DNA of 64,000 nucleotides from Eledone cirrhosa (GCA_964016885.1 OZ024744.1:39742001-39806000), one strand, 5' to 3'; positions 1 through 64,000 are shown, counted from the stretch's first letter. Translations and numbers: made by a program. The notes: generated from the letters alone by a model not told the origin.

Positions 1-1362
1 AAGGTCATGGAGCGAGTCGTCAGAAAGAAACTAATCACTTTCCTCGAAGAAAATGACCGCCTGACTAGCACGCAACATGGCTTCCGCCCAGGAAGAAGCT
101 GCCTTACACAGCTGCTACATCACTACGACTGGGTACTGAGACAGCTACTAGACAGCTCACATGTAGACGTGATATATCTTGACTTTGCGAAGGCCTTTGA
201 CAAGGTCGACCACGGAATGATATGTCACAAACTACACGGACTCGGCATAACTGGAAAAGTAGGTGAGTGGCTGCATGGCTTCCTGAGGGACAGAAGCCAG
301 GCAGTCGCAGCAAATGGGGCCCTCTCGAGGGAAACACCGATAACAAGTGGGGTGCCTCAGGGGACAGTCCTGGGACCACTACTGTTTTTGGTGGCTCTCT
401 CGGACATGCCCTCTGTGGTGCATGCAACAACATCCCTCACTAGCTATGCTGATGACACTAAGGTAGCACAGGCAATCAAAAACCCGGCTGACGCTGCCCT
501 CTTACAGCAGGATCTGGATGCCATATACAGATGGGCGGAAGAAAACAACATGCAGTTTAATGCTGGCAAATTCCAAGCCCTACAATACAAACCTGCAAAC
601 ACAAACACAAATATAGCGGAACACAGCTACACAGGACCAGGAGGGACCGATATCCCCGTGTCAAAATCGATACGAGACCTGGGCATAGACATGAGCGATG
701 ATGCATCTTTTTCTTCACACATCATGAAGGTGGCGACAGCATGTAGACGATTCGCTGGCAGGATCTTGAGGACTTTCCTTACAAGAGATCGAGACACCAT
801 GTTGACACTGTGGAGGACTTTTGTCCTAAGCCGCCTGGACTACTGCTCCCAGCTGTGGTCACCCCATAGTGTCAAACTAACCACAGAGCTTGAGGCAATC
901 CAGCGAAGCTACACCAAGAGGATTGCCAAGATGAGGGAGACAAGCTACTGGGAGAGGCTGAAGGAACTGAACCTCTACTCCTTGGAGCGAAGACGGGAGA
1001 GATACGCAGTGATCTACATGTGGAAAATCCTGGAGGGACTAGCACCAAACTTTGGCATTGGGAGCTGGACCAACCGTCGAACAGGACGTCACTGTGTGGT
1101 GCCAAAGGTCCCGTCTTCCACATCTAGAATAAGGAGCAGGTATTGCAATAGCCTGGGATTCAAGGGCCCTCAACTCTTCAACAGGCTGCCGAGGCATCTG
1201 CGAGACTTGCATGACGTGGAGGTGGATGTCTTTAAGAAACATCTCGACACCTTGTTATCCAGGATCCCGGATGAGCCCACAGCAAGACACGAGGGAAACC
1301 TAAGGGCAGCAGCAACAAACTCCCTCCTACACCAGTGGCCAACCTATACAGGCTGGAGATAA
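1..1362 (+). CDS. CR1-like ORF2 reverse transcriptase, C-terminal part
   Basis: Open frame from base 1 to TAA at 1362 with non-LTR RT motifs and no stops. Confidence 0.88.
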
Positions 1363-1440
1363 AATGTGTAGCAACAAGGGCGGTGCCCCAGCATGGCCTC
1401 AGCCGGATGGCTGAAACAGGTAAAAGAGTAAAAGAGTAAT
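1..1440 (+). mobile_element. CR1-like non-LTR retrotransposon, 3' part (continues past window start)
   Basis: RT motifs [43 protein letters not shown]. Short 3' UTR ends in an 8-bp tail (GTAAAAGA)n at about 1419-1439, followed by (TA)n. Confidence 0.9.
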
Positions 1441-1441
1441 G

Positions 1442-1473
<32 letters not shown>

Positions 1474-1587
1474 TATATATATATGTATATATGTATATAT
1501 ATATATATATATACACATATATATATATATATATGTATATATATGTATATATGTATATATGTATATATATATATATATGTATATATG

Positions 1588-1644
<57 letters not shown>

Positions 1645-1645
1645 G

Positions 1646-1703
<58 letters not shown>

Positions 1704-1736
1704 TGTATATGTATATATATATGTATATATATGTAT

Positions 1737-1833
<97 letters not shown>

Positions 1834-1834
1834 A
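1440..1834. repeat. (TA)n microsatellite with mostly G interruptions
   Basis: Directly visible. Confidence 0.97.
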
Positions 1835-1961
1835 TGTAGGAGGTGAGTTTTATTGTAGTACAATAAAGCAATGCAGATATCGGATAAGAAGCACTCTACA
1901 GTATGTGGGACTGGAGTATGCATAATATAAGATCAAAAGATGGTTAAAGGAGTTCAATATA

Positions 1962-2028
1962 TTTTATTATGCGCATTTCAAAAACAAACATCATCAAACA
2001 ATAATATTTGTGTTTTCATCAGATAAAA
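1962..2028 (-). ncRNA. Minimal type I hammerhead ribozyme of the Penelope-like element (left arm)
   Basis: The - strand reads TTTTAT-CTGATGA-stem II-GAAA-TGCGCA-TA-ATAAAA: catalytic core, palindromic stem III and closing stem I. Confidence 0.75.
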
Positions 2029-3255
2029 CAGGAGAACATGATATGAAGGCTAAAAAAACACTTGTTGATAGTGCAGTTTTAAATCAACATATGAAAAGTG
2101 GTTTTAGATTGATGTGTGATATTGGGAAAAATATTTTATTTAGAGTGGGGGGGAGAGAAAAGGATGAAAAGGGAAGGAGATGAGAGGGAGAGATGGGTGA
2201 TAGAGAGAAAGAGATAGTTTTTATAACTGAGAGGAGATATATTTTATATAGAGGGGTTGAAAACCGTTGGAAGATACTGTATAAATTAAAAATTTTGAAA
2301 ATTAACGAAGGGAGGATATGTGCGAGGAAAAAATATATTATATTTAGGGAGGGGTGGGGGTGGAAAGGATGAAAAAAAGGGGAGGAGATGAGAGTGAAGG
2401 TGGAAAGGGAGAGATGGGTGATAGAGAGAAAGAGATAGTTTTTATAACTGAGAAAAAGATATAGAGAGGTTGGGAACCGTTGGAAGATAATGTATAAATT
2501 AAAGGAATTTGAAAATTAACGAAGGGAAATTATGTATGGAGATAGAGAGAAAAAAATAACGAAGGGAAATTATGTATGGAGATAGAGAGAAAAAAATAAT
2601 AATTGTGGGTGAATATTCTAACGTCAAAAGAAGAAATGTAGGAATTTTAAAATTAGCAAAGAGAAAAAGTTTATGTGTAGAAGGATTTGAGAAAAATAAT
2701 GTGAAGTTAAAGTTTTTATATTGAATTCATATGTATTAATAATGAGTTCGTTGATGGGGAGAAAAAAATAATAATAAATTAAGGATGAAATTGAGATTAA
2801 AAAGATTTATGATAGAGAGAAAAAATAATAATGATTGCGGATGAATACTCAAAATGTCAAAAACAAATGTTATTGTTTTACGAGGAGATATAATGAGGGT
2901 GATGAGTAAACGGGTATTATAGAGTGTATAATGCCCTTTAAAGTAAGGTAGATGGGTATATTTTAAAGAATATATGAGTATATATTAAAAAAAATATATA
3001 ATAATAAATTAAGGATGAAATTGAGATTAAAAAGATTTATGATAGAGGGAAAAAAATAATAATGATTGCGGATGAATATTCAAAATGTCAAAAACAAATG
3101 TTATTGTTTTACGAGAAGATAGGATGAGGGTAATGAGTAAACGAGTATTATAGAGTGTATAATGCCCTTTAAAGTAAGGTAGATGGGTATATTTTAAAGA
3201 GGTGTATGTATATGTGCCTTTGAGAAAAGATTCTAAATTGATAAAGAATTGAATA

Positions 3256-5208
3256 TTAACTGTATACTTTGTGAAAAGTTCTATGGAATTTATGCAGGCA
3301 GATGGAAAACAAATCCGAGCGTCTATTTATTATGGATTCTAGGTTAGAGATAATGGTAAATTTTTCATTTAGGCAGAGATTACAGATTTTAGATAGAGAG
3401 CTGTTCAAGTACGAGGATGCAGAAGAAATCTTTTTCCAAAAGATGTTATATTTAATGTTTTTGTCTTTTAAGGACCATATGAGTTCTGAGAGAGCAGTGT
3501 TAGTTCTTTTAAGTTTGTATTTGAAAGATGAATGATGATTATAGAGACGAGCTTTAAAAGAGGTGGAAGTGGAGCCAAAATAGGTGAAGGAATTGGTGCT
3601 AGTTATAATTTTACATTCATAAATTAAGTTTTTATCGAGGCAATGGTTGTTGAGAGGACATTTATTTTTAATGCGGCAGTTGCAATTAGAGAGATTATTA
3701 ATGAGTGATCTAGTGTTATCTATAGAAGGAATTGGATTGGAGAAGTTGTTTGCGATAGGAATAATAGTTTCTTGATTTAGAGTTGGATTATGAACATTTA
3801 GCGAAGTTGTGTTTGACGTTGCATTTGGGTTTACAGAAGTTAGCCTAGGGTTTACAATGACGTCAGGAGTACTATTATTGTTATTATGAGATTCAATATT
3901 GGAAGGAAGAGATTTAGTATTTAATATTTTGTTGTTGTGTTTAGAGATGATGTTGGAAATATTGGAGGATGTAGAATACGAAAATTTGATGGTGTGTTTG
4001 TTAAATATTTTACTATAGATATGTGAGGGAGGGAAGCATTTATTTAAGGCACTAAAAAATAATTTAGGAATATTGTTATTAATAGAGATGGAGAAAGGAG
4101 CATTATACCAGATTATGTTTTTGTATCTAGGTCTTTTATTAAAATTATTGGAATGGTTATGATTAAATATTCTACTGTAAGTTTTCCTAGAATTTGTTTC
4201 TTTATTATATTTGATTTTATCTGGATAGCCGGCTTTAGAAAGTGCGTTATTATAGTAATTGGCGTTAGCATCAAAGATGTTTTTATTAGAAGATATGTTA
4301 GATATTCTATTTCCAATATTATTAACTATAGCATTCTTGATATTGGTAGGATGGTTAGATTTAAAGTTAACATAATTAAGATTCTCATTGTTTTTATGGT
4401 AAGGGTAATATAGGCCAGTGTCAAGATTAAGAGATACATCCAAGAAATTAGCTAGTTTGGTACTATTATCAAATTCAATTTTTAGGTTATGTTGGTTAAA
4501 GAGATTACGTATATTGTTCTTAATAATATTAAGTTTAACTGTATTGCAATTTAGGATAGTAAAGAGTCCATCGTCACGATAAATTCCACCGCGAAGTTGA
4601 GGAATTTTCCGACTCAAAGAGTTCAAAATGAAGATACCAATTAAATCAGTCAATTGGGATGAATCGGATGCTCCCATTGTGATGTCGAAGTTGTTAGAGG
4701 TATCGGCTCTGGTCCAATATTCGTTGTTGAACTCTAGGATGGTTTTACGTGCGGTGAGGATGATGTGAAGTTCATCTGTGGTGATGTCAGAATATTTAAG
4801 TGCGAAAGATAGAGCATTATTGAGAAGTGAAGGCGAAATGGAGGAATAGTAGCTGGCAATATCGAATTGAATAAATTTTAGTTTGTTTTTATTATCCAAT
4901 TTGTTGAACCAGCCAATCACTTCAGAAGTACCAAACCATAAATTTAGGTTTAAAGAAGAGCAATTAGAACTAACCTGTGGGATAATCCTATCCAAGATGG
5001 CTTTACTAACAACCCCCAGATCAGATTTAGAGGGGGCGATTAATCTAACAGGTAGTTCAGTGCGAAAATTGTTTTTGTGATCCTTGAGATTTATCCTCGG
5101 AGTTCTTGGGAGGAATGGTTCGGTCTTTTTTTCAATGCCAAGTTTTGACATAATCTCATAGGCTTCAAGGTTTATGCATTCTAAATTTTCATGGTTGGTT
5201 TTACGATA
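3256..5208 (-). CDS. Penelope-like RT plus GIY-YIG endonuclease, 5'-truncated at the inversion point
   Basis: RT motifs FDIASYYSSI, ITMGAS, IYRDDG, FLDV. Cys motif CNCRIKNKCPLNNHC. GIY-YIG-like LIYECKI...YFGST...FKARLYNHHSSF...CNLCLNEK...INRRS. The frame stays open upstream of the ATG at 5151 to the junction at 5208. Confidence 0.88.
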   Translation of the reverse strand, partial: YRKTNHENLECINLEAYEIMSKLGIEKKTEPFLPRTPRINLKDHKNNFRTELPVRLIAPSKSDLGVVSKAILDRIIPQVSSNCSSLNLNLWFGTSEVIGWFNKLDNKNKLKFIQFDIASYYSSISPSLLNNALSFALKYSDITTDELHIILTARKTILEFNNEYWTRADTSNNFDITMGASDSSQLTDLIGIFILNSLSRKIPQLRGGIYRDDGLFTILNCNTVKLNIIKNNIRNLFNQHNLKIEFDNSTKLANFLDVSLNLDTGLYYPYHKNNENLNYVNFKSNHPTNIKNAIVNNIGNRISNISSNKNIFDANANYYNNALSKAGYPDKIKYNKETNSRKTYSRIFNHNHSNNFNKRPRYKNIIWYNAPFSISINNNIPKLFFSALNKCFPPSHIYSKIFNKHTIKFSYSTSSNISNIISKHNNKILNTKSLPSNIESHNNNNSTPDVIVNPRLTSVNPNATSNTTSLNVHNPTLNQETIIPIANNFSNPIPSIDNTRSLINNLSNCNCRIKNKCPLNNHCLDKNLIYECKIITSTNSFTYFGSTSTSFKARLYNHHSSFKYKLKRTNTALSELIWSLKDKNIKYNIFWKKISSASSYLNSSLSKICNLCLNEKFTIISNLESIINRRSDLFSICLHKFHRTFHKVYS

Positions 5209-6230
5209 CTAACGCCAATTACTATAATAACGCACTTTCTAAAGCCGGCTATCCAGATAAAATCAAATATAATAAAGAAACAAATTCTAGGAAAACTTAC
5301 AGTAGAATATTTAATCATAACCATTCCAATAATTTTAATAAAAGACCTAGATACAAAAACATAATCTGGTATAATGCTCCTTTCTCCATCTCTATTAATA
5401 ACAATATTCCTAAATTATTTTTTAGTGCCTTAAATAAATGCTTCCCTCCCTCACATATCTATAGTAAAATATTTAACAAACACACCATCAAATTTTCGTA
5501 TTCTACATCCTCCAATATTTCCAACATCATCTCTAAACACAACAACAAAATATTAAATACTAAATCTCTTCCTTCCAATATTGAATCTCATAATAACAAT
5601 AATAGTACTCCTGACGTCATTGTAAACCCTAGGCTAACTTCTGTAAACCCAAATGCAACGTCAAACACAACTTCGCTAAATGTTCATAATCCAACTCTAA
5701 ATCAAGAAACTATTATTCCTATTATTCCTATCGCAAACAACTTCTCCAATCCAATTCCTTCTATAGATAACACTAGATCACTCATTAATAATCTCTCTAA
5801 TTGCAACTGCCGCATTAAAAATAAATGTCCTCTCAACAACCATTGCCTCGATAAAAACTTAATTTATGAATGTAAAATTATAACTAGCACCAATTCCTTC
5901 ACCTATTTTGGCTCCACTTCCACCTCTTTTAAAGCTCGTCTCTATAATCATCATTCATCTTTCAAATACAAACTTAAAAGAACTAACACTGCTCTCTCAG
6001 AACTCATATGGTCCTTAAAAGACAAAAACATTAAATATAACATCTTTTGGAAAAAGATTTCTTCTGCATCCTTGTACTTGAACAGCTCTCTATCTAAAAT
6101 CTGTAATCTCTGCCTAAATGAAAAATTTACCATTATCTCTAACCTAGAATCCATAATAAATAGACGCTCGGATTTGTTTTCCATCTGCCTGCATAAATTC
6201 CATAGAACTTTTCACAAAGTATACAGTTAA
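5209..6230 (+). pseudogene. Inverted partial copy of the Penelope-like ORF (linker and endonuclease only)
   Basis: Mirror of 3256-4268 with a 9-bp duplication (attattcct, about 5712-5729); stop TAA at 6228-6230. Confidence 0.85.
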
Positions 6231-7417
6231 TATTCAATTCTTTATCAATTTAGAATCTTTTCTCAAAGGCACATATACATACACCTCTTTAAAATATACC
6301 CATCTACCTTACTTTAAAGGGCATTATACACTCTATAATACTCGTTTACTCATTACCCTCATCCTATCTTCTCGTAAAACAATAACATTTGTTTTTGACA
6401 TTTTGAATATTCATCCGCAATCATTATTATTTTTTTCCCTCTATCATAAATCTTTTTAATCTCAATTTCATCCTTAATTTATTATTATATATTTTTTTTA
6501 ATATATACTCATATATTCTTTAAAATATACCCATCTACCTTACTTTAAAGGGCATTATACACTCTATAATACCCGTTTACTCATCACCCTCATTATATCT
6601 CCTCGTAAAACAATAACATTTGTTTTTGACATTTTGAGTATTCATCCGCAATCATTATTATTTTTTCTCTCTATCATAAATCTTTTTAATCTCAATTTCA
6701 TCCTTAATTTATTATTATTTTTTTCTCCCCATCAACGAACTCATTATTAATACATATGAATTCAATATAAAAACTTTAACTTCACATTATTTTTCTCAAA
6801 TCCTTCTACACATAAACTTTTTCTCTTTGCTAATTTTAAAATTCCTACATTTCTTCTTTTGACGTTAGAATATTCACCCACAATTATTATTTTTTTCTCT
6901 CTATCTCCATACATAATTTCCCTTCGTTAATTTTCAAATTCCTTTAATTTATACATTATCTTCCAACGGTTCCCAACCTCTCTATATCTTTTTCTCAGTT
7001 ATAAAAACTATCTCTTTCTCTCTATCACCCATCTCTCCCTTTCCACCTTCACTCTCATCTCCTCCCCTTTTTTTCATCCTTTCCACCCCCACCCCTCCCT
7101 AAATATAATATATTTTTTCCTCGCACATATCCTCCCTTCGTTAATTTTCAAAATTTTTAATTTATACAGTATCTTCCAACGGTTTTCAACCCCTCTATAT
7201 AAAATATATCTCCTCTCAGTTATAAAAACTATCTCTTTCTCTCTATCACCCATCTCTCCCTCTCATCTCCTTCCCTTTTCATCCTTTTCTCTCCCCCCCT
7301 CTCTAAATAAAATATTTTTCCCAATATCACACATCAATCTAAAACCACTTTTCATATGTTGATTTAAAACTGCACTATCAACAAGTGTTTTTTTAGCCTT
7401 CATTTCATGTTCTCCTG

Positions 7418-7484
7418 TTTTATCTGATGAAAACACAAATATTATTGTTTGATGATGTTTCTTTTTGAAATGCGCATAATAAAA
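7418..7484 (+). ncRNA. Minimal type I hammerhead ribozyme (right arm)
   Basis: ttttat CTGATGA aaacac...gtttcttttt GAAA tgcgca TA ataaaa. Confidence 0.75.
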
Positions 7485-7524
7485 TATATTGAACTCCTTT
7501 AACCATCTTTTGATCTTATATTAT

Positions 7525-7844
<320 letters not shown>

Positions 7845-8156
7845 ACACCACCCCGTTCTATGTAAAGTTATGTTGGTGCCGCGCCATCGAGGCCGAAACA
7901 AATGAGATCGTGTAGGTGTCACGACAAAAAAACACACAGTCCACGCTGTAATGTCGCCGTGTAGGCAACACGGTAAAAACCTCCCAGACCCACACTGTAA
8001 ATGTGGTTGGTGTTAGGAAGGGCATCCAACTGTAGAAAACCTGCCAGACAGTCCTATGCGAGCAAGACAATCACTCTTGCCTCAAGTGGGACTACCCCCG
8101 TCCAAACCCATGCAAGCGTGGAACACGGACGTTAAACGTTGATGATGATGATGATG

Positions 8157-8158
<2 letters not shown>
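7845..8158 (+). mobile_element. RTE family A, 3' UTR-only copy with (GAT)n tail
   Basis: Reverse complement of about 10401-10719, nearly identical. Confidence 0.88.
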
Positions 8159-10400
<2,242 letters not shown>

Positions 10401-12695
10401 CATCATCATCATCATCATCATCAACGTTTAACGTCCGTGTTCCACGCTTGCATGGGTTTGGACGGGGGTAGTCCCACTTGAGGCAAGAGTGATTGTCTTG
10501 CTCGCATAGGACTGTCTGGCAGGTTTTCTACAGTTGGATGCCCTTCCTAACACCAACCACATTTACAGTGTGGGTCTGGGAGGTTTTTACCGTGTTGCCT
10601 ACACGGCCACATTACAGCGTGGACTGTGTGTTTTTTTGTCGTGACACCTACACGATCTCATTTGTTTCGGCCTCGATGGCGCGGCACCAACATAACTTTA
10701 CATAGAACGGGGTGGTGTGGATCGGGTGGGGGTGGGGGTGGTGGGACGGGGTGTATTTTGTTAGAGATGCCTACTGGCTGGAGTAGGTTTTACTATATAT
10801 TTAGGTAAGGCGGGTCTTCTCTGTTACTGAGTACCGCCAAAGGTCTCGGTCCAGTGACATTGTCTTGGAGAGGTGTAAGTGTGTGATGTCGGAGTTTATC
10901 AGCTCGTCCCAGGTTTTTCTAGGTCTGCCTATTCCGTGACTACCGTCTATCTTTATTGCCCTGCACTTTGTTATACAGCTATCGACTTTCATGCGCATCA
11001 CGTGTCCATACCAACGTAGCCTTCTCTCGAGTAAACAACATCTGATCCCTCTTATCTCTAATTTATTCCTTAGTTCGTTTATGCTTTGCCGTTCACGTAT
11101 ATTACTGTTACACATCCAGCGGAGCATGCAAGCTTCGTTCCTCTCTAGTCTGCGTATATCCTCTGCACACAATGCCCAGGTCTCACTGCCATGCAGCATT
11201 GCTGTTCGTATGCAGGCATCGTACAACCTGCCTTTCATTTTTAGTGAGAACCCTTTAGCAGCTAATAGTGGTATAAGCTCTCTGAACTTTTTCCAACCAG
11301 TTCTGACTCTAGCTACAGTACTTTCAGAGCACCCTCCCCCACTGCTGATTTTATCGCCCAGGTAACGGAAGCTGTCCACTATTTCTATAGAACCCTCTGC
11401 GCAATTGAAAGAGCTAGTAGTTTGTGGGCACTTGCTGCTACTTATTGCACCAGAGCACCGGCCACATGTAAAATCTATGTTCTTAGTTAGCTTACCTGTG
11501 ATCCCACTACATCTTTTATGCACCCATACTTTGCATTTAGGACATAAAATGGAGTTTCTACCTACGCCTTTCCTACACACCGAGCACGACCATTTCCCCG
11601 AAGGGACCGCCGCCTTGTTTTCTTTCCTACAAACTAGTACTTTGGTCTTAGCCAGGTTAATTTTAAGTCCTTTTGACTCTAGGCCGTGCTTCCATGTTTG
11701 GAATTTCTTCTCTAGCTCGGCCATTGATTCCGCTATGAGTGTCAGGTCGTCCGCGTATAGGAGTTCCCATGGGCAGCCTGTCTTGAACTCCTCTGTTATA
11801 GCCTGAAGGGCAATAATAAATAGTAGTGGACTGAGAACAGAGCCCTGATGGACGCCGACTTTTACGCTAAACTCTTCACTATATTCGTTGTTAATTCTAA
11901 CCTTGCTGACTGTTTCTTTATACATGGCTTGTATAGCCCTCACAAGCCATTCGTCAACGCCTAGTTTTCTAAGAGCCCACCAGATAATGGAGCGGGGGAC
12001 TCTGTCGAAGGCTTTCTCCAAGTCGACAAAAGCTAAGTAGAGGGGTTTACCTTTAGCTAGGTACTTCTCCTGTAGTTGTCGTACTATGAAAAGAGCGTCT
12101 GTGGTACTTTTGCCTGACACAAACCCGAACTGCATTTCATCTAGGTCAATTCTCTCTCTGATTAGTTGCGCTATTACTCTTTCCGTGACCTTCATGACCT
12201 GGTCGATTAATTTAATGCCTCTATAGTTACTCCTATCTAGGGCGTCTCCTTTACCCTTATAACAGTTAACGATGATGCTGCTATGCCAGTCCTTCGGAAC
12301 AACCCCGTTCTGTACGACTTGGTTAACTATGCGGGTGACCATGGTGTGTCCCACCGTGCCAGATGCCTTCAGCATCTCAGCAACTATTTCCGAAGGCCCA
12401 GCCGCCTTACCAGTCTTCATATCCTTGATTGCCTTACTTATTATACTCCCCTCGACTAACACTGCTGGTCCCTCTACTGGGTCGATATGGGGGAGACTGC
12501 CTTTCTCCCAATTATTCTCCTCATTTAGAAGCCTTTCATAGTGACACTTCCAAGCTACCTTCTTATCAGCGTCGGTGATGGCAAGTGTGCCATCGTCGTT
12601 TAGTACACACTTCTCCCCGACAATATCACGGTTTTCCTTGACGCATTGCCTAGCAATCCTGAACACCTCACGTTTTTGGTCATTGCGTTGTAGAA
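10401..12695 (-). mobile_element. RTE-clade LINE family A, 5'-truncated, intact RT frame at 10801-12695
   Basis: Motifs [74 protein letters not shown]; (CAT)n tail at 10401-10422. Confidence 0.93.
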
Positions 12696-14245
<1,550 letters not shown>

Positions 14246-14246
14246 T

Positions 14247-14456
14247 CTAGTCGATCGACTTTCGTCAAATCGGACCGAGGAAACTATGTTTCCGTTGGTC
14301 TTTCCAATTGCTAATACTATCTATCGGTCGCAACTCCAGGTAGAAGGAGCAACGTGAAATAAAGTGTCTTGCTCAAGGACATAACGCATCGCCTGGTTCA
14401 GGAATCGAACTCACAATTGTGAATCCAATACTCTAACCACTCAGCCACACGCCTTC
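14247..14456 (-). mobile_element. tRNA-derived CORE-type SINE (resembles octopus OR1/OR2 families)
   Basis: The - strand has A box TGGCTGAGTGG, B box GTTCGATTCC and CORE-like TGTCCTTGAGCAAGACACTT; homologue at about 48938-49140 on +. Confidence 0.75.
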
Positions 14457-14457
14457 A

Positions 14458-15366
<909 letters not shown>

Positions 15367-16664
15367 TGCTACTAGACAGCTCACATGTAGACGTGATATA
15401 TCTTGACTTTGCGAAGGCCTTTGACAAGGTCGACCACGGAATGATATGTCACAAACTACACGGACTCGGCATAACTGGAAAAGTAGGTGAGTGGCTGCAT
15501 GGCTTCCTGAGGGACAGAAGCCAGGCAGTCGCAGCAAATGGGGCTCTCTCGAGGGAAACACCGATAACAAGTGGGGTGCCTCAGGGGACAGTCCTGGGAC
15601 CACTACTGTTTTTGGTGGCTCTCTCGGACATGCCCTCTGTGGTGCATGCAACAACATCCCTCACTAGCTATGCTGATGACACTAAGGTAGCACAGGCAAT
15701 CAAAAACCCGGCTGACACTGCCCTCTTACAGCAGGATCTGGATGCCATATACAGATGGGCGGAAGAAAACAACATGCAGTTTAATGCTGGCAAATTCCAA
15801 GCCCTACAATACAAACCTGCAAACACAAACACAAATATAGCGGAACACAGCTACACAGGACCAGGAGGGACCGATATCCCCGTGTCAAAATCGATACGAG
15901 ACCTGGGCATAGACATGAGCGATGATGCATCTTTTTCTTCACACATCATGAAGGTGGCGACAGCATGTAGACGATTCGCTGGCTGGATCTTGAGGACTTT
16001 CCTTACAAGAGATCGAGACACCATGTTGACACTGTGGAGGACTTTTGTCCTAAGCCGCCTGGACTACTGCTCCCAGCTGTGGTCACCCCATAGTGTCAAA
16101 CTAACCACAGAGCTTGAGGCAATCCAGCGAAGCTACACCAAGAGGATTGCCAAGATGAGGGAGACAAGCTACTGGGAGAGGCTGAAGGAACTGAACCTCT
16201 ACTCCTTGGAGCGAAGACGGGAGAGATACGCAGTGATCTACATGTGGAAAATCCTGGAGGGACTAGCACCAAACTTTGGCATTGGGAGCTGGACCAACCG
16301 TCGAACAGGACGTCACTGTGTGGTGCCAAAGGTCCCGTCTTCCACATCTAGAATAAGGAGCAGGTATTGCAATAGCCTGGGATTCAAGGGCCCTCAACTC
16401 TTCAACAGGCTGCCGAGGCATCTGCGAGACTTGCATGACGTGGAGGTGGATGTCTTTAAGAAACATCTCGACACCTTGTTATCCAGGATCCCGGATGAGC
16501 CCACAGCAAGACACGAGGGAAACCTAAGGGCAGCAGCAACAAACTCCCTCCTACACCAGTGGCCAACCTATACAGGCTGGAGATAAAGTGTGTAGCAGCA
16601 AGGGCGGTGCCCCAGCATGGCCTCAGCCGGATGGCTGAAACAGGTAAAAGAGTAAAAGAGTAAA

Positions 16665-16665
<1 letters not shown>
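15367..16665 (+). mobile_element. CR1-like LINE, 5'-truncated, near-identical to 144-1440
   Basis: Same RT peptide with two visible substitutions (A/T, R/W); stop at 16586; same (GTAAAAGA)n tail. Confidence 0.92.
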
Positions 16666-18157
<1,492 letters not shown>

Positions 18158-18873
18158 TCATCATCATCATCATCATCATCATCATTTTACGTCCGCTTTT
18201 CCCTGCTTGCAAGGGTGGGACGGGTCTTATTCAGCACAGCATCTCTCCACTCGTCACGGTCCCTCGTCATCTCCACCGTGAGCTTCAATGATCTGAGGTC
18301 TGTTCTCACCACCTCCGCCCATGTTTTTCGTGGTCTACCTCTACCACGTCTTCCTTCAACTGGCATTTCCTGGCACTTCTTCACCCATCGGTCATCCTCC
18401 ATGCGCATCACATGTCCATACCACCTCAGTCTCCTCTCCCGTACACTACATTCTATCCCTCTCAGACACAGTTTCTCTCTCAACACATTTATGCTGGGTC
18501 GTTCACGCACATTTACACTGCACATCCAACGGAGCATGCTTGCCTCATTTCTCTCCAGCCGTCGCATATCTTCTGCGGTAGCTGCCCATGTCTCACTACC
18601 ATGCAGCATCGCGCTCCTCACACAGGCATCATACAACCGGCCTTTCGTACGCAGGGAGAAACCCTTCTTCGTCAACAGAGGAAGCAGCTCCCTAAACTTC
18701 TTCCAACCCGTCCTTATTCTAGATACTATGCCTCGGAACACCCTCCTCCCATGCTAATCTGATCTCCTAGGTACCGGAAGCTATCCACCACTTCTATAGC
18801 GCCCTCTCGCATTTGAAAAATGTGTCTATCAGTGCGACTTCTACTGTCTAATTTCCCTGTACATCTACTGCAT
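18158..18873 (-). mobile_element. RTE family B, 3' end (runs into the gap)
   Basis: [37 protein letters not shown]; very short 3' UTR and (CAT)n tail. Confidence 0.88.
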
Positions 18874-19073
18874 NNNNNNNNNNNNNNNNNNNNNNNNNNN
18901 NNNNNNNNNNNNNNNNNNNNNNNNNNNNNNNNNNNNNNNNNNNNNNNNNNNNNNNNNNNNNNNNNNNNNNNNNNNNNNNNNNNNNNNNNNNNNNNNNNNN
19001 NNNNNNNNNNNNNNNNNNNNNNNNNNNNNNNNNNNNNNNNNNNNNNNNNNNNNNNNNNNNNNNNNNNNNNNNN
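18874..19073. other. Assembly gap, 200 N
   Basis: Run of N. Confidence 1.
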
Positions 19074-20271
19074 CTATAATACAAAACTATTAGTTATACA
19101 ATGCGTATGTTTATCTAAACAAACTTTCATTATAATTTTATGTAAGAGTCTTTGTTAAGTTATGTTTCAAATGACAGATAAATAATGGGAAAGTGAGTAA
19201 ATATATTACTATATCTCTCCAAGTTCTTGATTATTTTCAATGGTTGATTGAAATTCATAGACTAGTTTTTATTAGAAATACGGAAGTAGTCGTCGTCTCC
19301 CACCCCCTCCTCTCCCTCCTCATCCGCCTTCTCTCATTCCCGAGAGGGTCGTGGGGGGCTGAATTCTCAAACATACCTTCCAGCGGGTCCTGTCAGAAGG
19401 AAGCATCTCCAACTGATTCGGCTAGATCCTCAAGCATGACTAGCCAAGTTGATACAGCTTGGTACTACTGTGTTCACGACTCATTTTTTCCCAATGGAGC
19501 AATGTAAAATAAAGTATTTTGTTCAAGAACACAATGCACCACCCAGTATGGTAATTGAACTCACAATCTTATTATTGTGGACCCAACTACTGTAATCATT
19601 AGTAACAGCTCTACCAAATTAACCACCTTATCTAATATATATATCATCATCATCATCATCGTTTAACGTCCATTTTCAACACTAGCATGGATTACATGAG
19701 TTGTCCTGTTTGAAGCAAGTCAGGTTAGATGACCATGTTTTGCTTGGTTTCTAGAGCTGGATGCACATCCTAACGCCAACCACATTTACAGTGTGTACTG
19801 AGTGCTCCTTATAATGACTGATGTAGTTGTCACGACAAAAAGCACCCAGCCCACACGATAAAGTGGTTGTGTAGGTGTCACACACATATATATATATATA
19901 TTCAACCTTTCTGTACTTATTGCTGTTGAGGTATGTGTATGGCCATTGCCTTTGGTCGTTTTTCTTAATGTCACACTTTTTAACTGTTGAATATACTCTA
20001 GACAGTAATGTATTAACATACCACGCTATTGAGTGCTTCGTGATTTCCTCAAACAACTCGATTAGTACCTGCTATATGGCAGCTACAACTTCAATTCATA
20101 CCTAATATATTATATATGCTAGCGTGGAAGATAGACGTTAAACGATGATGATGATGATGATGATATATATATATATAGTACATATATACACACATTCACA
20201 TACAGATAGTAATCCTGCTTGCAAGAAGGGAGTTGTATAATGAAACCAATGTATTATTTATATATATATAT

Positions 20272-23200
20272 AAGCTTTTCTGGGTGGGAAATGACAATGG
20301 GCTGGGTGGGGTAGGAATCATGTTAGCAGAAAAATGGGTGGATAAGATAATAGACGTAAATAGAGTAAATGACAGAATAATTAAAATAAGACTTGTTCTA
20401 AATAGAACTACTGTGACAGTAATATCTGCGTACGCACCCCAATCCGAACTTCCTGACGTTATAAAAGACAGATTCTATGAGACACTGATGCTCACTACCT
20501 CCCAAATAACCAACAGTAACTATATAATTATAGCTGGCGACCTAAATGGTCACGTTGGACAACATTGTGACGGCTGTGACGGAATCCATGGAGGCTATGG
20601 GTTTGGTACTAGAAATGAGGAAGGCTCCAGAATCCTGGAATTCTGTGACGCAAATAACCTAACTATCTGTAACACTAACTTCAAAAAACGAGACAATCAC
20701 TTGATCACCTACAGATCAGGGGAACACACAAGCCAGGTAGATTATATCCTTACCAGAAGACGTGACAGAGTGTCTGTTGTAAACACTAAATCCCTCCCCC
20801 ATGAAGAATGCACCTCCCAACATAGACTGATAATTAGCGACCTCATAGTCAGGACGAGACGTACTCGACAACAGAAGAGGACTATCCTCAGGAGAAAAAT
20901 ATGGAAGCTAAAGGACCCCACAGCCAGAAATAAATTTAAAAGCATATTACTTGATGCTTTCGACAGTAAGGAAGAGCATTTAGAGTCGTACAATATAGAG
21001 GAACAGTGGGAATTCCTGAAAGCAAACCTGCTGATGGCGGCAGACGGAGTCTGTGGCTGGAGCAGGCCTATAGGCAGGAGGAGAGTAACATGGGGGTGGA
21101 ACAGTAAGGTGGAGGAGTCAATTAAGGCCGAAAAGCAGGCTTGGAAAGTATGGCGGAATGGGGGAAGTAAAGAACACTATCAAGTGGCCAGGAGGGAAGC
21201 TAGGAGACAAGTGTACTTCACAAAAAGGGAAGCAGAGGAAAGAAAGTTCAAGCATGTTCTACAAAACGAGGACCAAAAACGTGAGGTGTTCAGGATTGCT
21301 AGGCAATGTGTCGAGGAAAACTGATATTGTCGGGGAGAAGTGTGTCCTTAATGATGATGGTGTACTTGCCATCACTGACGCTGATAAGAAGGTAGCTTGG
21401 AAGTGTCACTACGAAAGGCTACTAAATGAGGAGAATAAATGGGAGAAAGACAGTCTCCCCCACATCGATCCAATAGAAGGACCAGCAGTGTTAGGCGAAG
21501 GTAGTATAATAAGTAAGGCAATCAAAGATATGAAGACGGGTAAGGAGGCTGGGCCTTCGGAAATAGTTACTGAAATGCTGAAAGCTTCTGGAACGGTGGG
21601 ACACACCATGGTCACCCGGATAGTAAACCAAGTCATGCAGAATGGGGTTGTTCCGAAGGACTGGCGTAGCAGCATCATCATTAACTGCTACAAGGATAAA
21701 GAAGATGCCCTAGATAGGAGTAACTATAGAGGCATTAAATTAATCGACCAGGTCATGAAGGTCACAGAAAAAGTAATAGCGCAACTAATCAGAGAGAGAA
21801 TTGATCTAGATGAAATGCAGTTCGGGTTTGTGTCAGGTAAAAGTACCACAGACGCTCTTTTCATTGTACGACAACTATAGGAGAAGTACCTAGCTAAAAG
21901 TAAACCCCTATACTTAGCTTTTGTCGACTTGGAGAAAGCCTTCGACAGAGTCCCCCGTTCCATTATTTGGTGGGCTCTTAGAAAACTAGGTGTTGACGAA
22001 TGGCTTGTGAGAACTATACAAGCCATGTATAAAGAAACAGTCAGCAAGGTTAGAATTAACAACGAATATAGTGAAGAGTTTAGCGTAAATGTTGGTGTTC
22101 ATCAGGGCTCCGTTCTTAGCCCCCTACTATTTATTATTGCCCTCCAGGCTATAACAGTGGAGTTCAAGACCGGCTGCCCATGGGAACTCCTATACGCAGA
22201 TGATCTAACACTCATAGCTGAATCAATGGTCGAGCTAGAGAAGAAATTCCAAACATTGAAGCACGGCCTAGAATCAAAAGGCCTTAAAATTAACCTGTCT
22301 AAGACTAAAGTTCTAGTTTGCAGGAAGGAAAATAGGGCACCGGTCCCATCCGGGAAATGGCCATGCTCAGTGTGTAGGAAAGGAGTAGGTAGAAACTCCA
22401 TTTTATGTCCCAAATGCAAAGTATGGGTGCATAAAAGATGTAGTGGGATCATAGATTTTATATGTGGCCGGTACTCAGGTGCAATAAGTAGCAGCAAGTG
22501 CCCACAGAATACTAGCTCATTCCATTGCACAGATGGTTCTATAGAAATAGTGGACAGCTTCCGTTACCTGGGTGACAAAATCAGCAGTGGGGGAGGGTGC
22601 TCTGAAAGTACAGTAGCTAGAGTTAGAACTGGATGGAAAAAGTTCAGAGACCTTACACCACTATTAGCCGCTAAAGGGTTCTCCCTAAAAATGAAAGGCA
22701 GGCTGTATGATGCCTGCATACGAACAGCAATGTTACATGGCAGTGAGCCCTGGACATTGTTTGCAGAGGATATAGCAGACTGGAGAGGAACGAAGCTTGC
22801 ATGCTCCGCTGGATGTGTAATAGTAAAATACGTGAACGGCAAAGCATAAACGAACTAAGGGAAAAATTAGAAATAAGAGGGATCAGATGTTGTTTACTCG
22901 AGAGAAGACTACGTTGGTATGGTCACGTGATGCGCATGAAAGACGACAGCTGTATAAAAAAGTGCAGGGCAATAAAAATAGACAGTAGCCACGGAGTAGG
23001 CAGACCCAGAAAAACCTGGGACGACCTGATAAATTCTGACCTCACACACTTACACCTCTCCAAGACAATGTCACTGGACCGAGATCTTTGGCGCTACACA
23101 GTAATAGAGAAGACCCGCCTTAGCTAAGTACAAAGTGAAACCTACTACAGTCAGTAAGCACCTCTAACAAAATACACCCCCGTCCCACCACCCCACCCCA

Positions 23201-23505
23201 TCCACACCACCCCTCTCAATGTAAAGTTATGTTGGTACCACAACATCCAGGCCGAAACAAATTGAGGTCGTGTAGGTGTCACAACAAAAAAACACACAGT
23301 CCACGCTGTAATGTGGCCGTGTAGGTAACACGGTAAAAACCTCCCAGTTCCACACTGTAAAGGTGGTTGGTGTTAGGAAGGGCATCTAGCCGTAGAAAAC
23401 CCGCCAGACAGTCCTATATGAGCAAGATAACCACTCTTGCCTCAAGTGGGAAAACTCCCGTCCAAACCCATGCAAGCGTGGAATATGGACGTTAAACGAT
23501 GATGA

Positions 23506-23508
<3 letters not shown>
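20272..23508 (+). mobile_element. RTE family A, near full-length decayed copy (APE endonuclease, RT, PHD-like finger, 3' UTR)
   Basis: APE motifs ISAYAPQ, AGDLNGHVG, QVDYIL, SQHRLI. The ORF is split by frameshifts and a stop across 20233-23127. (GAT)n tail with (TA)n on both sides. Confidence 0.92.
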
Positions 23509-23548
<40 letters not shown>

Positions 23549-23549
<1 letters not shown>

Positions 23550-24020
23550 CCGGCCTTTCGTTCATAGGGAGAAACCCCTTCTTTGTCAACAGAGGAAGCA
23601 GCTCCCTAAACTTCTTCCAACCCATCCTTATTCTGGATACTAAGGCCTTGGAACACCCCCCTCCCTTACTAATCTGATCGCCTAGGTATCGGAAGCTATC
23701 AACCACCGCTATAGGCCCTACCCGCATTTGAAAAATGTGTCTATCACTGCGATTTCTACTGTCAAATTTCCCTGTGCATCTACTGCATACATAGTTTTCC
23801 CTACCCTGTTAGTTTGCCTGCTATCCCACTACATCTCTTGTGTACCCAAGATCTGCATTGTGTACATTTTATAGAATTTATGCCAACTCCTTTCCTACAT
23901 ATTGATGGAATTTCCCTGATGGAATCAGAGTTTTGTCCTCTTTGCTACTTATCAACACCTTTGTCTTAGCTAGGTTTACTCTCAGTCCTCTTGATTCCAG
24001 CTGCTGGTTCCATAGCCAGA
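23549..24020 (-). mobile_element. RTE family B internal fragment
   Basis: [18 protein letters not shown]...[12 protein letters not shown]; homologous to 18640-18873. Confidence 0.8.
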
Positions 24021-24441
24021 ATTTATACATATATAATATATAGAAATAAACACAGAAAAATGTGTTTAAAATTATGAGGGCTGGAAAACCACCTTGGTAT
24101 GAAGAATATACAAGATTAAAGTTGAATTAAATGTACAAACCATTTCAATAACCATTACTCTCCTGGACAGATTACAGAAGTAATCTGTTTTGCCGTAAAA
24201 TCCTAAGGCTTTTCAACAGGAAATAGAAATTATATGCAACAAACACCTAGAGGTAAATTAGGTAAATCACACGAGGGAGAAAAATACCCCGTGCGACATG
24301 CAGTGCAAAGTGGCGTGAGTGGATTATATAACGGCTAGAAATGGTAGCCTAAATTCACTCAACTTGTAAGCTCTACAAAACAAAGAGATAAATTTCAAAT
24401 AAATACTCATATTAATACCCTGTAATTAATAAGCTCAAAGT

Positions 24442-24789
24442 GGAGGCACAAGGCTTAGTGGTTAGAGCATTGGCCTTGCAATCGAAAGGTTGTGAGTTCA
24501 ATTCTCAGACCGGGTGATGTGTTGTTTCCTTGAGCAAGACACTTTATTTCACATTGCTCCAGTTTACTCAGCTGTAGAAATGAGATGATAGGGACTGGAG
24601 TCCATATCATTCCACTGCAAAGTGGTCGTGGTTGTGCCATGGCAAAAAAGCACCCAGCACTCACTGTAAATGAGGTTGGTGTTAGGAAGGGCATCCAGCT
24701 GTAGAAATCAAGCCAGAATCAGTTCCCGTCCAACCCTTGCAAGCAGGGAAAAAGCGGACGTAAAATGAAATGATGAAAATGAAATGAAA
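24442..24789 (+). mobile_element. tRNA-derived CORE-type SINE with an RTE-derived 3' end
   Basis: A/B-box-like head, CCTTGAGCAAGACACTT core and RTE-like tail; copies at 33968-34300 and 57311-57652 on -. Confidence 0.8.
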
Positions 24790-24846
24790 GTATAAAAACC
24801 GAGCATTTTATAATATATTCCTATTAATTACATATATATATATACG

Positions 24847-25275
24847 ATAAATGTAATCTGAGTTTTTCGAATATTAATAATAATATTCGATTAGTTTGCA
24901 ATTATGCAAACAGCCTAATTTTTAAAGCCATGTCAGTAGAATGAGCCCCTCATTCTTGCTCTTGTGTTGGCATGTAAACAGAACTGCAGACACTAATGTT
25001 TCTGGGCATCACCCTTCATCAGTGCAGTTTACTGTTCACCTGCCAACTGTCAGAGCTAGTTAAAAATATATATTTTCTAAAATATACAGTGACTGATCAG
25101 CCTAATTTGCATATTAGCAGACTAGCTGATCAGTCAGATCTGCATATTAGCAGATCCACTGACAGGGCTTTAAAAAAGAGGCTATTTGCATAATTGCAAA
25201 TGAATCGAATATTATTATTAATATAAAAAAAACTCAGATTACATTTATTGTATTCAGCCAAGTAGAGCGATAATA
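24847..25275. mobile_element. MITE/foldback element with long imperfect terminal inverted repeats
   Basis: ataaatgtaatctgagttttt...ttgcaattatgcaaa at the left end is mirrored at about 25185-25248; related copy at about 49170-49698. Confidence 0.7.
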
Positions 25276-25515
25276 AAAAAAAAAATATATATATATATAT
25301 AAACCATATAACTCATTGTTTATATATATATATATATATCAAGTAAGAATATTTTCGAAACAGCGAGCGAGTTTGAAATTATAAGTATAAGTATTAGCTA
25401 TCGCCATATTTTAACTAAAGAAATTAAAGAAATTATTTAGCCTGATAGTGGGGTTAAGAACCCTCGGAGAAATGGAAAAAGATGAGTATTGACGTACAAT
25501 ATATATATATTGACG

Positions 25516-25561
<46 letters not shown>

Positions 25562-25569
25562 TATATATA

Positions 25570-26069
25570 ATCATCATCATCATCATCATTTTACGTCCGC
25601 TTTTCCCTGCTTGCAAGGGTGGGACGGGTCTTATTCAGCACAGCATCTCTCCACTTGTCACGGTCCCTCGTCATCTCCACCGTGAGCTTCAATGATCTGA
25701 GGTCTGTTCTCACCACCTCCGCCCATGTTATTCGTGGTCTACCTCTACCACGTCTTCCTTCAACTGGCATTTCCTGGCACTTCTTCACCCATCGGTCATC
25801 CTCCTGACCATACCACATCAGTCTCCTCTCCCGTACACTACATTCTATCCCTCTCAGACACAGTCTCTCTCTCAACACGTTTATGCTGGGTCGTTCACGC
25901 ACATTTACACTGCACATCCAACGGAGCATGCTTGCCTCATTTCTCTCCCGCCGTCGCATATCCTCTGTAGTTGCTGCCCATGTCTCACTACCATGCAGCA
26001 TCGCGCTCCTCACACAGGCATCATACAACCGGCCTTTCGTACGCAGGGAGAAACCCTTCTTCGTCAACA
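25570..26069 (-). mobile_element. RTE family B, 3' fragment
   Basis: Close match to 18158-18680 with a small deletion; (TA)n on both sides. Confidence 0.88.
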
Positions 26070-26582
26070 GATATATATATAATATATATAATATATATAT
26101 AATATATATAATATATGGAAAGTGGTCGTGGAGGTGCCACGGCAAAAAAGCACCCAGCACTCACTGTAAATGAGGTTGGTGTTAGGAAGGGCATCCAGCT
26201 GTAGAAATCAAGCCAGAATCAGTTCTTGTCCAACCCTTGCAAGCAGGGAAAAGTGGACGTAAAATGAAATGATGATGAATGATGATATATATATATATAT
26301 ATATATGAAAATGAAATGAAATGAAAATGTATATATTTGTACTAATCAATAACAACCAACAAAGGTTTATAACACACCTTTATAAGTTGGTTGCTGTTGT
26401 TGTAGTAGTAGTAGTATCTTCTCACTTATCATTTTGGAAAATAAGAACGTGATTGGGTTTAGGAAGGCATCCAGCTGTAAAAAACTCAGCCAAAGCACAG
26501 TTCTGTTTAAGCAAGGTATGACATGGCTGACTGGTCAGACATGTCACATAATGTGGATGATCCGTCATAAGACATTAAATGA

Positions 26583-26621
<39 letters not shown>

Positions 26622-26626
<5 letters not shown>

Positions 26627-27342
26627 TCATCATCGTTTAACGTCCAACTTCCACGCTTGCATGGGTTTGGACGGGAGTTTTCCCACTTGAGGCAAGAGTG
26701 GTTGTCTTGCTCATATAGGACTGTCTGGCGGGTTTTCTACAGTTGGATGCCCTTCCTAACACCAACCACATTTACAGTGTGGGTCTGGGAGGTTTTTACC
26801 GTGTTGCCTGCACGGCCACATTACAGCGTGGACTGTGTGTTTTTTTGTCGTGACACCTACACGATCTCATTTGTTTCGGCCTGGATGTTGTGGCACCAAC
26901 ATAACTTTACATTGAAAGGGGTGGTGTGGATGGGGTGGGGGTAGTGGGACGGGGGGTGTATTTTGTTAGAGATGCCTACTGACTGTAGTAGGTTTTTACT
27001 TTGTATTTAGGTAAGGCGGGTCTTCTCTATTACTGAGTACCGCCAAAGATCTCGGTCCAGTGACATTGTCTTGGAGAGGTGTAAGTGTGTGAGGTCGGAA
27101 TTTATCAGGTCGTCCCAGGTTTTTCTGGGTCTGCCTACTCCGTGGCTACCATCTATTTTTATTGCCCTGCACTTTTTTATACAGCTGTCATCTTTCATGC
27201 GCATCACGTGACCATACCAACGTAGCCTTCTCTCGAGTAAACAACATCTGATCCCTCTTATTTCTAATTTTTCCCTTAGTTCGTTTATGCTTTGCCGTTC
27301 ACGTATATTACTATTACACATCCAGCGCAGCATGCAAGCTTC
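26622..27342 (-). mobile_element. RTE family A, 3' fragment
   Basis: [17 protein letters not shown]...EKTRLT plus 3' UTR and (CAT)n tail; (TA)n on both sides. Confidence 0.9.
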
Positions 27343-27574
27343 GTATATATATATATATATCATCTGCATCAACGTTTAATCTCCACTACAGGTCATATAA
27401 AGTGCAGAGTAGTTGTCATCATCATCATCTTCATTTAACGTCCATCTTCCACGCTAACATGGGTTAGACGGTCATCATGTGTGTATATATTCACACATAT
27501 ATATATATATACACACATATATGTGTGTGTGCGTGTGTGTATATTTGCATGTGACCATGTATTGAATTCTTCAG

Positions 27575-27753
27575 TTTTGCAGAAAGCAATTGAAATTGAA
27601 GAAGATGATGTCCATTATCATAGAGACGAATTGATTAAACGATGTCAGAACAGATGGACAAAGAAAGAATTGTTGGCTGAAGAAAAAGAGCAGCAAGAAA
27701 TTCGGCAACAACTAATAGAAAAGAAATCCAGAGAATTGGAAGAAGAAAGACAG
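27575..27753 (+). CDS. Exon of a SWAP70/DEF6-like host gene (end of PH domain, start of coiled coil)
   Basis: Acceptor ttcttcag| and donor CAG|gtaaag (phase 0); peptide LQKAIEIEEDDVHYHRDE...KSRELEEERQ. An alternative acceptor at 27583 is possible. Confidence 0.72.
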
Positions 27754-28769
27754 GTAAAGATTGTATTATACATTATTTATAATCATCATCATCGTTTAAT
27801 ATCAAATTTCCATGCTTGCATGGGCTAGATGGGTTGTCATGCTATGAAACAAGTCAGATCAGGTCTTGAATGGACAATCTGTATTTTGGCTTGGTTTCTA
27901 CAGCTGGATGCCCTTCCTAACACCAACCATGTTACAGTGTGGACTGGGTGCTTTTTTGTCATATCACCAGTGCAACCGCTTTACTGGGTAGACAGGATGC
28001 TTTTGTTGTTGTTGTACCAGCTCTATCATTGTACAGGATAGACTAAGTACTTTATTATTTTGGCAGCAACACTGTAGAAGAGCAAGTGTGGAGCACAAAC
28101 TTCCCATGCTTGTACAGAACAATCTGCTCATTAAATTAATAAGTGGCTGAGCATTCTACAGACACATACTCCTTGTTCAAGGCCTCAACAATCACTGTAA
28201 ATCAAACTTACAATGTTAAAATCAAGAACTAAATACACTAACACACATAAATACAGTATATATAGGCACAGACATATATATAAGAAGTTCACTTTGCAAC
28301 AACATGGTTTCGGATTCAGTCCCACTGCATGGTACCTTTGGAAAATGTCTCCTACTGTAGCTAATTGTTGGCCAATGTATTGTGGTTGGAATGTGGTAGA
28401 AAAAAACTGTAGGAACTTGTCAAGTGTGTGTGTGTGTATCTGTGTATCATCATCATCACCGTTGTACGTCCATTCTTCCACGCTAGCATGGGTTAGCTGG
28501 GTTGTCCTGTTGTGGGCAGTGCCTGGTTGGCTGACCTTGTCTTGCTCATACGGGAACTGATTCTGGCTTGATTTCTACAGCTGGATGCCCTTCCTAACAC
28601 CAACCTCATTTACAGTGAGTACTGGGTGCTTTTTTTCCCTGGCGCCTACATGACCACTTTACAGTGAGTGCTGGGTGCTTTTTTGTTGTGACACCTCCAC
28701 GACCACTTGGAGGGAGTGGGAGCACATTGTCTATATGCTTCAGCTTCAGCTTGTACCAGTGGGAAGTCA

Positions 28770-29240
28770 GGTCTTCTGTAATACTGCAGAGGTCATGGTC
28801 CTGTGTCATCGCCTTTGAGAGGTGCAGTTGGATATGGTCGGCTTTTATCACCTCATCCCAGGTCTTCTTGGATCTCCCCACTCCAAGGATATATATATAG
28901 TGGGATCTCAGGTGGTTTAGCTTCCATCGACTTCTAGTGCTCTGTACCTTTTTATGCAGCTGCCATCCTTCATATGCATCACATGTCCATACCAACACAA
29001 CTTCCTCTGCTGCACACAGCATTTGATTCCTTTTATGCTCAGTCTCTCTCTTAATTCGTTTATGCTTTGCCATTTGCATATATTACTATTAAACATCCAT
29101 CAGAGCATGTAAGCTTCGTTTCTTTCTAATCTATGCAAGTCTTCTACACACAACACCCAAGTCTCACTACCATGTAACATTGCTGTTCATATGCACGCAT
29201 CATACATTCTGCCTTTCATTTTTAGGGAAAAGCCTTTTGC
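28770..29240 (-). mobile_element. Older diverged RTE family A-related 3' fragment
   Basis: GVGRSKKTWDEVIKAD...LHLSKAMTQDHDL, frameshifted. Confidence 0.7.
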
Positions 29241-30542
29241 GGTAGCAGTAGCAGAAAACAGAACCCAGGGATCTGGGTTCTGTTTTCTCGTCTACTTACG
29301 AGGACCTTAGTCTTTTTCAGGTTGACTTTGAGAGTGCTCACATTTGTGTCTGTATTTATATTCTATTTCTAAGCAGTTAGACAAAAAGAAATTTATAAAG
29401 AGCCTGACCAAATCCGAAAAAGCATCCTGTCCAACTCTTTAACAATTCCACCAATCAACCACTGCCCCAAGACTGGTACTTTATTTATCAGCCTCAAAAC
29501 AATAAACGGCAAAGTTCACTTCAGTGGGATTTGAACTTAGAGTATAGAGAACAAGAACAAATATTGAGGCAGTTAATCAGTTGCTCTACAAAGTTTGCCA
29601 ATTTGTTATTTGTAAAGCACTGTGTTAAAATCACATTGGGCTTAACACTTTACCTTGCATCCTCCCTGGCTGTCAATAAAGTAGGTTTAAATTCCAATGA
29701 GGTTGAATACCTTCTGTCTTTCTGGATTTCATCATCATCACCATCATTGTTTTTACATCAGCCTTTTTATGCTGGTGTGGATTGAGGTATTGTTTTACAG
29801 CCATAACTCCTTCTTGACACACAGGTATATAGTATACATATTTTAAATCAAATATGCACAGTTGATAAAATAAATACCAGTCAAGTGCTGGCATTGATTG
29901 AATCAATTATATCCTCTCTTTTCCAAATGTGTTGCTCTGTACCAATCATTAAGGTTAACTCTATCTTTCATAATTTGAATGGGTTGGCAGGTGTGTCAAG
30001 GAAATATGTACAGTGGAAGTTGGTTAATATACTTGTAGATAATATCATTAAACAGTTATTGTTATCAAAATTAGTGGATCCCAAACACTTTGAGGGTATA
30101 TTACCTTTGCTTAATGTTAACAGCTAATTATTCATATCTAAAGTGGTAAATCTAGTGCCACGTAAAAGCCCACCCAATACACTCTGTAAAGTGGTAGTGA
30201 TGGTGCCACAAAAAATGCACTGACACTCCCTGTAAGATGGTTGAAATTGGGAAGAACACTCAACTGTAGATATTATGCCAAATATGGAGCATATGAGCAA
30301 GATAAGGTTGCCCTGATCTATCTGATCTCAGACCATGTCAACCTGTCTGGCACATATTAGCTTAGAAAGCAGATGATGATGATGATGATGATGATGGAAA
30401 GGTGATTACAATAAGTGATCACAAAAAGTGGCTTCCTCTACACTAGTTTCATCCTTCCAGGGATGATAAATTAAAATACCAGTAATATACTTGAGCTGAT
30501 AAGATAAAATGCATGTTCCCATTGTATTTTTAGAAGACCAAT

Positions 30543-30848
30543 AACACCTGTCAACACACTTTTTGCTGACTTAGGTTTTGTTTTTGTTTTTAGCTAATTT
30601 TGAGGTGCTGATTTCAAATATGACATCCATTTCTCACCTAACACATCAGGTTTTCAAGTTTGTCTTTCACTCAACTATCCTATAAACACAGGAAACACTG
30701 ATATTTTGTATACCCTCCTTGTTGGCAATAAGAACTTGAAGTGATAGAAAAAAAGTATTGTCATTAAACTCAGCGGTCCCAAATTATTCAAGAACAGGTC
30801 TCAAACTTTGGTCAGCAGAAAAAAAGCAAAATTTTGTTGACCAGTGTA
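30543..30848. mobile_element. Possible non-autonomous DNA transposon relic
   Basis: Imperfect inverted ends acacctgtcaaca...ttttgctgac and gtcagcag...ttttgttgaccagtgt. Confidence 0.4.
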
Positions 30849-31680
30849 ATCCAATATTTATGTAAATGTGCACACATGCGCATATGTGTGTGTATGTGTA
30901 CACAAGTGTGTTTTTGTGTGTGTATAAAATAGAAATGTTTGTATAACAAACTATGTCTGTGAGTTTAACAGTTTATGTGTATATTAATGCATTCATCTTT
31001 ATTGATGTGTATATATGCTGACATGTGTATATGTATCATCATCATCATCATCTTCATTTAACGTTTATCTTCCACGCTAGCATGGGTTAGACGGGAGTTG
31101 TCCCACTTGAGGCAAGGTTGGTCGGGTGACCGTGTCTCGCTCATATAGGACTGTCTGGTAGGTTTTCTACGGCTGGATGCCCTTCCTAACACCAACCACG
31201 TGTGCACAAATATGTTTTTATGAGTGTGTGTGTGTGTAAAATAGAAATATTTTATATTGTTGCATCTTCGTGTATGTGCTTGCTTGCTAGTATGTGTGTG
31301 AATATGTTTCATTCATGTGTATGTGGATAGTGGTGTATATGTGTATTTCAGTGTAGATGTGTATCTATGCATGAGCATATATGTTAATGTATGTGTGTGT
31401 ATGTATGTTTAAGCCTGTGTGTGTGTTTAGATATATATGCATATATCTAGGTGTACATGTCTGTGTGTGCGTGCCTAGGTATGTTTAAGTCTGATTATGT
31501 GCACAAATATCAATGTGTAAGTATGTACATGTGTCAATGCGTGTGTATGTATGTTTGTGTATATGCATGTGTCAATGTGTGTGTGTGTGCATGTGTTTAT
31601 GTGTGTGTATTTGAATGAAATTTCATTTATATTGGATTGATTCCTGAATAAGTTGTCTTCTTACATGATATATTGTTTAG

Positions 31681-31826
31681 GCGAGAGCTGAAGCAGAAGC
31701 AAGACTACAGTTAGAGACTGCTCTTAGAGAAGCTGATAAAGACCATGTGAAGGAACTGGAACAACTTCTGGAAGAAGAGAGACAAGCAAAGCGTGATGAA
31801 GAATTGGTTAGAGCTGCTCAGGCTAG
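31681..31826 (+). CDS. Exon of the SWAP70/DEF6-like gene (coiled coil)
   Basis: Acceptor ttgtttag| and donor AG|gtgaag (phase 2). Peptide ends ELEQLLEEERQAKRDEELVRAAQA, resembling the SWAP70 segment EDERQARQDEETVRKLQAR (recalled, not searched). Confidence 0.8.
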
Positions 31827-32402
31827 GTGAAGAAGAATTATCATTCATTCAATCTGTACAGATCTCTCTCTCCCCCCCCCTCTTTCTATCGCGCTCTCTC
31901 TCTCTCTCGCTTCCTCTCTCTCCCTCTTTGTCTCGCTCTCTCTCACTCTTCCTCTCTGATTTCAATAACCTCTGTCATTTTCGTTCTACTAATTTATTTA
32001 TAATATTCTTAACTCTGAAGCCGAGAATCATTCGGTTTCCTAAATAGAATATTAGTCTACGACGTCATTTATACCATAAACGTGGTTTTGTCTTTGCGTG
32101 AAATTGTTCTCGACGCTCCACATAATGACGTATTATCTTCGCTATTTTCCGTTCTTTGCCAGGGAACGTCTTCATGAACCAAAGTATCGTCTTCCTGTTT
32201 TCCTTTGGTTGCAACGTTTTTCGAAAAATATTTACTTCTGCGTTCACAGATTGATTTTTTTAGTTTCAGAAGATCCCGTTAAGGTTGAAAGCAGCGATTC
32301 TTTGCTTAAACTTTAATCTGTTATTTTAATAAATATATATATATATATTTATATGTATGTATGTGTATATTTATATGTATGTTTATATTTATATGTATAT
32401 GT

Positions 32403-33835
32403 ATCATCATCATCATCATCGTTTAACGTCCATCTTCCACGCTTGCATGGGTTTGGACGGGAGTTTTCCCACTTGAGGCAAGATTTGTTGTCTTGCTCGT
32501 ATAGGACTGTCTGGCGGGTTTTCTATGGCTGGATGCCCTTCCTAACACCAACCACGTTTACAGTGTGGACTGGGAGGTTTTTACCGTGTTACCTACATGG
32601 CCACATTACAGCGTGGACTGTGTGTGTTTTTTTTTTGTGACACCTACACAACCTCAATTTGTTTCGGCCTGGATGTTGTGGTACCAACATAACTTTACAT
32701 TGAAAGGGGGTGGTGTATTTTTGTTAGAGGTGCCTACTGACTGTAGGTTTCGCTTTGTACTTAGGCAAGGCGGGTCTTCTGTATTACTGTGTAGCGCCAA
32801 AGATCTCGGTCCAGTGACATTGTCTTGGAGAGGTGTAAGTGTGTGAGGTCGGAATTTATCAAGTCGTCCCAGGTTTTTCTGGGTCTGCCTACTCCGTGGC
32901 TACCGTCTATTTTTATCGCCCTGCACTTTTTTATACAACTGTCGTCTTTCATGCGCATCACGTGACCATACCAACGTAGTCTTCTCTCGAGTAAACAACA
33001 TCTGATTCCTCTTATTCCTAATTTCTCCCTTAGTTCATTTACGCTTTGCCATTCACGTATATTACTATTACACATCCAGCGGAACATGCAGCCTTCGTTC
33101 CTCTCCAGTCTGTGTATATCCTCTGCACACAATGCCCAAGTCTCACTGCCATGTAACATTGCTGTTCGTATGCTGGCATCATACAGACTGCCTTTCATTT
33201 TTAGAGAGAACCCTTTAGCGGCTAATAGTGGTATAAGCTCTCTGAACTTTTTCCATCCCGTTCTGACTCTAGCTACTGTACTTTCAGAGCACCCTCCACC
33301 TCTGCTGATTTTGTCACCCAAGTAACGGAAGGTGTCCACTATTTCTATAGAACCATCTGTGCAATGGAATGAGCTAGTATTCTGTGGGCACTTGCTGCTA
33401 CTTATTGCACCTGAGCACCGGCCACATATAAAATCTATATTCTTAGTTAGCTTACCTGTGATCCCACTACATCTTTTATGCACCCATACTTTGCATTTGG
33501 GACATAAAATGGAGTTGGTGCCTACTCCTTTCCTACACACTGAGCATGGCCATTTCCCAGATGGGACCAGTGCCCTATTTTCCTTCCTACAAACTAGAAC
33601 TTTAGTCTTAGACAGGTTAATTTTAAGGCTTTTTGATTCACCAAGTTACTCTCCTCCTGTCTATAGGTCTGCTCCAGCCACAGGTTTCATCTGTCGCCTT
33701 CAGCAGGTTAGCTTTCAGGAATTCCCACTGTTCCTCTATATTGTACGACTCTAATTGCTCTTCCTTACTATCAAAAGCAACAAGTAATATGCTTTTAAAT
33801 TTATTACTGGCTGTGGGGTCCTTTAACTTCCATAT
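32403..33835 (-). mobile_element. RTE family A copy with an internal deletion of the RT core
   Basis: The 3' UTR, C-terminus and PHD region join directly to the EN-RT linker at about 33640. Confidence 0.88.
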
Positions 33836-33967
33836 TTGTGTGTATTTATATGTATGTGTATATTTATATGTATGTGTATATGTATATGTTTGTATGTGTA
33901 TATGTGTGTATATATATGTGTGTGTGTTTATATATATATATATTTGTATTGGTGTTCTAAAATAGCA

Positions 33968-34300
33968 ATCATCATCATCATCATTTTACTTTTCCCTGCT
34001 TGCAAGGGTGGTACGGAAACTGATTCTGGCTTGATTTCTACAGCTGGATGCCCTTCCTAACACCAACCTCATTTACAGTGCGTGCTGGGTGCTTTTTTGT
34101 TGTGGCGTCTCCACAACCACTTTGCAGTGGAATGATATGGACCCCAGTCCCTATCATCTCATTTCTACACCTGAGTAAACGAGCAATGTGAAATAAAGTG
34201 TCTTTTTCAAGGAAACAACACATCACCCGGTCTGAGAATTGAACTCACAACCTTTCGATTGCAAGGCCAATGCTCTAACCACTAAGCCATGTGCCTCCAT
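33968..34300 (-). mobile_element. CORE-type SINE with RTE tail
   Basis: Reverse-complement homologue of 24442-24789. Confidence 0.8.
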
Positions 34301-34541
34301 GTGCCAATACACATATAAATGTACATATTGTATATTTAATAATATACGGGATGTTTATGAAAAGCATTTTGAAGGCCTTTCACTATGAATTTTAAGGTTG
34401 AGAACTACCACTTTACAGAATTGTACTGGCAACAGCACTATCACTTTATAGAGTGTGCTGTGAGAAATAAATCTTTTTGACTCACATAAGTTTATTCAAT
34501 AAACTTACATTTTATTTTTGTAAAATAATCTAATTTTTCAG

Positions 34542-34740
34542 GGTATTACAAGAAGAATTCGAGAAACGAGAAGAGCTTGAAAGACTGAAAATTATACAAG
34601 AGCAACTATTGGCAGAAGAACAATCAAAGAGAGAGGGTGTTGAAGAGGAAAGGAACAGGCAAGCACAACTTTTGGCTGCTGCCAAACTGGAGCTGGAACA
34701 GCTTCAAAGAGAGCGCAGTGCTGCTGATGAACAGCTGCAG
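34542..34740 (+). CDS. Exon of the SWAP70/DEF6-like gene (coiled coil)
   Basis: Acceptor taatttttcag| completes the split Arg codon (AG+G). Peptide VLQEEFEKREELERLK...ERSAADEQLQ; donor CAG|gtcagt. Confidence 0.8.
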
Positions 34741-34827
34741 GTCAGTGGTTAGTACCACCCTATCTCACCATTCCTTCCTGACAGAAAAACCAATAAAAAA
34801 AAACCTCCTTCTTTTCTAAATAAATCC

Positions 34828-34882
<55 letters not shown>

Positions 34883-34907
34883 ATTATTATTATTATTACT
34901 ATTAATA

Positions 34908-35105
34908 AGGGCAGTGGATTGTCAGTACCGGTAGAGGGTCGGACGCCATGCTTTGACGCATAGAGTTACGGCCCTTGCCATTCTGAGTTCAAATCCCGCC
35001 GAGGTTAACTTTGCCTTTCATCCTTATAGGGGTCGATAAAATAAAGTACCAGTAATACACTGGGTAATTGCTGGCCTTGTGCCAAAAGTAGAAACAATTA
35101 TTATT
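34908..35105 (+). mobile_element. Second SINE family (octopus OK-like) with (TTA)n tail; further copies at about 35980-36180, 39872-40058, 40398-40595, 41762-41957 and 49766-49945
   Basis: Shared GGTGGATTGGCAG...GAGTTCAAATCC (B box)...TTTGCCTTTCATCC...GCTGGCCTTGTGCCAAAAGTAGAAAC; target-site duplications visible at two copies. Confidence 0.78.
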
Positions 35106-35347
35106 ACTATTAATATGAATATTATTATTGTTGTTGTTATTATATTGTTTGGTAAGGGGGGAGGGAGGGGGAGACTGAGTGAATCGGAAAAGTATCGGAC
35201 AAATGCTTCGCAGTATTTGAACTGGCTTTATATATTCTGAGTTCAAATCTCACTGAGCCTTTTATCCTTCCGAGATTGATCAAATAAATACTGGGGTCAA
35301 TATAATTGACTATCTCTTTTCCCAAATTGCTGGCCTTGTATTTAAAT

Positions 35348-35775
35348 TAGAAATCATTGAGAGTTTCTGGTAGGGTACCCCGCTAATGTACCCCGATAGT
35401 GAACATCGGTAGGGTACCCGATAGTGTACCCCGGTTGTGTACTCCAGTAGTGAACCTCGGTAGGGTACCCCGGTAGTGAACCCTGGTTGTGTACCCCAGT
35501 AGTGAACCTCAGTAGGGTACCCCGGTAGTGAACCTCAGTAGGGTACCCCAGTAGTGAACCTCAGTAGGGTACCCCAGTAGTGTTCCTTGGTAGTGAACCT
35601 CGGTAGTGAACGTCGGTAGTGTACCTCAGTAGTGTATCCCGGTAGGGTACCACAGTAATGTACTCCGTTAGTGAACCTCGGTAGGGTACATCAGTAGTGT
35701 ACCCCGGTAGTGTACTCCGTTAGTGAACCTCGGAAGGGTACCACGGTAGTGTAGCCCAGTAGGGTACCACGGTAG
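35348..35775. repeat. GC-rich minisatellite of about 13-bp units (GTAGGGTACCCCG / GTAGTGAACCTCG variants)
   Basis: Directly visible tandem units. Confidence 0.9.
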
Positions 35776-36369
35776 TCTTGAGGTGTGTGCAGTATTTCGT
35801 TCTTATTTTTGTGGGTGTTGGAGGAATATATATTCCTCCTCTCACTACTACTACTGCTGTTAGTGTCAGGGAAAATGTTTTGTGCTCCGTATTCCATTTT
35901 TTCATGTTCTGAGTTCAAATCCTGCCAAATTGCTAACCTTGAACTAAGAAATAATTGTTATTATTATTATTATTAACAAGGGCGGTGGATTGGCAGTATC
36001 GGTAGAAGATTGGATATCATGCTTTGCAGCATAGAGTTACGGCCCTTTATAATCTGAGTTCAAATCCGGCCGAGGTTAACTTTGCATTTCATCCTTATGG
36101 GGTCGATAAAATAAAGTACTAGTAATGCACTGGTGTAATTGCTGGCCTTGTGCCAAAAGTAGAAATAATTATTATTATTAACATTAGAGCATAGAACAAA
36201 ATTCTTTGTTGCATTCGTTTTGAGTTCAAATCCCAGGAAAGTCAACATTGTCTTTCATTCTTTTATAGTCAATAAAATAAAATTTCAATCAAATATTGGG
36301 AATGATTTAATTGACTTTCCCTAGTCCTCATTCTAGTTACTTGATTAACAGATGCCTTCTAATATACAC

Positions 36370-36785
36370 AAGTATATCACTAGAATACGATTGCGAATGC
36401 AAGCAGTCGATATGGGATTCCTCCAACAGGTCTTTAGAGTAATATTACTTGATATAGTGTGTAGCTTGGAGATCAGAGAGTCACTCCAGGTAGAGCCACT
36501 ACTTCTCCAAATTGAGAGACCACAGCTCCGATACTATGGGTATGTTGTTAGAATGTCTCAGGAAAGAATTGCTGGACATATTTTACAGGCAAAACCAACT
36601 GGCATTAGAGCCAGTGGTAGACCACTAGCAAGATGGTTGGATAACATCCATGAGCTTGGCTGGTCTTGCTTGGGGATCCAGTCAGATCAGTTGGAGATGC
36701 TTACTTCTGATAGGACCCACTGGAAGGAGTGTTTGAGAACTCTGCCCCAACGACCCTTTCTGGAATTAGTGGGTGAAGAAGAATT
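36370..36785 (+). mobile_element. Decayed 3' end of a third RTE family; related fragment at about 19285-19460 on -
   Basis: EIRESLQVEPLLLQIERPQLRYYGYVVRM...GRPLARWLDNI. Confidence 0.75.
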
Positions 36786-37649
36786 ATATTACTAGTACTT
36801 ACACAGATTGAAGAGAGATTATAAGTAAATATAATATTGATTTCTGATGAATACACACAAAGATCATTATATATGATTGATATTTTATGTATTAGCAGTG
36901 TCATATTCATATTTCTAATGAAAGTCACTGCCAAATGTTCAAATGTTTGCAAGAAAGAGGACTCCATTAAAAGGACTGAAGGGTCAGGTGATGAAGTTAA
37001 ACTGGATGAGAGATAAAGTCTATCACCTTAAAATCTGATCTTATTCAACCTTTTAGCTTTTAAACTAGCTATATCTGGCCAGAATTCTCTCACCTCTTTC
37101 TGTTCAAACCAGATGTAACTGGCCATTCATACTGATGTTAAGGTATTGTTCTCAAAATAAATAATATCAAAATCTCATAGATTTGATATTATGCGAGATA
37201 ATTACCATGAAAAAATAATAGTAAATGTGAGATAATTATGTAAGGTAAAGCCTTTACCATGAAAATATAATAGTATATATAGAGTAATGTAAATGCTAAA
37301 GGGTTAAAAAAATAAATAAAACAGTACACACTGGATAATGCAGTTTAAGTTTCAACAGAGAAAAAAGACATAATCGTTATAGTTAGAATGGCATGGATAA
37401 TAGGTTTGTCAGCTTATTAGGACACACTTAGGGCTAAACAATGATAATAACAACAACAGTACATATACCTATGCAGTTGTAGTTGCTGAAGATTTCAATC
37501 TTTCCTTAGATTAACCTACTATGACATTTTAACACTTTAATTTTAATTTAATTTAATTTATTTTAAACACACTCACAGGCAAGTACTTACATTACATTCA
37601 TCATCATCATCATCATTTTACGTCCGTTCTCTCTCTCTCTATATATATA

Positions 37650-37750
37650 CAGGGTGTTCCAAAACAATGTATACACACTTCAACACCCTTCTAATAAATA
37701 TTGCCCGTATGGGTAATCAAAGTGTGTATACATTTTTTTGGGACATCCTG
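37650..37750. mobile_element. Tc1/mariner-type MITE, 101 bp
   Basis: About 31-bp inverted ends CAGGGTGTTCCAAAACAATGTATACACACTT and AAGTGTGTATACATTTTTTTGGGACATCCTG, flanked by TA. Confidence 0.8.
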
Positions 37751-38015
37751 TATAAATAGTAATAACAGTTTCAGAAGATCCCTTAAAAGGAGCAATTCTT
37801 TGCTTAAACTTTAATCTCTTAATATGTACTACAAATATATATATATGAAAAAAATATATATTGTGTGTGCGTGTATGTGTAAGTATGGAAAGATACTGGA
37901 TGTTGATATGTATATGTATTATGTATATGTATGGATGAAAGGCAAAGTTGACCTCAGTGGAAAATGAACTGAGTGAATAGAGAACCAGAATGAATACCGA
38001 AAAGCACTTTATGAT

Positions 38016-38055
<40 letters not shown>

Positions 38056-41000
38056 TATATATGTATACATATATATGTATCATCATCATCATCATCATCG
38101 TTTAACACCTATTTTCCACACTAGCATGGGTTAGACTGGTTGATCCATTTAAAGCAAGTCCGGTCAGGTGACTGTGCTCATACAGAACTGTTTTTGGCTT
38201 GGTTTCTATGGTTGGATACCCTTCCTAACACCAACCACATTTACAGTGTGGGTTGGGGCAGGGATGAGGGGTGGGGTGTTAGAACATAGGAAATGTGCAG
38301 AAGGGGGAGGATATGTACGAATAACCATGGGATTTGCACCTAGGAAGTTCCACTCCGAGACAGAAGTGCGAGCATGTTTGTTTGTGGAAGACCAACAGTC
38401 ACCCATGCATACCAGTCTCCTCTCCATGCCACTGTCGCAACTCATTTCTACAGTTGAGTGAACTGAAGCAGCGTGAAATAAAATGTCTTGCTGAAGAACA
38501 CAACACAAAACCTGGTCTGAGAATTGAACTTTCAATCTCCAACCACTGATCCATGCACCTTTACTATATATGTATACATATATAATTATTAGGGCTAGTT
38601 ACTACAACAGCGCCATACCAGGAATGTATGTTTCATTGGACTAGAGGGCCAACTTGTGTTAAAGGTCTTGTGATATTGGTGCTGTGGTGGAAAGAGCCTC
38701 TGGATCATTCCAAAGAACAACTTGAAGAAAGGTCTCACTACTTCAGCATTGTAGGGTTAATTGTACATGTGGCCCTATGCTTCCAGTTCCTACAGTAGTA
38801 ATGCCCAGAAAGTTGACTGACCTCAGGTGGCGTATGATCTTTATCCTGAATACCAAGTTCATGAAGAACTCCAGGAAGTCTTTCCTAGTCCAGTTGGTTG
38901 TGTGGTGACTGCAGTTATAGGGGACAAGGAGGCTATTGTCCAGTACAGGCCCTTGCCAACCAGAAGCCAGCAATATTTCAGTTTTGATAAGATATATACT
39001 CCAAGAAGATCCATGATTCCTGCCAAGTTGGGGGCTCCATGCTTACATCTACAGGGAGTCAGGGAACCACCAGGCCCAGAGCGATCCATCAAAGTTTGGA
39101 ATGATATGGCAAACATGTAAAATAATGTCATAAAGTGATCCTCTATTATAGAAAAGTACTGGCACAATCTAAGACTCTTTTCAGTAAGGCTGCAGAGTGA
39201 TTGAGGCAGAGTAGTTTTCTATGTTGCATGAGAGGAATCTAGTTTCCTTCTTCTTATTATTTATTTTATAGAACCAATTGATGACTTCTGTCACGTTGAG
39301 CCATAGGTTTGCAGTGCTTCTTGACCTTAGTTATCATGCAGTCTAATAACTGCTTTCTTATTCATCTGATGTCTGACATTGTGGGATTGATTACCCATAT
39401 TATTGCCTGTGTTTGTGATTTTCAACATTTCCTAAGCATATGTATATATATATAAAGTGGTCATGTAGGTGTTATGACAAAGATCACCCAGTCCACACGG
39501 TAAAGAGGTCGTGTAGGTGCCATGGTAAAGTGGCCGTGTAGTCAAAACTGAAAAAGCACCCAGAACTCACTGTAAATGAGGTTGGTGTTAGGAAGGGCAT
39601 CCAGCTGTAGAAATCAAGCCAGAATCAGTTCTTTATAAGCAAGACATAGTCACCTGACCTGGCATTGTCCATAACAGGACAAACCGTCTAACCCAATCTA
39701 GGGTGGAAGAATGGACGTAAAATGGTCATGATGATGATGATGATGATATATATGTGTGTGTGTATCCCGGGTTCATTCCTGATGATTTCCTTCGAATGAA
39801 ACAGTTCTAGTCCTGTAGAAGCCATTTCTATGTTATATATATATATATAACATCATTATTTAATATAGTTATGGTGGTGGATTGGCAGTATCGGTAGAGG
39901 GTCGGACGCCATGCTTTCCAGCATAGTTACGTCCCTTTACGATCTGAGTTCAAATCCTGCCGAGGTTGACTTTTCCTTTCATCCTTACGGGATCGATAAA
40001 AATAAAGTACCAGTAATGCACTGGGTAATTTGCTGGCCTTGTGCCTAAAGTAGAAACAATTATTTAATATAGTTATAACTTCTCCATGACTAAAACTGTT
40101 TCATTTGTATGACAACATCAGGAATGATGATTTTATGCATATTATGCATTATATATATATAATGCATATTTATTCAAACATCTGCCATATATGGTGAATA
40201 TGTGAGGAATACATCACATATTCTTATTCAAGCTCTTGTTCACTTGATAGCAGGAAAGTATATAATTAATTAAAACGATCCTTCGGGGTGAAATATGGTA
40301 CATGTGGGCAAATAGGTTTTGTCTGGTCTTATAATCCGTTGCCAATCCTGTTAATTTTATTGAAGGTTGGACTTTTTGTAATGTTATTATGAATGAACTT
40401 GACGCATAGAGTTACGGCCCTTGCTATTCTGAGTTCAAATCCCGCCGAGGTTAACTTTGCCTAGTTACGGCCCTTGCTATTCTGAGTTCAAATCCCGCCG
40501 AGGTTAACTTTGCCTTTCATCCTTACGGGGTTGATAAAATAAAGTACCAGTAATGCACTGGGATAATTGCTGGCCTTGTGCCAAAAGTAGAAACAGTTAT
40601 TATGAATGAATAAGTGGTTGTGCTCAGGATCAATGAGATACAGATTATATTTTATTTGAATGTACCAGAATACATAGAATCAAACTCTATAAGTTTGGGA
40701 ATTTGAGAGGTACAGAGTCCGATTCTGTGTTGTGACAGCTAGCCACTTTCTCTGTCTATGGGGAATTTTACCCAATTTTCTAAGCTATAATTTATAGCAA
40801 TCAACTGTGTTCACAGTTATTTCCCGTGTTCGAGGTTTTCTACATTTCCTAAGCATATGTGTGTGTGTGTATATATATATACTTATATATTTATTCAGTT
40901 GATGAAAGTTGGTTGATCAAATAATTTACCTACTTTTTCATAAACAGATAGATGTAAAGCACTCAATAATTTGTATTGTTTAGAATTTTCTCCGTAAGGT

Positions 41001-41374
41001 ATCAACTGGAGTTGTAATATAATAAATAAGAGAGATGGTTTTATTATATATCATCATCATCATCATCATCACCATTTTACGTCCATTCTTCCACACTAGC
41101 ATGGGTTAGACGGGTTGTCCTGTTGTGGGCAGTGTCCGGTCGGCTGACCTTGTCTTGCTCATACGGGAACTGATTCTGGCTATATATATATAATGCATAT
41201 TTGTCCAAATATTTGCCTATATATGGTGAGGCATACATCACATACTTATTCAGGCTTGTAAGTATATCATTAATTAAAATTAACTATCTTTTGTAAGTTT
41301 GTAAATAGAAAACTGTTTTTTTTTACATATGTGTGGATATGAAAAACAGGGAGCAACCTTTTTCAAAATGTCTT

Positions 41375-42100
41375 CATTGGCATCATCATCATCACTATCA
41401 GAACCATCATCATCATTGTCGTTTTCACCACCATCATCATCAGCAGCGCCACCATCACTACCATCATTGTTGTCATCATCATCATCACCACTACCACCTC
41501 CATCACTACCTTCACGATCACCACCTATCATCATCACCACCGCTACTATCATAACCACCCTCAAAATGTCCTTGTCAGCATTATCATCAATACCATTAAT
41601 GTCACCACCACAATCATCACTATCATTATTATCATCATCCTCACCACATTCCTTCTCAGCCCTTCCACCACCACCATCATCATTATCATCATCACCAACA
41701 CCAACGCCATCATCCCACCAATGCCACCAACATTATCATTATAAGGGCAGGGGATGTGCTAGGGTGGTGGATTGGCAGTATCGTAGAGGGTCGGACGCGA
41801 TGCTTTGTATCATAGAGTTATGGCCCTTTATGATCTGAGTTCAAATCCCGCCGAGGTTAACTTTGCCTTTCATCCTTACGGGGTCTATAAAATAAAGTAC
41901 CAGTAATGTACTGGGTAATTGCTGGCCTTGTGCCAAAAGTAGAAACAATTATTATTATAATCGGCCCCATCATCATAAGCCTCACCATTGCCATCATCAT
42001 CATCTCCACCACCACCACCTCTACTGCCATCAGCATCATCATTATAATCACCATCTCCATCAGCTTCACCATCCCCATCACGCCACCTCCACCACCACCA
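41375..42100. repeat. Degenerate (CAT/CAC)n low-complexity tract interrupted by a SINE
   Basis: Directly visible. Confidence 0.85.
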
Positions 42101-42424
42101 CTGCTGCTGTTTGATGTATGCTAGTAACAATTAAATATTATAGAATAGTATTTTAGTTGCTAAAACATCATTAAGTCATTTTTGTTAAGATGTTATTATT
42201 GTCTTGAAATAAACAGGGTTATAAGTATTGTAAAAAGCGTGTTTTGGCTTTGTGTGAAAACATAATTTACTCAAAGAACTACTAAGTATCACAGCAAGTA
42301 TCTCGTGTCTTGTTTAAAAATGTGTCAAACCTCGTTCATCTCTCACTTGTTCAACACTATTAAAAGCAGTATATATTTTTGTGTGTGTATGTCTATATGT
42401 ACATCTGTATGTATGTATACAACA

Positions 42425-43015
42425 AGTGTTTTAAGACCATTTTGCCTTATCCTCTACTTCCCTCCTCACCAAACCCCTGGCTTTCATATCCTCCTCTATC
42501 ATCTTTAACCATATCTTTCTTGGTCTTTTCCTTCCTCTACTTCCTTCCACATTCATTTCCTTTACTTCTCTCACCCAGTCACTTTCATCTTTCCTCAACA
42601 TATGACCCAACCACCAAGCAATCTTATTCCATTTCTCTTTACAATATTCATCACTGACTCTATTCCCATTATCCGCTACAATTCATTCTTTGTCTTCCTC
42701 TCTCTTTCTGTCAGAGTATACCACTTATTCACCAGACATTTCTCATTGTTGTTCTTTCCGGCTTTCTCTCTTGCTCATCAACCATGTCACACTTCCATAT
42801 ATCACAACACTTCTTCTCACATGTGCAGCCAACAACTATCCCTTCCTTTTCAGTGATACACTTCCTCCTCATTAGCACACAACTCAGTTCCTGGAACTTC
42901 TTCCAAAGCACATCCCACTCTAGCTACTGGCAAAACTCATGGCCAATCATGGCTGGAAAAGCCCTCATGTCTCCCCTTCCTCTAAATTTGAGACCTTCTA
43001 CCTATGTTAGAAATC
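42425..43015 (-). mobile_element. Highly decayed RTE 3' fragment
   Basis: Residual WKKFQEL and a GR-rich C-terminus on the - strand. Confidence 0.55.
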
Positions 43016-43778
43016 AGTATTAATTTATAATATGCAGACCCAGGCATGAATCTTGTAAAAATACATGTAAAACTGATGGTGATGGTAATGGTAACGGTGG
43101 TGGGATGATGGTGATGAGGATGAGTTATACCATAGACACAATTCCACATATTTTTGTGATGATGGGCTTTGATTTGTGGTTATTTCCATATTTTCGTTTA
43201 GATAAAAAAAACACAAGCAATATTTGCTCTCAAGCCAATGGGTAGTCAACTTGGTAGAAATAACAATCAGATTTTCCTCAAATCACACCCTTCTAACATA
43301 AATTAAATGGATGCATTGGAGAGTGTTGTCTGTGGTACACTATGCCTGAAAAAAACATTATGATGCTCATGGCTTTACTGTAATACCCATGATCATAGGT
43401 CTGCTCAGTTATAGCTACTAAACCACAACAGCAACAGCAACAACAACATATTTTATGTAAACATAGTTTTAATCTTGCTGTGAAAATGTTCTGATTTAGC
43501 CCACTGTGTACATGTGTATGCATGCATGTATATGTGCGTATGTGTATGTATGATTATATATATCATCATCATCATCATCATTTTACGTCCACTTTTCCTT
43601 GCTTGCAAGGGTGGGATGTATATATATATGTATATATATATATATATGTTTATATATATAAACAGTTACATCTGACATTACACAGTAACTGATCATACAT
43701 AATTTGTCCTACAGACTGAATGTTCTAAACCCTTGGATATTTATACCAAGTTTGTACTATATATATATATATATATAT

Positions 43779-46325
43779 CATCATCATCATCATCATCAAC
43801 GTTTAACGTCCGTGTTCCACGCTTGCATGGGTTTGGACGGGGGTAGTCCCACTTGAGGCAAGAGTGATTGTCTTGCTCGCATAGGACTGTCTGGCAGGTT
43901 TTCTACAGTTGGATGCCCTTCCTAACACCAACCACATTTACAGTGTGGGTCTGGGAGGTTTTTACCGTGTTGCCTACACGGCCACATTACAGCGTGGACT
44001 GTGTGTTTTTTTGTCGTGACACCTACACGATCTCATTTGTTTCGGCCTCGATGGCGCGGCACCAACATAACTTTACATAGAACGGGGTGGTGTGGAATCG
44101 GGTGGGGGTGGGGGTGGTGGGACGGGGTGTATTTTGTTAGAGATGCCTACTGGCTGGAGTAGGTTTTACTATATATTTAGGTAAGGCGGGTCTTCTCTGT
44201 TACTGAGTACCGCCAAAGGTCTCGGTCCAGTGACATTGTCTTGGAGAGGTGTAAGTGTGTGATGTCGGAGTTTATCAGCTCGTCCCAGGTTTTTCTAGGT
44301 CTGCCTATTCCGTGACTACCGTCTATCTTTATTGCCCTGCACTTTGTTATACAGCTATCGACTTTCATGCGCATCACGTGTCCATACCAACGTAGCCTTC
44401 TCTCGAGTAAACAACATCTGATCCCTCTTATCTCTAATTTATTCCTTAGTTCGTTTATGCTTTGCCGTTCACGTATATTACTGTTACACATCCAGCGGAG
44501 CATGCAAGCTTCGTTCCTCTCTAGTCTGCGTATATCCTCTGCACACAATGCCCAGGTCTCACTGCCATGCAGCATTGCTGTTCGTATGCAGGCATCGTAC
44601 AACCTGCCTTTCATTTTTAGTGAGAACCCTTTAGCAGCTAATAGTGGTATAAGCTCTCTGAACTTTTTCCAACCAGTTCTGACTCTAGCTACAGTACTTT
44701 CAGAGCACCCTCCCCCACTGCTGATTTTATCGCCCAGGTAACGGAAGCTGTCCACTATTTCTATAGAACCCTCTGCGCAATTGAAAGAGCTAGTAGTTTG
44801 TGGGCACTTGCTGCTACTTATTGCACCAGAGCACCGGCCACATGTAAAATCTATGTTCTTAGTTAGCTTACCTGTGATCCCACTACATCTTTTATGCACC
44901 CATACTTTGCATTTAGGACATAAAATGGAGTTTCTACCTACGCCTTTCCTACACACCGAGCACGACCATTTCCCAGAAGGGACCGCCGCCTTGTTTTCTT
45001 TCCTACAAACTAGTACTTTGGTCTTAGCCAGGTTAATTTTAAGTCCTTTTGACTCTAGGCCGTGCTTCCATGTTTGGAATTTCTTCTCTAGCTCGGCCAT
45101 TGATTCCGCTATGAGTGTCAGGTCGTCTGCGTATAGGAGTTCCCATGGGCAGCCTGTCTTGAACTCCTCTGTTATAGCCTGAAGGGCAATAATAAATAGT
45201 AGTGGACTGAGAACAGAGCCCTGATGGACGCCGACTTTTACGCTAAACTCTTCACTATATTCGTTGTTAATTCTAACCTTGCTGACTGTTTCTTTATACA
45301 TGGCTTGTATAGCCCTCACAAGCCATTCGTCAACGCCTAGTTTTCTAAGAGCCCACCAGATAATGGAGCGGGGGACTCTGTCGAAGGCTTTCTCCAAGTC
45401 GACAAAAGCTAAGTAGAGGGGTTTACCTTTAGCTAGGTACTTCTCCTGTAGTTGTCGTACTATGAAAAGAGCGTCTGTGGTACTTTTGCCTGACACAAAC
45501 CCGAACTGCATTTCATCTAGGTCAATTCTCTCTCTGATTAGTTGCGCTATTACTCTTTCCGTGACCTTCATGACCTGGTCGATTAATTTAATGCCTCTAT
45601 AGTTACTCCTATCTAGGGCGTCTCCTTTACCCTTATAACAGTTAACGATGATGCTGCTATGCCAGTCCTTCGGAACAACCCCGTTCTGTACGACTTGGTT
45701 AACTATGCGGGTGACCATGGTGTGTCCCACCGTGCCAGATGCCTTCAGCATCTCAGCAACTATTTCCGAAGGCCCAGCCGCCTTACCAGTCTTCATATCC
45801 TTGATTGCCTTACTTATTATACTCCCCTCGACTAACACTGCTGGTCCCTCTATTGGGTCGATATGGGGGAGACTGCCTTTCTCCCAATTATTCTCCTCAT
45901 TTAGAAGCCTTTCATAGTGACACTTCCAAGCTACCTTCTTATCAGCGTCGGTGATGGCAAGTGTGCCATCGTCGTTTAGTACACACTTCTCCCCGACAAT
46001 ATCACGGTTTTCCTTGACGCATTGCCTAGCAATCCTGAACACCTCACGTTTTTGGTCATCGCGTTGTAGAACATGCTTGAACTTTCTTTCCTCAGCTTCC
46101 CTTCTTGCTAAGTACACTTGTCTCCTAGCTTCCCTCCTGGCCACTTGATAGTCCTCTCTACTTCCCCCATCCCGCCATACTTTCCAAGCCTGCTTTTTGG
46201 CCTTAATTGACCCCTCCACCTTACTGTTCCACCACCATGTTACTCTCCTCCTGCCTACAGGCCTGCTCCAGCCACAGACCTCGTCTGTCGCCAACAGCAG
46301 GTTTGCTTTCAGAAATTCCCACTCT
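43779..46325 (-). mobile_element. RTE family A, 5'-truncated young copy nearly identical to 10401-12695
   Basis: Same UTR and ORF, (CAT)n tail, (TA)n on both sides. Confidence 0.93.
44177..46294 (-). CDS. RTE reverse transcriptase with an inserted PHD-type zinc finger (lacks the N-terminal APE domain)
   Basis: 705-aa open frame with all RT motifs; C4HC3 pattern at 44831-44962. Confidence 0.88.
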   Translation of the reverse strand: MATDEVCGWSRPVGRRRVTWWWNSKVEGSIKAKKQAWKVWRDGGSREDYQVARREARRQVYLARREAEERKFKHVLQRDDQKREVFRIARQCVKENRDIVGEKCVLNDDGTLAITDADKKVAWKCHYERLLNEENNWEKGSLPHIDPIEGPAVLVEGSIISKAIKDMKTGKAAGPSEIVAEMLKASGTVGHTMVTRIVNQVVQNGVVPKDWHSSIIVNCYKGKGDALDRSNYRGIKLIDQVMKVTERVIAQLIRERIDLDEMQFGFVSGKSTTDALFIVRQLQEKYLAKGKPLYLAFVDLEKAFDRVPRSIIWWALRKLGVDEWLVRAIQAMYKETVSKVRINNEYSEEFSVKVGVHQGSVLSPLLFIIALQAITEEFKTGCPWELLYADDLTLIAESMAELEKKFQTWKHGLESKGLKINLAKTKVLVCRKENKAAVPSGKWSCSVCRKGVGRNSILCPKCKVWVHKRCSGITGKLTKNIDFTCGRCSGAISSSKCPQTTSSFNCAEGSIEIVDSFRYLGDKISSGGGCSESTVARVRTGWKKFRELIPLLAAKGFSLKMKGRLYDACIRTAMLHGSETWALCAEDIRRLERNEACMLRWMCNSNIRERQSINELRNKLEIRGIRCCLLERRLRWYGHVMRMKVDSCITKCRAIKIDGSHGIGRPRKTWDELINSDITHLHLSKTMSLDRDLWRYSVTEKTRLT

Positions 46326-46779
46326 CCCTCTATATATATATATATTATATATATATATATATGAAAATAGACGAAACTATTTCAATCAAATTGTATTTTG
46401 AATAGCTCAAATACTATATAGGCTAAAATCTTTAATTTGTAGAGCTATATTTTTCAAAAATTACATTTAGGTGTTTTATATATATATATAATTCATTCAG
46501 CTCCATTGCTCTCTGTGGAGCATAGGCCATTGATCACTCTCCATCATCATATATCATCCTGAGCTGTTCTCACCACTCCACTCCAGTTGGCTTCCAGCTT
46601 TCTTAATTCAGCCTCAGTGTTTAGAGTTGTATTATAGAGTTAGAGTTTTATTGACCACTATAGAAAATGAATGGTTAGGCCATTTTACTATTTTATTTAC
46701 TCCAATTTAGAAATAGTATCAGAAGGTGTTAGGCTGTGTTTAATGTTAATTGGATTGGAACAACAAGATCTAGTCGCAA

Positions 46780-47165
46780 CAGTATGAACACAGAATATTT
46801 ATTTATTGAAGAACATATTTTTCAATCGTGTTTGTGAATGTGAACAAGCAGAATACATTTGAACTTGTTAAGAGTACAAGGTTGATTGCGGATAATACAA
46901 TGTTACCTCTACTGGTTGTCAAGACATTATGGATGTCTAATATCCAGTTGGTAGATTAAATATAGCACTCTCTGTTTAGCCATATTTCACGCCACTTGTC
47001 GCATGTTGAGGACAGCAAATTATTACGTGTTTCTGGTCTGAAACTATCTACTCTACTAATTGCTTTCGGTTTTGGCACAATGCATTACTCATCCGATAGA
47101 TAGCTGTATCGGATCGTTGACTGGCTAATAGTTAGGTGAGGTGAGTTAGTGCAACAGGAATCAAC
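46780..47165 (-). mobile_element. Possible Penelope-like endonuclease relic
   Basis: Frameshifted LNRECY/LIYQLDIRHP resembles the C-terminus of PLE GIY-YIG domains. Confidence 0.3.
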
Positions 47166-47199
47166 GCGTGTAAATTGACTGATTTATCTGTTCACTACA

Positions 47200-47918
47200 G
47201 TGTCATGCCTCCAGCTGACACAGAGCCAGCCTCTCTTACTCTTACCCTGCAGGTTCCAGGTCATGGCTTGACATGTGGTGTTGGATACTGGTTTCCCGAG
47301 GGTATGTCCTATCCAGCTACACAACTCTGCAGAATCTATTTTGCTCATCTGGTTCCTGTTCCACTCATTCCTACAGATCTTCGTTTCTGATCTTCTCCGG
47401 CCATTTGATGTTGTAGATGTACCTCAGACAGGTGTTGAAGAATATCTGGATCTTTTGTTGCATCTTTTTTGTTGTCCTCCAAGTTTCACATCTGTACAAC
47501 AGTACTGCCTTCACATTGGAGTTGAAGATGTAAAGTTTAGTTCTTGGGTAGATCTCTTTTGATGCCCAGACATTCTTTAGCATGATGAAAGCTGCTCTTG
47601 ACTTACCAATCTGGCTGTCACATCTCGGACAGTTTCCTCACATCGATAAACCACACTTCCCAGATAGACAAATGACTGCACCTCTCTGATAGGCTCTCCA
47701 CCAACTGTGACTAGTGTATTGGCAGCGGTGTTGATCTTCATCAACACGGTTTTCTTCTTGTTTATCCTTAGCCCTGTCCTGGCTGATGTGGTTGGTCGCT
47801 AAGCATGAAGTTTTGTCATGTATCTGGTCATAACTGTGTGTCAAGAATGCCAGGTCATCAGCAAAATCGAGCTCATCCAGTTGTGTCCAGGGTGTCCACT
47901 GTATACCATTGTTCCTCT
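47200..47918 (-). mobile_element. Decayed fragment of another RTE family
   Basis: GIQWTPWTQLDELDFADDLA and TKLYIFNSNVKAVLLYRCETW...IKWPEKIRNEDL. Confidence 0.78.
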
Positions 47919-47998
47919 TGTATATGTGTGTATATATGTATATATATATGTGTGAGTGTGTGTGTGTAAATATCTATCTAGCTATCTATATATATATA

Positions 47999-48082
<84 letters not shown>

Positions 48083-48086
<4 letters not shown>

Positions 48087-48920
48087 CCTGCATACGAACA
48101 GCAATGTTACATGGCAGTGAGACTTGGGCATTGTGTGCAGAGGATATACGCAGACTGGAGAGGAACGAAGCCTGCATGCTCCGCTGGATGTGTAATAGTA
48201 ATATACGTGAACGGCAAAGCATAAACGAACTAAGGGATAAATTAGGAATAAGAGGGATCAGATGTTGTTTACTCGAGAGAAGATTACGTTGGTATGGACA
48301 CGTGATGCGCATGAAAGACTACAGCTGTATAAAAAAGTGCAATAAAAATAGACGGTAGCCACGGAGTAGGCAGACCCAGAAAAACCTGGGACGACTTGAT
48401 AAATTCCGACCTCATACACTTACACCTCTCCAAGACAATGTCACTGGACCGAGATCTTTGGCGCTACACAGTCATACAGAAGACCCGCCTTGCCTAAGTA
48501 CAAAGCGAAACCTACAGTCAGTAGGCACCTCTAACAAAATACACCCCCCCCCCCCTTAAATGTGAAGTTATGTTGGTACCACAACATCCAGTCCGAAACA
48601 AATGAGGTCGTGTAGGTGTCACGGCAAAAAAATACACAGTCCACGCTGTAATGTGGCCGTGTAGGTAACACAGTAAAAACCTCCCAGTCCACACTGTAAA
48701 CGTGGTTGGTGTTAGGAAGGGCATCCAGCCGTAGAAAACCCGCCAGACAGTCCTATACGAGCAGGACAACCAAACTTGCCTCAAGTGGGAAAACTCCCGT
48801 CCAAACCCATGCAAGCGTGGAAGATGGACGTTAAACGATGATGATGATGATGATATATATATATAACCCATGCAAGCGTGGAAGATGGACGTTAAACGAT
48901 GATGATGATGATGATGATGA
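48083..48920 (+). mobile_element. RTE family A, 3' fragment with a duplicated terminus
   Basis: [14 protein letters not shown]... plus UTR; the terminal ~35 bp and (GAT)n are repeated at about 48865-48920. Confidence 0.88.
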
Positions 48921-48937
48921 TATATATAAATATATTG

Positions 48938-49140
48938 TGAAGGCGTGTGGCTGATTTGCAATCGAGAGGTTGTGAGTTCGATTCCTGGACCGGGCGATGC
49001 GTTGTGTCCTTGAGCAAGACACTTTATTTCATTTGCTCATTCTACCTGGAGTTGCAACCAATAGAGAGTATTGGCAATTGCAAAGACCAATGGAAACATA
49101 GTTTCCTCAGTCTGATTTGATGAAAGTCGATCAACTGTCA
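48938..49140 (+). mobile_element. CORE-type SINE, homologue of 14247-14456
   Basis: B box GTTCGATTCC, TGTCCTTGAGCAAGACACTT and the same unique tail. Confidence 0.75.
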
Positions 49141-49169
49141 ATATATAATTATATATATAAAACAAACAA

Positions 49170-49698
49170 ATAGTTTATTGCTCTACATGGCTGAATACAA
49201 TAAATGTAAGCTGAGTTTGTTGAATATTAATAATAATATTCGATTCATTTGCAATTATATAAACAGCCTCTTTAAAGCCATGTCAGTAGAATGACTCTGT
49301 CATTCTTACTCTTGAGTTGGCATGTAAACACTAATGTTTCTGGGTGATTACCCTTCATCAGTACAGTATAGTGCTTACCTGCTAACTGTCAGAACTAGTG
49401 AAAATATATGATATTTTCTAAAATAAGATCGGCCTGATTTGCATATTAGCTGACTGCCTGATCAGTCAGATTTGCATATCAGCAGATAGGCCAGTCAGTT
49501 TCATGTATACAAGCGATTAATGACCGACTTTGCCATATGCAAATAACAAACAGTTTATCACTCTACATGGCTGATGCCAACACAAGAGCAATAATGAGGG
49601 GCTCATTCTACTCACATGGATTAAAAGAGGCTTGTTTGCATAATTGCAAACAAATCGAATATTATTATTAATATTCAAAAAACTCAGATTACATTTAT
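49170..49698. mobile_element. Second member of the foldback/MITE family at 24847
   Basis: Same inverted ends and related interior. Confidence 0.7.
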
Positions 49699-50509
49699 AT
49701 ATATATATATGAGTAAAGGTGATGATAATGATGATATATATATCATCATTATCATCATTATCATAGGGTGGTGAATTGGGTCAGACGCCATCCTTTGACG
49801 CATAGAGTTACGGCCCTTGCCATTCTGAGTTCAAATCCCGTCGAGGTTAACTTTGCCTTTCATCTTAACCAGGGTCGATAAAATAAAGTACCAGTAATAC
49901 ATTGGGATAATTGCTGGCCTTGTGCCTATTGTAAAAACAATTATTATCATCATTATCATCATCATCACCGTTTTACGTCTCCATGCTAGCATGGGTTAGA
50001 CGGGATTTCCTGTTGTGGGCAATGCCAGGTCAAGTGACTGTCCCTTGTTCATACAGAACTGATTTTCGCTTGGTTTCTACAGCTGCATGCTCTTCCTAAC
50101 ACCAACCCCATTTACAGTGAGTACTGAGTGCTTTTTTACCGTAGTACCTACATGACCACTTTCCAGTGGGAGGGGCGTGGGGGCATATTGTCTATATGCT
50201 TCAGCTTCGGCTTGTACCTGTGGGAACTCAGGTCTTCTGTGTGTATATATAGAGCAAGACACTTATTTTGACGTTGCTCCACTCACCTGGGAAAAATGAG
50301 TTGTACCTGTAGTTCAAAGAACCAGCCTTGTCACACACTGTGTCACACTGAATCTCCCTGAGAACTATGTAAAGGGTATGCGCGTCTGTGGAATGCTCAG
50401 CCATTTGCACGTTTATTTTCACAAGCAGGCTGTTCTGTTGACCGGATCAGCTGGAACACTCCTACTTGTAACCGACAGAGTACCTCCTTATATATATATA
50501 TATATATTA

Positions 50510-51152
50510 TACGTTGGCATGGTCAAGTGATGCGCATGAAAGACGACCGCTGTATAAAAAAATGAAGGGCAATCAAAATTGATGGAAGTTACGGAGTAGG
50601 TAAACCCAGAAAAACCTGGGATGATTTGATAAATTCCAACCTTACACACTTGCACCTCTCTAAGACAATGTCACTGGATCGAGATCTTTGGTGCCACACA
50701 GTAATACAGAAGACCTGCCTTCCCTATTTACAAAGCGAAACCTACAGTCAGTAGGCACCTCTTAACCAAATATACACCCCAATCCACTACCCCTACTCCA
50801 CCCTCCCACTCCCACCAACACCACCCTCTCTCTGTAAAGTTAGTACCACAACATCCAGTCCAAATAAATGAGATAATGAGATCGAGATCGTGTAGGTGTC
50901 ACAACAAAAACAACACAAAGTCCACGCTATAATGTGGCCGTGTAGGTAACACGGTAAAAACCTCCCAGTCCACACTGTAAATGTGGTTGGTGTTAGGAAG
51001 GGCATCCACCCATAGAAAACCTGCCAGATAGTCCTATATGAGCAAGACACGGTCACCCGACCAACCTTGCCTCAAATTGGGAAAACTCCCGTCTAACCCA
51101 TGCTAACATGGAAGATGGATGTTAAATGATGATGATGATGATGATGATGATA
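50510..51152 (+). mobile_element. Diverged RTE family A, 3' fragment
   Basis: Homology to 22910-23508; (GAT)n tail. Confidence 0.82.
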
Positions 51153-51198
51153 TATATATGAAAAGAAGAAATTAAAAGATGGTTAAAAAAGTTCCATA

Positions 51199-54100
51199 TC
51201 TATTTATTAATTTCAAGAACGTCAGTATTCCGTGTGTAATAATTCTCGATTATTATTGGTTCATAGGTTTCAAACGACTCTGCCCACCTCAACGACGCCA
51301 AACTGAAATTAATATGCATAATGCCAATGAGGGAGTGAGAGGGGAGAGTGTGAATGCTGTGTTCAATAACTATTAACATGTGTGCGTGTGTATGTATGTG
51401 CGCATATGTTTATGTGTGTGTGCATGCATGCAGCGTTCCACAGAAAGTAAAAACTATCAACATGTGTGCGTGTGTAAGTTTGCGTGCGTGTGCGCGTTTC
51501 CATGCGTGTGTGTGTTTCACAATCGCCACGCAGTTTATCTGTCTGTGTGCCTGTCTGTCAGTCTAACATGCACAGAGTTATGAAGGGAGTAAATAGGGAC
51601 CTTTCTTTACATTGACGGACATCTTTTATATTTATTATTGTGTCATTTTTTGACAATTGCTCGAAATGAATACTGATAATAAAAGCAATTCGACTTTATC
51701 AAACAGTGAACTACAGAGGTGACAGCGTGCAGCCAGCAATGAAGAAAAATGGGCCGAACAGTCCCATCGGAACGTCGAACTTCAGAGGCGAAGACGTGCC
51801 GCCATGAATGAAGAGGAACTGGCTGAACAACGCCAACGAAACACTGGAGCCAAGCAGCGACGGCGTGCTGCGATAGTTGAAGACGAACTGGCTGAGCATC
51901 ATCAGCAGATGGCCAGAATTCATCAGCAACGGCGTGCTGCGATGGATGAAGAGGAGCTGGCTGAACAGCGCCAGCGCAATACAGAAGTTCAGAGAATGTC
52001 TCGCCAAAGTGCTCCTCATTCCAGTAAAGAGGCTAGAAGGCGAACGAATGATATTAAAAATGGATCAGGGCAACTGTGTCATTTTCAGATAGGTGGACAA
52101 GCAGAGTGTCCACATTGTGGAGCATTGCTTTGGAGGCACAAAAAAACGTGGACCATAATGTGCTGTCATAAAGGAGCAGTTCAACTAGAACCCTTGCGAA
52201 TGCCGGATAATGAGGAGTCACCGGAGTTTAAAATACTAAGTATGTAGGGTGATCAAGGAGACCGAGGTAGATTTCTGCGCAAATATTCGCGGCAAATTAA
52301 CAATTCATTAGCTTTAGCATCGCAGAGAGTTAGTGAGATGTTTGAGAGTGGAGCATGGCAACCGAATGTAGTCATTCAAGGCCGTTTGTATCATTGGAGA
52401 GAGGCCTCGATTAGCTCAAATTTACATTAACGATCCAGATTATAGTGAATCAGAGGAGGATATCAGGATCAGTTGGATGAAGTTGCCGGGAAATATAACT
52501 GAACTTGAATGGCAAAGGTTAAGTGATTTGATCCGTGATTTGCAATCATGGCTTAGACAGTGTAATCCTTATGTTATGGATTTCATGTTGGTGACTGAAC
52601 TGCAAAATGTTCAGCAGCAAACATTGGTGATTAAGGCTGACGCAGTGCCAAGGAATCAACACGAACGGCGATATAATGCCCCTGAAGGATTTCGTGAAGT
52701 TGCTGTGTTGATGGACGATAAGCCTGGATCGAGAGATATTGTCCTCAATCGCAGAGATGGTGGTCTCAGGACTATCAATGAGTCAAATAGGGCATACGCT
52801 CCATTGCATTATGTTCTTTTATTCCCAAAACGTGAAAATGGATGGAACATGTCTGTTCATTTAGATGATCATGAGAATCAGCATCAACAGGGAGGTGGCA
52901 ATAGACACAGTAATTCGATTCGCGACTTTTACGTGTTCCATTTGAACGAGAGGTATCAACAGAGAAATGCGCTATTTCAAGCCAGCAGATTGTTCCAGGA
53001 ATACTGTTGTATGGCATTCGCAAAGATCGAAAATCAAAGGCTAAATTATATAGCTACACATCAGCAACATATCAGAGCTGAATTGTATAATAATATACAG
53101 GATGCGATAACAGCCGATGATGCCAATTACAAGCAAATTGGTCGACGCATCATTTTGCCATCGTCGTTCATCGGCGGCCCGAGATATATGAACATTCGCT
53201 ATCAGGATGCAATGGCTATTGTCAGAAAGTTTGGAAAGCCAGATTTGTTTATAACGGTTACATGCAATCTTGAATGGACTGATATTAAGGATGCACTTTT
53301 GCCAGGACAACAGCCAAAGGACCGCGTCCTGATATTGTGGCAAGAGTATTCAAAGGATATCTGAAAAAGATAATGGATGATGTGGAAAAAGAGGGAATCT
53401 TTGGAGGTATAGTTGCTTTTACATACGTAATTGAATTCCAAAAAAGAGGATTGCCACATGCACATTTGCTGATCATTTTACATAGAGATTTCAAATTGAG
53501 ATGTGCTGAGGATGTCGACAGGCCCTACGCAACTTGATGGCAAAGTCAATGTTGCACAACCAATGCGGAGTGGCAAATCGGAAAGTGCCTTGCATGAGAA
53601 ATGGCCAATGCAGTAAGCACTTTCCGAAATCTTTTGTCCCCCGAACACTTCCTGGAACGATGGGGATGCTCATCCCTCATACAGAAGACGGTCGCCTGCA
53701 GATGGCGGTTTGGTCGAAAATGTAAACGGTCGACAGGTTACAAATCAATGGGTTGTGCCATACAATCCATATTTGATTATGAAATATCGTTGTTATATTA
53801 ATGTGGAAATTTGTAGCTCAGTGAAAGCTTGCAAATATCTATTCAAATATGTTTACAAAGGTCATGATCGGGCAATGATCAATGCCAGGAATGAGGAAGC
53901 GAACCAAGGAGGTGAAGTTGGCAGGTTCCAGGATGTTCGCTCGATTGGATCTAGCGAAGCTTGCTGGAGATTGTTCGATTTTGATCTCAATGAACGCAAA
54001 CCCAGCGTTCAGAAACTGTTGGTTCACTTAGAGAATAGGCAAATGGTCTGTTTTCAGGACACTAGAAGAGGTGTCGAAAGAATTGCTAACGCACCACCTC

Positions 54101-57100
54101 CTAAGACGGAATTGACTGAGTGGTTCAAGCATAATAGGGAACATGCTTTGAACCCGGATCAAAGGCAACTCCACTGCGATTTCCCTTCGCACTATACGTG
54201 GGATAAGAAGGGAAAAAAATGGAATGATAGAAAACAAAAGTTTAGATTCATGACTATTGGACGGGTTTGTAATGTCCATCCAGCATCTGGTGATGTGTTT
54301 TATCTCCAAATTCTGTTGCATAATGATTTTTCGAGAGGTAAACAGAGCTTTGCTGATTTGTAAACAATCAATGGCGTGGAATATGAAACATACCAGGCTG
54401 TGTGTCAGCATCTGGGACGCCTTCAGGATGATGCTGAATGGAATAACGCCATAGAAGCTGCAGGAACAACACAGATGCCAGCTCAAATAAGGCAGTTGTT
54501 TGTCACGATTCTAGGATTCTGCAATCCTGCCGATCCAAGAGAGTTATTTGAACGCCATTGGGGAATTATGGCTGATCGTTTTAGGCATCATCTTCAGGTC
54601 GATGATGAAACTTTGATGAAAGCTATTGTTTTGCTCAATATTGAGCAACTGCTTGAAGTTCATTTTAAATTTTTAACAGATTTCAATTTGGCAATTCCTG
54701 ATGAAGAAATGCGGCAACGTGTCTTAGCATTGAACATGAGATTGCAGCTTAGACGGCTGCCACTTGATCGGAGGGAACTATTCTAGTTTGATCCACTGGA
54801 ACAGCAATGTATTGTGGATGAACGTATGCCAATGTTGACCCAATCTCATAGAGAATTGGTCGATGGCGTTCTCCACTTGATTTCCACTAATGAGCAACTT
54901 TGTGCTTTCATAGATGCTCCAGGAGGCACCGGAAAGACATTTTGTTTCAACACTATGTTATCGGCAGTCAGAACTCATAGGAAGATTGCTCTCTCTGTGG
55001 CCACCAGTGGGATCACTGCCACTTTGCTGAGTGGTGGAAGGACCTTCCACTCATGCTTCAAGGCTCCATTGGCTCCGGATGAGTTGAGTGTCTGTAACAT
55101 TACAGGACAAAGTGAACTCGCGGGCCTTATACGCAATACGTCTCTGATTATTTGGGACGAGGCTCCAATGGCACACAGATATTTGCTGGAGGCATTGGAC
55201 AGAACTTTGAGAGATATCTGCGGTAGTGACCTGCCATTCGGTGGTAAGACTATCGTTCTTGGTGGCGATTTCAGACAGGTGCTACCAATTGTTAGGAATG
55301 CTCAAAGAGAACAAATTGTTGATGCATGTCTGAAAAAGTCCCCGTTGTGGCGCCATTTCAGAGTTTTGCGATTACACGATAATATGCGACTTCGTATGTT
55401 CGGGCAAGATAAAGAGGCTGAGACATACGGCCGATGGTTGATGCAGTTGGGAAACGATGAATTGCCACATGTTGGTGATAATCAGACTGTAAGAATCCCA
55501 GACCATTTGGTCATGCCACTGGACTGCCAAGCATTGATTGACTGGGTGTTCCCTAATTTGAATGCTTTTTGGCAGAATATCTCCTGGATATCAGAACACG
55601 TTATTCTAACTCATACGAATGCAACGGTCAATGAAATAAATTCACAAGTAGCCGGAATGTTTCCTGGAGAGGAATGGTTGACCGTCAGTGCGGATGCAAT
55701 GGAGCCTAATCAACAGAACAATAAGGATGTTCCAACTGAGTATCTGAATTCACTTCAAATACCCGGATTTCCCCCACATATTTTGAGGTTGAAAAAGGGT
55801 ATGCCGATTATATTGCTTAGAAATATCAATCATAAAATAGGTCTTTGCTATGGTACCAGATTGATTGTTGAGAGATTGATTAACGGAAGAGTTTTAGAAG
55901 CTAAACTCCCAGGCAGAGAGGAATTGGTTCTCATTCCGAGGATCATGCTGAGACCAAGTGAAGATCTGCTGCCATTCATTTGGCAAAGGAGACAGTTTCC
56001 CGTCAATTTGGCCTTCTCCATGACTGTTAACAAGGCACAGAGACAGGCTTTCAAGCGAGTCAGTGTCTACTTGAATGATCCAGCTTTCAGCCATGGGCAA
56101 CTGTATGTTGCTGCATCTCAAGTGTGCGATCCTGATGGTGTAAAATTTGCAATTGATACCACTAACAGAGGAACAAACCTGAATATTGTCTATAATGAAG
56201 CTTTGAGCTGATGTATGCATATCTTTAATGCTAACAATAAGTGATGTAAATGATTCAGACATTGGTGTCCTTTGATCAGTGTTGTGAGCTTTGACAGAGT
56301 TATCATTTCTGTTCAATGTCATTTATTGTCGATAATGAGCAATAAAAACCAACAAGTATTGGTAGAAATTGCCTTCAAATTTATCGCTTCTGATAGCGGT
56401 GGTAATAAAACCTCATCATATGCTGAGTCTGGCAAAATGTTTGGTGCCTATGGCCGGCCAGGGCTAGAGTAATATTGAAAAATGATTCTATTTTCGAAGT
56501 AGAAGGATCCGCCATTTGGAGTTCAAACCAGGCCACCTCCCCGAGTTGAACTCTGGGCAATATTGACTGTCTATTACTCAGTGGCTAAGAGCCTGGAAAT
56601 TACAGAATAAATTATTGTGTCATATAATTTGTTGTTTTATTATTATAGCTGACCACTTATAGATAAGCATGTTATCAAATCCATATTAATTTGGCATTTG
56701 TATAAACCATTTCAAGTAAATAGGGACCTTTTTTACATTGACGGACATCTTTTTTATTAATTATCTATATCTATATCTACATATAATATAAAAGATTGGA
56801 ACTTCCATAATCCTTTTGAGAAACGTGGAACAAACACGTCTATGCAATGATACACGTTTTACAGTCAGGCAGAAGATGAACCATCTCCTAGAGGTCACTA
56901 TTCTAGGTGCTCCCACCTAGAATTGTTCATATACTATGCACAAACGGTACAACGAAGAATCTGGTATATCTGGAAGATTTTTTTACTGTTTTTGGTATCG
57001 CACAGACACCACGGACTCGCCTCATACTGTAACCAGACAAACATCCAATACAGTCATTTTCTCTTTTACCTGTCTTCTCTTATCATCTGTTTACCCGGGC

Positions 57101-57121
57101 GAAGCTGGGTACGTCAGCTAG
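51199..57121 (+). mobile_element. Helitron, decayed autonomous type, 5.9 kb
   Basis: 5' TC after A at 51198, 3' hairpin ACCCGGGCGAAGCTGGGT (57093-57110), then CTAG followed by T. The flanks rejoin into a sequence homologous to 1936-2060. Confidence 0.85.
51666..56211 (+). pseudogene. Helitron RepHel (23-aa repeats, Zn motif, HUH Rep, PIF1-like helicase) broken by stops and frameshifts
   Basis: CPHCGALLW...CC; FGKPDLFITVTCN; YVIEFQKRGLPHAHLL; KYLFKYVYKG; DAPGGTGKT; IIWDEAPM; GGDFRQVLP; RRQFPVNLAFSMTVNKAQ; FSHGQLYVA. Confidence 0.93.
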
Positions 57122-57122
57122 T

Positions 57123-57190
57123 ATTTTATTATGCGCATTTCGAAAACAACATCATTCTGGGACAAAAATTGTGTTCTCATCAGATAAAAT
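57123..57190 (-). ncRNA. Minimal hammerhead ribozyme in a Penelope-like remnant
   Basis: The - strand reads ATTTTAT-CTGATGA-GAACAC...GTTGTTTTC-GAAA-TGCGCA-TA-ATAAAAT. Confidence 0.78.
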
Positions 57191-57310
57191 AAGGTAACAT
57201 GATATGAGGCCTAAAAACACTTTTCAACAAGAAAGTGTCCAGTCTACATATAATTTCTTCTTTAAAATATACTCCAGTTCTACCAACTGTTGAGTGCTAC
57301 TTATCTGATA

Positions 57311-57652
57311 TCATCATTCATCATTTCATTTTACATCCGCTTTTCCCTGCTTGCAAGGGTGGGACAGAAACTGATTCTGGCTTGATTTCTACAGCTGGAT
57401 GCCCTTCCTAACACCAACCTCATTTACAGTGAGTGCTGGGTGCTTTTTTGCAGTGGCACCTCCACGACCACTTTACAGTGTAATGATAGGGACACCAGTC
57501 CCAATCATCTCATTGAGTAAACTGAGTAAACTGGAGCAATGTGAAATAAAGTGTCTTGCTCAAGGAAACAACACATCACCCGGTCTGAGAATTGAACTCA
57601 CAACCTTTCGATTGCAAGGCCAATGCTCTAACCACTAAGCCATGTGCCTCCA
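57311..57652 (-). mobile_element. CORE-type SINE with RTE tail
   Basis: Homologue of 24442-24789. Confidence 0.8.
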
Positions 57653-57693
57653 TGATATATGCATAGTTTTATTGTTCTACAATATTACTCACC

Positions 57694-57780
<87 letters not shown>

Positions 57781-57785
<5 letters not shown>

Positions 57786-58293
57786 AAAAGAGAAAACACA
57801 GGTAAGCATTAAAAAAAAGATTTTATCCAAGTATTTACGACCGTTTCATTGGTAACTGCAACCTTATATTGCTATACTGCAAATAGCAGCCACTCAATGA
57901 TAATTGTTGTACACGTCCAAATGATCAAAATAGTGAATAAGTTACTCTTAAAAAGTTCTTAATATATAGAAAAACATTTTTTTGTAATTGTATTTACTAG
58001 TATAGAGAGAGAGGAAGAGGATTGACAAAGTGGATTGTCAATCCACTTTCTAATTCCTCTTCCTCTCTCTCTATACTAGTAAATACAATTACAAAAAAAT
58101 GTTTTTCTATATATTAAGAACTTTTTAAGAGTAACTTATTCACTATTTTGATCATTTGGACGTGTACAACAATTATTATTGAGTGGCTGCTATTTGCAGT
58201 ATAGCAATATAAGGTTGCAGTTACCAATGAAACGGTCGTAAATACCTGGATAAAATCCTTTTTTTAATGCTTACCTGTGTTTTCTCTTTTATC
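57781..58293. repeat. About 510-bp near-perfect palindrome centred at 58038
   Basis: The arms mirror each other; the centre is aaagtggattg-t-caatccacttt. Confidence 0.92.
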
Positions 58294-58435
58294 CTTTATA
58301 CTCCAAGATTGAATGTGATTCTTACAAACTTGTGGAGTTACCCCTAACCGTACGTTGAAACCGTCCATTAAACTGGATTACAATAAGCATTTTTCTCCTT
58401 CCCTAACTATATATATAGATATATGTGTGTGTGTG

Positions 58436-58466
<31 letters not shown>

Positions 58467-58492
58467 ATATGTATATATATATACATATATAC

Positions 58493-58571
<79 letters not shown>

Positions 58572-60012
58572 TATATTGAGCGTTCACAGAGTAGGATGCC
58601 CACATAGGAAGATACACACACACATATGTGTGTGTGTGTATGTGTGTATGAGCTGCTAGAGGCCTACTTCCATAGAAATAGAAATAAACTGATGTGAATC
58701 TGGCAAAAGAAATGTGTAAAGTAAGTTAAATAAATTCATATATAATATATACTATCAAATAAACCTGGATATGAACGTGCTGTGTACATTTCCATTTCTA
58801 TGTTTAAAATAGTAGTTCTCATTGTTAGTTCTGGTGACTTGCTGAAAAGCATCTTAAATTTATGTTGTCAATAATAATATAAACAGAACAGCAGCAAGAC
58901 TAATATATTATTTTATTTTATTTTCCTTTAGTCTGTGTGTGGTTTCCTGTTTAAAATATGGTGCAACATAGCCCTGCATGTTGTAGCATTGCCACCAGTA
59001 AATGCATGAAACTGTAAACAATTGCTTAAAAAAAAAGATCCTATGATTAGTATGAAGCTAACCTCTACATTAGCAGGGGAAAAGGATATTAAAACTGTCA
59101 AGGAGGGAAAGACAGTTCCCATGGCCCTTTTCAGGGTCTCTGAAACTGGTAGGCAGAAGACAGGAAAATATTCTCAAATGAAGAACCTAGCCTGTATGTT
59201 TGCGATATAGTGAATTCCTCTAAAGGCACACAAGAACCTGTTGGTGGTATGTAACTAGGCAATAGATTCAGTCTATGAAACATGCATATGTACACACATA
59301 GATATGTAGGTAGATGAGTGGGTGGATTGATGAACTGGTGAATGCAGGGCTGGATTAAGACCTTTAAAAATCCTAAACACAAAAAAGATTATGATACCCT
59401 CATTTAGAATATTTATAGAACAACCCCAGTATATCCTATCCTATTTTAGGGGCAGGATTTTACCTATATAGTTGACGAAGGCCTCATATCAAATTTTGAG
59501 CTACATATCTTTAGAATAATTTGTATGACAGCTTGGCTTTACATCACAATTGACCATTTCCTCCACAGTTGATTTCTATCATATTAAGTGAGAGTGAGAG
59601 TGATGTGATGTGAGAAAGTGATATAGAGGAAGAATTGATCCTAGTATTTGAACTAGTACTTTATTTATCAACCTCAAAAAGATGAAAACAAAGTTGACTT
59701 CTGTGGAATTTGAAAGTTGTAACTAGGAAGCAAAAAAACAAAACAAAACAACAACAGATATAATATGTTCTATCCCATAAGAAGATGTTATGCTCTCACA
59801 TGAAATTAATGAGTAATGATTTGACTCTGGAATTTATTACAGTAAAGAAAAGTAGAGATAGAAAGAATCTTCAACAATAAATAACTCTGTGCAGGCTTGT
59901 TTCATGTCCTTAATTAAGGGATCATTGTCATCCCCATCACCACCACTATCATCACCATCACCACCATCATTATCATTGTCGTTATTTTATGCTCACTTTC
60001 CATGTTTGCATG

Positions 60013-60847
60013 TGTAACACTCTCTAGACAGGAAGTAGCTGGAGTTACTTGCCGTTGAGGTTGCAGAACCTTCTTTGTCACTTCCGTCCGGGGAACTATA
60101 AAAGGAGAGAGCTGAAAGCTATCACCCTCTCATTTCACCTTTCGGCCAGGCGCGTTCCGTCGACGGTATACTCTCTCATTTCCTGACCAGTGAAAAGGTA
60201 AACAACTAACTAACTTTCTTTCGTCGTGAAATCACTAGCCAACATGTAACACAACAATAACCACGGCCTGGCAACACTTCAGCCAGTAGACCGTGTCTTC
60301 TGAAATCCTTAATTCATTCTTTCATCTCTCTTGGCATGTCAACTATTCAGCTCTACTCAGCTCAATCTTCGTAAATAAATATTGTACATACAACCCAGTG
60401 TCCTGTTATAATTGGATCACGTCGGAGTCACCAATTATAACAGGACACTGGGTTGTATGTACAATATTTATTTACGAAGATTGAGCTGAGTAGAGCTGAA
60501 TAGTTGACATGCCAAGAGAGATGAAAGAATGAATTAAGGATTGCAGAAGACACGGTCCACTGGTTGAAGTGTTGCCAGGCCGTGGTTATTGTTGTGTTAC
60601 ATGTTGGCTAGTGATTTCACGACGAAAGAAAGTTAGTTAGTTGTTTACCTTTTCACTGGTCAGGAAGTGAGAGAGTATACCTTCGGCGGAACGCGCCTGG
60701 CCGAAGGCCAGCAGCCGAAAGGTGAAATGAGAGGGTGATAGCTTTCAGCTCTCTCCTTTTATAGTTCCCTGGACAGAAGTGATAAAGAAGGTTCTACAAC
60801 CTCAACGGCAAGTAACTCCAACTACTTCCTGTCTAGAGAGCGCTATA
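60013..60847. mobile_element. Palindromic element: two inverted LTR-like arms joined at a tRNA-Trp primer-binding site
   Basis: Arms at about 60013-60415 and 60431-60847; centre ATCACGTCGGAGTCACCA (60416-60433); CATG on both flanks. Confidence 0.78.
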
Positions 60848-62558
60848 CATGCATTGGAGGCATTGTGACAATCTGAAACTAGACCATGTCCTGACTCTTA
60901 CAATTCATATTTTGACATGGTTTCTAATTCCAGATGCTCTTCCTAGTATCAACAGTGTACTGGGTGCATCTATCACTGGGTGGCACCAGCACTACCAAAA
61001 GTTTTTATTTGAACAAAATGAAATATTGTGTTCTGAATTCAAATCCTTTTGTGCTCTAGTTGAGTGATATACTTAATCCATCGCCCAGTTTAACACCACC
61101 ACTTGGTCCTTAGTTGCTTTTAGCAGAGTTCACTCTGTTGCAATCATTTGGTCCATGTTTTAATTTGAGTATATCATCTTCTATCCAGTTTTTGAAACCC
61201 TAAAAAGTGCTCTTCCCATCCCTGATTAAATAGTAAAAACAAAATGGCTTCATAAAATGTAGAGGAGAGCTGAATGTTGCTCAAAGTTAATGCATTGCAA
61301 TTTACAGATCAGTAAATGGATTAGAAAACTTAAAGATATGTAACAAAAATATGATGAAATACAGAGAATTAAAAACTATACTAGTATTTTTTTTATTACT
61401 TAGTCAGAGAGGGACTCTGACCAAGACTGGTGGGTGGGAGGGAGCAAGTTATTCTAAAACTGAAGAATTGTCCAAATGCTTGTATCTGACTAAACACTAA
61501 AGACACCCATAAGCCAGATGCTGATGTTAAACTAGGTGAAGGATTAAATCTACCACCCAAGTAGGCCCAAGTGGGATTTGAAATCAGAATGTAAAAAACT
61601 TGGACAGATGCCACAAGGTATCCTATCATTCATACTTCCACCAATCCATCACTCCAAATTGGTACTTTATTTATTGGCCCTTGAAGGATGAAAGGCTACT
61701 TTGATCTCAGCATGATTTGAACTGAAACTATAGTGAACCAAAATGATTACTGCAAAGATATTTCATCCAATACTCTAATGCTTCTGCCTGGCAGATTGAT
61801 TTTGAATACAAATATATCAAGGAAATATTCATAAAGGCTCAACAAAGATAAACATCAAGTAAACTTAACTAAAAATGAGCCAAGGCATAAGCCTCTACAA
61901 GGTTGTTTGACTTGTTAGAAATAGCAACCCAATCTACTTTGAATTATACTCTCCTTACTTATATAAGAAAATAAAGGATATATAAAATATACTTTATTTT
62001 ATTGACCCCGAAAGGATAAAATATGAAGTTGACATTGTCAAGATTTAAATTCAGAATGTAAAGAGCTGGTACAAATGCCACAACTCTGTATATACATACC
62101 CAAAGCTATCTGGATGTTGATAGTTATTATAATCGGTTTGTAAATCTTAATTTATCCTGTTAATTGAGTCTTGTGAACTGTATTATCTTTTGTCAGTATT
62201 TGCTTCACCCTGGAGTTTTTGTCTCTTATGATTTGAATGCATATATATATATATCTGTGTTCATCTCTCCTTACAGTATTATAAGGCTCGGGAAAATGTT
62301 TTCCTTGAGCTACTTTGATTATAAGGGACTAACGTGAGTTTTTAACTCAATATATTCTTTTGATATATATATATTTAATGAAGGGTTAAAAATGAAATGT
62401 TTAGATGGTTATATGTGGTTATTAGTTGATATGATAATAACAAAGTATAATAGGAATAGGTGTAATAACGAGAATATAAAGAATATAATGATTTGGTTAT
62501 ATATAGTTTACTTCACGTGAATCAATTAAAAAGTACATATAAAACAGTTACCAAGAGT

Positions 62559-63133
62559 TGTTAACGTAGTTATTGTTTCTGATATGAGGCTGTTGAAGTC
62601 TGTTGTTGTTGTTGGTGTGAAAACAGCGAGCGACAGTTAATTGTTGTTGTTGTTGGAATTTGGAGACCGTTGTAGTAGTTGTGAGACTGTAGTTAGTAAG
62701 AGAGAGAGAGAGATGGTTTGTATATCTCTGAATGGTCTGTAATTAATTGTAGACCACTGTGGCTTGTACATGGTCTGTAGGAGTAGGGTTCCAATTGCTC
62801 TGTGTGTATCTGTAGACCTCATGGGGTCTGTTGATAGTGGTGAATCCTTACATAGTTTGTTGTGTATCCTAGTGCTTTGATATCTCTGTGTCTGTAGACC
62901 CTTGGGGTCTATTGATAGCAGTGAATCCTTACATAGCTTGTTCTGTAGTGGGGTGCTCTGATGTATACCTGTAGTGGGATGATAGCACAGGCTTTATATA
63001 CCTATCGCTTCGTGTCCCCCCACCTTGAGGGGACACTCAAACATATCAACCTGTCTGCACCAAAAGGGTGTTGACCCATAATTTAACCTTTAGGTATCAC
63101 CCAAAGTTCAAGGCACGGACAGATTTCGTTACA
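62559..63133 (-). mobile_element. Possible LTR
   Basis: The - strand starts TGTAACG, ends CGTTAACA, has TATATAAAG and an internal imperfect ~60-bp repeat; no coding support. Confidence 0.35.
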
Positions 63134-63214
63134 TATATATAACACATGCTGTATATTTATATATGTATTACATGCTATATGTTTATATACATATTTATAT
63201 ATATTTATATATAT

Positions 63215-64000
63215 ATCATCATCATCGTTTAACGTCCATCTTCCAGGCTAGCATGGGTTAGACGACTTTGTTCCATTTGATGCGGGAATGGTTGGGAGTC
63301 CGTGTCTCACTTGTACAGAAGTGTCTCTGGCAGGTTTTTTTACAGCTGGATGCCCTTCCTAACACCAACCACAGTTACAGTGTGGACTGGGAGCCTTTTC
63401 CCCGAGTCTCCTACACGGCCACCTTACAGTGTGGACTGTTGTGTCATCGACACAGTGGACGGAATGGAAAAGGGAGGATGGGGTGGGGTGTACATTGGTT
63501 TAAGAGGTGCTTACTGACTGGAGGTTTGTATGCAAAGCAGTCTGATCTTCTGTACAACTGCATGGCACCAAAGATCTCAATCCAGTGTCATTGTCTTCAA
63601 GAGGTCAGTTTTTATCACCTCATCCCAGGATTTTCTTGGTCTACCCACTCCGTAGCTTCCATCAATTTTCATTGCCCTGCACTTTTTTATAGAGCTGAGA
63701 GCTGTCATCCTTCATACGCATCACATGTCCATACCAACGCAATCTCCTCTCCAGAACATAACATTTGATACCTCTTATGCTTAGTCTCCCTCTTAGTTTG
63801 TTTATGCTTCACCTTTCGCGCACATTACTATATCGTCATTCATATACATGCATCATACAATCTGCCTTTCACTTTTAGAGAAAAACCCCTTGTGGCCAAC
63901 AGCGGTATTAGCTCTCTGAACTTTTTTCATCCCGTTCTAACTCTAGTTACTGTACTTTCAGAGAACCTCCTCCACTGCTGACTTTGTCACCCAGGTAACG
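63215..64000 (-). mobile_element. Diverged RTE family A-related 3' part (continues past window end)
   Basis: Homology to 10401-11370; (CAT)n tail. Confidence 0.82.

Follow-up and report, generated by a model that had tools for sequence, protein, structure and literature searches.

A fold-back pair of long terminal repeats centred on a tRNA-Trp copy in an animal genome

The fold-back and its surroundings

The stretch of DNA analysed here, "the window", comprises 64,000 nucleotides (G000:C28:39742001-39806000) of a 3.0-Gb animal assembly and is rich in retroelement frames and simple repeats. From their motifs, we take the frames at 51700-56200 to be Helitron-like Rep/helicase frames, others elsewhere in the window to be RTE-like and Penelope-like reverse transcriptase (RT) frames, and a segment near 27500-27780 to be a possible host exon. 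The main feature is a fold-back that reads, 5' to 3', CATG, left long terminal repeat (LTR), AT, TGG, ATCACGTCGGAGTCACCA, AT, inverted right LTR and CATG (Table 1). A second long palindrome is found at 57786-58290, with 252-nt arms of 98% identity lying 1 nt apart; it is unrelated to the LTR family discussed below and had no match among the loci collected in the analysis. We assume that it recalls the inverted pseudo-LTRs of Penelope-like elements.

Two inverted LTR-like arms of about 400 bp, as claimed in the preliminary description of this DNA, were confirmed; the right arm mirrors the TATAAAAG and AATAAA of the left one, and the pair was recovered as two blocks of 275 nt (98% identity) and 140 nt (94%). 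The right arm is an LTR with the full primer-binding site (PBS) and the left arm an LTR with TGG only, which bears out the earlier reading. Its statement that both arms start TGTAAC-like holds for the left arm; the right LTR begins TATAGC, TGTAGC being the family start in 17 of the 20 starts counted. CATG is present at both ends as described, and being palindromic it is alone no proof of the probable target-site duplication. Folded as RNA, the structure has a predicted energy of -749.5 kcal/mol, and Rfam returned generic hairpin-type matches only, all below the gathering score. No polypurine tract, internal region or coding region was found in the window element.

Table 1. Coordinates of the fold-back features within the window
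Feature	Position	Strand	Basis
CATG, left copy of probable 4-bp target-site duplication, palindromic	60009..60012	.	family's duplications are 4 bp
Left LTR, 398 nt, TGTAAC...GTTATA, U3 outward	60013..60410	+	direct-repeat LTR copies elsewhere
TATA-like box TATAAAAG in left LTR, putative function	60097..60104	+	sequence
AATAAA, polyadenylation-like signal in left LTR, putative function	60374..60379	+	sequence
AT spacer and TGG, unprocessed U5 end with first 3 PBS letters only (short arm)	60411..60415	+	family junction GTTATA AT TGG
TGG of short arm	60413-60415	+	sequence
18-nt PBS copy of tRNA-Trp 3' end ATCACGTCGGAGTCACCA, long arm, one mismatch	60416..60433	-	host tRNA-Trp genes
AT spacer belonging to right LTR	60434..60435	-	sequence
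Right LTR, inverted, 412 nt, TATAGC...GTTATA on minus strand, U3 outward	60436..60847	-	LTR comparison; short-read contigs at outer junction
CATG, right copy of probable target-site duplication	60848..60851	.	sequence

It is hardly credible that the structure is an assembly or sequencing fold-back artefact, even though its centre was not among the contig pieces listed (24 of 1398). The arms share 96.5% of their aligned letters and differ by 14 substitutions and one 14-nt indel, the kind of scattered difference from which the preliminary description had rightly argued against such an artefact. Moreover, the loop is a tRNA copy, the ends are exact and the structure recurs elsewhere with other joints. 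The right outer junction is spanned by short-read contigs (60803-61141 in X1 and 60813-61141 in X2), and contigs of two runs match the LTR-flank junction with 0-1 differences, possibly coming from the assembly's own sample, as the contig sets X1-X3 represent one sample that may be the source of the assembly. The empty-site joint was not seen in these three sets or in one RAD run, a result without weight because their coverage is too patchy. Nor was any RNA record listed as containing the sequence, which does not count as evidence either.

The junction also bears on the possibility that two independent elements entered the same target in opposite orientations and were each reduced to a solo LTR. 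Inverted LTR tandems with a target-like motif at the junction were reported in Drosophila (PMC5932611). In the window, however, the inner ends are unprocessed: they carry the AT spacer and letters of the PBS, and the arms have no CATG between them. The junction as assembled refutes a double insertion.

The arms as LTRs and the origin of the central letters

The whole 843-base query gave 1904 candidates, of which 40 were scored, with 92 matches among those scored. The arm also turns up in direct-repeat pairs, spaced about 1.8 kb and enclosing a non-coding internal region (e.g. L062), and these define an abundant, tRNA-Trp-primed parent family of about 2.2 kb that is non-coding, its longest frames being about 200 aa. 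In this family the 5' LTR is followed by AT TGGTGACCCCGA (the PBS) and the 3' LTR is preceded by GGGAGGGGAGTCC (the polypurine tract), so that the arm was indeed found as a direct-orientation LTR followed by a Trp PBS. Solo LTR copies with identical flanking 4-mers (ACAG, AAGC, GTTT, GCTG, AATA and AGGG) account for 6 of the 25 copies listed, and the L009/L017 pair has a 4-bp target duplication too. Direct pairs, PBS, polypurine tract and solo LTRs with 4-bp duplications together mark a real LTR rather than a DNA-transposon repeat: the arm is the LTR of a tRNA-primed LTR retrotransposon.

Solo LTRs and TRIM/LARD elements are LTR-only or non-coding and have 4-bp duplications, and the parent family fits that kind. 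The window element differs, as had been claimed, in that its LTRs are inverted and it has neither polypurine tract nor internal region. Nor is it an ordinary MITE, again as proposed, since its junction is single-copy and its arm is a direct-repeat LTR.

The centre had been read as the 3' end of tRNA-Trp with one mismatch, and comparison with the host genes agrees. Five tRNA-Trp(CCA) genes of the host were called, from 2 of the 6 stretches examined; they end ATCACGTCGGGGTCA, and with the added CCA this end matches the centre in 17 of 18 letters, the sole mismatch being at 60426. A tRNA-Trp variant with the window's A was sought as its source and rejected: such matches were 4 of the first 100 listed, none was called a tRNA gene at default settings, and 3 of the 4 are followed by CCA, as in PBS copies. 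A later point mutation is the simpler account of this A. As a separate observation, L055 (G000:C4:353.39-353.49 Mb) is a tandem array of several dozen tRNA-Trp-like 3' ends, with 4 genes called in the 4.4 kb examined.

Letters 13-18 of the centre are absent from the family's usual 12-nt PBS. Among 62 matches to the subfamily LTR end plus ATTGG inspected by eye, by a pattern that passed over matches ending in C, 47 had the 12-nt PBS and 3, the window included, were tRNA-extended; the rest were 2 short fold-back arms and 10 that are not PBSs. With a long-PBS pattern, all 8 other LTR ends (two of them one tandem duplicate) carried the full 18-mer followed by differing unrelated sequence. The tRNA copy in the window, 18 nt and thus longer than the family PBS, stops at tRNA position 59. 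Plus-strand strong-stop DNA was described as ending 18 nt into the tRNA, one letter short of m1A58 (PMC8599865). For Ty1 and Ty3, PMC5371799 presents tRNA-tailed strong-stop DNA as a dead end: another strand, which ends at U5, displaces it. By analogy, the window may join one long and one short end of these two kinds. Base 19 after the 18-mer is spread over A8 C7 T6 G3 (n=24, several rows from one event), which fits misincorporation at m1A58, an agreement to which we give little weight.

Copy number and look-alike loci

The preliminary description had envisaged a multicopy, minimal palindromic retroelement. This did not hold: the window junction has 1 match genome-wide at <=3 mismatches, and no other palindromic copy with the same junction exists at that threshold, so the window copy is a one-off. 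A broader pattern (LTR end, <=30 letters, anti-PBS, inverted LTR end) gave 4 places against 0 in the control, namely the window, L002, L051 and L083, each with a different joint. Other patterns yielded further fold-backs in L053 (TGG|CCA), L030 and L093; as the patterns were exact, all these counts are lower bounds. Only 2 two-armed places were seen among the 40 scored of 1904 candidates, and the second has another joint. It is therefore very improbable that the palindrome is itself mobile, as a minimal palindromic retroelement or a MITE-like element with further copies. Its TG-type ends, long inverted repeats and 4-bp flank do resemble Ginger-type DNA transposons (PMC2836005), but the single junction match, the four differing junctions, the scarcity of two-armed places and the missing polypurine tract largely refute this reading. 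The window copy is single and belongs to no mobile family, while the kind of event recurs independently.

Not every candidate proved to be an LTR fold-back. The pattern that yielded L053 gave 6 places, of which 4 are LTR fold-backs and the other 2 (L049, L052) belong to a palindromic repeat unrelated to them; since the reversed control of this pattern gave 32 places, the count alone is no evidence. Another fold-back pattern gave 5 places, 3 of them without LTR likeness. The candidates L092, L099, L100 and L101 were rejected, none containing an LTR. L093 is a third pure fold-back, with TGG and mirrored filler, and is uninformative for the duplication; the idea that its palindrome includes the flanks was discarded, the extra symmetry being a TA run.

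The closest counterpart is L083 (G000:C5:58.528 Mb, 1123-1912), a pure fold-back of two facing LTRs from a related subfamily that is 72-77% identical to the other LTR types. Its loop is a perfect tRNA-Trp 18-mer, its short arm ends at T, so that the joint differs from the window's, its arms are 94% alike, and non-palindromic CTAC stands on both sides. In L063 (G000:C1:248.33 Mb, 940-3878), a whole non-coding element is followed by about 200 nt and an inverted LTR whose PBS is long; U3 forms the outer end on each side, and CCCA flanks both. Where two U3 ends are inserted by concerted integration, direct flanks of this non-palindromic kind are expected. The CTAC duplication in L083 backs the earlier proposal of a strong-stop DNA origin with integration through two U3 ends.

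In L061 (G000:C2:400.96 Mb, 2216-4944), a whole element contains an inverted full LTR that stops exactly at the LTR terminus and returns 63 nt before the LTR 3' end. Both L002 and L061 have an inverted LTR ending at the exact terminus, without flank, and a return point inside the LTR, as expected for a free DNA end used as template. The exact LTR terminus without unique flank is seen in the inverted copies of the window, L083, L093, L002, L039 and L063. Structures with exact LTR termini and 4-bp direct flanks have arisen independently more than once. The 18-mer occurs in 2 of 4 PBS-bearing fold-backs and in 2 of 49 other junctions (Fisher P=0.025, with subfamilies mixed).

Possible origin and relation to known elements

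We consider the fold-back to be probably the outcome of faulty reverse transcription, a product bearing U3 at both ends and inserted by a CsRn1-like Gypsy integrase. Plus-strand synthesis would copy the tRNA as far as the stop at m1A58 and leave an LTR with a tail of 18 nt; the last 6 letters of this tail would find no partner in the 12-nt PBS. Another plus strand would run to the end of the minus template and yield LTR-AT-TGG, the TGG representing a residual CCA. The enzyme may then jump onto the displaced strand at the 3' end of its 18-nt tail and copy back to U3; perhaps, alternatively, repair joined the long and short ends. No microhomology or intermediate marking the joining route was seen at the window junction. 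The two-U3 DNA would be inserted by the integrase as such, or a whole element with an extra inverted LTR may have been inserted and later collapsed by LTR-LTR recombination. Most likely, the fold-back is now a dead fossil.

Differences between the arms offer some insight into its history. Private states common to both arms and absent from 25 other copies are a 4-nt insertion, a short deletion and a G at column 38. The left arm alone has the 14-nt deletion, present in 3 of the 25 other copies listed, and a G also present in 3 of 25, two copies having both. Shared private states together with standing variants in the left arm do not separate a one-template from a two-template origin. Most of the arm differences are found towards the outer ends: the outer half has 12 of the 15 in the window and 9 of the 10 in L083, against 5 of 10 in a direct-LTR control; for the window and L083 together this makes 21 of 25 events (P=0.0005). 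Such outward clustering suggests later arm-to-arm conversion near the centre, probably after insertion, and as conversion could spread shared states, these do not decide the number of templates.

An unlikely alternative is that a normal copy with an 18-nt PBS was folded back after integration by host replication or repair. This would take two template switches, the returning one relying on a slight resemblance between the two ends of the LTR, and the original target duplication would be kept. The right end of the window fold-back reads TATA, like the family's U5 end, instead of the expected TACA; no other among the 20 short-type LTR starts counted does so, and the right end of L093 is the same. 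This TATA counts against an aberrant reverse-transcription product, as a post-integration return switch would also produce it and still retain the duplication. The genome also has long palindromes unrelated to the LTR (57786-58290 in the window; L049, L052), L051 is a solo LTR with normal ends and a short internal inversion, and the outward clustering (21 of 25) indicates that the palindrome was probably reworked in the chromosome. Against folding after integration, the inverted copies of 6 loci stop precisely where the LTR does, without unique flank, 18-mer substrates are rare (3 of 50) yet appear in 2 of 4 fold-backs, and L083 ends in TACA.

Less likely still, a single strong-stop strand snapped back and primed itself up to U3, the resulting hairpin then entering the genome and being opened by repair. 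The related copies L030, L039 (GTGAT overlap) and L041/L090 (TCACCAATT) do show self-priming with microhomology, and the arms of the window do have common private states. However, at most one base pairs at the window junction, a hairpin offers one integrase end, so that a 4-bp direct duplication such as CTAC in L083 is unexpected, and the standing variants of the left arm are absent from the right arm.

An integrase acting on two U3 ends, as an aberrant reverse-transcription product would require, leads to the possible helper. The CsRn1 clade of Ty3/Gypsy (CsRn1, PwRn1, AgCR) is defined by 4-bp duplications and by a tRNA-Trp PBS about 12 nt long (PMC2582038); the window family shares these and the TGT start. 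Unlike the elements of that clade, the window element lacks coding and internal regions, and its parent family is non-coding. Trp-primed coding elements of this genome (L102, L104, L105) carry a CX2HX9CX3C Gag motif and the order PR-RT-RH-IN; their tie to the window LTR is indirect, through the L083 subfamily and L106. The L104 LTR is 77.7% identical to that of L083 over 148 nt; it has no direct match to the window's short LTR type. In L106 (G000:C3:311.74 Mb), an L104-type coding LTR (93% over 753 nt) is followed by the 18-mer and an L083-type non-coding LTR, a chimera suggesting that coding and non-coding elements met in shared particles. Through this indirect tie, the helper of the parent family is likely CsRn1-like.

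In the PPT recycling model of yeast Ty1/Ty3 strong-stop DNA, one LTR copy has a tRNA-templated tail that is not inherited as PBS and another ends at or just past U5, as in the window; the Ty3 tail is 12 nt and the products are described from particles (PMC5371799), whereas in the window an 18-nt tail and a short end have been joined and become fixed in the chromosome. Retroviral proviruses can likewise show an unprocessed dinucleotide and PBS letters at the U5 end through rare abnormal integration, but there the PBS end joins host DNA (PMC2797772), whereas here it meets another LTR in inverted orientation, and U3 lies outermost on either side. Inversion circles from auto-integration have also been described (PMC7197481). 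Ginger1, Ginger2 and MITEs resemble the window in form only, with TGT-type termini, inverted terminal repeats and a 4-bp duplication (PMC2836005); the window arms differ in being 400-nt functional-type LTRs, single copy, without transposase or sign of cut-and-paste. Abnormal proviral ends with PBS letters are thus already known, whereas a tail-to-tail LTR pair with a tRNA loop was not among the descriptions found in the literature searched, outside which lay most subscription papers, Repbase and supplements. The window fold-back is likely a recurring by-product and not a new transposon family.

It can be read as a fossil: outside yeast or retroviral particles, the reverse-transcription intermediates that it records are normally not seen. 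Should this be correct, two U3 ends can serve integrase in an animal germ line, LTRs have a concrete path towards becoming terminal inverted repeats, and LTR fold-backs form repeatedly, giving 400-bp hairpins that could feed RNA editing or small-RNA silencing and that would be mis-annotated as MITEs by inverted-repeat finders. A bolder and doubtful generalization is that short-PBS Gypsy elements regularly turn dead-end, tRNA-tailed strong-stop DNA into cleanly integrated two-U3 molecules. If true, this would leave a fossil trace of Ty-like primer recycling in the genome of an animal, and would offer a one-step route from an LTR retrotransposon to TG-ended terminal inverted repeats with a 4-bp duplication. 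It would also fill a gap in the account of how Ginger1 DNA transposons arose; Bao and colleagues regarded the passage from an LTR element to a DNA transposon as unclear and suggested two LTRs in opposite orientation (PMC2836005). No sign of cut-and-paste movement was seen in the window or the fold-back data. L063 already holds a whole element between two-U3 inverted ends, and together with the fold-backs it points to one way in which such ends could arise, with a duplication, in a single event.

Finally, tRNA copies of other lengths were noted. Other Trp-primed families (L043, L045-L047, L057, L060, L087 and L089) have PBS-like tRNA copies of 28-40 nt, extending past position 58. Near 1500 in L037, L069, L079 and L081, a subfamily joint consists of an LTR, a tRNA copy of about 30 nt, in which the m1A58 position is often A, and the end of another LTR with PBS; here an aberrant joint became fixed and was copied, that is, it did spread.
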